DNA from: Monocercomonoides exilis PA203 | Lineage: Eukaryota; Protista; Preaxostyla | Reading direction: 5' to 3' | Length of the DNA: 64,000 nt | Assembly: GCA_001643675.2 (NCBI GenBank) | Contig: LSRY02000052.1 | Coordinates: 310,001 to 374,000, forward strand | Shown here: piece after piece, positions 1 through 64,000 of the stretch | How the letters are laid out: each line of letters begins with the position of its first letter | Position numbering within the stretch: position 1 is the stretch's first letter | Position numbers and translations under genes: made by a program | The notes under the pieces: model-generated | Told to the model about the DNA's origin: nothing | Databases searched by the model: none | Seen by the model: only the letters and a program-made list of their open reading frames with translations

Positions 1-333
1 GCAAAGATCTACCAGAAGCTCTTCATTCTTCACTTCTTTCTATTTATCTTCTCAGATAATAACACTTGAATTCTTTGCACAACGAAAAATCTGAAAACCT
101 GTAACTCCAAGCGCCTATCAGTACTTTGAAATATCACATGTTTTTCAATCGGACAAGTACATTTTCCTATAGCATTTCCTTTTCTTCAATCATTTTATCT
201 TCTTCATTGGACAGCATTTCGTCGAAAGAGATAACAAATTCTTATTTTCCATTTGAAACATCATTTCATTCATCTCCAGAACTTTCTGTTACTGTTCTTC
301 CTCATCTTAATCCTCAAGTTCAGATAACAATTT
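1..333 (-). pseudogene. Decayed copy of a multicopy Glu/Lys-rich hypothetical protein family (N-terminal part; runs off the window)
   Basis: Minus strand reads LLSELED*DEEEQ*QKVLEMNEMM...(frameshift)DKMIEEKEML*ENVLVRLKNM*YFKVL...(frameshift)KEVKNEELLVDLC, with TAA, TAG and TGA stops. From memory this resembles the expanded Monocercomonoides family (LFSELEDC..EQ.QKIEEMN...KMIEEK...KNEKLLVDLC); not database-checked. Confidence 0.6.
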
Positions 334-736
334 GAAAAAAAAACAAAAATGAAGAGATGCAATCCTCAAAATACGAAAATACCAATAACTTCAAACCATT
401 GCATTTCTCCATGGAGATACTTCTTGAATTGCTATTTGAACATCTCAATAAGAAAATAATGCTTTTTTGAATCTTTCATATTATTTTCGAATATGCAAGA
501 ATAAAAAACATCAACGAAAAATAAAAAATTGTACTGTTAAAGAATAATCAAATTTTATACCATTCTGCTATGATTTTGTATAACAGACAAAGTATTCAAA
601 ACAAAAAATTGTTTTCATAGACATTTTTTGCAATTATGGATGTCATGATCATATGTTGTTTTTATTTGTGAAAGAAAAATTTATTTGCATTCGAAAAATA
701 AAATAATATTATTGAAGCTTATTTGAAATTGACAAT

Positions 737-740
<4 letters not shown>

Positions 741-769
<29 letters not shown>
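741..769. repeat. poly(T) tract, ~29 nt
   Basis: Seen directly in the sequence. Confidence 0.9.
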
Positions 770-2187
770 CGGTGACCGACAGTAACAAAAATTCGCTTGT
801 CGTGTCGCACAGGTCTAATTTCAAAGTAACATTTATGAATTTCAAAATTTTCAAAAAATTTCACAATTACACAAAAATTGTGCAATTCATCTATTGAAAA
901 AATATAATATATTCATCACTTTCCTACACTCAGCCAGTGACCAATTAATCACAACAATTTTTAATAAAAAAATACTCAATAATAATAATTACGAACAAAC
1001 TGTTTAACAATTTTGAATAATAAGTTATCCAAATTACAAAAATAAATGGTTCATCTTGAGATGAAATATATTTTAACAAAATTCAAAAACTATTTAATAA
1101 TTGGAAAATTATTTGAAAAGTTTTAGCTTTTAGTGGGGTGTTGATTTTTCAAAGGATTTTATTCTTTGGTAAAAAAAGTTTTTATTTAGAAAAAAAAATG
1201 AAAGATAATTGTTACAAAAAATCGATGTTTTTGATAATTATTTGATAATATTTTATTTCGGTAGTCAAACACCTTTTCAATGTCAATTTTAAAAATATTC
1301 TATTCTCATTTGGGAATAGAAATTTGTGAGGAAAAAAATATGGCTTTAATAATAAACACCCAATTTGTTTCAAAAAAAAAAGAAAGAGAAAATCCGGAGG
1401 ATGAAGAATATTTTTAAATATCTACCTTTTTAAAAAGCTGTTGATTGAATTTTTTGCAGTGAAACAGTATTTCGAAACAAATTTGAATGTTCATGTTTTT
1501 TTATTTCATATTTTTTATTCAAATCATTAACGATTGAGTTTTTTTTTTAGAAATAATATAAGATGGTTTCTATGAAAAATTTCGAACTCTATGAGTCACA
1601 CTTTACCGTTGTTTAGAAAGAATAAATAAAACAAAATTAACTTTATCATTTTGTAATTCATTCATTTAATTATAAAAAGAAAAAGAAAAAGCAAAGACAA
1701 ATTAATTGAACCAAAGTTCATAACATACAAAATACATCCTGAACGCATACAATCCAAAACAAATGACCAAATTACAGCTATTTTATCAAAGATAAAATAT
1801 TTGTTTTGATCTGAACTTCAAAATTCACACAAATAAAAAAATAAGTAATATTTGAAATGAAAAATGCGTGACAATTAAATGTGTATGAAATTACCAAAAG
1901 ACAGAAATGAGTTTGAACCCATTGAAATTATGAAACGAACAATGCTAAGCAGACCTCTTTAAGAAAAATGTGAATGAAAACTGACATGTACAAATAAGAG
2001 TTGATTAAACCATATACGAATTGAAAAGCCAATATTTGTAAATCCAAAATTGAATATATTCGCTTATAAAGGATTGCGTTGCTTTAACAGAAAACAAACA
2101 CAATCAAAATAAAAATATTGCAAAAATACAATGAGCACATTCAATGGCTGCTTGCTATCGTTCCATTCAAAGCATTTTACCATCAAA

Positions 2188-5100
2188 CTAAGCCATGCAT
2201 TCGTTCCCCTTTTTATACATTTCATTAACTAGAGCATAAAAAGGCTTTCTATACACCAAATGCACAACTTCTTCATCAACTGTGTTGCCTTCCATTCCAT
2301 CGCTGCTGTTGATGGCAGAGAAGTTCCGTGCAGCAACAGCTGAATTGTCAAGTGAATACTGAGGTGAATAACTATTTTGAACTTTCACTTTCTTTTTGAC
2401 AACTTTTGGTCTGATCTTCGAGTTTCTGTGGAACTTTCTGTAGATGCGCTTGGGGAGATTAGACTGGCAAACTCCATATTCAAAAATACCCAGAGCCAAA
2501 ATAGAAGCGAAGAAGGCGATGACATAATACATGTATATTTTGAAGTCATGCAGCTTCTTCATCTGCAGAAAATCAATCAGCCACGGGATGTCTTGAACAA
2601 CCAGAAAGACAGTCACTATCAACACAAATATCAGAGCAATCGTGTACAAAACATTCTTGAAAAACGGCTCCAAAAACGGATCGTACAAATTGATGATGAA
2701 AGCGCTGCCGAAGTAAGACAAGAGTGAAGCCAGAAACACTGTGGTGACTTCGTACGACTGTATTCTCGCCAAGTTGTCTGCTCCTATCTCCAGCTTAGCT
2801 GGTGGCAGTGGCACATACTCCTTGCAGCTGGCCATCACAGGAAGAGACAGGCCCATCACAGCCGCGCTCACGATGATGTGCAGAAAGAGTGAAGAAATGA
2901 CGGGATAAGACACAAGTGCACCAGGTGGTGAGCGGCGTGTGAGTTTTTTCCCTGCCCGTGAGTAGCCCATTGTGAAGAGAACAGGCAGTGTCATCAGGAT
3001 GTCGATGATAAGCCAGTCAAAGTCAGACAGGATGGTGTTGTAGGCAATGAGAATGGCAGTCGACACAAACTGGATCATGGCAAACGAGCATGTCGCTTTG
3101 AAGGAATGGAACGAAGAGGACAGAGCTCCTCTCCCTTCCAGAATCAGCTGCTCCACACATTCGATCGTGTTCACTTTTGAAGTGAAAGGAGCAGCAATTG
3201 AAGCTTCCACCTCTGACAGCGACACTCCAACATGTGCAGCCTTCAGAGCAGCACAGTCATTTGCTCCATCACCGCACATCCCTGTGATGTATCCCATGTC
3301 TGAAATCGTCTCCACCAAATGCGCTTTGTCTTCAGGCGCCATCCTTGCAAACACAGAACCCAACATGCAGACCTTCTCAAACATTGATGTGGCAGTCGGT
3401 CTGTATGTGAGGTTCGTCTCCATCTTCGGCTTGTTTGTGTCGCTTCCCTTTAATCGCTGATAGTCGTTATACATCTTTCTGAAAGCACTGCCAGTCACAG
3501 CCAGAAAGTATGCACTGCGCGGCAGGGCGACTCCTGTCTTTTTCTTGCTCACTTTTGAATAGCCTGTGGATTGCACTGACATGCTGGGCATAAACGACGA
3601 GGGCAGCTCAAAGTTGGAGCAGTACATGGCTGCCCAGGGCCCTCCTCTCCATTCCTCAAAGGGATCCACCTTCTGCAGGCTCAAGTCACTGGTTGAGCAT
3701 GCTGAAAAGACTGGTGAGGCTGGAAGTGATCTGTTTGAAGAGGACGAACTCTGTGCATCTGATGACAATGACACAAAAGAAGGAGAAGGAGATTCACCTG
3801 GTGCTGTGTGTGGGTTGATTCCTGACTGCTCGTTGGCACCAGCAGCCAAAGAGGACGCAGAAGCCATGTTGAATGTATCGTCGTATGGAAGATCGCCTTC
3901 CACCACAGATGGCACAATTGGTCCATGCTGATATGTCTCACAACGCACTGGCTCGAGTGTCAGGGGATCGAGTGTCCATTCAGGGAACTCGTTGGACTTC
4001 CACGTCACATTCCCTTCTTTGTCCAGCTCTGCCAAGAAAACAGGATGCACCAGGGCTGGCTGATCTCGGGCAATCGAATCTTCGCTTGCAACTGAAGGTG
4101 AATAAAGCGGAGAAATTGATCTGGATGACAGGTTGTCAAAGGACAGTTCTCGAGAGATAAACCGTTCGGAATTGCTCTCATCGAAGTTTTCGTTGTGATT
4201 GTAAACATGCACAGGCTTTTCTGACTGGACAGGAGAAGGTGAAGATGAAGGCGATGGTGATGGTGACAGCTTCCTCGATTTTTTCCTCGGATCTGAATCT
4301 GCATCGCTTCCCTGTGTGTCTTCAGGCGTTGGAATGATGGAGCACTCACGAGCCACTTGGATGGCAGTCAGTGGGTTATCTCCAGTTATCATCAGTGTCC
4401 GGATGCTGGCTTCCTTCAAGCGGTGGATAGCTGCAGGAGTGGAAGGCTTCAGCTTGTTTTCCATGATGAAGAATCCCAAAAATGTGAGGTCTTTCTCCAC
4501 TTCTTCTCTCTGCACCGTTTGCACCCACTCATAGTCCTTCATCGGCAGCACACGATGACCCAATGCCAACACTCTCAGTCCTTTCTGTGTGTGTTCTTTG
4601 AGCTGCGCCTGATAGTCGTGTGGAATTGACTCAGGCACGCAAAGTGTGAGAATCACTTCTGGAGAGCCCTTTGTGAACACCTCGAGCGACGACGAAGGCA
4701 CAGTCGGAAAGCCAGACTGGTTAGCCGATGCCAGCAGAGCAGGAGCAGCTTCATTGCGGTGCACAATCACAGACATCCGCTGCAGTGCAGCTGAGAAGTC
4801 CAGCCGGCGCAGCACTCCAATCAGCACCTTTGGAACATCTCCAGGGGAATCTGCAGGCTCCTCGTGTGGTTCAGCTAAAAGGGCAGTGGTGGAAGTGGCA
4901 GAACTGTCAGAATTGACACTGGAGTCAGATGAGAACGAGGAAGATGCAGAACGAGTTGTGTGCTCTCTGCCATGTGACTGAGATTGAGGCTGTCCTTGTT
5001 GATGTTGTGAGTTCTCTTGTTGAGGTCTCTTGGGTTTGCGTCTGTGTGCGGGCGGATGGAAGATGCAGTCGTAATGCGAGGACAGCGGAGTCGGTGTAAC

Positions 5101-7511
5101 CCACTCGCGAATTGCATCGTCCACAGACACAACACCAAAAGTCGCTGGATTGTAAGGCTTCCCATTGATGGAGGAAGAGGAAGAGGAAGATGCAGAAGCT
5201 GAACTGTCTGAACCAGAAAGCGTTTCAGATGGCTTTTTCAGTGATGAAGATTCAGAAGCTGAGGAAGCGCAGACCTTGTCGATTGTATTGTTTCCATTCT
5301 GCTCTTCTTCTTCGTCCTCATCTGTCTTCGATGGTAAATACGTGTCTGCTTTCTCCTTCATTGCCCACTCCGTGTATTCAAACATCTTCACGTCCAATGG
5401 GTCACCAACATTCACCCCATCAACTGTGGCAACAGAGTGGCAGCAGGCAAGCCCTGTGACCAGATCGTCGTGGTGTCTCAGTGCTGTGAGGTCGCTTTCG
5501 AGTGAGGAGAAATAGCAGCTGTGTCCATCACCTGGTGGCCCTGCATCACCAGAGTTGTTGTTGTTATTGATGCTGCTGGCAGAAGGGTTATTTGGAGAGA
5601 GAATGAAGTGAGGCTCCTGGTTAGGTTTGACAACAGACAGCTGCTCGACAGACGGGATGGCGCTGCTGGTGGAGTGCTGGAGCGGAGATGACTGCACAGG
5701 CGAGGGATTCGGAGAGGCCGATGTTCTGTTTGCAGAAGGCGTCACATTCGCAGCTGTAGATGGATTGGCGAGGGTGGCGCGGCGGAGGCTGTGGTGTCCG
5801 GCTGGCTGAACGCCCAGCACAGAAAGGTTCTCTTCTGTGAGGGTGCCTGTCTTGTCGAAGCACATCACCTTCACTTTTCCAGCGACATTCACACGCTGCG
5901 GAGAAATGCAGAAGATCTTCTTCTTCTTCAGCCGGGCCAGTGCGTATGCAGAGCCTGCTGACATGACAGCTGGGAGCGTGGGAGGCACAGCAATCGTCAC
6001 CAAATCACCAGCGCGGAGGATTATGTCTTTGAAGGGCGTGTTGTATGACGTCTGGATGATGGCGTTGGCGACGAAGCCGGTGAAGGCGATGCACGCCATC
6101 ACCCCGATGAACTTGAAGGAATCTTCGTAGAATTTGAATTTAGTCGGCTTCGGGAACAGGATGGACCGCACAAGCTGTCCTTTTGCAGTGGAGAAGGCAG
6201 TGCGGATGGCAATGCAGACAGGCGTTGCAGTTGTCGACTGCACAGGCACAGCACCAGCACTCATTGACATCGAGCTTGACGACTGAGACGAAGAATCAGC
6301 AGAAGCTGCGGGACGATAAGGGACTTTGCCTGCAGAGCGGGCGCTGATCACTTGTGTGCCTCCGAACAAGATGCACGATTTGTCTCGCTCCAAATCAAGC
6401 ACATTAAGTGGACTGACCGACGATTTCACTTCTGAAATGCGCTCTTCTTCCATTGCTTCAACATCTTAATACATCCAGAAATAAAAAATAGATATTCATA
6501 AAGTGTCAAGACATTTAAAACTGATCACAAAAGTTAAATAATGAAACCTGCTAATGAATTTTGATTTTCTCTCATTCTATCAATTTCTGCCATGGCCTGA
6601 GCTGCCTCTCCTCGAGGGTCCACATGGGGAATTGAATTCTTAATAACAGGCACGCTTTCTCCGGTCAGCATTGTTTCATTCATAATACTTGTTCCATTTA
6701 TTAAAAGTGCATCACAAGGCATTGTCATTCCGTTTTTCACTTCAAACACGTCTCCTGGAACTAAGTCTTTCGAACTGATAAGTTTAGGTTTTTGCCCTCT
6801 GCGATGAACCTTAACTGAGCACTCAAAACGTGTCATATCTCTCAAATTACGCATATTTGCACGCGTTTGCACAATGGTTATGATTACAGAGAACAATGTA
6901 ATGACAGCAATCAAGGCGGCATAGTAGTAGTACACAAATAAGCACCATATAACAATACTGAAAATCTGAAATACAATGAACGGATGAAGTCCTTCGTCCA
7001 AAACAAGCTTATATAATGGTTTCATCTTTACTTCAATACTATTTTCCCCATTAAGTGCCCGCAATCTCTTATACCCCGATTCAGATACTCCCTTTGCCAT
7101 AACATTTTCATAGTAGAAAAACGGCTTTGCTGGATCAAACCGTACAGGAACAAATTTCGAGCATGTATCATCAAAAGTAAATGGAATGTGCTTATACTCA
7201 AACATGTTGATCGTTTTCCCTCCTCCCACATATGTTTTGCGATCGCAAGTATGACAATTTTTGAACTCATCTGTTACGATAACTTTGGTGCATCGAGAAG
7301 CAGGGCATTTCCGATAATTCATAATAACGTAAATCCTATTGAACCAGTTACAGACAAGCGGAAGAATACCCGCTGTCAGTATAGTACATATTACGAAAAA
7401 GAATCTCCTGACTTTTGAAAGTTCACGAAATTCAATAGACTTTACAACTTCATCATCAAATGTTATGAATTCATCTTTTTGACTCTTATAGGAATTTTGC
7501 GCTTTTCGCAT
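2188..7511 (-). CDS. P5B-type ATPase (ATP13A/Ypk9 family), 2 coding exons (7511-6548, 6464-2188)
   Basis: Motifs LTGES, PPTLP (P5B-like PPxLP), DKTGTLT, KGSPE, TGDN and GDGANDC, plus N- and C-terminal TM segments. An 83-nt GT-AG intron (6547-6465) joins the two ORFs in frame (G|AT = Asp). Confidence 0.93.
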
Positions 7512-8017
7512 TAAACCCAGAAATCTATTAAATTATGTGGAAATAAAATATTCTTTTGCGAAATATTGAAGCTTAACACATACAATTTACTGAGTTTCTA
7601 TTCTGATCTTTCCGATCAATAATTAATATTTTTCGGAAATTTACCAATTATTATCAAACAGCGATAACAAATTTGAATATCAGTATCTAATATCTCATAA
7701 CATTACATATATTTTTTTGAAGAAGGAAGTTTCCATTATTACAATGAAAAAAGTTGAGCCGGAACATTTAAACTCTTTTTCACATGTTGAAGAAGAAGAA
7801 CGAATTACAAAAATAAATCAAATGATGAGTGATTCGCTGAATTACCTCAGAAAACATATACAGTATCGTAAATTCTTTTTGAAAACAAAAACTGTAAAGA
7901 ATCAATGTTTCTCTAAATTCAACCTAACTGAAATAATTTTTATTGCTTCAATCTTTTCTTCTTTTTTTGGAACAGCATAAGCAATGCATAAAAGACTTGA
8001 AAAAAGTGCAATTAAAT

Positions 8018-10486
8018 TCAATGAATTTGAGTGTTTTTCGAATCTTTAATTTTTGATTCATTTTCTGTTTGAACTTTTGATCCCTCAAGATTAATAGGTG
8101 GATAAAGCGAATAATCTGAAGGGAATTTTGGATGATGAGGATGTGCCAATGGATAGTTAGGCTGTTTACTCATCACATACGGAGGAGGCAGAACAGAAGG
8201 ATGAAGCTGAAGAACTGGTCTAATTGGAACAGACAAACTATTACTCGAAACTTGTCGTTGTGTGTTGCTCATTGAACGTGGAGCAGTTTGAAATGCATTC
8301 AATGCTGGTGGGGATGTTAAACGTGGGTTTGATAAGAAAGGATAAGATGGATTTAACTGTTGAGAAGAAAATGAAGGGGCAGGAGGATTTGAAATAAATG
8401 GAGGAATTTGAATGTGCTGATATATTAAAGGATGTGAAGGATTAGAAACTGATTGATGAATTTGCGGTGGTGGTGGCATGAAAAGGCGAGGCGCCTGGAA
8501 CAAGGGTGGCTGCGTTGGTAACAATAATATTGAATTTTTTGGGTCATGTGGCTGAACAATATGTCTGTATCGTTTTTTTAAACGCGGTTTTTTGAATGTT
8601 TTTCTTCGAAGTGGTATCAAACCAGTTGCAGGTGAAATAAGAGGAGGCTGAGAAAACAATGGAGGAACGAGCTGAAGAGACGAGAAATACGAAAATGAGG
8701 TTGAAATGACAGTGTTTGAGACATCGTCCAAAGAAGAAGAAGATTTATCTGATTGATGACACGAGCTTGAATCATCTTCATTGCTGCTTTGGATTGTTTG
8801 CTCTTTTGTTTGAGCACCCTTTGAATTGTATGCAATAGCTTCCTTTTCGCATTCATCAGTGCTCCATTCACTTTCAAATAAAAACATTTCATTTGCAAAT
8901 GCTTCTTTGTATTTTTTCTTCTGCTCAATCTTCTCCTTCTCAATCAAATACTTGTCGAGGTTTGTATAACCAGCTTTCTTTTCCTGTCTCTCCATTTTTT
9001 CCTTTTTCAGCACAATATCTCTGGTTAGTTCTTCCAAGCTCTCATTTTCTTCAGGTGAGTCAATAACTTGATAAAGCCTTCCCTGCATTTCTTCAATCGT
9101 CTCTTCTTCATTGAGCACATCTTCTGTTTGCTTTGAAGCATCAAGTTTGGACTTCGCAATCACTTTTTCCTTTGCTTTTTCCCACATCTCTTTCTCTTCC
9201 TCATCTTTAATCCAGGGCTTTTCTGGCCAAGCACCATAAGTCTTCATAAAGTTCTTTGCCTGCTTTATTTCTTTTTTGACCAACTTCTTCCACTCTTTCT
9301 CGTTCTTCTTCAGTTCACTTGTAACGCTTTCATCTTCTCCGTTAAACTCCTCTCTATCCATCTCGCCTTCCTCTTCCAGAAGCCTCATCTGATATTCATC
9401 CAGCGCCTCTTGCTCATGCAACAACTTGTCCTCCTCTTCTCTCCACTCTTCATAAAGCTCCAGAGAACGCTTAGAAATCACAGCGCTCTGACGACTTCCA
9501 GCGAGTACTGCCTCAACATCAGGAGCAAATTCAATTTGGCCATGCGCACCCGGTTGCCAGTGCGCAATATTATCCAGAACTTCACCGTTGCAACAATCAT
9601 AATAAGCATCAACGCATTCATCGCAAGATTTTTGCCTTGCAGAAGTGAAGGAATGATTTGAAGAATGCGAAAAAAATGTATCAGAAAATTCTTTTGGCTC
9701 GGAAATTGGTAGAGCAGAACAAGGTGTCATTGATTCTAAATGTACCGGTAACTCTTCTTGCATTGGGTCAAATTGCTGTTCTTCTTGCTTTTCGATAAAT
9801 GAACCATTCATTTTTGATGTTAACTGCATAGAATCTGTTCTTGAATGATCTTTTATTTCACGAATCTGTGAAAGTATGTCAAGAATAAACTGCGGACCAA
9901 TGCATTCGTTCACCTCAGTATCTGCAATGTGCTCACTCTTTATTAGAGGAGGCTGGTAGGATTGGTCTGTTGAATCTCCAACACACAACTGAGAATTATT
10001 CATATCAGAAGTTTTTGAAGTTAACAGTTTATCTTCCAATCTTTGTTTGTCAGTTTCATTATGTCCATCTGCAGATTTAAAACCAATAGATAAAATTTGA
10101 GGAAAAGTCGATTCAATTTTCGAATCTGATGTTGAACTTGTCGAATTTTCGTTTGTGAATAAATTCGAAGGCGCATCATGCTTTCGCAAATAAAAAGCAT
10201 ATTGACGTTTTGACAGCTCAATTTTAGAATTAAAATCTTCATTTTCTTGTGAGGAGCTCTTTGTTTTAACTTCAGAAGAATCATCAGGAAATATTGAGCG
10301 ACAAGTTCTTTCTTCGAAGCTATTAAAATCAGAATCATTATGACCTGGCTTAAATTCATTTGATATGCAATAACTTGATCTCTTAAATGGAGTTTGAGTT
10401 GTTTTCGATGATAAATCAGTAAAATTATCACGATATTGAGAACTAAAATACAACGAAGATAATGCTGTTCTGGCAAAAGTCATCAC
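8018..10486 (-). CDS. Hypothetical protein with acidic/coiled-coil middle and Pro-rich C-terminus
   Basis: 822-codon open frame with no recognised domain. The 5' end is uncertain and may join the upstream exons. Confidence 0.75.
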   Translation of the reverse strand: MMTFARTALSSLYFSSQYRDNFTDLSSKTTQTPFKRSSYCISNEFKPGHNDSDFNSFEERTCRSIFPDDSSEVKTKSSSQENEDFNSKIELSKRQYAFYLRKHDAPSNLFTNENSTSSTSDSKIESTFPQILSIGFKSADGHNETDKQRLEDKLLTSKTSDMNNSQLCVGDSTDQSYQPPLIKSEHIADTEVNECIGPQFILDILSQIREIKDHSRTDSMQLTSKMNGSFIEKQEEQQFDPMQEELPVHLESMTPCSALPISEPKEFSDTFFSHSSNHSFTSARQKSCDECVDAYYDCCNGEVLDNIAHWQPGAHGQIEFAPDVEAVLAGSRQSAVISKRSLELYEEWREEEDKLLHEQEALDEYQMRLLEEEGEMDREEFNGEDESVTSELKKNEKEWKKLVKKEIKQAKNFMKTYGAWPEKPWIKDEEEKEMWEKAKEKVIAKSKLDASKQTEDVLNEEETIEEMQGRLYQVIDSPEENESLEELTRDIVLKKEKMERQEKKAGYTNLDKYLIEKEKIEQKKKYKEAFANEMFLFESEWSTDECEKEAIAYNSKGAQTKEQTIQSSNEDDSSSCHQSDKSSSSLDDVSNTVISTSFSYFSSLQLVPPLFSQPPLISPATGLIPLRRKTFKKPRLKKRYRHIVQPHDPKNSILLLPTQPPLFQAPRLFMPPPPQIHQSVSNPSHPLIYQHIQIPPFISNPPAPSFSSQQLNPSYPFLSNPRLTSPPALNAFQTAPRSMSNTQRQVSSNSLSVPIRPVLQLHPSVLPPPYVMSKQPNYPLAHPHHPKFPSDYSLYPPINLEGSKVQTENESKIKDSKNTQIH

Positions 10487-10615
10487 ATTTAAACTTATTA
10501 ATGCGTTTTGCTTTCAGAATCTTTTGAAATGCTTATCTTTTCACAAAATGAAAAATAACTTAAAGATTATTGGTAAATAATATTACTTTATTGATCGAAT
10601 ATTTCTAAACAAAAC

Positions 10616-11114
10616 CCTCTTTGATTTATTGTTTTTAATTGTTTCAACACCTATATACAGGCTGTAAAGCTCCTTAGGTTATAATGAAAATTCATTGAAA
10701 AATAGAAAAATTGCATTTAGCTTGAAAGTTAACAAAAATTTTCAATTAAAGCATTGAACAAAATAATAAACAAAAATTGTTTGAAAGAATTAAAAAAAAA
10801 AAAAAAGACAATTGGAAGCTACACCATTGTATTCATAGAAGTATTACGCAATGATGAGAGTATTAATAACCAGTGAAAAAGTATCTTATTCAACTCTCGT
10901 CAAATATCATTTATGCAAAAAAGGTTGGAAAAATTCATTTCAATGATAGTTAAGCAATTGAGAATAAAGCTCCAACTTTAGAAATGCCGCATTTTACTAG
11001 ATGTAACAAAAAATGGCTTTCTTCACCAAACCAATTTGTGGATAAAGTTTCTTCATCAAAATCATTTTCCAAAATTATTGTTATCGTATCATAAGCAAAC
11101 TCACTTTCTTCCAT
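10616..11114 (-). CDS. Three short putative exons (MEESEFAY...; ILFHWLLIL...; ELYSLYIG...): either a small gene or the 5' exons of the 8018-10486 gene
   Basis: Phase-0 GT-AG joins keep the frame open across three exons; the final junction is unresolved. Confidence 0.35.
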
Positions 11115-11154
11115 CTTATTCACGAATATTTCAAAAATCAATTGAATTGACGAT

Positions 11155-17700
<6,546 letters not shown>

Positions 17701-17887
17701 AAATTTGTATTACTTCATGAATAATGAAAAATTCTTTAAACTGGTTATATTTTCAATAAATTATAATGGTTATTTCTGTGAAAACAGCATAATGGAGACA
17801 TTGATCAGATTTTTAAATTAAATTGGTGTGAATAATTTATTTTCTTTGTTCAGAAAGCAATAAAAATTTCTTTACTTTAAATAGAAA

Positions 17888-18494
17888 ATGGCTGCAAAAA
17901 AGGAAAGAAATTTGGCAGATGAAATATTTTATTCTGAACGTGTACACGATGATTATTATGAATATCGGTATTATTTCTTTTTTGGAAGTGATTGTTTTAT
18001 TATAATTGATTTTATTGTTTAAATATACAATTTGTTAACGAAATACTGTTTAGTCATGTTATTCTACCAAAAGAACTTGCAGAAAAAGGTTAATAACTTT
18101 TTTTTGTTATTGATTAATATTTTTGCTTGATTTTAGTTCCTAAAGATCATTTTATGACAGAAGAGGAATGGAGGAGGCTTGGGATTTGTCAGTCAGTTGG
18201 GTATGATTTGTTTTAATATCTTATATTTCATTCTTCATTTTTTTTATATAGATGGGTTTGCCTGCTGTTTTTCGAGTGATAGTCCATTTTTTTATCATTT
18301 TTTTTATTGTTTCTTTTCTTTCTGGATTAATGTTTTACCGAACATTTTGATTTAACAACAGGGTATGAGGCTTTTATTTTTATAAAATTTAATTTATTAA
18401 CTTTTATTAACTTATCTCCAAAGAACATTTTGACATGCATCCCCCAGAACCTCACATCATTCTATTTCGAAGACCTCTTCCAAAGCCTAATTGA
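17888..18494 (+). CDS. CKS1: Cyclin-dependent kinase regulatory subunit Cks1/Suc1, 84 aa, 6 exons (17888-17967, 18054-18088, 18137-18200, 18252-18255, 18362, 18424-18494)
   Basis: Not in the ORF track. Spliced product: [84 protein letters not shown]. It has the Cks signatures YEYRHV.LP, EEEWR.LG..QS.GW and PEPHI.LFRRP. Exons total 255 nt and all introns are GT-AG. Confidence 0.95.
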
Positions 18495-19041
18495 TCTATT
18501 TTATTTTATGAATTCTTCCTACACATTTCACCCCTCTTTTGCAACATTTGATTGCTGCAAATGAGTTTTGCAAATTTTCATTGTTTAACTCTTAAAACTG
18601 AATAACTATATTCATTGATAAATCAACATTTATTTATGGTTGAATTTGAGACCATTAATGAAGCAAGAAATTATTACACTTGGATCATGTTCATCACTTA
18701 TTGTTTATTCAAAAAAGTATTTAAAAATTTCTACTATTATCACGTGAAAACAAAATTCCCTTTCAAAGGCGAAATAAAAAAAATTGTATAAAAAAAGCTT
18801 GACGTTATCTGATTTCCATGTTATAAAGCAAGACATAAAGACAAGCAAAAACTGGAATACTTAAGGCTTATTAATCTCAGAAAAGATTTTTGAATATTAA
18901 ACAATGATAACAAAACTAAAATGAAAATGAGATGATAATAAAAGCCGCTGATGAAATACAAAGAAAACCACAAAAATTATAATAGGAAGAAGTTATAATG
19001 AGATGAAGAATTAGAAAATGAAATGAGAACGACAATTAATT

Positions 19042-20521
19042 TTATTGTTCCATTAATCCATTTCCTTCCTCCATATTCACGAGACGCATTCTTCCTTGAC
19101 TATCTTTCACAACAAGATGGACATAGCACGGATATGCACAACAGCCAATTGTCGTTTTGAAAGCAGCAATCATCGAGAATAATAGTGCGAAAATAAAAGG
19201 CACAATCCCCAATAACACCAGCAGGTAAGTGGGGAGATATTGCTATTTTAAATGCAGGAGTGATATAAAATTATAATGAAAACGAAAATAAATATATTAA
19301 TAAATAAATAAATTATAAAAATGAAATAACAAAAAAAATCCAACAAAAATGTAACATTCACATTGTGACATATTAAAAACAATACATCATTATGAAAAAG
19401 CATCCTTCATCACTTTTATATCAAAATCAAACCTGAAATGCAAAATAACAAGGAGCATTAATTCCTAAGGGCGTCGCATAAAAGTTGGTAATATTTGGGC
19501 ACTTGTTGTGAGAACAATCCGTTTTTCCTTTTAAATCTACCGGAATTGCCTGATATTTGTGAAAAAAAAAATATGAATAGAATATATAATAAATGGATTT
19601 TGCATTTGATTTGCCATTATCATCAATAAAGAATTTTCAAATTCAAAAAAAAAAAAATAAAAACGTTTTTCACACCATGACATTGGCTTCTAAAGAAACA
19701 GTATTCAACTCTTTTTGTCTTTCAACTTTTTTGAAATCTTCTTCATCATCAGTAACATAGCAGAAACGTATTGTCTGACGTAACTCAGACTTGAATGGAA
19801 CCTCAACCTCTTTTCCAGCATTCACAATACCTTCCGATAATATTACTTGATGATCTTTCAACTAGCAATCGAAGAAATAAATACATTGCATCGGTAAAAA
19901 TTAAAACAATTTAAAAAGCATACAGTAGTTATTGTATAATTTGTATCCACAGAAAGTTTACCTGAAATAAATTTAACAGGTTCAGTCATTGATGGCAGTA
20001 TGACTTCATGTGAACACATTTGTTTCTGATTTAAGTCAAGATGCAATTGCTTACGTTGCAGTTCTGTTGTAAAATCTTTCATTTCATTTGCTCCAACTAC
20101 CAAGCAATTATCCATGCTCGATATCTAATTATCATTAATTCAAAAATTTTTATGAATTGAAATGCAAATATAGTCAAACAGCAATATCAGTTTCCCCAGT
20201 AAAATCAAAACGTTCTCCCATTGGCCAATAAATAAATTCACTTTCTTCTGTCAAAGCAAAATGATATTTAACATTAACTGCCACAATAATTCCAACAGCA
20301 AGTGTAATTAAAAGTGCTACCCAGCACATTGTTGTTCGAAGTATTGTTGGCATTGTCGGCCTCCACCAATCTGTTGTTGACAACAATTTTATTCAAAATG
20401 TCTAATTTAATAAAAAATGAAATTCATGCCTTTAGGATCATATTTTAATGAAGAATCAAAACTTATCGATTAAAAACATAAATGTGTATCTTTTATAAAA
20501 TAAATGAAATTCATACGGCAT
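19042..20521 (-). CDS. Hypothetical membrane protein with two TM segments flanking a Cys-containing domain, 7 exons
   Basis: MPFDSSLKYDPKDWWRPTMPTILRTTMCWVALLITLAVGIIVAV...YLLVLLGIVPFIFALLFSMIAAF...EQ*. In-frame joins include one GC-AG intron (20429-20371). Confidence 0.65.
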
Positions 20522-20631
20522 CAATATAACGGAAAATCGAAGAAAAATAAAGTTAGCGATCACTTCCCTTCAATGCACATTTTTTTAAATTACATTATGG
20601 TGTCGATCATTAAGCTTTTTAAATTTTTGAA

Positions 20632-22386
20632 ATGGCAGAAGCAGCTGTATGAAAATAATATTGCATTAATTAATTAATTAATAATTTTCTTTTTGTCGCA
20701 TTTCAAATCGATTTATCTTTGAAAATGCTATTTTTCAATGTTCTGTCAGAGTATGCTTTTTTAATTGTTAAAAACAATGCAGATGCAAATTTGGATTCTT
20801 ATTAACAACCTTTCTATTTTACGTTTATATGTTATATGAATACGATATTATTTAGCTTCTGAATATTCCGCATCAGAAAGTTTAGAACAATTGATGAGAG
20901 AATCAACCATGCTCCTTGAAACAGGTTTATAATTTTCAATTATTGATGCACATTTACAACACTGACAATTTTATTAATTGTTAAATGTAAATCATGCTTT
21001 TAGGTCTTAAAGATACTCGCCAAAGTTCTTCAAGAGCCGCTCCAACTTCATCAAGCTATTTATCAACTCCCATGCAAACTGGCCCATTTCAGCAACCACA
21101 AACAGCATCTTCTATTCATTCTACTTCTGCATACAACCAGCCATTTCTATCTTCAACAAACCCTATTCCTCTTTCATCTACTGCACCTTCATCAAGCAGT
21201 TCAACTGTGATGTGCGATAGTTGTCCTCCTGAATCTCCAAATCCAGCTGTATATTTTTGCAGACAATGTAGAGGTTTGCATTTTATTAGCATTGGCATAT
21301 TCATAAAATTGCAATAATTTTATTTATACCAATTATCTTTCATTTTTGAAAGGAAACTTTTGTGAAAATTGCGATGCGCAGTTTCATCCATCTCATAATG
21401 CTTTGATGAGCAGACATGTCCGTTTGCCAATTGACTCGTCTCGTTCAGCATTGTTTTGTTCCGAACATCCAGAGGAAGAGCTTTCATACTATTGCTTGAG
21501 CTGCGAAGGCACATGCATTTGCTCTGAATGTGCAATTCGTGGAGCGCATAAAGGGCATGATGTACAGACAATTAGAAAGAGTTACGGTGAGGTACGAAAG
21601 CGTATGAACGAAATTGTATCCGCGTTAGCAATGAGGCAAGAGGCAGTCAAAAAGATTCTAATGCAGATTGAGGCACATGAGCAAGAAATTGCTGATAACA
21701 CACGATCCATAAAAGAGTCAATGGCACTTTCATTTAATGAGCTAAGAGAGAAGATAAGAAGAAAAGAGCTGGAGTTTATGGCTACAGCAGACAAGTTCCA
21801 AGAAGAGCAGATTGCAGAATTATCTTCATTCATATCATATGCACAGACAAAGCAAAATGAGATAACTGGAGCTATTTCTCAGATGAAAGGAGCTAGCGAA
21901 AGCTCAGATGAAATAGGGCTTCTCAACTTTTATGGAACGCATAAACAAGTTGCGACCGATCTTCTAAAAGACACACCAATTGATGTGAGGCTTCCAGAAG
22001 TTGCCAGCAGACGATGCTATTTGGATATGGAAAGTGCAAACAAGCAATTAGAGGGACTTTCAGCATTGCATTTGGCAGTGGCTTCAGTTCAGGCAACATA
22101 CACACAAGGAATAGAAGGAGCACCGGGAATGCTCCCAGGAGCAGAGACTGGAGCACCAATGTCGATGTCGCTTGGAGATGGAGAAAGCGGAACAGAAAGA
22201 GGAGCAATGAGAGCAACACCTTCATCCGCGAGGCAGATGGGGCAGTCTGCTCAAAGCGGTATGGATTCATACTATGGAGCCCCTGGAATGGAGAATTCGG
22301 GAATGGAAGGACGAGAGAGGATGAGTGGAAGGTCAAGCAGAAGAGACAGGGATGTTGAAGGAACAGGAAGAAAGAAGAGATTATGA
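20632..22386 (+). CDS. Tandem B-box zinc finger plus coiled-coil protein (TRIM-like, no RING); exons 20632-20646, 20750, 20856-20924, 21004-21273, 21353-22386
   Basis: B-box1 CDSC...FCRQCRGNFCENCDAQFH...H and B-box2 CSEH...YYCLSC...ICSECAIRGAHKGH, followed by a heptad-rich helix. The 5' exons are in frame only with a 1-nt exon. Confidence 0.88.
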
Positions 22387-23092
22387 AATGAATAAATATG
22401 CTTTTGAAAAGAAGCTTTTCTATCCCCTTCGAGTATTTAATCTGACATTTATTGATAATTTTCTTTCACAGCAGTAATTGTTTGTCATCATTCAATTATT
22501 GTACTTAAAATTTTCACTAATTAATCTTCACGCTTATTCACATCAAATTTTTTTTGTTTAAACAATTTTTCCAAAACCTAACAGTTTCGCTATTTGACTG
22601 AACAAAAATACCTCTGACAATTATTTTCCCAAACAAATCACATTTTATAAATGCACCACGATACAATCGACTTGATGCATTGCTTTTGAATTCACTTCTC
22701 ATTTCAAAAACTGGGGAATAAATGTGTCTTAAAAGGGATAGCCGCTAATATTGATGTCAACTGCATATACATGAAAAGAAATAAATATCTAAAGTGTAAA
22801 TGAATGAATTGTAATAATTATGAATCAAATACATACAAATCTTGTAATTGTTAAAAAAAAATACATAATTATTTACAAAAAAACAAAAAAAGCTACAAAA
22901 TTATCTATTCACTTTGGTCAATGACTTTATTGTTTCATCAATATTAGATCACTTATCAACAGAATACAATGATGAATGCATCATCGCTGCAATAGTTCAA
23001 CATAGACAAGACACCTGTGTCATTGAAGAAACAAGCAAGTTCCACAGAATACAAAGCGTTAAAAGAAGATTTTGTGCAGAAGATTAGCATAA

Positions 23093-26000
23093 TCACTGCT
23101 TCTTCATCTTTTGTTTCTTCTTCCCACTTGAAGAATTACTCTTCACATTCGAAGGATTATTATTATCATTAGCAGAGATTTCTGATCGTTCTTTGATTTT
23201 CTCAGTCGCGATTGGCAATCTTTCATTGTCAGAAGATGCAGTTGATTCCAATATTATATATTTTCCTTTCTTTGAATGTTTTGATGCAACATCTGAAACA
23301 ACTGGCAAAGGTTCCAAAGATGTTGATGAAAGAGGAGGAACATCTGGCGTTGACTGATATAACTTCAGTGCCACATCAAAAGGTAGAAACGGTCCATCAT
23401 CCATTGTTGTAGCCTTTGACCCTTTTTTCGCTGCTTTTGATGTTCTCTCTTTTACCTTTTCTTTTGTAGAACCATCTGTTGCCTTCATTGCATCAGATGT
23501 TTCCATCATGTTTCCATTCGAATTGGAATTTTCAGAAGAAAGATCTTCCAATTTATTGCTTCCTCCTTCATTTGCCTCGTCTTCCTCATCCTCATCCTCA
23601 TCATCATCGTCAGCAAACCCTCTCCGAAATTCTTCCTCCTCTAGTTGTCTTATTGCTTCTCTCTGCTCTTCCAATTCTTCCTCTTTCCTTTTGATTTCCC
23701 TCTCTTCCTCCTCCACATCTACTTCAACTGTGTAAAACACTTCAGTTTCTGGTGGGGCAACATTCATTTCAGCAGATAGTGCAGCAGACTCTTTCGCTCT
23801 TTCAGTATTTGATTCAGCATTCTCTCCATTCGAATGCTCAACGTTGTTGTTGCTGCTGCTTTTTCTTTCAATAATAAGAGAACGGTTATCTTCAACGTGA
23901 GAGCCTTGAAGAATGTCACTCTGCCCAATATGAAGCAAAGAGGATCGAACAGAAGCAGTTGAAAGATCATATGACACCTCGTCTTTCATCACCACACTAT
24001 TGCCTGTACTTGACTGCTCGTCTATTCCTTTGTTTCTTTTGCTCATTCTTATTCCAATAGCACCGTCATTTCCAATCCCATCGCTGCTCTTTTCTTCTTC
24101 TTCTTCTTCTGGATTGCTATTGAGTGAGTACAACGGAGATCCCAAAGGAGAATGCTCATAAGGAAGCAGATGCGTTGCAAAAGAAACATGTTTTGATGCG
24201 TTAATATCTTTTTGATCATCTGGAAACACAAGTTGCTTATCCAGATGGTTTTCAATTGTTGTTCCATTCAAATAAGTTTGATCCAAATCAGAGTGAACTA
24301 ATGGAGGAGAATTAGAGATTGAGGAATATGCTGTTGTGGTGGATGGAGATTGCATAAGAGGCGTTGTTTCGCTGCTGTCTGGTGAAAATGCACACTGTTG
24401 AGAATATAGTTCAGATTCTCCAGCTATCTCTCGTTCGCCTTTCACTGAAATAACCATTTTCTGATTCTTCAAGTCCTTCATATGCTGCTCTTCATCTTTG
24501 TTATCACTTTTTCTTTCATCAACTCCATTCTTCTTTGAACTCTTCTTTCTCTTCATCTTCTTCAACTCTCCATCATTTTCATCCTCCCTTCTTTCAATTT
24601 TACAAGACCCGAAGTTCAGATCTCTCTTCATCTCCTTCAGCATATTCTCAGCCAGCGACATTCCCACAGCCGCAGCCGAGGCGCCTGAGCCAACAGCTCT
24701 TCCAGCAGAAGCTGAAGACGAAGGTGCAAAAGGAAACGGCCGGAAAAATCTCTGAAAGGAGGCAATTGAACTTCCCATTGAGTGATAAGACATCGTTCGA
24801 TGAAGGCCTCGAAACGGAGGAATGACAAGATTCAAACGTTCAAATGGAACTGTTGCAGAAACTGACTCAGAAGAAGAAGAAGAAGAAGAAGAATGGGATT
24901 TGTGGGGATGGAATGCATGCCGGCTGGATTTGTGCTTATCTGAATGATCGTGATGATGAGAATGAATATGAGTCTTTGCACTTTCAATGGAATGCTCTTC
25001 TTCATTGTTTAATGAATTGCTTTTCTTTTTGATTCTTTTTCTTTCTGTTTCATCTTTTTCACTCATTTTTTGCTCAGTTTGATTGCTTGTTTCATCATTC
25101 TGAAGATTCGATCCATCTGCCTTCGATTTGTTATTCCTCTTCTTCCTCAGAACAATTGGTGCCTTTGGCATGTCTGGTGGGCGAATTGGTACAACAGAAG
25201 AAGAAAGAGACGACGACGTGACTGGAACACGAGAAAATGGCGGTCTCTTGTGAATGAAGGCAACAACAGAAGACAAAGAAAATGTAGCGTTGCTTTTCTT
25301 CGGTTCACTTGCCCTCAGTTTGTGCTGCGTGGGAAGCGTTGCCACAGACGAGGCAAACGCTGAAAGATGCTTGTCTGACGACCCTCTTCTCCTTCTGACT
25401 TCGCCTGATTGCGACAAAGCATCAGAGCCACTGTCAATTGAGTGAGCGTTGATTGATGAGCCAGATTCTGAAAGGAGAGTCTCTCCAGTGACTGAGTGCA
25501 GCGTGGGTGTTCGCAGCATCCTGGTGCCAACAGATGATCCACTCACAGAAGCAGATTCAGCATTGGATGAAGGAGACACACGACGCTCAAACGGCATCTC
25601 AGAAGAAGAAATAGGAATCATATTGAACTTTTGCTCATACTCATCTGCAACAATTTCGTCTTCTTGGTGAAGAAGAAGCGGAGCAATTCCGCTTTCAATT
25701 TTGGCTTCAGCATTTTTCTTTGCTTCCGTCGAAGAAGTCGATGAAGAACTCGACAAAGAAGCAGCAGATGTGATACTTGTGCTTTCATCTGAATCATCCA
25801 TCGATTGAGAAGCAGATGACTCCAAAGACAGCTCTGATGAAGATGGAACGTCTTCATCATCATCATTCGCCTCCTCATGTGAAAGCAAACCAAGCTTCTG
25901 TTCTTCATCTATTTGCTTGTCCTTTTCGTCCAGATTTTTCTTGTGAAATTTTCTGTTTAAAGTCGATTTTTTCTGTCTCTTTCCCTTTTTTCCATTTTTG

Positions 26001-27750
26001 CTGTGCAATCTCCGTTCATTTTTGCTTCCTTTTTCTTCTGTATCTTCTTCGTTTATTTCTTTCCTTTTTGTATTTTTCCTCCTTCTGATATCTTCTTCTT
26101 TTTGTTCTTTTAAATCTTCATCAGATTGAGTTTGTTCTTTATCCTCGTGTTCTCTCTCCTCTTTCTCTTTCTCTTTATCATGTTTCTCTTTAATAAGATC
26201 TGTCTTCTTCCAGCGCCCAGTCAGCACTGCTACCAACACTGGAAGGGAGCATGTGAATGAGTATGCCACAATAAGCACCGTGCTTATCAGAACAGACAGC
26301 TTCCCTTTTTTGGCTATCAAAACACCCGGCACAACAACACAAGACACAACAGCAAATAGCGAGCAAAGTGTAGGTGTGATTGTGTCGCCTGATGCTTGCA
26401 GTGTGGAGGAGAGTGTCAAGCATAGCATTTCACCCACAGAAAACGCAGAAAACAACCGCAACATCGTCACTCCGCTCTTCAACAGCCGCTCAAGCTCGTC
26501 TGGAGAGGTGAAGTCCTTCGGATCCACAAACATTCTCAGGATGAGATGAGGTATGCCGTTGTAAAGAGCAATCAAAAAGATCAAATAGATGCTCAGTGTC
26601 GTGATTGAGACCCTTGTTACGCGCACAGCAGCGCCTGTTTGCTTTGCACCAAGATGTAGTGCAACAAGAATCTCCTGCGCACCTGCCATTCCATAAACAA
26701 CCATTCCGACAACTTCGTGTACAGTCGTTGCCAATCCAGCTGCAGTAACTTCCATTGCCCCCACAAACTGCATGAGGAACAGATACACCGTCCAAACAAT
26801 CAATTCCAATGATCGAACTAGTCCAGATCCAAAACCTAAAACGCACATTTTCAGAAGAAGCTTGACATTAGGAATTAGTGAACGAAGGGAAAGAAGCTTG
26901 AACTGCTTTCTGATTTTCCCATTCCAAAGGAGCCAGCCAAAGAAAACTATTGATCCGAAACCTTTTGCGGTCACCGTTCCATATGCGGCTCCCATATATC
27001 CTTTCTTTAGCACAATGATATACAGATAATCAGCTCCGGCATTCATGATAAGAGATAAAATATTCACAACTATAATCGGAACAGGTCGAGAAATTCCAGC
27101 AAACATTGACGCTCCATGTTCGTAAAGAAGAAATGCAATTGCCCATGTGAGCATAAACTGTGAATATTCAATTTCTGCCCTTAGCAAAAGCCCAGTAGTT
27201 GGATTTGATTTGTCATCAAGAAGCATGAGCAACGGCTTCATCGCTGGAATAAAAGCAGCACACAATCCCCAACAAATTAATGTAACATAATTTGTAGTCC
27301 AAAATATAACTCCAACTTGATCATACTGTCCATCGCCAAAAATTTGAGAAATATAATTTGTTGTGAAAAAAACAATTCCAAGCGCAAGATAAAGGATTAT
27401 TGACACTGTACTCCATCCAACCGATACAATCGCAACATCTGTTCCAATTTCTCGATCTGGAGGATTGTAATGACTCAAAATCATCTTTTCGATAAAAACA
27501 TTGATGATTGAAGAAGCCTATAAAAAGAGAAAAATCAAAATATTTATTGAAACAGCTCAGAGAAAAATCAAACTTCTGAAAGTATCATAGGAATGGAAAG
27601 AACAATTAACTCTTGCAAATTTGAATACAACAATATTTATCTTTTTTGAGCAAAAAATAAAATAAGCCAACCTTTAAGACCTCCTGGTCCTCTCCAAGCA
27701 AATAGCCTACTCAAAAAATTCGCTTTATTATTTTTCTTTTCTTTTGGCAT
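23093..27750 (-). CDS. MATE family efflux transporter with a ~1000-aa low-complexity C-terminal tail
   Basis: Two short 5' introns give MPKEKK...WRGPGGLKELIVLSIPMILSEASSIINVFIEKMILSH. About 12 hydrophobic segments follow, with MATE-like motifs (SQIFGDG, GYMGAAYGT, LQASGDT.TP). Confidence 0.85.
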
Positions 27751-28168
27751 TTTGAAAGATTAAATAAAATATTTTTGTTGGTGATATCAAATTAATATTG
27801 GTTTTGATCACAGTTTTCTTTTTTCCTATTTCGATGCTTGAAATTTTGTCAGTTGCCTTCGATGCTTGTGAAAGATGCTAAATTATGATAGCCAGATATA
27901 TGAAAAAATTGAAAATTGCACTTCAACAAAAATTAATTCGCTCAGAATATATTTCAGAAAATTTTAGTGTTTAAAAAATCGCCAAATACAAGAACAAAAT
28001 GAATACACCAGAAATTACAAATTGAAACATCACTTTGATGTTTCATTCAAAATGCTCTAATCATTTTTTCACACAGAAAAAATATAAAACACTAACAAAG
28101 AAAAATGAAAAAAAATATAAAATTATCGAAATGGATATTTATACGAATACAATCTAAGCAACAAGTTA

Positions 28169-31100
28169 TCACCCACTTCCCATCAATTTTCCCCATTCTT
28201 CAAGAGAAGTCGGTGCAATGTCTGTCTTGAACTTTGGTTTTTGCTGAAGTGGTGTTTTCTTCTTATCTCTTGAATCATTATCACTGCGCGAGGATATCTT
28301 CATGGGATGTATGTTTTCTTGGTCATTCCTTTTTGAAGGAGCACGAAATTCATTTGCATTGCTTGTTTTTGGAGCACGAGTATTTTGGTATAACTTGCTT
28401 TTAAATTGTTTGTTATCCGCTACAAATGATTTTCCGCTCGTTGGTGAGAGAAAAGATATGCTTGTTTGAAGTGAATCTTCTGATGAATGAATTGAATCAG
28501 ATTGAGAAGGCAACATTGAAGAAAATGATTGATTTTGGAATGAAGAAGACGTTAGCATCGGAGAATGTGTCTTTAAAGCAGAAGCAGAAGAAGAGGAAGA
28601 GGAGGATTTCTGTCTCATTTGTGAATGCTCTGTTGATTCTGAGAGTTCAGGCAAGAAGAAAAGCGAAGTTCCAGCCGCTGAAAACGAAAAAGACTGTTCA
28701 CCTTTCCCATTTTCTGAGGGATTCTGAGGCTGGAAAAATGAAATCTGTTCATTTGAGATATCTTTTGTGTTGTCGTCTGCCTTCTCATCTTGCACAGAAT
28801 CAGCTTCATCCAACAAATAATCATCGCATCCTTCGCTATTTGCATTATCTAGCTTATTTGATTGACCATCCGTGTTAATATCGTTCTCTTCATTTGATCT
28901 GATGGTTGATGAGAGAAGAGAAGACCTGTCACCATGCTTGTGAAGTGTGTCCAAAAAGTCCTCACTAATCTCTTTCATTCGTTGCTCTCCAATATCCTTT
29001 TCGTTTTTAAGCTCAGCTTTAACTTTGTCGATTAGCTTTTTGAGGTTCACGAGTGAGATCTCTCTCTTTTCAGTGTATTCCTCCATCTTCATAACTTCGC
29101 CTTCGATGATGCTTATGAGGTTCATGACTTGCTGCATTGTTCGGTTGAATGGGATGAGTGCATCGCGGCACCATTCTTCAATCACAAGTGGTGTTATGTC
29201 CGTCGCTCCAAACAAAGAATTTGATTTTTCAAATGACGAAGCCGTTTGCTTTCGAGAAGGAAGAGTTTGTGTTGGATCAAAAGCACAATTCTCTGTCTCA
29301 TCTTCTTCAGCATGGTGTTGATCTGAAATCTCTTTGCTTTCTTCGTCATTCGTTTGCTTGCTGGATGGATCTTCATCTGACTCTTTCTGATTCATCAGCA
29401 TCACACGCTTAGAAAATGGAGATGAAAGCTGATTAATTGCAGTGTCTGTGAGAGATGTTGCTTGAAGAGGCACAATTTGGTCTGAAATATCTTTTGTTTG
29501 AACACAGTATGATTTATATGGAGATTCCATAAGCTCGTTATCTTCTTCGGTGCTTTGCCTATGATCATCAGAAACTGAAGCTACTTCCTCAAAAGTTTGA
29601 GCGATACCATTCAAGCCAGCAGATTCAGGCTCATTTCCATCTTTTCCATTCTTTGGATTCTTTTCCTTGTCTTCATCATCTTCTGCCTCTCTTTTCTCTA
29701 AATAAGATCGAGCAAGTGTTTCGATGTTCTTTAGCTCATTTTCTGCTTCAGCTGCCTTAAGACCGACAAGAACCTGTTGCTTATTCATCTGCCGAAGGAG
29801 CTCTTGTTTTATGATTGAATCCTCTTTCAGTTGGCTGCAGACAACAAGAATGTCATTTTGCAGCTGCCTCACAACAGGAAGAGACGATGACAAGAGATAA
29901 ACAGAAGTGTGCAAGCATCGGCCCATGAGAGGAATTACAGAGGAAATATCGAATTCTTCTTTGAGAGAATGCTGCAATGAAGATTGTGATGTGTTGTTTG
30001 TTTTGGATGAATTGTCTGGTTTAATGTTCTGTATCTTTTGTTTTGAAGCCATTCGTGATACTGGTGATTGTGTTGAATTCGTTAAAAATTCGGAAATATC
30101 AGAAAGATGTTTGAGCAATTTTTCTGCCTTTTCGTCTTCTTCCTTTTCAATTGGATTTATATCAACCAAACTTTTATTTGAAGCATTCTCAGTGTTCTCA
30201 TCATCATCTTCTTTCTCTGATGAATATCCGCTCTTTTCTATTCTCTCTCTATTTTTGTGCTTCACTTGATTCAGCATGTCGTCAACGAATTTCTGTTCAG
30301 ATTCTCTTTCCTTCTTTCGAACAAAATGAACACTGAGAAGCGAATTCATCTCAGATATGTCTTCAAAAAGACGTTTGTTTGCAGTCGCCTCAGCTGCAGC
30401 AACAATATCTCTGGTTTCTTCTGCTTCCTTCACAATAGCACGGAATAAGCGTTCGGCAATGTTTTGATCTCTTTGAATAGCAAGCAATTGAGGTGACTGT
30501 GGCTTTTTTAATTGTTGGCTATCTGTTTCGTTGTCAGGCCCAGCCGGTTGTTTTTCTTCATTTGATAATACTTGGTTTTCTTCAATCAAATCAAAGAGAT
30601 CATCCTCCTCCTCATCATCATCCACATATTCTTTTTGACTTGTAATCGAAAAGTCTTTTTCTGCTGGTGAAATTCCCTCAGCATCTTCCTGCTTGCTTTT
30701 CAAATCCTTAAATTTCTTTTTCTTTCCTTCAATCAGAATGTTTTTCACATTCTTCATCATCTCCAACATTAAAGCTCTCAATTCTGCTTCCTTTTCGCAT
30801 TCTTCTTGTCTCATCTTTGTCTTTTTATCATCAGCTTCTCTTTGCTCCCTTCCTTTTAGCATCAACTCGTTCACCTCTTTTCGAAGTGCCATTTTTTCTG
30901 CTTCGATTTCAGCCACTTTCTGACCCCATTCCTGTCTTTCTTTATTCATTTCTTCAATCATTCGATTCCTTTCTTCCTCTTCTTGTTTCTTCTCCTCTTC
31001 TCTTTCAGCTTCTAAATACGCTAACCTTTCTCTTTCTTCTTTCAATTCTTCTTCAACTCTGCTTCTTTCGATTTGTTCTTGTTTAAGTTCTTCATTTTTC

Positions 31101-33629
31101 TTTTCTCGCTGACTTGTTAATTCCTTTTCTCTCTGTGCCATCTTCCTCTCCTGTTCTTCCTTTTCATTGTTTTCTCTCTCTTTCATTTCATTGATCCAGT
31201 CATCTCTTTCGCTAAGCATTGCTTCAAGGTGCCTGATAACATCGCGAAGATGTTGGTTTTCTGTCACTTTTCCAGACTGATACATCGGAACAGAAATGGA
31301 GTTCGACATTGTGGTGGTAGATTTAACTGGTGCCTTTTTCAAAGATGACGATAAGTTGCTGAAAATTGGACGAAGCTCTCTTGGTGATGATGGCGAGTGA
31401 TGATATGTTGGAGAATATGTGAGTGCGGCATTTGTGGAAGCAGGAGAAGTGCCAGTGGAAGAAAATGGTGAATATCGAGAGCGAGACGGCGTTGAAGTGG
31501 CAGATTGTGAGGAGTTAAGCTGAGATGGAGAAGAATAGGCAAGAGAGGACTGAAGGCGATGTGGAGATGAAAGAGATCGCATAGTTGCAGAGCTCGGTTG
31601 AGTTGGCAACTGATAAGATGCGGAAGGCTGTGGCTTAGCTTCGTTATGAATTGGATTTATGTTGTAGATGCGTGGAGTGATGATCTGGGAAGATGACGGA
31701 CGAGGGGGCAAACGCTTAGTTGAAGTGAGTTGCTCTTTAGGCTTTTCCTGACTTTTTTCTAAAGAATTTGAAGATATTTCGCTTCTTGGTTCTGGTCCGG
31801 TTGCAACATAATTTTCCTCTTCACGTCTATCGGTAGATTCCAAATTATCCTCTTTCTTTTCTTCTTCTGCTTCTTTTTCGTCAATTTCTTCTCTGAAAGT
31901 TTCGTTATCATTCTCCATTTTGACGTATTCGTCAACTCTTTCCTCCAAAAATTGATCTGTTTTCGAAGAAAACAGCCTCGCTTTTTCTCTTTCGAACTTC
32001 TTTCCTTCAGATTCAATCAGCATTGTCAGCCCGGCTCGGCAGAATGCTCTGATTCGTGCAGTATATCGCAGTGATGAGAGAACATCCTCGGCAAGCTTTC
32101 TGGAAGATGAAGGAATAATTAAACTTTCAGTAACACTCGAAGGATATGCAGTTCGAGTCAAACTTGATGAAGGTGAATAAGATGAATGAGGTGGCAAAGT
32201 CTCTGCTTGTTTGACTGGAATTGTTGGGATAAGTGTGTGGATGAAAAGAATGTTGCTTCTCTCGTTCAGCGTGTCCTTCAGAAAATAGGTAAGTTTTGAA
32301 TCACGATATGGAACATGTGGTAAAGGCTTCGCTGATAAGTTTTCAGCTTTCCATGTCTGTATCATCTGATCAACAAGACATTGGTGCGCTTTCTCTCTCT
32401 TTGTTTGAGCATCTTCCTCACTTGTGTCTTGTTTTTCTTCATTCTCCTCTTCTTCACTTCTCCAATCATCTTCATTTTGCAGCTCTTCCAATAAAGATGC
32501 TCGAATTTTGTCTAATATCGGGCTTCGTTCCAGCACTTTTCTGCTGTGAAGGCATTGCAGCACAGTTGAAAAAGCTGTGTAGACTTTTGATTTCATGGCT
32601 GCCATTGATGCAATGGTTGAAGCAGATGCTGTGGAAGTTGTCTGGACGGTTGAAGAGAATGACTGACTTGTTCCAGGCTCCCACCTTGCCATCTTGACAA
32701 TGTTCATCTTAACAGGAGTCTGATTTAATCTGGCTCGTCCAAATTCATCGAGATAACGGAGTTCCAGTGAGCAAACGATATGCGCAATGCAAGCTTTTTG
32801 GCCTGCTTTTTTTCTAAATTCTACATTTTCATCTGAAACTTTCAGCACAGACAAAATGTCATCCACAGATGCAATTCTCCTCCAGGCTGCTCCAACAACC
32901 ATCATTCCTCGATCTTTGTCTTCTCGTAGCTTCAAGCCACTATCATTGTTGATTTGAACATTTCTTTGTGGCGTCAACGATATTTTTGCTCCCTGGGGGA
33001 AACCACTTGTCATGGATTCTGATTCTTTGTCATTCACATTCCTCAAAAGATCATAAATTGACTCATTATAAAACTAAAGAAAAATATTCACATTCAATTT
33101 AATGAAATCAAAAAATAAAGAAAAAATGAAAATTTTTAAATTGAAAAACCATTGTCATTGAAGCAAATAGTGCTTGTTTTTGTTGATTTTGTTTCGATTT
33201 TGATAGAGAAAGGAGTATATCAAGTACAACTCGAGGTATAATTCCCAATTTTGTAATGTTACTTAAGGTTCCTTGAAATGTGTATTGCTTTCCAGATCTT
33301 CTTGGACCGAATATCAAAATAGTTGAATTGTTTCCGTTGAGCATTTCCTCTGTATATGATTTGACATTATTTTGATAAAACACATTTTGAGGAGATGCGA
33401 TTGATAACGAATCAAATGTGAAATTGCCTACAAATTTTTCTTTCTGTTCCATTTCGTTTTCAGTGGATTCCACAAGATTATCAGGTGTTTCTTGACTTAT
33501 TTCATTTTCCATTTCAAAAGGCTGCGAAGTTACATAAAGTTGTGAAGGTTTCTGCGGAACAATAAAGTTCAATTCAGATTTCACTTCTGGACTAACTCTA
33601 CTTATGACATGGAAAAAGCTTATGTCCAT
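28169..33629 (-). CDS. Divergent kinesin-like protein: N-terminal motor domain, coiled-coil stalk; 2 exons
   Basis: FTFD, NSTILIFGPRRSGKQYTFQG, GIIPR, FYNESIYDLL (across a phase-0 intron), LKLRED..RG..V.G and HVPYRDSKLT..LKDTL...SSLRY..R. Confidence 0.85.
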
Positions 33630-33703
33630 TTAGCAAACTTATAAATAACAAAATTGCAGCAAATATTGTCATTTGAAACAAATTTTGTTTTCATATATAT
33701 CAA

Positions 33704-36700
33704 ATGAAAAAAGTATTAAAACAACATACTTCAGGAGATATAGCTTATTTATGTAGATTTTTATTCAAACACTCTGATCATGATACATAACATTATTTTA
33801 TTTGTCAACCTTTAATTATAATTTTTTGTTGAATGTCAATTTTCCCTCTTGTAGATTTATCGTTGGCAATACAAGAAGATGAATTACATAATATCGAGGA
33901 AGCTATTTCTTTATACAGTTCACTAGAACAGTTTGGCCTTATTTGTGTTTGGAAATTTCATATTTTTTAATTTTAGAAAAATTATCAAAATCATTCCACA
34001 AGATTTTAAAAATGAAAGCACACATGTTTGATTTTTATTTCAGCAATTTGATTTCTGAATTTTAATCGAAAATACTTTTTCTATTATTTTTAGAATCTAT
34101 TAGAATTGCTTCTTATTTGTGTTAAGCAACGAGCAATTGCACTGAAAAATCCAAGTGAAGGGATTTCACTAAATGAAATATCTTCTTTGCTCAAATACTT
34201 GTCAGAAGATCAACACAATTTTTCTTGGCTGTGCCCTGAAAATATTACATTGTTATGTAAACATCTTAATAGACTTAGTGTTTTTCCATCAAAGCTGTAC
34301 GTTTTTTAAAATAGACATTCCTTTTGACAAATAGCTTTGTTTGACTTTAAATGTTATGAATTTTTAGTGCTGATTATTTTCTTCGAGATGAAGTATCTTA
34401 TTCTTTGCCTCCCTTGATAAATGGATCATCAAACACGAAAAAATTTCACACTGCGCAAAAAGTTAAAATGCTTGAAATTCCTCCCGTTAACGACTCGGCT
34501 TGGGATGATTCAGTCAATAGTTGCGAAGCTGCATCACAAAAATACGGTACATATCAATCACTTGATTCTCCTCATTCGCCAAAAAGAAAGTATTCATTGC
34601 AAGAGAGGAAAGCTTCAAGCCCTACGCCTAAGGTCAGAACAATCCGAAGCAAAGATTCTGGTTCTTTTGGAACGAAGGCGAAGACGAATGAAAAAGAAGG
34701 CGAAGCAAACGCCATTGCAGCAACCATTCCGGTGGAAGTGGAAAGCGCCAAGGATACGATGAGACCGCAGACACGAAGTAAGAATTTCACGATAAATCTC
34801 AACATGGACATGTTTGGCGATGCAGACTGGAGCGACGAGGATGACGACTACGACGAAGCAACTGTGGACAAATTCGACGCTTCAAGCAAAAACAGTCACA
34901 AGAAAAACGAAGAAAAAAGCAAAAAAGGCAAAAATAAGAATGAGTTTATAGAAATTCCATTGTCAGATGATTTTCCATCAAGCCCCAAAGAAGAGGAGGT
35001 AACGCCTCACTCAGCCAGACTCGGGGTGCATTCGTCGCTTCATTTGCTTCCCCCCTCCGCTTCTCTGTCAGGGCCATCCTTCACTCTCATTGATGACAGA
35101 AAAACAGCACATGAGAGGAGGTCATTTGAATCAAATGAGAACGAAATGAAGTGCAAAGGGAGCCAGCTGTTGAGGGATTTCTCTTCATCGACGATCTCTT
35201 CAGGCAGCGAGCATTCGGCACACGACGCCTCACTCACTTCGCTGTTCAACATCCTTCCGCAGCCTGTTGAGCAAACGCCAACACTTCGCTCGCTCATCAA
35301 ACAGCCACCTTCTGTCACTTCGCCCACTTCTACGTTTCCTTCTTCCTTCCCTTCCTCTTCCTCTTCCTCTTCTACTGCTGCAACTTCTTCTTCTTCTTCC
35401 CATCGCACCAAGAACTCTCTCTTCCACACCCCTCAAAATACTCTGAGTCCTGAGTCTCTCAAATCCAACTATCAACCTCATTCTGCCGGCACATCTCCCA
35501 ATGGCACTCCACGTGTGGCACCTCCGTCTCGCCTTCCGCCTTTGCCGTGTTCAGCCAGTCCTCATTCTACCAACTCCCTAAGCACATGCAGCTCGCAGTC
35601 TTCTTCTCCTCTCCTCTCCAGCAGCAGCAGCAGCCCAACCTCATCTCAGTCTTCGCAATCGTTCTCTTCTGCTTCATCCTTCACTTCTTCTTTTCTGTCT
35701 CCTCAGTTCGCACAGCACCACGCATCCACTTCCCCACACTCGCCTCATTCTCCCCATTCTCCCCATTCTCCGCACAATCGTCTTTCCTCTCCTTCCTCTC
35801 TGTCTCACTTCAGGCGCAGTGTGTCTGTCTCATCTGACCGCTCCTCCACCATCCTCGACTTCTCCTCTGTCATCCCCGAGCTCTGCTTCAACCCTGCAGG
35901 TTCTTCTTCAGATAATAATGCTGCTGCTTCTTCAGTTACTTCTTCACCTTCTCCTTCATCTTCTTATTCTTTTTCTTATTCTTATTCTGCTGCTGCACCC
36001 TCATCTGTTTCTCCGCAGCATCAGCACACAAACTCAGACTCGAAGATCTCGTATCTCCTGCCCAATTCATTCAACCTGGACATCCTTGATCCGCTGGATG
36101 TCGATGCAAATGCTGCAGATTCTCCCTCGCCTCACTTCGTCCGCAGCCGCTCTCCAATCAAAGTGAGGCAGCAGCAGCAACAACAACTGCAGCTGCGCCA
36201 TCAGCCGGCTCTGCTTTCAGAACATTCTCGTTCTGCTCAATCGTCTCCTTCTTCCTCTTTTTCCTCTTCCTCCTCCTTGTCTTCTTTGTCTCTTCTGCCG
36301 CAGTCGCCGCAGGCTAACCAGTCATCGCATTTGAGTGCGGCTGTGTCGCCAACACCAACCTCTCCTTCTTCGCAAGTGTCGCCTTCTCTGCACAGCTCAG
36401 TGCACCCGGCTGATCCATCAGCTATGCTTTATTCTTTTGCTGACACACTCCAGCAGCATAAACATCAACAGCTTCAGCATCAACAGCAGCAGAATCAGCT
36501 GAGTCACTCTTCAAAGAAGCATCCAGCGCGATCGCTTTCGATTGAGACTGCAAATGCTCAGCCTTCTTCTTCTCCATCACACAAGCCAACATATTCTCCT
36601 TCCTCCACTTCTTCTTTTTCTTTGCTCAATTCAACCTTCTCTTCTTCCACTTCTTCTTCGTCGTCATCGTCTTCTTCTTCTTCCACCTCCTCATCCACCT

Positions 36701-37137
36701 CCTCCTCTCCTCTCTGCTCCACACCTTATCTCTCTAAATACTCTGGGTATTCACCCATCAACATTTCACCTTCTTCTTCCAGCCCTCGTTCAGCTCGCAC
36801 TGCTCTATCGCATTCAATCGCTTCATTGAGCATTCAAGCTTCTTCCTCCTCCTCTTCCTCCTCCTCCTCAGTTTCTCCCTCTTTTACTTCATTGTCTGCT
36901 TCCTCTTCTGCTTCCTCTTCACCTTCCTCATCTGCGTCCTCTTCTTCATCTTCATTGCCTTCATTGTCTTCATTGCCTGTCACTTCACAGCTGATGTCTG
37001 TCAGACTTCCTCCTTTGAAGCTCTCATCTGCGCAAACACTCAACAATACAGCCACTCCACACGCTGACATCTCAACGCCAAGCGATTCTTTCTCGCTTTC
37101 TCCAACAGACAAACATTGTGCAAGTAGGAAGTTCTGA
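33704..37137 (+). CDS. Hypothetical protein with a helical N-terminal domain (Aida_N/MIT-like) and a very Ser-rich tail; 5 exons
   Basis: Four GT-AG introns give MKKVLKQHTSGDIAYLYLSLAIQEDELHNIEEAISLYSSLEQKII...LLELLLICVKQRAIALKNPSEGISLNEISSLLKYL, in frame with the 34405-37137 ORF. Confidence 0.7.
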
Positions 37138-38722
37138 ATATAATGGCAGTATTCATAAGTTTTTTATTTTTTGCTATCTGTGAGATGAGATATATATTTT
37201 CTTTGTTTTATCTCATTGATTCTTCCATTTTTTCCTGCTGGTTTATTATCTTACATATTAATTTTCTGTCTTGTTTGAGATTATTTTTTTAATTTTTGAG
37301 GAAATTTTTGACTTTTGCATTATGTTGTGTATGTATTTTGCTACTTTTTCTTTCAAATCTCATTATCTTTTTAAGAACAATATAAATTCTTTTTTTTTTT
37401 ATTATTATTATTTCCTCTTCTCCATTTGGTGTGTGTATGTGTGTGTTGCTTCACAGGTTTATATTTGCAACGAAAATGAGTGACTTTTGCAATCTTTTTT
37501 CTTCATATGTTTTGATTATATTTTTTTCAATATTTATTTTTTTAGCTATTTTTCGACATCCAGTTTCTTACAATGGAATATATTTATTCTTAAATAATTT
37601 TTAAAAAATGATTAGCAGTATTAATTTTTTATCACAGAATTTTTCATCGTTCTTTTTCGTTCGTTCTTTCTTTTGCTATTTATTTTCACACTTTTTGAAT
37701 GAACTATTCCTCATTTGGTCTTTTTCCATTTATCGTTCTTTTCTGAAACGTTTGGAAAAACATTTGATGAATACTTCTTTTTTTTATTGTGTTTCATTTC
37801 ATTTCGAATATTCATACTTTCTTTAAGCAGCTCTTGGAATATTCCCCAACAACTGGAAAAGGCTGCTTAATGTTTTGGCAATGTGCGCTCGCATATGCAA
37901 AACTCCAGCATCTTTGCTATTATGACATATCCATAACGATGAAATGAAATGAAAAATGGCTATTAAACAAATGAGCAGGGGAAAAAAAAAGCAAAACTTT
38001 TATGAAATGAACAATTATTAATGGTCTGAAAATTAAAAACAAATAACACAGATCATAACAAGAATTTAACAAATCAAGAAATATTTAAGGATTATGTAAT
38101 AAAAAGATAAAACAGATAAAACAATACGGGAACGTGAAGACGCCAGGCACAGCAACAGCCAATGGCAAGAGATAGAAGGCACATATTCATTCAATTTTCA
38201 TAAGAGAAACAGAAAAAAAGAAAAACTGGGTTTATTTTAAAAATATAATCATAAAATAAGTGTGTGGAAAGTGAAATACAAGGTGCGTGCAATAGAAATG
38301 GCCTATTCTCAATAATATATAGACACAAACGAAGCTGACTAGAGAAAAAATACCTCTCTTTTTTTTAATTTTTGACAAGAAAGACAGAGACAGAAGAATA
38401 GTTCAGATATCACACAAACAGAAAAAAGCATACATTGAACAAGCACAAAATGACTTTAGGCAAAACTTTATTCATAACACAGAGAAAGAATCGTTCATCG
38501 GAAGATCAGAATGGAAAGGGGAAGGAAGGGTGGGGGGTGGAGGGTGGAGGGGGGATAAAAGCAAACAATATGCTCATTCGATATACAGAAACCAAATTGT
38601 TGGATTCCGAAAAAAATAAGAAGTTAAAAAAGATTTAAAAAACCCAGTTTTTTTTCTCTTTCCTTTTATACGTTTTATCTCTTGTTTTCATTGACAACAT
38701 TCTTCAATGAAACATAATGGTT

Positions 38723-41700
38723 TTACTGTGCATCTGTCAGGAGATCATCCACAGTTGCTGACGTCTTCAAAGAGGAAGAGCGCAGCTGAGGAGACAGCAA
38801 GTTCGCTAGTGAAGAAGAAGAAGAGGAAAGAGAAGAAGAAGCAATTTGATTGTATGTCGGAGCGAGTGATGTCAAAGCACCTGTCGAAACCAGCTGTGCC
38901 TGTGACTGTGATTGAGTAAGTGCTGTCCCCTTCTCAGCTGCCTCGTCTGCTGCCATCGCTGCCTCTGCCTCGCGTATCGCCATCGACTCCTGCCGCAGCA
39001 TCCTGTTCTCTCTCGCTCTCCTCATCTGCACTCTCTCATTCGCCTCTGTGTCGTCATCGTCTTCGTCGGTCTCGGCATCGCTGTATTCACTTTGTGAGTC
39101 GTCAATCGTCGTCTCTCTGCCTTCGGTGCCTTCTGTTTCATTGTCTGTTGCATCTCCATTCGCTCCTTTCTTCTTCTTGTTCTTCTTGTTTTTCTTATTT
39201 TTCTTCTTCTTCTTCTTCTTCTCTTTATTCCCTTCCTCTCCTTCTCCTTCTCCTTCTCCTTCATTTTCTTCTCCCTCCCCCTCTCCTTCCTCCTTGCTTC
39301 TCCTCTGCTTCTTCCTCAAGTTCGCAAAGGTATCAATATGTGGCTGTGGCTGCATCCCTGCCTCAATCATCAGCTCGTCCAGTTGTGCCTCCAGCTTCTT
39401 CCTCTCTTCGGTCTCCACATCCATCTGCCTCTCAATCTCCCTCTGCACATTCCTCTGCCGCTGCTTCTCCTGCTCTTGCTCCGACTTCCGCCGTTGCTTC
39501 TCCTTCACTTTCAGCGCCAGAAGCTCATCACTCGTCATCACTGGCGTCTGATCTTCTCCTCCTTCTCCTTCTCCTTCTTCTGTCTCTCCTGCTTGTGCCT
39601 TTGCCACTGCCAATCTGTTGGTCTTCTCCTCCTCTCTTCTGATCCTCTCCTTCCACTCTTTCCTCTCCTCCCGCCTTCTCTTCACAAAGTCCATCTTCCT
39701 CTGGTGCTCCACCATTATCAGCTGCAGCGTCTCTCTTTCTCTCTCCCGCACTTCTGACAGCTTTCCTTGCACTTCCTTGATTCGCATCAGCTGCTGCTGC
39801 CTTTTGTACTTCTCCAGCTCCTTCGCACGCTTCTCCCTCGCTTTGCGCTCTTCCTCTTCTTTCTTCTTCTTCGCTTTTGCTTCTTCAATCTTCCTCTTCT
39901 TCTTCAGCTCTGCCTCTTCCCTCTTCCGTCTGTGGTACTCTTCATACAGCTGCCTCTTCCTCTGCTGCTCCTCCTGCATCTTCCTCTTCATCTCCTCCTC
40001 GCAAAAGTCTCTCATCAGAATCTCCTCCCTCTTCATCATCTGCTGCTCAGCATACATCCTCCTCCTTTCTTCCTCCTGCTGCAGACGCTCCTTCCGCCCT
40101 TCCTCTCCCAGCAGCCTCAGCTCTTCCTCCAACATCATCCTCCTCTCCTCCTCCTCGTTCTTCTCCCGGTTCATCTCCATCTTCCTCAGCTTCTCTTTCC
40201 TCTCCCTCTGCCTCTGCTCTTTCTCTTGCTTCAGCTTCGCTATTCTCTCTCTTTCTTCTTGCTCTTTCTTCGCTTTCAGCTCTCTTGCTTGTTTGGCCTT
40301 CTCTTCCTTCTGTTTCCTTTCTTCCTCTTTCTTCTTCTTCTCCTCCCTCTCTTTCCTCCTCCTCTCCTCCCTCTCTTTCCTCCTCCTCTCCTCCCTCTCT
40401 TCCTTCTCCTTCCTCTTCTTCTCCTTCATCTCCTCCTCTTCCTTCCTCTTCCTCTCAACTTCCTCTGGATCCTCCTTTTCTGAGGCATCGCTCGCACTTT
40501 CTGCTTCGCTCTCCAGCTTCTCCATAAACCTCTTCATCCTCTCCTCCTTCAGCTTCCGCTCTGCCTCTTCCACAATCATCTTCTCCATCTCCCTCTCTCT
40601 TTCCTTCTCGTCTGCAATCGCTTTGACTTGTTTTTCCTTCTCTATCAGCTCCTTCCTCGCCTGCTCTTCCCTTTCCAGCCTCTCTTTCTCTCTTTTTTCT
40701 TTCCATTCCTTCAATTGCTGCTCTCTTCTTTCTCTCTCTCTTTCTCTCTCCTTCTCTCTCTCTTTCCTTTCTCTTTCTTCTCTCTCTGCTTTCTCCTTCT
40801 CCTCCTTCATTTTCCGTGCAAACTCTTCTTTCTCCCTCTTTTCTGCCTCTGCCTTCTCCTTCTTCTCCCTCTCTGCTTTTTCTCTCTCCTCCTTGTTCTT
40901 CCTCAGCTGCTCCGCCCTTTCCTTCTTCGCCTTCTCCACTTTCACATTCTCTTCTGCCACCCTCTTCTCCTTCTCTTCTCTGTTCTGTTTGATCCTCTCC
41001 TCCTTCTCCTTCTTATCTTTCTCTTCTTTGTCTCTCTTCGCCTTCTCTCTCCTCTCTCTCTCCTGCCTCTCTTTCCGTGCCAGTATTTCAGCCTCCTTCT
41101 GCTGCCTTTCAAGCTCCTTCTGCTTCTCCCTCTCCATCTTCGCCTTCAGCTCTGCCTCATCTCGCTCCCTCTTCTTCTTCTCCTCTGCCTCTCTTCTTTC
41201 TCTGTCTTCTTTCTCCTTCTTTTCCCTCTCTTCCTTCTGTTGCCTCGCCTTCTCCTCTCTCCACTGCCTCTCCTTCTCTCTCTTCTCTTCTGCCAGCTTC
41301 TCCTGCATTTCTCTTTCTTCTTTCTCTTTCCTCTCTTTCTCTTCCTTCATAATCCTCATCTGCTCCCTCCTTTCTTTCTCTTCCTGCTCTTTCCTCTCTC
41401 TCTCCTTCCTCTCCTTCTCCTTCTTCTCTTCTCTCCCTTTCTTCTCCCTTTCTCTCTTCATCCTTTCCTCTTTCTCTTGTTCTTCTTTCTCTTCCTGCAG
41501 CTTCTTCTCCATCTCCTCCTTTTCTCTTCGTATCTGCTCCAACCTCTCCCTCTTCATCTTCTCTTCTCTCTCTTTCTTCTCTTTCTCTGCTTTCTCCTTC
41601 TCCTCTCTTTCTCTCCTCTTCCGCTCTTCCTCTTCTTTCCTCTGTCTTTTGATTTCCTCCTCTTCTTTTGCCCGCTCTGCCCTTTCTTTCTCTCTCTTCG

Positions 41701-42728
41701 CTCTTTCAATACGCTCTCTTTCTTCCTTCTCTGCTCTTTCTCTCTCTTCCTTCTCCTTCTTCTGCCTCCTCCTCTCCTCAATCATCTTCTCCCTCTCCAA
41801 ATCCCTTTCTGCCCCTTCTCTCTCTTTCCTCTCTCTTTCCCTCTTCTCATAATTCTCCAATAATACTCTATCTCTCTCTTCTTTCTCCTTCCTCTTCTTT
41901 TCTTCCTCTTCTTCTTTTCTCCTCCTTTCTTCTTCAATCATCTTCTGCTTCTGAATCCGATGGAGCTCTGCTTTCTCTTTCAGTTCTCTTTCATACTTCT
42001 CCCTCATTTCTTGTTCTTCCCTCTCCTTTCTCTCTGCCCTTTCTCTTTCTTTCCTCTCTTTCTCTTCTCTTTCCTCCCTCATCTTCTGTTCCTTCAGCCT
42101 CTTCTCTGCTTCCCTCTTCTCCCTCTCCTCCTTCTGTCTCCTCGCCCTCTCCTCCTCTTGCCTTCTCTCTCTTTCCAATCTTTCCCTCCTTTCTTTTCTC
42201 CTCTGCTCCTCCATCTCCAATCTCTTCCTCTCCTCCTCTTCTTCCTCCAGCTCCCTCTTCGTCTTGTACGTCCTCCTCTGCATTCTGCCTCTGTTAGACA
42301 CCCACTTCTCTCTGCCCCACAAATCTCCGCCTTCCTCTTCCTCTCCTGGTGTCTTCAGTTCTCTTTCTCTCTCTCTTTCTCCTTCTCTTTCTCTCTCCTT
42401 CTCCTTCTCCTTCTCTCTGTCGCTTTCCACCAGCGTCACTGGCGAATGCACAGAAGAATACACAGCAAACGACGACGAGCGTGAAAGAGGTGTCTGTCTG
42501 CCAGCATTGACAGAGACTGAACGCAGCTGACTCATCCGCTGCTGCTCAGCCAGACGCGACTGCCGCAGCCTCTCTTCCATCTGCGCTGTCCTCTCGTCTT
42601 CTTTCGCCAGACGCTCTGAAATACGCTGCAGGGCACGCGACCAGACATCGGCATGCACTCGCTCTTTCCACTTCTCTGAAGGGAGGGAGAGAGAGGGGGA
42701 GGAAGAGGAAGAGAAAGAAGAAGAAGAA

Positions 42729-42797
<69 letters not shown>

Positions 42798-45005
42798 GAA
42801 TGGATGGATGGATGGATGAAGGGAGGGATGGATGGTGGTAAATATGATAATAGTTATGAAGTTCAGTATTAAATTTGTATGCAAAAGAATATTTTCAATA
42901 AAAATATACAAATATGAAATATTAATCGCCATTTGCCTGATAATTCTCCACTAAATGCACACCTCCTCTTCTTGTCGCAGCTGGAGAGTTGCTCAAAGAA
43001 ATCGACCTGCTTCTTCTCTGTCTGTTTCCTCCGTCATCGCCATTCCCACTCCCGTTCATTCTTCGTGTGTTCTGCCTGTTCCTCTGCTGCGTCTGGATCG
43101 GTGCAAGCACATCGCTCTTCTCTTCCCCTTCTTTCCTCTTCGTCTTCTTCGCCTGTTTATTTCTTTGTTGTTGTTGTTGTTGTTGTTGTGTGGTTGAGAA
43201 CATCCCAAGTGATGAATGCCTTCCATATCCTTCATTCACACCGGGTGAAGCAACAGAATAGAACGAGATCGCCCGGCGGTTCGGAGACGGAGACATTCTT
43301 CCTGCTCTCCTCCTTCCAGCAGACGGCAGCGTCGACAGAGAAGAAGAAAAGCCCAGTGAAGATTGCCTTCTTTCTGTGTCTCCTCGGCGCGTGTGCCGCA
43401 ACACTGGCTCGCATGACGCAGAACGCTGTTTGTACATCAGCCCATCCCCTCTTCTTTTGCTTCGCCTTCTGCCTTCTCTTCCTCCTTCTCTTCCTCCTTC
43501 TCTTCCTTCTTCAATTCCTTCTTCTCCTTCTTGCTCTTGCTCTTGTTCCTGCACCATCTCCATTCCTCTGCCATTCCCATTCCTCTCTCTCCCTCCTTCC
43601 AACGAGTCTGTCGTGCTGCTCCTATTCAGCGGCGAGTGTGTCCCGAACGACGACTTCGCCTGCCTCTGGCGCGGGTTCCTGTCTGTGTGCAGCTGGAGCA
43701 CTGTGCGCGAGGCAGAGGGGGAGAGAAAGGGGATGAGGATGGCTGGGATAATCGGCTGCGACTTGACTGTCGGCACCTGCCGCTGCAGAGGCGCCGATGA
43801 CGACTGCACACGGAGCCGCGCAGCACCCACGGAAGGCGTGGAGAAATCGGGGGAGAACAGCTTTGAGGAAGAGAGGGAAAGAGAAGAAGGTGAAGAAGTA
43901 AAAGAGGAGGAAGAGGAGGAAGTGTAGTTGGTGGCAGAGAGCGGGCTCTTCCGGTGCTTGGTGACTGACGGCGGAGACGGCGGCTCTGCTCCGAAAGCGT
44001 CTCTCCTCTGGCTCTCGCTGCGATTGAGCTCTTTAGGACTCGTCTTTGCGAGCGTGTTGCGCCTTCTCGTTTGAGGAGGGGTGTTCAGCGCATCTTCGTT
44101 TTTTCGCGCTTCGTGCTGGGCTGTGGCGATGTCTGAGCTGTAGTCCTCGTCAGCCTCTGGCCTGTCGTCTTTCTCTCCCGGCATCGCCTCGCTGTCTTCG
44201 TTCGCATCTGACTGGCTCTCAAAGCTGTCGCTCAGAGATGAAGGCATCTGCTTTGAGGGAGAATGGCCATCCTCTCTTGAAGGATTAGCTTTCTGCCTCT
44301 GTTTTCTCTGTAGCGGAGAATATAGAGGACTTTCAGGGCCCGTTGACGCTTGAGAAAACGTTAAGGAGCTACCTAGTACTCGCATTGCTGAAGAAGCTCG
44401 GGGACGTGGATTAGTAACATATGGAGAAGATGTCAAAGAAGGAGTGCTAGATGCAATCAACCCAACAAAGACCGCGGAATCTGGATTCAGATCTGTGGTT
44501 CTTTGCTTTTTACTCTCATTAAAGTGTTGCTGATTTGGTAAGTGTTTTTTTGGTTTCCAATTTTCGTCGTCACCAGAATTAAGCGGAGGGAAAAGGACTT
44601 GCTTGGGAGAATCCGATAGGCCAAAAATTTGCTCTGTCATCGCTTGCTGGGGTGCTTCGTCTAATCGTGTATTAATTTTTGGATGGGAAAATTTCAACAA
44701 TATGCGCTCCTTTGAAAGAGGAGGGAGAATTGAGAAATCTAAAAAAATAATCAATCAATAAAAAAGGTTCATGTTCCAATAATTACTCGTTTTCAATACC
44801 TTCTTCAAAAAATTCAGAGTGAGTTTTGCTTGCTTTGTGCAATGGAGGTGAATTGGAAGAGGCAGGAGATTTGTTATTCTAAATAAACATGTTATAAAAT
44901 AATTTATAAGCCTAAAAATCGTGCATTTTAAAAGCAAGCCTGAAACCGACCGGAATTTGTGTGCAAAGTTAATTTATTTTGTGATGGAGAATAGGTATCA
45001 ATCAT
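38723..45005 (-). CDS. Trichohyalin/reticulocyte-binding-like E/R/K-rich charged helical protein with a Ser-rich N-terminal part; 4 coding exons
   Basis: ATG at 45005, a GC-AG intron at 44939-44879, a short GT-AG intron, then intron 42962-42676 (G|AG = Glu) joining the 610-aa and 1311-aa ORFs. Confidence 0.8.
42700..42832. repeat. Compound intronic microsatellite (GAA)n(GAT)n(GTT)n(TGGA)n
   Basis: Seen directly; lies within intron 42676-42962. Confidence 0.9.
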
Positions 45006-45508
45006 TGTTGCACGCTTTTCATTATAAAATCAATGACAAAGATAAAGAAAGTGTCAAAGAAAAGGTCATGAAAAAAATAATAATTAAAATAATGATGTAA
45101 AAAATAATGCATACGATAAAACAAAGAATGGCCCGTCTCCTCTTGAATTCAAGAAAATGAAACGAAAATTATACCCATATTTTCAATAACATGGATCTAT
45201 CAAAAACCTTCTTCTTCATTTCAGATAACCTTTGTTTTTTTCATTTTTTTAATAAGTTAAAACGGATAAAAAATATCTTTTATTACAATATAATATGTTA
45301 GTGTGAAATTACTTCAATATTCCATAAAAAGTGATATATAAAATAGTTCAAATGCAAAGAAAATACTTCAACGAGAACAGTAAAGAAAGATAAACATTCA
45401 CTTGAATAGAAAAATCCTCTCAGATTGGGAAAAGATAAAGTGAAAAGAGAAATGATTGTTTTAATATTTAAAATCAATGTATCAAACAAAGAGCGTGAAG
45501 TAGAAGAA

Positions 45509-46308
45509 TTAGCCACAGCATCCTCCTTTAGCTGGCTTTGTTTCAGCCTGGACATCGACTGAAGATTGAATTGTATCGTCTTCAATGGTTTCTCGACTTA
45601 AAGCTGTTCTGGCAATATCCAAAAATGCTTGTTCGACGTTTGTGTTGTCTTTAGCTGAAGTCTCGAAATATGCCATGCTTCCCTTTGACCTGCACCATCC
45701 TTCAGCTTTCTTTGTAGATACAGTTCTTGATTCTTCAAGATCGGTCTTGTTTCCGAGAACAAGAAACGGGAAATGTTCAGGGTCTTGAGGCGAGCCCTGG
45801 AACAAAAATTCATCTTTCCAACCTTCTAAGTTGTCGAATGACTTCGCTCCTGTAACATCGAAAACAAGGACACATGCATCAGCACCACGATAGAATGCAA
45901 CTCCAAGAGATTGGAATCGTTCCAGACCAGCTAAAGTTTTCGTGAAATTATTTTAAACAGATAAATAAAAGTTTGACAGTAAATCCAATATTAATATTGA
46001 ACAATTCAAACAAACCTGTATCCCAGATTTGCATTGTAACTTGTCTACCATCAACAATAACTTCCTGAATGTGAGAAATATCAAACAAATTTTATGAGAA
46101 ATAAATGAAAAAAAAATCATTCATTGCATTTATTAAAAATAAATACTAAATAATTCAGTCAAACCTTTGTAAGGAAATCAGCGCCAATTGTTGCCTTGTA
46201 TTGTGAACTGAATTTGTGTTGAGCAAATTGATTAATCAAAGATGTTTTTCCGACGCCTGAATCACCAAGAACAATAACTTTTAACAATGCACGCTTTCTT
46301 GTCGACAT
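45509..46308 (-). CDS. RAB7: Rab7 GTPase, 204 aa, 3 exons (46308-46165, 46064-46016, 45930-45509)
   Basis: [24 protein letters not shown]...[14 protein letters not shown]...[22 protein letters not shown]...[11 protein letters not shown]...FETSAK...GGCCG. Rab7-specific motifs and a C-terminal di-Cys prenylation signal. Confidence 0.96.
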
Positions 46309-46639
46309 TTCAACAGATTTCTTAAAGATGCTGATCTGATATCTTCGTTTGGGGAATATTTATTCCGATATATTATGGTTGGAGATGAGATTATTCAAAT
46401 ATCATTCAATGAAAAAAAAGATATTTTTTCTTCGTTAATAAAAACATGTAATTCTTATGATAACAAGTATCTTTTCATTTGTGATAAAATTAACATTACG
46501 AACAAATTAAAATCAAATCTTTTAAAAAGCTTAAACTGCAAATGCCTTAAATCATTTCCTCACAAACAAAGTGTTTTCGGAAACACAGGAAAAGTTAAGA
46601 CAAAGCAAAAATAAACAAAAAAATTCAAAAATCATCAAA

Positions 46640-46960
46640 TTAAAAGTACATTGAAAAATGGCTAAAAAAATGCCTTTGATAAAATGAGAATGAATACATA
46701 TGTTTAATCGCTTTAAATGAGTAGAAGCGCATTGGCAGAGCAGCAGTCGCTTCATTTCGCAATGTTTCCCAACTTATTCTTTGCCAGAGCGTTCCTCGCA
46801 TCTGAAGAAGACCTAGGCATCGCTCATCAGCTGCATTCAAACAGAGGGATCGGAATGCTTCGAATGAGAATGTTGTGAATTGGCACAGAAAATCAGCTGC
46901 CATTTTCAGCTGCTCCAGCAAAACAGCCTCCCCGTCTGTCATCTTATACTCTTTCTCCAT
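46640..46960 (-). CDS. Possible short coding segment just downstream of the TRIM37-like stop
   Basis: 106-codon ORF with coding-like GC in its first part. It is out of frame with the upstream gene and no clean splice join was found. Confidence 0.25.
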   Translation of the reverse strand: MEKEYKMTDGEAVLLEQLKMAADFLCQFTTFSFEAFRSLCLNAADERCLGLLQMRGTLWQRISWETLRNEATAALPMRFYSFKAIKHMYSFSFYQRHFFSHFSMYF

Positions 46961-46997
46961 TTCTTCTGTGTTCTGCTAACCTTTTCTGTTTTTATTT

Positions 46998-48186
46998 TTA
47001 TGGTTTTGAGGCAAACTGAGCTGAAGCAGATGGAACTGATGCAAAAGCAGGCGGTGCTGAAGCCTTGGCAGATGGCGAAGACGCGGGCGATGCTGCTGAA
47101 GTGGCTGCAGTTGATTTTGAAGCATCGTTTGAAGAAGGCCTCGAAAGCACCCTCGGCTTCGCCTTCGATGCTGGAATCGGAGAGGACTTGTGGGCAGAGA
47201 CAGGAAGAGCAGGCAGAGCAGGCAGAGAGGCAGTGGCTGTACTTGAAGCCAGCTTCGGGGCGCTGCTCGGAGAAGAAATTGGGCTTGAAGACGGTGTTGA
47301 AGATGGCGTTGAAGCAGAAGCTGCAGCCGTGTTTGTAGCTGAGGGCGCATTTGACGCTGAAGCCACACGTTTCAGAGGGGTAAAGGGTGCTTTTGGTTTT
47401 GGCTTGGGACTTTCAGCAGTGCCCTCACTTGACAAGAGAGCGTTTTTCCTCTCGTCTTTCGTCTGCATTTTTTGGTTCATCGCCATTGTAAGCTCGTCAG
47501 ACAGCTGTTTGTAGCTGCGGCAGCGCACTCCAAACGAAAAGGACACTTTTTCAGATGAGCTGGCGCTCGAAATAATTCCTTTTTCAACCATCTCTGAACT
47601 GTTGGTGAATTCAGCGATTGTTATCGAAGAATTGCTGCTTTTGTGAACGCCGCCTGAATGAGCAAAAGAACCAGAAGAAGAAGAGGAAGAGGAAGAGGAA
47701 GAGGAAGAAGAAGAAGAAGAAGCAAATCGAGAAATGCCACTGTGCACAATGCAGTTTGCAGGAGATGCTGTGGCCAGTAAATCCTGTGACGAAGCAAAGA
47801 GGGCAGGGAGCTCTCCTGGCCTGTGCATGTAAATCGTCCAGTGGTAGACAAAAGGCTCAGTGAATGAGAAGTTCTCATCTGATGCTTGCGGAGCATCCGA
47901 AGACGCCGATGCCTTTGAGGCAGCACGCGGCTGTGCAGATGTTAGGCGTCTCGCTGGCGGTGGAGAAAGGATTGGTCTTCTTCCTGTTGTTGCTTCTCTT
48001 GCTTGGCAGTGCTGCTGCTCTTCATGCAAAGCGTTGTCTGCCAATTCAAGCGCAACCTGGACGTTGTACTCATCTTTGACAGATGCTGCATTCAAAGTGA
48101 CATGGAGCTTCCACTTGTGCAGCAGCGGTGCCTGTTCAAACAACTGAGATGAGAAAACAATGTTCCAGTTTTCAGAAGGAGAAGGA

Positions 48187-48224
<38 letters not shown>

Positions 48225-49445
48225 CAATTCTGAAGGTGGAGATAGAGTTAGCGTGAGGGCATGGGCAAATGTGGAAAATGGAGGAATGAGTAGAGAAGTG
48301 AGAGTCGACTGAGATGACCGTGAAGAAGAAGGGGAAGAAGAGGAAGAAGAGGAGGAGGAAGAGGAAGAAGAAGAAGAAGACGATAAAGCACCAGATATCT
48401 GAAATGGAGTAGAAGTTGACTTTTTTGGATCTGCAGTGGGTCTCTGTCCTTGTGAAGAAAAATTGGATTCGTGTTCTTTAAAATAACGCAGACGTCTTTC
48501 AAAAAGTCGAGACATTGTCAATTTCTATAATTAAGCATTTTTGTATTTCATTTATAGCAAAAATTAAGGAATAATGGCGTAATTAAGAAAAATGTAAAAG
48601 TTAAGCAAATAAAAATCTTCTTATAATTTGGTATAAATTATGTAAACAAAACTTCCTTTCCTTTAGTTATTAATTCCTCTCGTTTCGAAAGCAATGATTG
48701 AGGATTATGCTGCTTTTTCACTTCAGATTGAACATCTTCAAAAGAAGAACTCAGATTCAACAAATTTTCTTCTAATTCTCTTGCTTTATGAGTTAAAAAC
48801 ATAATGTTTTTCAACTTTCTTTCTTCTCTCAGTTGTTTATCTTCTTTAAAAAGAAGTGTTATTTCTTTGTCATCTTGAAAAAATTCATCTTCAATGTTTT
48901 GTGTTCTTAAACTCATCTCTTTCTTTATTTGATTTAACTCATCGATTCGATTGAATAAATTATCACTTAAGTTAAGCAAGTCTAGCTTGCATTGTTCAAC
49001 AGCTTCCGCGGAAGAAACAATTTCGTGCTGTTTATGTGTTCCTCCTAAAACCGCACAATCAGCGCAAACTGCAGTTTTGCAAGTCAAGCAAAAATATTCA
49101 CGTGTTTTTGTTGGATGAAATTTGCACGCAAATGAACTTTCTATTTTGTTTTCTTTCAAATTTTTCATTTTCTTTAAATATGTGTCAAAAGATTGACTTT
49201 AAAAAGAAATAGCTTGTACATTATCATGAACATACTTCATTGATATTTTTTGATAATCTTTCAATGTGCACATAATCGCGTATTGCAACGTGTTTGCGGC
49301 AATAAGGACAAAAGTTCATTTTTCCAAGCCACTCTTTTATACATGAAAAGCAAAATACATGGGTGCAACAATTTGCAATAACTGGATCTTCAGCTTCGCA
49401 TAAGCATATTGCACATAAAAATAAATCATTATCAATGTCATCCAT
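46998..49445 (-). CDS. RING/B-box/coiled-coil/MATH-like E3 ligase, TRIM37-like; 3 exons
   Basis: RING CAIC...CCTHVFCFSCIKEWL...CPYCR, B-box CKFH...YFCLTC..AVCADCAVLGGTHKQH, then a coiled coil. Insert-interrupted MATH-like strands follow (VFSSQL, WKLHV, VQVALEL, KGII, VSFSFGVRCRSY). Both introns are phase 0. Confidence 0.78.
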
Positions 49446-49845
49446 AAATATTTTTGATTTTTATCAAAATGATAAATAAAATAATAATAATGGGAACATT
49501 TTTGATTCGATTAACATTCAGATGCAAGCGAACGAAAGAACCTTTTTTCAAATAATGTTTTTCTCTCCTCCAATCAAGAGTGTTTCTTTCTTTGCAATTC
49601 CGAAATTAAAGAAATAATAATTCTTGTGTTAAAAATAATATTTAATTTGATGTATTCAAGGCTTATGAAACTTTAAAAAGGAAAACTTACAAAAACATTA
49701 TTCTTAATTCACAGCGCATCTGTTTAAACAAATGACAAACAAAGGATTTTGTTCCAAAATCGAAGAAAAATTGAAGAAATTATGTAACGAAAAACAATTT
49801 TCAAAAACTGAATAGAAATTATGAATTACTGAAAATAGAAGATTT

Positions 49846-50808
49846 TTAGCATCCTCCATATCCACAACTGGACGATCTGCAGCTTCCTCCATTTCCGCAG
49901 CATCCACGAGAGTTGCAGTTCATTCCAGCAGCATTGCTATAGCAGTTGTTGGCATTTCCACATGCACGGTTTCCAGCAATCTGGCGTGATCCAGCGCACA
50001 TGTTTGCATGGCCCATATCATAGCAATCGTTTCCTGTGCTGCATGCTTCGTTTGAACGACGGATCAAGAATTCATCTGCGCATTTTTGAGCATAGGCACG
50101 GTCACCATGAGCGCGCATGGTGTCAGCATTCATGTGAGCACCATTTGCTGATCCACAAACTGCTCCTTGGTTGTATCCACAGTTTCTGTTTCCTGCTCCG
50201 TAACAGTTAGCTGAATTTCCATTGGCATATCCGGCTCCGTGTCTTCCTTCAGTAGCTGATGTTTGCCCATACATACGTGGGGATTGGCACATGTTTCCGT
50301 AGTTACCAAATCCTCCGCCCATTCCATTGAATCCTAAACCATTGCATCCCATTCCATTGAATCCCATTCCATTGAATCCCATTCCATTGCAGCCATTGGA
50401 ACCCATTCCGTTGCATCCATTGAATCCCTGTTGGCATCCACCGAACATTGGACCAAATCCACCGCAGGCACCCATTCCGCATGGAGATCCGCAGGCGCAC
50501 AATTCATAGCAGCATCCGTCTGGGTAGCAGCTTGATCCACAGCACATTTCCTCCATATCATCATCGGACAATTCAGAGCCAGACAAGAATCCCATTCCGC
50601 CATATCCTAATCCTCCATATCCTAATCCTCCATATCCCATTCCTCCATATCCCATTCCTCCATATCCCATTCCTCCATATCCCATTCCACCGTAACCCAT
50701 TCCACCATATCCCATTCCTCCATATCCCATTCCGCCAAGTCCTCCCATACCGCCCCAGAACTGAGCAGTCAATGCAGCAAGTGAAAGAAGTCCAACAAAG
50801 AATTTCAT
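49846..50808 (-). CDS. Secreted Gly/Cys/Asn/Met-rich repeat protein (GGMGY and GxNGM repeats), intronless
   Basis: ATG at 50808 starts a signal-peptide-like MKFFVGLLSLAALTAQ. About 9 GG(M/L)GY units are encoded by 15-nt tandem repeats, with Cys clusters. Confidence 0.85.
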   Translation of the reverse strand: MKFFVGLLSLAALTAQFWGGMGGLGGMGYGGMGYGGMGYGGMGYGGMGYGGMGYGGMGYGGLGYGGLGYGGMGFLSGSELSDDDMEEMCCGSSCYPDGCCYELCACGSPCGMGACGGFGPMFGGCQQGFNGCNGMGSNGCNGMGFNGMGFNGMGCNGLGFNGMGGGFGNYGNMCQSPRMYGQTSATEGRHGAGYANGNSANCYGAGNRNCGYNQGAVCGSANGAHMNADTMRAHGDRAYAQKCADEFLIRRSNEACSTGNDCYDMGHANMCAGSRQIAGNRACGNANNCYSNAAGMNCNSRGCCGNGGSCRSSSCGYGGC

Positions 50809-51182
50809 TTTCAGCAAATGAATATGAATTTCAACAACAAGCAAAATGCAATGAAAATCAATTAAATTTTAATATTTAAACAGATTTATCAAATCAATTT
50901 ACAGTTTAGACATGAACAAAAAATCATTAACGCTCAAATCAATAATTAATAAATTTTTGATGGGATGAAGATCACAATTTCTATAAATGTTAAACACAGT
51001 TTCATCATTCTTTTAGTTTTATCAATTTCACCAAAAAATGCACAAAAGTTTGTTAGTGGTTACAAATTGTTTGCAAAAAAAACAAATTTTCACAAAAAAT
51101 AATTTCAAAATTTTGTTCTTCATTCAATTTAAATTTTGCATTTACCCAAAAACGAGTGAGAAATAAATTTATATGACTTAAT

Positions 51183-51223
<41 letters not shown>

Positions 51224-51624
51224 AAAAAAAAACTTGAAGTTACATATTTTCCCCTAATTGTTCAAATCAGATGAAAATTTTAAGTTCCCATCAAAAGATT
51301 TTGAAGTTTTGATATTTTCACAATCATTCACAACCCAAAAAACTACATTTCATCATATTCAAAAAAATCTGATTCAATGAGTATAACATACTACTCTATC
51401 AATTGAAAAAACAAAATAAAACATTTGTATACGAAAACCAAATCGGTTAATTTTTATGTTTTTAGAGAAACATGAAATTTAAAGAAAATGAAAATAATAT
51501 AGTGAAGTGAATAAAATAAAGAACTATGCGCAAAAGAAAAAATAATCTTCATTGCATGTCAAAAAACACGATATACCAAGCAAGAAAGTGAAATCATTAA
51601 AAAACAAGTTTTCAAAAAAACAAC

Positions 51625-52566
51625 TTATTTTGAAGAGCATCCACAGCAAAAATGAGATTTTGGTCCATGAAAAGAACGCGAAGTGGTTTCAAACGGAGCA
51701 GATGGGCCAACAAGAAGCTTGCTATCTTGAGGCTTATAAATATGCTTGTCATCTGGACAACCAGGATCTTTGTAAGTTTCTCTTGCTGTGGATTCCAACC
51801 TTCCAAGAGGACCTGCAGATTCTGGAACACCTTTAAAAGCTCTTTCTCTTGTAGGATAATCATCAGATGATGGACTTTTAAATGTTCCGCGTGTTGTTGT
51901 AGTAAAATCTGTAGGGCGAGTTCCCAAAGGTTGTGTTGAACTCTTAAAAGGCAATGATCGTTCAGTAGGCTCTCCAAGGTAATTTGTTCTGTACTCTGTA
52001 TCAAAAAGTCCAGGAGGAGATGATCTGGCCTTTGTTTCTCCTGGGCCCACAGACGGACTATACAAATCTTCGCTTGGCTTGATGTATGTTTGCCTATATG
52101 TTGTATCGAATTTTCCAGGTTCTGATTTCATTGGAGAATTAAAAGAACGTACACGAGCAGGATAATCAGCTGAAGACGGAGCCTTATAAGAATCTCTCGT
52201 CATTGTGTGAGGATCAAATGGTTCGCTACCCTTCCAAGAACGAGACTTAGCCAATGGCTCATGATCAACTTGTTTTGGAGTGTATTGGCGTTTCATTTCG
52301 GTTGCCATAGGAACCAAGCTGGGATCGGTTCCTAAGTTATCTGTTGGACGATACCCACGAGACGTTGGATAATCTTCATCACTTGGAGGCTTGTGAAAAC
52401 CTCTGCTCGTTGTGTTGAATGCATCAGGGTCATATGGCATAGTTTTTGAAGATTTTGGTTGTTCTTTTCCATGGCACAAACAGTCGCATTTATGTGCGCA
52501 TGTGCAGGGATAGTAAGGAGGACAAAGAGGAACAAGATCACAAGTTTTTGGCATAACGGTTTTCAT
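51625..52566 (-). CDS. SAXO/STOP-like axonemal microtubule-stabilising protein
   Basis: Cys-rich N-terminus (CTCAHKCDCLCH) and ~30-35-aa-spaced Mn-type motifs (FNTTSRGFH, TEMKRQY, TMTRDSY, FDTTYRQTY, FDTEYRTNY, FTTTTRGTF, STARETY, FETTSRSFH). Confidence 0.72.
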   Translation of the reverse strand: MKTVMPKTCDLVPLCPPYYPCTCAHKCDCLCHGKEQPKSSKTMPYDPDAFNTTSRGFHKPPSDEDYPTSRGYRPTDNLGTDPSLVPMATEMKRQYTPKQVDHEPLAKSRSWKGSEPFDPHTMTRDSYKAPSSADYPARVRSFNSPMKSEPGKFDTTYRQTYIKPSEDLYSPSVGPGETKARSSPPGLFDTEYRTNYLGEPTERSLPFKSSTQPLGTRPTDFTTTTRGTFKSPSSDDYPTRERAFKGVPESAGPLGRLESTARETYKDPGCPDDKHIYKPQDSKLLVGPSAPFETTSRSFHGPKSHFCCGCSSK

Positions 52567-52925
52567 AGCCCATACTATTTTTTTCGAAAAGTTGAACGAT
52601 AAAAAAATTATTGTAATTGATTTGTTTTTTAAAATTGAGCAATAATCATTTATCGCAAATCATGTTAATGATTATTGTTGGCCTTTTTGATCTTAACCAA
52701 TTTTCAATTATTAAACCAAATATTAATGTCTAACGTATATCTTGTTATTTTAGAAGATTTTGATTAACCTTTTCATGCCAATATATTTATAATTTATTGC
52801 ACTTTTTGTGGTGTAAATGTTTATTTTTCCATTGCATTTCTTGGTAGTTTCCGCGATCTGGATCAAGACGAGGTAGTAGCGCTTGGGACACAAATCAACC
52901 TTCGTTTCCATCATTCGACGAAGTT

Positions 52926-54279
52926 ATGTCAGATGATTCATTTTCAACTGCTCCTCCGTTTTTTGGGCATCGTTCGAGATCTTCTGGTTTTTCTGAATCT
53001 CTTCCCCATGATCCTAATTCTGCATTCACTCGACCAACTGCTTCATATTCTAATTCATTTCCAGAGCCCTCGTCTTCTAGAACATCTCAGTCTTCTTCTA
53101 CAAATATGTTTAATGTTATGGGGTCATTAGGACATGCGGCCTTGCCTCAGTTTTTTGGAGGAGCATCCGGAGAGGCTTTTTTCCAGACTGCAACATCCAC
53201 TCTTCAATCTCAAACTGAACGTGCTAAAAAAGATGTAAATTCTAGACTCCGCCCATATTTTGCCGTCAATAACACTTTTGTCATCAATAAGTTAAAGATT
53301 CTTTCATTTCCTTTTTTGAAAAAAGATTGGTCAAGAAAAAAGGTTCACGTTGATGGAAATCCTTATGGTATGCATATCATTTACTATTATTGTATCTGTT
53401 ATTATCATTAAATTTCTATTTACAAGGTTCCCCCGCATCAGCCAATGATAATACAATTTACTCGCATCCTCGTGATGATATCAATTCACCTGATCTTTAC
53501 ATTCCATTAACTGCAACTTTGACATTTGTTCTTGTTGTATGCAAATTTTTAATATTTATGGAAATCATATTTTCATTCTCTTCTCACTTAATTTTATAAA
53601 TATTTTTCAAACTTTGTATTTCTATGAAATTGCCAATCTTTTTCATATGAAATTAAGATTGCTTTATTTTATGGAATTCAATCACAATTTCACCCAGAAG
53701 TTATTTTGCAAGTCGGAGGCACCTGCATCGGAACGATCATATTGGAGTCAATTCTGAACCTTTTTATATCGTATCTGTTTTCTTCCTCATTCACTTGGTC
53801 CATATTAGGCACTTTGGATGTGGTTGCAAATACATCATATATATTTGTGGGGCTTGCTTTGGGAGTCCTTCTATTTTTGCTCAAAAAAGAACTTTCATTT
53901 CTTGTTTTGGGGTATTATTTGAGTGCTTACTGCTATTTTATGGTTTGTTCAATTTTGCTTCTATATTAAAATGTGATTTTTTGAAATATGGAATATTTTC
54001 TTTCTTCTGTGATTTTCATGAATAAATTCTCTTTATCACATACTGCCAATCATATATGCTGTTATTCTTCAATATCTGCTGCTTTACAAATATGATTGCA
54101 AATGATATTTGATTATGGATTCTTTCCAGTACAAAACATCTCTATCTCAAATGAGAGATGACAGAGCAGAAGCAAGCAACAATAAGCGACAGCATCTTGG
54201 AGCACTGATTATTGCTGCCGTTCAAGTACCTGGCGCGCTTCTTACACTCTTTTTTTCACTTCCACATAGTCACAACTAG
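52926..54279 (+). CDS. YIF1: Yif1 (Yip1-interacting factor) ER-Golgi membrane protein, 4 exons
   Basis: LRPYFAVNNTFVINKLKILSFPF..KDWSR and PRDDINSPDLYIPL...LTFVL are Yif1 signatures, followed by TM segments. Three GT-AG introns join in frame. Confidence 0.9.
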
Positions 54280-54497
54280 AAATTTCCTCTAATTTGATAC
54301 CAAACTTGATATCTTTCACATTTGATTTTTTGTTTGCGATTTTGCAAACATATACTTCCTCTGAAATCACTCATTTACCAATTTTATTTTTTCATTTCAC
54401 TTTATGCGTTTCAATTCGATAAAAATGAAATTCTGTTATTTTGATGTGAGATTGTTATTATTTATATATTGGATTAGATCAATAAAGATCAAAATTT

Positions 54498-57364
54498 ATG
54501 AGTTCAAAAAGGGAGCTTTCTCCAGATTTAGAAACAAAGAACACTGATAATCATGAAGAAGAGGGTAAATGCGAACTAACTCCGAGAAATTGCAATGATG
54601 AATGCATTTTTTTCGTTGGAAATATAGATAGCTCAGTTAGCTCTGATGAAATATCAACATTGTTTAATAAGTACGGTACTGTTACAGAAATAGGTGTGAT
54701 TTGGTTCTAATCAATAGCAACAATTATATTTGCTTTTTATTTTCTTTTATTTTTTTTTTTTCTTGAATGAATATTTAAAGAAAGCAAAAGAGGCTATGCT
54801 TTTGTATTTTTCAAAGGAAACGTTGACGAAGCTATTCGTTCGATTGACAAAATTGTTGTTCATCCCGGAGCTCTGCCTCTGAAGGTTGAAATTTCAAGAA
54901 AAGACAGAGAAATGATTGAGTTTGAACTTAGAAAAGATTGTTTTGCACATTCTATGAATTGAAATGTATTTATTTAGGAAAGATAAGCGCCGAGCAGCCA
55001 TTAAACCTTCTGAAGTATTATTTGTGTCATATATTGGGTCAGCTGAAATTGATGAAAATAAGCTGAAAAAGGAATTTTCGAATTTTGGATCTATTATTCG
55101 TTTTGACAGAAAAAGCAGGTACTTTTTTATTCAGTACCTCACCATTCAGGAGGCAATAAATGCTAGAAGAGCTTTGGATCGAACTGCTTTTATGGGAAAT
55201 AGACTTCATGTAGATTTTTCAGAGCAACAACAATCAACTTCATCTTCAAACTCCATCACCTGGTATGCATCATTTCACACAACGAGTAAGTTTATTGAAA
55301 AAAAATACAGAGTTTCTTGAGAAAATAATTCAACTATATCGTCTTCGACTTCGTCATCATCGACTTCGAATCACTTTTCAATTTTTAAATTCTCTTTTTT
55401 TTATAGCGTTGACTTCATTACATTCGTCTCCTTCTTCATCCGTTTTTCATCCTTACTTCCGTCTCATGTTTTCTATTTTCTTTCTTCATCATTGCTTTCA
55501 TTTCTAAAGTACTCCACCGTCGTCCCCGCGCAGCGGCAAACACACTCATGGCAGATACAAAATGGAAGAGATGGACGATGGAGAAAGATACTCCGAATGC
55601 AGAAGCTGTCATTCTCCGTCTGATTCGATGCACATGCAGTCTCCTCTGCGTTCTCGCTCTCCGCCTTATTTCCGAGGCGAGGCGCCGCATTCAAACGAAG
55701 TCCACTCGCACTTGCCGCTTCTGTTGCCTTCTCCACACGTTACACCTCTTCGACTGCAGCATCCCTTCTCAGACATCAACACATCTCCTGCTAACCTGCT
55801 ATCGTCACCTTCGTCGTTATCATCAGCATCCTCATCATCATCATCAGCTGCAATATTGACATCTTCTTCTGCTTCTGCAATGCCCATCTCAGCTGCCATT
55901 CCAGTTGCTGGCCTTCCTCTCCCAGCGCCCCAGCCACTTTCTGTGATTGCCTCGCCCTTTGGCATTCTGCCTGGCTCGATAAACACACTCAGCGAATCTG
56001 CCGAAGCAAAAAGGAGCCAGAAGAAAAGAAGGCACCATCCCCATCGCAGAAGCAGATCTGCTCACCGCCACATGAAGATGAGTGACCGAAGATCATCTTC
56101 TGCATCGCATTCGTCTCATTCATCGCATTCATCACTTGTGTCGCATATATCACATTCGTCTTCTTCGCAGTCTTTGTTGGACGAGGCCTCGCTGGCAAGG
56201 CACAATTCTGCTGTTTCAAAGGCAGATTCCGCAGATAAGCTGCACAAACCACATCAGCACCCCAAGCGCGCTTCTGCTTCGAGAAGCAAGAAGCAGCGTT
56301 TGGATGACACACATCAAAAGCCAGTCAGCCCTGGATCATCAAAAAATAGACAGGCAAAGCATTCGAAGCAGAAGCAGAAGCAGAAGCATGTGTCGCACAC
56401 ACATCGGCGTCACTCTCGCAAAAGCAGAAGCTCTCGTTTTGGCTCTCGTTCTTCGACTCACCCGCACAATTCATCTTCGTCTGCTTCATCTTCTTCATCT
56501 GAATCTCCATCATCTTCATCGTTCGGATCTTCTTCTTCTTCGTCGTCGTCTTCTTCTTCTTCTTTTTCTTCGTCATCTTCGCCTTCATCCTCGTTATCAT
56601 CCGCTTCATATTCGTCACGATCGCCATCGTCTTCTTCGTCTTCTTCTTATTCGTCTTCATCGTCATTGTCTTCATCAAATTCGTCGTCACGCCGCCATTC
56701 ACGTCGCTACAAGCACCTCCACAACAAGAAGAGGCGCCAGCCAAAGGCCACCGTGACCACCCAGTCGTACTATCAGATCGTCAGCCCTTTCGTCCAGCAC
56801 CAAACGCCCGGCCTGCTCCAGCCACTTGCCTCGCCCTGCACTCTGATGCACGAGCAGCCTGTGTGGCCAGCACAGCAGATGCTCCTCTCTGCGCAGGCTC
56901 CTCTTTCACACAGCAGCCAACAGCAGAAGCAACAACAACAACAACAATATCAGCAGCAGCAACAGCAGGGACAGAAACAGCAGAACCAAATTCCACTTTT
57001 TTCCACCCCGCCGCCGGCAAAGCGGGACCTCTCTGTGAGCAGTCATCCGTCTCCCAGGGCGCTTCTTCCGTCGCCTCCTCGTTTGCATGGCAGGCACGAG
57101 CATCGACAGGAAGAGCAGCCTTTCTCTCAGCCGCCGCTGCTGGCCACGCCGCCTTCGAAGACGATGGGCGAAGCGAATGATCTCCATTCATCGAGTGAAT
57201 TTGCACACTCTTTTCATTCTTCTCATTCGTCTCCTTCTCATTCTTCTCCTTCTGCTCATTCTGCAAAAGTGCGGAAAAGTCGCTCTGGAAGCAGGCAGCA
57301 GCATGTGCGGTCGGTCTCGCCGGAGCTGCGCTCGCCTTCCACATCTCACTCACATACGCCTTGA
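54498..57364 (+). CDS. Two-RRM RNA-binding protein with a Ser/Arg/His-rich tail (SR-like), 4 exons
   Basis: RRM1 has FFVGNI and KRGYAFV; RRM2 has LFVSYI, RYFFIQY...EAINARRALD...RLHVDFS. Three introns link in frame to the 55562-57364 ORF. Confidence 0.82.
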
Positions 57365-58162
57365 AGACTCGATATACTGAGATTATTGTCAAAGAATTCA
57401 AACCGCTAAAATAATTATAATAATAATCAACAATAAACTGCCCTTTATAAAAGTTCAGTTGTGCAGCTGAATCAAAATGAAAGAACGTGCTTGAAAAGAA
57501 AACTGTAAACATTTCGGCAAACAATGTTAAATTTTCGTTACTTTTATTTTGACGATTGTTAAATTTGAGTTTTAATTAATTCAAAATTTATTTAAAGACT
57601 GAAGATTCTTTCATAGAAGGATGAAAAAAAGAGAGGGTGGGAGGTGAACAAGTGTTATTCGGAATTATAAGAAAGGGCTTACACAAGGAAAAAAAGTTGA
57701 ACATACCCGATACAATTCGCGTTATAAAATAATAGTGCTTTGTCATTAAAGTAATTGTTTCAGTTAATTACAAATATTTTTAGAATAAACAAATTAATTG
57801 TTATTCATGAAATGATTGTTTTGCTTTCATTTGGATTTTCCCCTAATAACTGAATTCATTCATTGAGTTAAAGTCCTGCTAAGGAAGTTTATCTATGCAT
57901 CAAATCACTCAAATAATTATTTTTTATTGATAAAATTCCTGTAGTTTTAATGTTAAAAAAATGTCATCGATAATTACAATTTATTTTCGGTAATATCAAA
58001 CCAAGAAAAACTATTTCAGTAGTTAAAACAAAGTCAGAGTTTAAATAATTCAATCCACAATTGTTCAATTTGAGTAATTGAAAAATGATTCATCAACAGA
58101 TCTGTCAAATATAAGCAGATTGTTACAACATATTATTAACTTAAATATATTGCTTGTCTGAT

Positions 58163-58867
58163 TCATTTTGCTGGAGATCCAACTCCACCAGCACATTCTT
58201 TGCAGGGTTTTATTGGATCCTCAGGCCCAAGTTTTGTTCCTTCTGGAGGTGGGGTGATAGACATATCTCTAGGCAATTCTGATTTTCTTTTTTGTGCCTC
58301 AACCACTTTATTCATCTCTTCTTGTGCTTTCTTAACGTGTTCTTCTTCGTTTTGTTTTTTTCTTTCATCGGCTTTTTGGAGCTTATCTTGAATAACTTTC
58401 TCTAACTCTTTTTGAGAATCATTTTGCTTCATCTTGTGTTCTTTGTGAATATTAGCAACCTTTTCTTGATGCATACGACAGCTTTCCACCTTTTCTTGTA
58501 CCAGAGATTCAGCTCGTTTTTGAGCCGTTTCCATATCCTTGGCCATTTGTTGACGATCTTTCTGGCGTTCGGCATTCATCTCTTCCTTTTGTTTTTGTAC
58601 TGTTTGCTGCTTTTCAGATACTTTTGCACCAGCTTCTTTTTTCTTTTAATGAAAATTTGCTTTAAAAGTTGCTTAACAAAAAAATTAAACCAATTGAAGT
58701 TCATTCATTCGACGCTTTTCGGCTTCTGCTAATTTTTCCTGTATTTCATGTGCTGAAATTTCTTCTTTTTGCTCGGATTCAAGCTTCTTTGCAACTTCTG
58801 GTTTTTCAGAACTTTTTTCTAATGGCACATCGATGCAGATCCCTTGCATGGATTTTCCAGATTGCAT
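58163..58867 (-). CDS. Stathmin-like helical protein, 2 coding exons
   Basis: EISAHEIQEKLAEAEKRR resembles the stathmin signature (LSLEEIQKKLEAAEERR). Repeats follow (DMETAQKR, IQDKLQKADERK). A phase-0 intron joins the two ORFs. Confidence 0.65.
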
Positions 58868-58989
58868 ATATTACACTACAAACTGTATTTTTATGTTTTT
58901 AAAAAAGATTAAAACATTTCCAGCGCATTTACATCCTGCAAATTTCAAAATTGGTATTTTCCCGACAAAAGAAAACGGTATTATGTAAA

Positions 58990-59542
58990 TGATCAATTGT
59001 GATTGAAATATATTTTTTTTTGTTTTTTGTTAAACGAAATCAATTTGTAATTATTATTTTTTTGAAAATGCAACTTTGCTAATTCATTTTCACTTTCAGA
59101 ATAATTCCAGTTTGTGCATGAAACAAATAATTAAGTAGAAAATATTGATTGCCCAAAAAAAACCGAATAAGATCAATTTCTCAATAACTTCTCAAAGAAC
59201 AAATCTGATAAATTTCCTCGAAAATTTTCTTATCAATGCAAACTCATTTGACATGCAAGACTTTTTTATTTGGGTGATTATTTTTGAAATCATAACTTTT
59301 TTCGGTGAGTTGTTATTTCAAAGATTGTTACTTTTTGAAAGAAAATAGTAATTCAAAAGAGAAAAAGCATGATAATTGTTTTTGAAAACAAACGGTTTTT
59401 CTGAATCAAAGATTATAATGAATTCAATAAGCCTTTTCACTTTTCAATTTTTTTTATTGATATTCAAGAAATATTTTTGCAACGAAATTTTTGAAGGAAA
59501 AAATATGATTTCAAAAATAATCACCTATTTTGTTGACTGAAC

Positions 59543-59608
<66 letters not shown>

Positions 59609-62600
59609 TATTGAAATCTCGGATAAATAAGAATTTGAGATTCTTTGTAATTTCAATAATTATTTTTTAGAAACATACAGTGGGGGTGTCCATGAAAGTC
59701 TAAAATACAAAATAAATTCGTTGTGATTAATAATCTTTTGAGGAAATTTTTTCGATATATTCTTTGAGGAGTAATTGATAAATCGAATATTTCCTGTATT
59801 TTTTGCGCGATCCTGAAGTTAATGCGCAGTCTGTGCAGTTTTTCGTTGGACAATGATTGCATCACAAATGGATTTGAGAATATGGGTGATTATTTTGGAA
59901 ATCACAAAAATTTCCAGTGGTATGAATAATTTTGTAATTTGCAGTTATTTTTAAAAAAAATTTCAAAAAAGCGTTTCATGGTTTCAAATAATTTACTATC
60001 AGATTCATGTTGTCATTGAAAGACAAAGAAGTTTTTTTATGATTTTTGAGATAAACACTTGATTGATTTCTCAACATTTGAGACAAATTGTTTATTCGAA
60101 AATTTTGATTGAAAATGTTCTTTTTTAAAATGAGTTTACAAATAGCTATTGATGCATTAAAGAATTTTTTTTTTGAAAAAGATAATAAAAGAATCTCCAA
60201 TTGCGAAATTAATTTTTATCTTCAATAAAATTTGAAAAATTCATATTATTAAAAACAAAAGTCTCGAAGTTTGTGTTGTGAACATTGTTGTGATTATAGA
60301 TCGAATTTCATTGAAACAAACAATTATTTTCTAAATATTTTCGAAAAAGAAAAATAATGAGAAAATTACTTCTTTGATCAAATAACTTTATTTTAGGAAT
60401 TAATTTAAAATATAACAATCTTTTTCAAAAAATCACATTTTTGAAGATTACAGAAGCAAAGTCAAGATTTTTTGATACAATAAAATCCTTTTTTTGGGTA
60501 TGAAAAACAATGTGTGATGGAATATTTGCAGGTTTGTGACTTTCATAACTTTTGCAGAATTAAAATGTTTGATTATTTTTGAATTCGTATTTTTCTAAAC
60601 TAAAGTATCGGTTTGATTATTTAATTTTGTTTTTTTGAAAATGAAAACTGAAAAGTGAGAACTTCTATTTGAAACATCTCTGATATTTTTTTCTTCAAAT
60701 ATTTGATAGTTGAGAAATTATGATGAACCCCACTTTTCAGCGAAAAAAAGAAATTTTAACGAATGGGTAATTCTTTTTGTTAAGTTGCTAATGTTAAATA
60801 TTCAAATAAAACAAAGATTTCATTAACTTTGCTCTATCTTTTGTTAACATACACCAAACTTCACTAATATGGAATCTATTTCTTGATTATTTTATTTCAA
60901 ACATTTTTTTGTTGATTCGTGAGTGGAAACAGAAATTTGAACAAAATATGGGGGAAAATATTGGCTTTCAAGCTTTTTTTGCACAATGCATTGAAAAATT
61001 GTTTCACAAATAACATTATAAAACTTTTTCAGAATTCAAAATAAATTTGATTTTCACATCCTATTACAGGTATCATTGAAATCGAAACATGAAATTTAAC
61101 AACATTTCACTGATGTCAAAAAATAAACCTTTTTTTGTTGTGTTTTTTGATTAAAAAAAGTCAATCGAAAGTGCATAATTTTTCTATGAAAATGCCTGAA
61201 GTGAAACATTTTGCCCCATATGAATATTTTTTATTATTTCTAATTTTGCATTTGTGACTTATCAAAAAAAATTACCAATGTCATCAATTATGATGAATGA
61301 GTTTATTTTTTTTGAAAAGATATTTCAGAAAAACTTTCGAATTTTTTTTTAAAATTTTTTATGAAATGATAAGAATTCTGTTCTTATGTTTAAATTTTCA
61401 TTGGAATATTAATTGGGGATAAATATTTTGTTTTGTGAATTTTGTTTAACATAGTTCTTACAAATAATTTTTTTTAAAATTATCAATATTTTTTTGCGTT
61501 TATTTGAAAATTATGGAATGATATAATTAAAGAAAAAGCTTGGCGCAAACCTCTGTTTTTTTTCATACTTTCAAAAAATTAGTTTCAATTGATATTAGGG
61601 GCAAACATTTTCTTCAGGCTTTTTCATTGAAAAATTATACGCTTTTCATTGACTTTTTGAGATCAGAAAATTCAATAAATATGAGTCAGTTTTTGGACAT
61701 TTGTAAAATGTCACAACACTTCATATTATTATTTCAACGAAGCCTGTTTGCAGATATGAAAAACAAATTTATTTTGAAATTTGAGAAAGCGAAATAAGGT
61801 TATGAGTGAAGCAATTTCTTTGTGCTTTGTGCAAAAAAAGCTTGAAAGTCCTTATTTTCCCACATGTGATAAATAATTTTATTTCACTCTAATGAAATAT
61901 TGTGAGTTGGAACAAAAATGTTATAGAAATCGGAGTGTTTTTTTAAAAAAAAATTTCAACATAAGGAACAAAAAAAATATCTTTTTTTTTTTTTTTTTTT
62001 TTTTTTATACAAATTGTTAAAGAGATTAAAGTTATTTGATTAAAATTTTGTGAAAAATCAGACAAAGTATTTCTTATAACAGATGGGGCAAAATTATTAC
62101 AAATGTGAAAAAAACTGAGAGTTGTTCCAAACATTTTCTTCAATCATTTCATTATAAATCAACCGAAACAATGTGAATAAACAGAAAAATTCAAAAATTG
62201 AGAAAAATATTTGTAAAAGAAGAATGGAACAAAATTCATAAAACAAAAAATTTTGCCCCAGATATGATTAACACCCACATTTTATTTTTGACAATAGTCA
62301 TTGTTATTTTTTGTAATATTTGAGTACAAGATGCAATTTGCAATTAATTGATTGGCCACTAACGGAAAACGAATTTATAACTTTCACAATGTGAATTTTA
62401 TTTTGCAGAAAATGAAACATGAGAAGCTTATAGCTTTTGATTTTTTTTAACCTGGAAATGTGCTTAACAACAAGTGCATGTTTATGTTTCCATCGTGCAC
62501 AAACAAAAATTTATTTTTTCTGTTGCATGGATTAAAAAAACAATGGATTTGCTTTTGATTACGAAAATTTGGAGAAATTTCATTTTTCACATGATTTGTT

Positions 62601-64000
62601 CGAGTCAAGGAGATATTTATGCTTCATCATTTTAATGCATGCAACATGGTTACATAATAAATTTGAATCGTCTATTAAAGATTTCCAATTTCAAAAAGCA
62701 AATCATTTTAGAACGAGATATTTTCATGTTTCTTATCCAAATGATGGATATTGGACTTTCTGAGGGGAGAGCAAGCTCCATAAAGAAGAGGTATAATGTT
62801 TGAAAAGTGAATGCAATACATGGACAAAGCATTTAAACGAAAGAAGACGAAGACGAAGAAGAGAAAAAAAGAAAATAGAATTCAATATCTTATTGATACA
62901 AACGGATTACAAGAGCATCAAACAACGCTTCAAACAAGGAGAAACTTGCGGGAAAATGTCAAGAGACTTTTTGAAATGAAAAATAAATCGCTTTAATACT
63001 TAAAATGCAAAAATCGTTCAACTTCTGAAATATTAATGAACATGAGTCACAAAAGCTTACAGAGAAGCATCAAACAAATTAATGCGCTTTGGGTGAGAAA
63101 GTGAGAAAGAAACCAGGGAAAGAGGAACTGAAAGATGAGAAATTTGCGGAGGTGTGAACATAAAACAAAGTTCGCTTTTCTTTCTTTCACGTTATATTTT
63201 ATTCTTTTTCAGCAAAATTCAATTATTTGCTCTTGAAAGTTCATTTACATTTATATTTTGACTTTTGATTTTGAAATTTTAATCTGTTAAATTTGAGAAG
63301 TGTTTTATCGATGGGAAATTCTATTTTTGTGAATTTTTAATACCGTTCCATCTTCATTCATAAGATTGGAATGAACATTTATTTTCATATTTTTTAAATA
63401 ATTTTTAACTTCATTTTCATTGACTTTCTTTTTTGTTTTCAGATTATTTTATTGCTTTTTTACTCTCAACAAAATGTGCAACAATTTGAACAGAATCCTT
63501 ATGTTCTTTTGTGAGCACGACTCTTTTTCTGTCTGAAAATTTGATATTTTTTTAAAGTAGGTTAAGTAAGAGATGAGAATCGATTACTGAATCTGTGATC
63601 ATCCAGTTTCATCGTTAGCCTTTCTCATGAATTATCCGCTTCTGACACAGAACGAGATTTAATCCAACAAGGGCGCACAAAACAAAAAATAAAATTAAAA
63701 AATATTCAATAACAGCTGGATTATCCTGGAACAAGTATCGAAGAATTAGGACTTTGAGATGAGATGCCAGCCCTTCAAAAAAAACCAAAATCTGGAACAT
63801 TCGGAAGGACTGAAGAAAGGAAATGCCAAAAAAAAGTTAGAAATATACATGCCCATATGAATTCGCATGAGAATATAGATTTACAGAGAGCATGAAAGAG
63901 AATGAGAGAAAGGTTAAAAAAACGAAAATCTTTTTTAGGCGTTTTGAAACACACGGGATAAATGAAGATATATATTTTAATATGGGTGGAAGGAATATTG
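58990..64000. other. AT-rich region with no recognisable gene
   Basis: Only short F/L/I/K-rich chance ORFs and homopolymer runs; slightly purine-rich patches near 62700-63160 and 63600-64000. Confidence 0.6.
59545..59604. repeat. poly(A) tract, ~60 nt
   Basis: Seen directly in the sequence. Confidence 0.92.

What the first reader, a model, noticed from the sequence alone, without database searches (positions are those of the whole stretch)
18181..18430. Cks1 requires a single-nucleotide exon (G at 18362) next to a 4-nt exon
Seen: exon 3 ends ...CAG TCA GTT GG|GTATGA (18200) and the last exon starts AAG|AA CAT TTT (18424). The conserved Cks motif QSxG-W-x-H needs exactly 5 nt between them (A TGG G). 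These are supplied by TAG|ATGG|GTTTG (18252-18255) and ACAG|G|GTATGA (18362), with canonical GT-AG introns of 51, 106 and 61 nt. The ~80 nt before 18361 contain no other AG. Omitting either micro-exon shifts the frame and destroys PEPHI.LFRRP, and I found no alternative canonical join. Established: 1-nt exons are very rarely documented (e.g. Arabidopsis APC11) and are missed by gene finders and aligners. Inference: the base is included by ordered, recursive-like splicing, because both splice sites cannot be occupied at once.
Basis: partly seen in the sequence, partly recalled or inferred. Interest (0 to 1): 0.92.

Follow-up and report, generated by a model that had tools for sequence, protein, structure and literature searches.

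The report
One-base exon in oxymonad Cks1
The cell-cycle gene Cks1 of the mitochondrion-less protist Monocercomonoides exilis is spliced from six coding pieces, one of 4 bases and one most likely a single G; three oxymonad genera share this layout, and every public gene model gets it wrong.

Summary
The window is Monocercomonoides exilis contig 50. The coordinates are exact: exon 3 ends at 18200, ATGG is 18252-18255, G is 18362, and the last exon starts at 18424.

Mature mRNA cannot say which G is used. A splice site shifted by one base (GT..AA or TT..AG) gives the same letters.

Comparison settles most of this. Six loci keep AG|G|GT at this place inside otherwise unalignable introns: both other M. 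exilis paralogues, Blattamonas nauphoetae, Streblomastix strix and a metagenome contig. In all five loci put through the enumeration it is the only canonical way to build the missing five bases. The shifted-site rivals would need intron ends that are not conserved.

All public models of these genes are truncated, frameshifted, padded or shortened here.

One-base exons are known in plant APC11 and VPS55 and in Fusarium CYP621A. This one would be the first in a protist and sits next to a 4-base exon. The order of splicing is untested. First-stage notes claim a second one-base exon in this window; I did not test it.

The parts
17826..17884 (+). probable 59-nt intron in the 5' UTR (GTGTGA..AATAG). 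The upstream UTR exon reaches at least 17806-17825.
   Evidence: Inference. RNA contigs of X1 and X2 carry 12 loose letters before 17877 that equal window 17806-17817. The piece 17877-17966 has one other letter, as expected if ..TTAAATTG (17818-17825) is joined to 17885. The joint was not listed by the tool.
17888..17967 (+). coding exon 1 (80 nt, ATG at 17888; mRNA exon starts about 17885)
   Evidence: Translation. RNA joint 17967/18054, GT..AG, in 3 runs.
17968..18053 (+). intron 1, 86 nt, GTATTA..TTTAG
18054..18088 (+). coding exon 2 (35 nt)
18089..18136 (+). intron 2, 48 nt, GTTAAT..TTTAG
   Evidence: RNA joint 18088/18137
18137..18200 (+). coding exon 3 (64 nt), ends ..CAG TCA GTT GG
   Evidence: Pfam CKS profile 26-50
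18201..18251 (+). intron 3, 51 nt, GTATGA..ATATAG, phase 2 in the Gly codon
   Evidence: conserved position in six loci
18252..18255 (+). 4-nt exon ATGG (third base of Gly plus the Trp codon)
   Evidence: The RNA contigs of four runs carry ATGG between 18200 and the last exon (table 5c). AG|NTGG|GT(GC) is kept in six loci, and S. strix has the synonymous CTGG.
18256..18361 (+). intron 4, 106 nt, GTTTGC..AACAG, phase 0; its last 77 nt are free of AG
   Evidence: A single intron at this phase-0 position exists in L069.
18362..18362 (+). 1-nt exon G (first base of the Glu codon GAA), in the context aacAG|G|GTATGA
   Evidence: The mRNA has one extra G. This is the only canonical solution. A-G-G-G-T-n-T are the only invariant columns in a 51-nt alignment of six loci. 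The source of the mRNA G is inferred, not directly shown.
18363..18423 (+). intron 5, 61 nt, GTATGA..CCAAAG, phase 1
   Evidence: A single intron at exactly this phase-1 position exists in L026.
18424..18494 (+). last coding exon (71 nt, ..[22 protein letters not shown], TGA at 18492-18494). The 3' UTR runs to about 18596-18617.
   Evidence: (contig ends at 18596, 18609, 18617)

Best explanation
This is the expressed Cks1 (CDK regulatory subunit) gene of Monocercomonoides exilis. Its coding sequence is split by five canonical short introns. Three of them fall within five coding bases (GG^A TGG^ G^AA). That leaves a constitutive 4-nt exon (ATGG, 18252-18255) and a constitutive 1-nt exon (G, 18362). 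Each intron is recognised on its own, by intron definition across 48-106 nt, through normal GT(A/T)TG donors and AG acceptors. The acceptor AG of intron 4 and the donor GT of intron 5 are separated by one base, so they cannot both be held by splicing factors at once. The two introns must therefore be removed one after the other. Either order regenerates a normal site: ATGGG|GTATGA after intron 4 goes, or AACAG|GAACAT after intron 5 goes.

Shown: the mature mRNA sequence; the uniqueness of the canonical solution; the conservation of the layout in three paralogues and three oxymonad genera.

Inferred: that the mRNA G comes from 18362; that splicing is sequential; that the layout arose because intron positions used singly in other eukaryotes are all filled in oxymonads.
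For: (1) RNA. In four runs one contig each joins 17967/18054 and 18088/18137 (three runs) and joins 18200 to the last exon with ATGG and one further G between. This is the in-frame mRNA.
(2) Pfam CKS positions 1-50 and 50-68 lie on the two sides of the gap.
(3) The other two M. exilis paralogues have the same exon sizes, 80/35/64/4/1/71(74), with AG|ATGG|GT and AG|G|GT, and give full 84-85 aa proteins.
(4) B. nauphoetae (L067), S. strix (L073) and metagenome contig L068 have the same trio and give full Cks proteins.
(5) Enumeration finds exactly one GT/GC..AG solution for ATGGG in each of the five loci tested.
(6) Introns are otherwise unalignable. The invariant columns around the site are A,G,G,G,T,-,T only. 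The chance of AGGGT per gap is 0.004-0.036.
(7) All nine donors flanking the micro-exons in M. exilis fit the local GTNTG consensus.
(8) The published analysis reports ubiquitous GT-AG and no U12 system in this genome (PMC6759080).
(9) The synonymous A-to-C change in the first base of the S. strix 4-nt exon behaves as coding sequence.
Against: The exon base is G in all six loci. The base after the ATGG donor cut and the last base of the final intron are also G. The mature mRNA is therefore equally produced by one 168-nt intron whose donor or acceptor is shifted by one base; the read aligner in fact reported the joint as GT..AA. No partly spliced intermediates were seen. The data were assembled contigs from one study, which drop rare forms. 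No DNA reads were laid, so an assembly indel was excluded only by comparing six loci from four assemblies. No mutational test exists.
Confidence: 0.88

Rival explanations
1. There is only one intron (167 nt) between ATGG and the last exon, and it is cut one base off a canonical site. Either the donor is shifted (ATGGG|TTTGCC..AAAG|, a TT..AG intron) or the acceptor is shifted (ATGG|GTTTGC..CCAAA|G, a GT..AA intron). The internal AGGGT would be irrelevant or a splicing enhancer.
For: It gives the identical mRNA. The aligner placed the extra G at 18423 and labelled the joint GT..AA. The exon base is G in all six loci, so no locus discriminates.
Against: Across the six loci the required intron ends would be TT/TA/TT/CA/TA/TT at the 5' end, or AA/AA/AA/AA/AA/CA at the 3' end (with a GC start in Blattamonas). 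No conserved non-canonical dinucleotide results, whereas GT(GC)..AG holds everywhere under the 1-nt-exon model. This rival leaves unexplained why AG-G-GT-n-T is the only invariant island in diverged introns (chance 0.4-3.6% per locus). It also leaves unexplained why the perfectly canonical ATGG|GT..AG|AACAT join, which frameshifts, is not the form seen in RNA. GT-AG is reported as ubiquitous in this genome.
Confidence: 0.07
2. The assembly lacks one G, either in ATGGG at 18252-18256 or at the acceptor 18423/18424. The true gene would then have a 5-nt exon ATGGG, or an AG|GAACAT acceptor, and no 1-nt exon.
For: The assembly is Nanopore-based (PMC8767320) and homopolymer deletions are a known error class.
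Against: The same count of G is found in three M. exilis paralogues, in the independent B. nauphoetae and S. strix assemblies and in a JGI metagenome contig. The assembly was polished with ten rounds of Pilon. RNA contigs match all exons with no gaps. The conserved AG|G|GT would be left unexplained.
Confidence: 0.02
3. The G is added at the RNA level, by editing-type insertion or polymerase stuttering on the G run, after a canonical ATGG|GT..AG|AACAT splice.
For: Only that the mRNA has one base more than the simplest canonical join.
Against: No such system is known in metamonads (own knowledge). All four RNA assemblies show the same single form. It does not explain the conserved internal AG|G|GT.
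Confidence: 0.01

Closest known systems
Arabidopsis / land-plant APC11 single-nucleotide exon (PMC4674806; PMC8831610)
   Same: A constitutive 1-nt exon flanked by AG and GT inside what annotation called one intron. It is needed for the reading frame of a small cell-cycle protein, is missed by genome annotation, and is conserved across a large clade. The authors also propose sequential (intron-definition plus recursive) removal.
   Different: The APC11 base is an A, so it cannot come from a shifted splice site, and base substitutions were shown to pass into the cDNA. Here the base is G and no mutational test exists. APC11 has no neighbouring 4-nt exon. Introns here are much shorter (48-106 nt).
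Plant VPS55 1-nt microexon (PMC8831610)
   Same: A conserved 1-nt exon with well-conserved flanking splice sites, missing from reference annotations.
   Different: In some plants it is alternatively included and changes the N-terminus. Here only the included form was seen, and it lies inside the conserved core of the protein.
Fusarium CYP621A one-nucleotide exon (PMC12940212)
   Same: The same kind of evidence: an AG|G|GT aligned in many orthologues, a frame requirement from a conserved motif, and RNA reads that show the mature join. The base is also a G within or beside a Gly codon context.
   Different: A fungal P450, with a single micro-exon. That paper calls itself the second example. The present case is in Metamonada, is present in three paralogues, and is paired with a 4-nt exon.
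Drosophila recursive splice sites (ratchet points, zero-nucleotide exons; PMC8605326, PMC6110457)
   Same: An acceptor and a donor lie next to each other, so that one splicing event regenerates the site for the next. Removal is stepwise.
   Different: Ratchet points are AG|GT with no base kept, lie in very long introns and leave no trace in the mRNA. Here one base is kept, the introns are about 50-100 nt, and the site is needed for the frame.
Fungal stwintrons (spliceosomal twin introns); from my own knowledge, not checked in a paper here
   Same: Two introns so close that they must be excised consecutively.
   Different: In a stwintron the inner intron interrupts a splice site of the outer one and nothing between them is retained. 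Here the two introns are separate and the spacer base is coding.
Constitutive 4-nt microexon of human MPC1 (PMC9929638, abstract only)
   Same: A constitutively included 4-nt exon whose length is not a multiple of three.
   Different: A vertebrate gene with long introns, studied under exon definition. Here the 4-nt exon sits between 51-nt and 106-nt introns and is followed by a 1-nt exon.

Membership tests
Single-nucleotide constitutive exon (APC11 / VPS55 / CYP621A kind) | The mature mRNA carries one base that is not contiguous with either flanking exon in the genome | tested here: met
   Four RNA contigs carry ATGG plus one G between 18200 and 18424. The canonical join without it frameshifts (searches show such models).
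Single-nucleotide constitutive exon (APC11 / VPS55 / CYP621A kind) | A genomic copy of that base is flanked directly by an acceptor AG and a donor GT, with introns of workable length on both sides | tested here: met
   aacAG|G|GTATGA at 18360-18367, with introns of 106 and 61 nt. It is the only canonical solution.
Single-nucleotide constitutive exon (APC11 / VPS55 / CYP621A kind) | AG|N|GT is conserved in orthologues and paralogues while the introns diverge | tested here: met
   Six loci in at least three named species; the invariant columns are A,G,G,G,T,-,T only.
Single-nucleotide constitutive exon (APC11 / VPS55 / CYP621A kind) | The identity of the base excludes an origin from a neighbouring splice-site base | tested here: not met
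   The base is G in all six loci, the same as the first intron base after ATGG and the last base of the final intron. Membership therefore rests on conservation, not on the mRNA alone.
Single-nucleotide constitutive exon (APC11 / VPS55 / CYP621A kind) | Changing or deleting the genomic base changes the mRNA accordingly | not testable with these tools
   Needs a minigene or genome edit, as was done for APC11.
CKS / Suc1 CDK regulatory subunit (Pfam PF01111) | Match to the whole CKS profile above the curated cut-off | tested here: met
   P0001 (exons 1-3 plus ATGG) scores 83.9 bits on profile 1-50. The last-exon frame scores 24.5 bits on profile 50-68. The joined protein was not sent to any search tool.
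Recursive splice site / ratchet point | Juxtaposed AG|GT with no retained base, inside a long intron | tested here: not met
   One base is retained, the introns are 61-106 nt, and there is no AGGT in the gap.
Recursive splice site / ratchet point | Stepwise removal shown by intermediates or lariats | not testable with these tools
   Only assembled contigs were available, and the read-laying cap is one call.
Non-canonical (GT-AA or TT-AG) intron | The same non-canonical terminal dinucleotides recur in orthologues | tested here: not met
   The required ends vary (TT, TA, CA at the 5' end; AA, CA at the 3' end) across the six loci.

The most novel reading that the evidence does not exclude
Oxymonad spliceosomes handle one-base exons routinely. 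On this reading the Cks1 case, conserved since before Monocercomonoides, Blattamonas and Streblomastix split and kept in three paralogues, is the visible tip of a lineage-wide class of 1-nt and few-nt exons that current annotations miss. First-stage notes already claim a second one, an A at 20750 in this window. The obligatorily ordered removal of three introns within five coding bases could then act as a kinetic checkpoint on production of a cell-cycle regulator.
Probability: 0.2. Interest if true: 0.85.

Novelty: new member of a known kind. Interest (0 to 1): 0.72.

Why it matters
One-base exons test the limits of splice-site recognition, because the acceptor and donor complexes cannot sit side by side on one nucleotide. 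Only three gene families with such exons are on record: plant APC11 and VPS55, and Fusarium CYP621A. This would be the first outside plants and fungi. It lies in a deep-branching, intron-rich metamonad, is coupled to a 4-nt exon, and has been kept through gene duplication and genus-level divergence.

It also has a practical side. The GenBank/RefSeq proteins for all three M. exilis copies, and those of B. nauphoetae and S. strix, lack or garble the conserved C-terminal strand (..HxPEPHIxLFRRP). Inventories of cell-cycle machinery in these model amitochondriate organisms therefore rest on broken models, and similar frame-breaking sites may hide elsewhere in these genomes.

Tried and rejected
- **Pseudogene or frameshifted gene.** Rejected: the RNA shows the in-frame form.
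- **Other in-frame single micro-exons with AG..GT/GC.** Listed. None gives Gly-Trp, and ATGGGTTT gives a stop.
- **Duplicated exon start.** The similarity between 18340-18350 (GAACATTTTGA) and the start of the last exon might be a remnant of a duplicated exon. It is partly shared by the C13 copy but not by C72, Blattamonas or Streblomastix. Left unexplained.
- **Branch-point motif scan**. The sequence is too AT-rich to be informative.
- **Metagenome scan** with an acceptor-plus-last-exon pattern. 58 of 59 loci were chance matches in unrelated frames. Some came from contigs labelled human-gut metagenome. I took none for human DNA, and only the match region was translated. One locus (L026) was a real Cks.
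- **The other two AGGGTNTG hits in the window** (21157 and 23614, minus strand) lie in coding-like sequence and are chance.
- **The look-up of encoding contigs for P0001** found nothing, because records of the window's own genome are withheld.
It held typed peptide letters. I did not resend them and read the stored protein file instead.
- **The joined spliced protein** was never sent to a search tool. Searches were made exon by exon by reference, or with public protein ids. The joined frame was only translated locally from stored files.
- **Not done.** Partly spliced intermediates and DNA reads could not be examined because both read tools are capped at one call. The second claimed 1-nt exon (A at 20750) was read but not tested. 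A downstream in-frame ATG offers a simpler reading there.

Full report
**What is there.**
- Exon 3 ends ..CAGTCAGTTGG at 18200 and is followed by GTATGA.
- ATGG (18252-18255) lies between tatatAG and GTTTGC.
- A single G (18362) lies between aacAG and GTATGA.
- The last exon starts at 18424 after ccaaAG.

With exon 1 (17888-17967) and exon 2 (18054-18088) the six pieces add up to 255 nt. They translate to an 84-aa protein with the full Cks signature (single exons). Pfam CKS positions 1-50 fall on exons 1-3 plus ATGG, and positions 50-68 fall on the last exon. Exactly five bases are therefore needed between 18200 and 18424. The spliced protein was only translated locally from the stored window.

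**Organism.** The window is contig 50 of an assembly of 82,301,135 bases in 101 contigs. These are the exact figures of the Nanopore assembly of Monocercomonoides exilis PA203 (PMC8767320). For this genome the authors report ubiquitous GT-AG introns, no U12 system and a mean intron length of about 120 nt (PMC6759080).

**RNA.** Four RNA runs of one study hold the mature transcript. Laid on 17750-18700, one contig per run covers the exons with no gaps. The contigs show the joints 17967/18054 and 18088/18137, both GT..AG. They also show a joint from 18200 to 18423 with the letters ATGG in between (tables 5, 5c, 8). This removes the pseudogene reading. It also shows that the canonical but frameshifting join ATGG|AACATT is not the form present.

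The aligner put the extra G at 18423 and called the joint GT..AA. Any GT..AG intron begins and ends with G. A donor cut one base late (ATGGG|TT..AG) or an acceptor cut one base early (GT..AA|G) therefore gives the same mRNA as a one-base exon that is a G. Mature mRNA cannot decide, so the decision has to come from comparison.

**Paralogues.** A six-frame search of the whole genome with the CKS profile finds two more copies, on contigs 72 and 13. Both have the same layout:
- ..GG|GTTTGC .. AG|ATGG|GT(A/T)TG .. AG|G|GT(A/T)TG .. AG|last exon.
- Exon sizes are 80/35/64/4/1/71 or 74.
- Intron sizes are 82-86, 48-51, 50-56, 96-106 and 48-61.
- The proteins are complete, at 84-85 aa.

**Other genera.** A protein search starting from the public model of this gene led to four more loci.

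| Locus | Source | Layout at the site | Product |
|---|---|---|---|
| L067 | Blattamonas nauphoetae (JARBJD, identified in PMC10703272) | ATGG with a GC donor; G in ttttAG\|G\|GTATTA | full protein |
| L073 | Streblomastix strix | 4-nt exon is CTGG, a synonymous change; G in tgcAG\|G\|GTGTGT | full protein if TAA is read as Gln |
| L068 | AT-rich JGI metagenome contig | ATGG; G in ataaAG\|G\|GTTTGA | full protein |

The upstream introns of L068 differ from those of M. exilis.

**Strength of the conservation.**
- Outside the splice sites the introns do not align.
- In a 51-nt alignment centred on the site, the only invariant columns in six loci are A, G, G, G, T and the T at donor position +4.
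- The 4-nt exon with its AG and GT/GC is likewise an island.
- AGGGT turns up in 0.4-3.6% of shuffles of each gap. Dinucleotide-preserving shuffles give 0.06-0.4% for AGGGTNTG.
- In the whole 64-kb window the 8-mer occurs three times on both strands, as chance predicts. The other two hits lie in coding-like sequence.
- An exhaustive enumeration of ways to build ATGGG from pieces flanked by AG and GT/GC gives exactly one solution in each of the five loci tested. That solution is the 4-nt exon plus the G.
- Under the shifted-site rivals the intron ends would be TT, TA or CA at the 5' side, or AA or CA at the 3' side. They are not conserved. Under the 1-nt-exon model every intron is GT(GC)..AG.
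- An assembly indel would have to recur in six loci from four independent assemblies.

I therefore put the 1-nt exon at 0.88.

**Public models.** Every public model fails here.

| Copy | Accession / id | Fault |
|---|---|---|
| M. exilis, this copy | KAH7816801.1 | reads from ATGG into intron 4 (..GWVCLLFFE*) |
| M. exilis, contig 72 | KAH7814928.1 | joins ATGG straight to the last exon and frameshifts |
| M. exilis, contig 13 | KAH7824504.1 | joins ATGG straight to the last exon and frameshifts |
| M. exilis, contig 72, older model | MONOS_11128 | pads the gap with a false exon that ends at the G\|GT donor |
| B. nauphoetae | P0002 | reads into intron 4 |
| S. strix | P0153 | drops W-E-H-F-D-R through a canonical in-frame join inside the last exon |

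**Origin (inference).** Cks genes of other, unidentified eukaryotes carry a single intron at one or another of these neighbouring places.
- Phase 0 right after TGG in L069.
- Phase 1 after TGG-G in the GC-rich L026.
- Phase 1 inside the Gly codon in L070 and L072.

In oxymonads the phase-0 and phase-1 positions after Trp are both filled, which isolates one base. A third intron lies in the Gly codon, at phase 2, and isolates ATGG. The layout predates the split of the three genera and the M. exilis duplications.

**Mechanism (inference).** The introns are short, so sites are paired across introns. The AG of intron 4 lies at positions -3 and -2 of the donor of intron 5. The factors that hold a 3' site and a 5' site cannot both be there at once, so removal must be sequential. 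Either order leaves a normal site for the second step. The authors of the APC11 paper came to the same view for their case. No intermediates were visible in the assembled contigs, so the order is unknown.

**Comparison with what is known.** One-base exons are documented for Arabidopsis and land-plant APC11, where base substitutions were shown to pass into the cDNA. They are also documented for plant VPS55 and for Fusarium CYP621A. The Fusarium case rests on the same kind of evidence as here and is described as the second example. Paper searches pairing oxymonad or Blattamonas terms with micro-exon terms, or Monocercomonoides with introns and splice, listed no paper that links the two. This is therefore a new member of a known, very small class, the first in a protist, with the added feature of a 4-nt exon directly upstream.

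**Limits.**
- There is one RNA study, and only assembled contigs.
- No DNA reads were laid.
- There is no mutational proof.
- The exon base is G everywhere.
- The first-stage notes on this window claim a second 1-nt exon (A at 20750). I only read the sequence and did not test it.

Noticed in passing
window 17806-17884: The Cks1 mRNA seems to have a further 59-nt GT..AG intron in its 5' UTR (17826-17884). RNA contigs carry 12 letters equal to 17806-17817 just before 17877, and there is one mismatch where ..TTAAATTG would meet AAAATGG.
   Followed up: partly
window 20633-20860: First-stage notes (s1-464191, s1-463960) claim a second 1-nt exon, an A at 20750 in tgtcAG|A|GTATGC, in the B-box gene. 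The sequence is as described. However, an in-frame ATG further down (..CAATTGATGAGAGAA..) would allow a simple model with a 5' UTR intron instead. No RNA check was possible.
   Followed up: partly
window 18340-18350 versus 18423-18433: GAACATTTTGA occurs inside intron 4, 12 nt before the AG of the 1-nt exon, and again as the last intron base plus the start of the last exon. The contig-13 copy has GAACCTTTT at the same place; the other loci do not. It may be a remnant of a duplication, a branch-site region, or chance.
   Followed up: partly
L067:1837-1919 (Blattamonas nauphoetae): The intron after the 4-nt exon starts with GC (GCATGC), a GC-AG intron, in an otherwise identical layout.
   Followed up: no
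L073:1510-1512 and 1795-1797 (Streblomastix strix): There are in-frame TAA codons at positions where the other oxymonads have Gln (..CQS..). This fits the TAA/TAG=Gln code of this organism.
   Followed up: partly
L026 (minus strand 1100-1230), L069:680-750, L070:1350-1630, L072:255-345: Cks genes of unidentified other eukaryotes carry a single intron at one of several places within six bases around the Gly-Trp codons: phase 1 after TGG-G, phase 0 after TGG, and phase 1 in the Gly codon. This looks like a hot spot of intron positions.
   Followed up: partly
window 18289-18322: In all four RNA runs an unrelated contig (363-510 nt, opposite strand, 3 mismatches) matches this T-rich stretch of intron 4. 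It runs on into unlike sequence on both sides, so it is a low-complexity match and not intron retention.
   Followed up: no
G000 contigs 72 and 13 (L001, L003): M. exilis has three Cks1 paralogues. The contig-50 and contig-13 proteins are nearly identical, while contig 72 differs (..QQSQGWVNFDRHAPEPH..). Whether all three are expressed was not checked.
   Followed up: no

Follow-up and report, generated by a model that had tools for sequence, protein, structure and literature searches.

Evidence for one-base exons in two unrelated neighbouring genes of Monocercomonoides exilis, probably handled by ordinary splicing

Introduction

Recursive splicing in the long introns of Drosophila and vertebrates makes use of ratchet points, where an acceptor directly abuts a donor (AG|GT) and the exon between them has a length of zero. 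Exons that keep a single nucleotide have been published as such in only two genes, Arabidopsis APC11 (Guo and Liu, 2015; PMC4674806) and Fusarium CYP621A (Nelson and Syed, 2026; PMC12940212), the authors of the latter calling their own case the second known example. The APC11 exon was proven by mutation of the base and by cDNA, and intron definition with stepwise removal was proposed for it (PMC4674806). In plants, ultra-short microexons of 1-15 nt have been described in the MEPDB resource (PMC12409088).

The present work concerns a stretch of 64,000 nucleotides of the Monocercomonoides exilis PA203 genome (contig LSRY02000052.1, positions 310,001 to 374,000), hereafter the window, in which two sites of the form CAG|N|GTATG had been flagged from the sequence as candidate one-base exons and as the sign of a lineage-wide splicing system. 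We consider it likely that two single-nucleotide exons of old origin are present in this window, in unrelated neighbouring genes, and that they are handled by ordinary splicing without any special system.

Results

Two flagged sites and their genomic background

The motif CAGNGTATG occurs exactly twice in the 64-kb window, at 18359-18367 and 20747-20755, both on the + strand. As described in the original prediction, CAG, a purine and GTATG follow one another in two genes lying 2.4 kb apart, the variable base being G at 18362 (CAG|G|GTATG) and A at 20750 (CAG|A|GTATG). The GT..AG stretches of 103-106 nt with a long AG-free portion, reported directly upstream, are also present: 18256-18361 (106 nt, the final 77 nt AG-free) precedes G18362, and 20647-20749 (103 nt, the final 101 nt AG-free) precedes A20750. 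At both sites, a single base separates an acceptor from a donor, with flanking introns of 106 and 61 nt in the first gene and of 103 and 105 nt in the second, and all these introns have GT..AG ends and, as is usual for introns here, are rich in AT and poor in AG.

Recurrence of the bare motif is not in itself informative. Two copies per window are not beyond chance, 0.64 being expected and 14 of 100 shuffles containing at least two. Over the whole genome, YAGNGTATG was rarer than in a reversed control (1280 vs 1935 sites), and no excess was found at an acceptor-to-donor spacing of one base (30 sites, for a mean of 29 per spacing), so that the anticipated enrichment over background did not materialise. 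The idea that such exons are common fared no better: two cases per 17 genes would extrapolate to about 2100 in the genome, more than all the motif sites it contains, and one-base exons numbered zero among 42 sampled motif sites, which were judged partly by eye and on which the frequency estimate for such exons depends. The long AG-free, U-rich stretch noted before both sites is real, yet generic for introns here, as nine ordinary RNA-supported introns nearby carry AG-free tracts of 46-160 nt, that is, of nearly their full length.

A filter combining AG|N|GTNTG, 45 nt of AG-free sequence upstream and at most 30% G+C in both 60-nt flanks matched only the two flagged sites on both strands of the 64 kb (128 kb of strand sequence); its thresholds were picked with these sites known and were loosened once to admit both, and it is thus not independent of them. 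A classifier based on open reading frames, designed to detect a one-base exon lying between two long open frames, gave no hits. As the exons upstream of the two known cases are tiny, it failed to recover these as well, and its output served only for sorting sites according to coding or non-coding context.

A single-nucleotide exon in CKS1

The first site lies in a gene on the + strand that belongs to the CKS/Suc1 family (PF01111), the profile of which scored 37.1 bits in a six-frame search (cut-off, 27). Exon 1 (17888..17967) opens with the start codon at 17888, matches PF01111 above the cut-off and agrees with the N-terminal part of the annotated protein (P0004); it is joined in RNA to exon 2 (18054..18088) at 17967/18054, with GT..AG ends, and exon 2 has such joints on either side. 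Exon 3 (18137..18200), as read from exon-by-exon translation, ends in the GG of a split Gly codon, and its end at 18200 is seen in RNA contigs of all four runs. An intron of 51 nt (18201..18251, GT..AG), deduced from the letters ATGG in the RNA contigs, leads to a 4-nt exon (18252..18255) which supplies the third base of Gly, then Trp, and which is found at the joint in 4/4 runs. Next come an intron of 106 nt (18256..18361), starting with GTTTG and ending with CAG, the proposed one-base exon G (18362..18362), which would be the first base of the Glu codon in a G-W-E motif, and an intron of 61 nt (18363..18423) starting with GTATG and ending with AAG. The last exon (18424..18494), supported by RNA contigs and by translation, comprises AA, 22 codons and the stop. 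It aligns with residues 56-76 of the human CKS2 and CKS1 structures (E = 9e-6) and corresponds to the C-terminal strand with His-x-Pro-Glu-Pro-His in these solved proteins. The coding sequence at the conserved Gly-Trp-Glu would therefore be interrupted by three GT-AG introns within five bases, leaving a 4-nt and a 1-nt exon.

We hold G18362 to be a one-base exon with little doubt, on the strength of RNA and of five homologous loci. In RNA contigs of four runs from one study, the GG of exon 3 is followed by ATGG, one extra G and the AA of the last exon; this single base, which is contiguous with neither neighbour, is needed for the frame and the frame is kept. The other RNA joints in the 5.9 kb examined are all GT-AG (8/8). 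The RNA data consisted of assembled contigs, among which none spans the introns and partly spliced intermediates were not observed. Moreover, in every oxymonad CKS locus examined (three paralogs of M. exilis, one locus of Streblomastix strix and one JGI metagenome contig), an exon of 4 nt with AG|G|GT after it has been kept. The order is the same in all five, with the 4-nt exon (CTGG in S. strix), an intron of 67-106 nt (67-97 nt in the four loci other than CKS1 of the window), AG|G|GT and an intron of 40-70 nt, and the encoded motif is G-W-E or G-W-V. Within otherwise diverged introns, conservation is confined to the island AG|G|GT, and the probability of meeting AG-N-GTNTG by chance in a shuffled composite intron is only 0.004-0.011 per locus.

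The same mRNA would be predicted if there were no one-base exon, the gene having either a 5-nt exon ATGGG followed by a TT-AG intron or the exon ATGG followed by a GT-AA intron, with the internal AG|G|GT as a bystander. Mature mRNA is indeed blind to which genomic G supplies the extra base, an ambiguity shared by all five CKS loci because the base is G, and in the read alignment the additional G was in fact assigned to the G of the acceptor at 18423, with GT..AA ends. Such an arrangement requires, however, 5' ends TT or TA, or 3' ends AA or CA, which differ between loci and are not those of a consistent non-canonical or U12-type class, whereas the rest of the genome uses GT-AG only. The M. exilis genome paper accordingly described GT-AG as ubiquitous and AT-AC boundaries and minor-spliceosome components as absent. 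It would also leave the AG|G|GTNTG island of five diverged loci unexplained, and in introns which avoid internal AG, an AG situated about 60 nt before the end is expected to be used. We regard this arrangement as quite improbable.

Loss of a G from the G-run after ATGG during assembly, the true gene then having a plain 5-nt exon and one intron, is hardly credible. The assembly is indeed based on nanopore reads, which are prone to homopolymer errors, but it was polished with Illumina reads, and the same run of three G followed by T is shared by the three paralogs of M. exilis, the assembly of S. strix and the JGI metagenome contig, the assemblies being independent. The one-base exon thus remains by far our preferred account of CKS1.

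A probable single-nucleotide exon in a B-box zinc-finger gene

In the second gene, a B-box zinc-finger gene on the + strand, A20750 is probably a one-base exon, as suggested by frame logic and homologs. The proposed exon 1 (20632..20646, 15 nt) consists of a start codon and four further codons, directly followed by a GTATG donor. It would be followed by an intron of 103 nt (20647..20749, GT..AG, 101 nt AG-free), by the putative one-base exon A (20750..20750), first base of a Thr codon, and by an intron of 105 nt (20751..20855) starting with GTATG and ending with TAG. The next exon (20856..20924, phase 1) contains the annotated start Met at 20893, is covered by RNA contigs from about 20877 and is joined to the following exon at 20924/21004. 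It requires one extra base upstream, and an in-frame TGA at 20837 closes its frame; upstream of it, both M. exilis copies show in-frame stops and no ATG in this frame.

Three loci were compared, namely the window gene, the M. exilis C13 copy and a Blattamonas homolog (54% protein identity). They share a short exon (15 or 18 nt) beginning with ATG, a consensus donor, an AG-free intron of 92-113 nt, CAG|R|GT and an intron of 87-105 nt. More precisely, exon 1 has 15 nt with a GTGTG donor in the M. exilis paralog (L005) and 18 nt with a GTATG donor in Blattamonas (L009), and the one-base site reads CAG|A|GT in the former and CAG|G|GTGTG in the latter. The introns of the two M. exilis copies align at about 70%, which makes conservation of the island between these two copies weak evidence.

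Another reading, clearly less probable than a one-base exon although still to be reckoned with, is that A20750 ends a longer first exon with its own ATG, or that translation starts at Met 20893 and the upstream part is untranslated. RNA depth is zero from 20455 to 20848, contigs begin at about 20877 in each of three runs, and the published model (P0001) starts at Met 20893. Both copies in M. exilis have in-frame ATGs 5' of the A, and the similarity of the paralogous introns means that the island could be inherited by descent alone. In Blattamonas, the second intron contains an in-frame ATG which is a possible unspliced alternative start. By contrast, these ATGs are at non-homologous positions, the start codon of the longer first exon lying 13 nt before the donor in the window gene and 31 nt before it in the C13 copy, and the equivalent ATG in Blattamonas is out of frame (as counted by hand). 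The short ATG exon with its consensus donor is present in 3/3 loci. Sequence 5' of the annotated Met also appears to be coding, as suggested by a conserved Leu-Glu-Gln and by the differences in this part between the window gene and the C13 copy, five out of seven of which fall at third codon positions (P = 0.045); a Met at the annotated start position is lacking in Blattamonas. Together, these observations favour the one-base exon A20750.

Two other interpretations of this gene were discarded. The site had been considered a chance motif, on account of zero RNA depth and an annotated start located downstream, a view overturned by comparison with the paralog C13 and with the ortholog in Blattamonas. 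A 33-nt intron would also give a canonical, in-frame model for the window gene, but nothing equivalent exists in the C13 copy and all introns observed here are longer than 33 nt. A scan of metagenomes for further B-box orthologs yielded only relatives with 31% identity, and the Logan contig of one B-box relative (L012) stops short of the 5' end of the gene.

Discussion

Ordinary splicing as the likely mechanism

The introns discussed here are short (40-190 nt) and nearly AG-free, and are probably recognised as units; each intron flanking a one-base exon would therefore have its own complete signals, namely a normal donor, an AG-free body and an acceptor. The shared CAG|purine|GTATG would then simply be the acceptor consensus abutting the donor consensus. 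As the U1 site of the downstream donor extends into the upstream acceptor, the two introns would be removed one after the other, in a manner close to recursive splicing with one base retained. The likeness to recursive AG|GT splicing that had been pointed out thus holds for the juxtaposition of acceptor and donor, but not for the retained base nor for composite stretches of only 108-219 nt. No special machinery is required, because plant and fungal spliceosomes also splice one-base exons.

A dedicated lineage-wide system recognising CAG|N|GTATG, with many such exons and possible frameshift switches, is in our opinion very unlikely. The presence of two probable cases within 2.4 kb speaks for it, and the 5' splice site and U1 of M. 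exilis are said to be co-adapted. However, the context varies among homologous one-base exons, next to which the acceptor may be TAG or AAG and the donor GTTTG, GTGTG or GTTAG, and is thus not the shared special context that had been supposed. Conservation in relatives, judged from the oxymonad CKS loci and the B-box homologs, accordingly concerns the one-base layout, kept in 5/5 oxymonad CKS loci and, for the B-box gene, in the C13 copy and in Blattamonas, rather than the splice sites around it. Skipping of either one-base exon would shift the frame, as had been noted, but the on/off expression switch derived from this was not borne out: all four RNA runs show only the form including the base, with no skipped isoform.

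A broader possibility, which we find rather doubtful, is that exons of 1-4 nt number from tens to a few hundred in oxymonads, which would exceed by far what is found in any other lineage studied, and that some of them are maybe skipped deliberately as a frameshift switch. Short, AG-free introns recognised as units would tolerate an acceptor and a donor that nearly touch, and a new intron inserted one or a few bases away from an old one could create a tiny exon which then persists for very long. On the evidence gathered here, one-base exons recur in oxymonads, are rare and are missed by standard gene prediction, and ordinary splicing remains the reading that we prefer for both genes.

Consequences for gene models and annotation

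The suspicion that gene models at these loci are mis-annotated was well founded, three of them being wrong and a fourth probably so. In M. exilis, the CKS1 model (P0004) continues into the intron, so that the last exon is absent from it, and the B-box model (P0001) takes an internal Met as its start. Six residues are missing from the CKS model of S. strix (P0005), and the Blattamonas B-box model (P0003) probably starts inside an intron. As annotated, M. exilis CKS1 is deprived of the strand bearing the conserved His-x-Pro-Glu-Pro-His, and comparative cell-cycle work would inherit this error. The AG|N|GTNTG screen with AG-free and AT-rich flanks could seed a genome-wide, RNA-backed search, its thresholds being tuned on these same two sites.

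Comparison with known systems

One-base exons are thereby extended to two further gene families, almost certainly in one and probably in the other, within a deep-branching protist lineage, that of the mitochondrion-less M. exilis. CKS1 is the RNA-supported family of the two, and the layout of both is kept across oxymonad genera. Such cases suggest that exon definition is unnecessary, since intron definition can operate both before and after a single base.

Ratchet points resemble the oxymonad sites in the juxtaposition of acceptor and donor, in the presumed removal of the two halves in sequence and in the rebuilding of a splice site in a new exon context that would follow the first step. They retain zero base, whereas one frame-changing base lies between AG and GT here and is present in the mRNA of CKS1, which makes it a true exon. 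Ratchet points also subdivide introns of tens of kilobases, while the flanking introns of the oxymonad cases measure 40-113 nt.

Plant microexons (PMC12409088) and the 9-nt mini-exon of potato invertase are likewise constitutive, tiny, located inside conserved coding motifs and routinely missed by annotation; they belong to another lineage and are mostly longer than 1 nt. Fusarium CYP621A (PMC12940212) was also found by ortholog comparison and frame logic in a conserved motif, with support from public RNA reads, but it is a fungal P450 in a single gene family, with no neighbouring second case reported. Arabidopsis APC11 (PMC4674806) shares with our sites a single, frame-essential base between AG and GT, within sequence that a faulty annotation of the gene had treated as one intron. 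Its base is A and unambiguous, while that of CKS1 is G, and it was proven by mutation, whereas the oxymonad exons are supported by RNA contigs and conservation. Unlike APC11, finally, the oxymonad cases adjoin a 4-nt exon or a 15-nt start exon and are conserved across genera.

One Near-Certain and One Probable Single-Nucleotide Exon in the Window

The original interpretation is partly supported: the window has one near-certain single-nucleotide exon, in CKS1, and one probable, in a B-box zinc-finger gene, both old and conserved in oxymonads. The motif CAGNGTATG occurs twice in the window, both times on the + strand, with N = G at 18362 (CKS1) and N = A at 20750 (B-box gene). The preceding stretches, 18256-18361 (+ strand, 106 nt) and 20647-20749 (+ strand, 103 nt), both start with GT and end with AG, and their last 77 and 101 nt, respectively, are AG-free. 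The original prediction, of two CAG|purine|GTATG sites each following a 103-106-nt intron with a long AG-free stretch, was an accurate description. The bare count of CAGNGTATG in the window was not beyond chance (0.64 expected, with 14 of 100 shuffles reaching two).

The Extra Base of CKS1

The CKS1 gene (17888-18494, + strand) was located by a six-frame PF01111 search, with a match over the family cut-off. In contigs from four RNA runs of one study, exons 1 and 2 each end at a GT-AG joint, and a further joint connects 18200 to 18423 with ATGG intervening. The mRNA thus reads ...GG + ATGG + G + AA..., or Gly-Trp-Glu, on into the last exon, whose translation aligns with solved human CKS structures over residues 56-76. 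A 4-nt exon, ATGG (18252-18255, + strand), and one further G in the mRNA are thus established, and the extra base predicted at a transcript junction is indeed present in the contigs of all four runs. These contigs represent mature mRNA: none reaches into the introns, and no splicing intermediate appeared among them. The source position of the extra G is not readable from such mRNA, and three genomic Gs on the + strand are candidates. G18362, between CAG and GTATG, implies a 106-nt intron upstream and a 61-nt intron downstream, both GT-AG; G18256, after ATGG, implies a TT-AG intron; and G18423, the acceptor G, implies a GT-AA intron. An assembly error at this G-run was excluded, since independent assemblies agree.

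The choice among these Gs was mostly settled by a comparison of five loci, namely the three CKS loci of the M. exilis genome, that of Streblomastix strix and one JGI metagenome contig, the last two found from the annotated M. exilis protein. In all five, exon 3 closes with GG and is separated by an intron from a 4-nt exon (CTGG in S. strix, ATGG elsewhere); a second intron, 67-106 nt long, leads to AG|G|GT, and a third, of 40-70 nt, to the last exon. All encode G-W-E or G-W-V. When the three M. exilis copies were aligned, the AG-G-GT-N-TG island was the sole conserved block within the intron; AG-N-GTNTG arose in 0.4-1.1% of trials per locus when the composite intron was shuffled, both halves being required to be at least 35 nt. 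Taking the extra G from 18256 or 18423, with no one-base exon, would yield an identical mature mRNA, and the aligner itself placed it on 18423. However, such readings need TT or TA donor starts or AA or CA acceptor ends that vary by locus, whereas all other joints at the RNA-examined loci are GT-AG, in line with the M. exilis genome paper, which describes GT-AG introns as ubiquitous and the U12 system as absent. We therefore regard this alternative as very improbable, and hold the one-base exon in CKS1 with high confidence.

Two further features of CKS loci were observed. In exon 3 of the S. strix gene (locus L010, 2780-2785), an in-frame TAA takes the place of a Gln codon present in the M. 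exilis copies; TAA is reassigned to Gln in S. strix, with which this codon is consistent. At 17806-17883, one contig (run X1) has 12 letters before 17877 that match 17806-17817, which implies that a joint in the 5' untranslated region of CKS1 skips about 60 nt; the joint lacks GT-AG ends and is bordered by a 6-nt direct repeat. A non-canonical 5'UTR intron, a deletion allele or a join made at the repeat during assembly may explain it.

The Candidate Exon of the B-box Gene

RNA depth was zero across 20455-20848, in the 5' region of the B-box gene, contigs of three runs started at about 20877, and the published model P0001 begins at a Met at 20893. The zero depth and the downstream model start led to a first view of the site as a chance motif, which four later observations overturned.

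Contig C13, where a CKS paralog is also found, has a B-box paralog with 95% identity across the 344 aa of the large exon searched. The exon starting at 20856 has, in both M. exilis copies, an in-frame stop a few codons upstream and no ATG. Upstream of the annotated Met, five of the seven differences between the copies fall at third codon positions (P = 0.045), and the Blattamonas ortholog lacks this Met and keeps a Leu-Glu-Gln upstream of its position. From these sequence comparisons, the 20856 exon probably codes from its very first base onward, in phase 1, in which case the upstream exons must total 1 modulo 3.

Such a total is offered by a layout common to the window copy, the C13 copy and Blattamonas (values in that order): an ATG exon of 15, 15 and 18 nt; donors GTATG, GTGTG and GTATG, matching the consensus; an almost AG-free first intron of 103, 113 and 92 nt; the sites CAG|A|GT, CAG|A|GT and CAG|G|GT; and a second intron of 105, 105 and 87 nt. 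Agreement between the two M. exilis copies is weak evidence, because their introns still align at about 70%. The A at 20750 may instead be the last base of a longer first exon with its own ATG, and an in-frame ATG does lie shortly upstream of it in both M. exilis copies; but these ATGs are not homologous, and the nearest equivalent in Blattamonas is, by our own count, out of frame. This reading, or a start at the annotated Met 20893, seems rather unlikely to us, and a one-base exon is the reasonably probable candidate. In Blattamonas, an in-frame ATG within the proposed second intron is used as start by the annotation and would be an alternative to the spliced start. The junction base of the mRNA would be A with a one-base exon and G with the shifted-boundary alternatives.

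Gene models at such loci had been expected to be mis-annotated, and several are. The M. exilis CKS1 model P0004 (68 aa) continues past ATGG into the intron and is missing the last exon, the S. strix model P0005 misses six residues around the tiny exons, and P0001 starts at an internal Met; the Blattamonas model P0003 probably starts within an intron. The spliced models were themselves searched one exon at a time.

Genomic Surroundings

CKS1 and the B-box gene are neighbours both in the window (17888-22386, 2.1 kb apart) and on C13 (297600-312000, about 13 kb apart); this shared neighbourhood and the 95% B-box identity indicate a paralogous duplicated block. An 11-nt block, TCGATCATTAA (20603-20613), precedes the proposed start codon of the B-box gene by about 20 nt; it is identical in the C13 copy (locus L005, about 1250-1262) amid differing flanks, a similar GATCGATCATT occurs in an unrelated sampled locus (L014, about 575-590), and the block is a possible core promoter or initiator element. 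A second RNA contig at 22035-22086, with four mismatches to the genome in three runs, probably reflects cross-mapping of the C13 paralog or of an allele. At 40001-42000, extreme strand asymmetry (GC skew -0.75, AT skew -0.77, 48% G+C) suggests a long pyrimidine-rich low-complexity tract.

Context and Frequency

On the present evidence, one-base exons are rare, have no special context and are most likely handled by the ordinary machinery. The shared context CAG|N|GTATG dissolved in relatives, where the same exons read TAG|G|GTTTG, AAG|G|GTATG, CAG|G|GTGTG, AAG|G|GTTTG and CAG|A|GTTAG, leaving nothing in common but AG, one base and a normal donor. Long AG-free tracts likewise typify introns here in general, since nine ordinary RNA-supported introns nearby (17968-21352) are AG-free over 46-160 nt, nearly their full length (e.g., 124 of 126 nt and 160 of 190 nt). 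Such scarcity of AG fits an acceptor chosen as the first AG after the branch region.

The M. exilis assembly (101 contigs, 82.3 Mb), in which the window is positions 310001-374000 of contig C50, showed no genome-wide excess of TTTCAG-N-GTATG (30, vs. a mean of 29 per spacing over spacings 0-8), nor any enrichment of YAGNGTATG (1280, vs. 1935 in a reversed control), at odds with the anticipated enrichment. For the nanopore assembly, 18,152 gene models are reported, with 35,345 introns averaging 119 nt. Sequence was fetched for the first 42 listed motif sites: most lay within G+C-rich coding sequence, the few AT-rich ones were ordinary exon ends, ordinary acceptors, repeats or antisense to genes, and none of the 42 looked like a one-base exon. 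With zero of 42, the share of such exons is at most roughly 7%, equivalent to some 90 sites of the exact context, which excludes the extrapolation from two cases in 17 genes to about 2100 genome-wide. A stricter signature (AG|N|GTNTG, 45 nt AG-free upstream, both 60-nt flanks at most 30% G+C) matched only the two flagged sites when both strands of the 64-kb window were scanned, and one antisense site in a 57-kb sample, its thresholds being tuned on the flagged sites themselves and its specificity thus not independent. It could seed a genome-wide RNA-backed screen.

Proposed Mechanism and Comparison With Known Systems

From a mechanistic point of view, the anatomy suggests that each flanking intron is a normal short intron that brings its own donor, AG-free body and acceptor and is recognised as a unit. 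Pairing of U1 with the downstream donor would extend back over the final bases of the upstream intron, so that both introns could not be engaged together and would have to be removed one after the other, in either order. No skipped isoform was found among the contigs of the four RNA runs, which leaves the proposed on/off frameshift switch without support.

One-base exons are indeed known elsewhere: that of Arabidopsis APC11 was proven by mutagenesis (PMC4674806), that of Fusarium CYP621A was termed the second example by its authors (PMC12940212), and plant microexon catalogues reach down to 1 nt (PMC12409088). New in this analysis are the case made for the B-box site, a test of the shared context and the rough bound on one-base-exon frequency. 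The stepwise intron removal that we infer is the model proposed for APC11; it also resembles recursive splicing, but with one base retained in the M. exilis cases.
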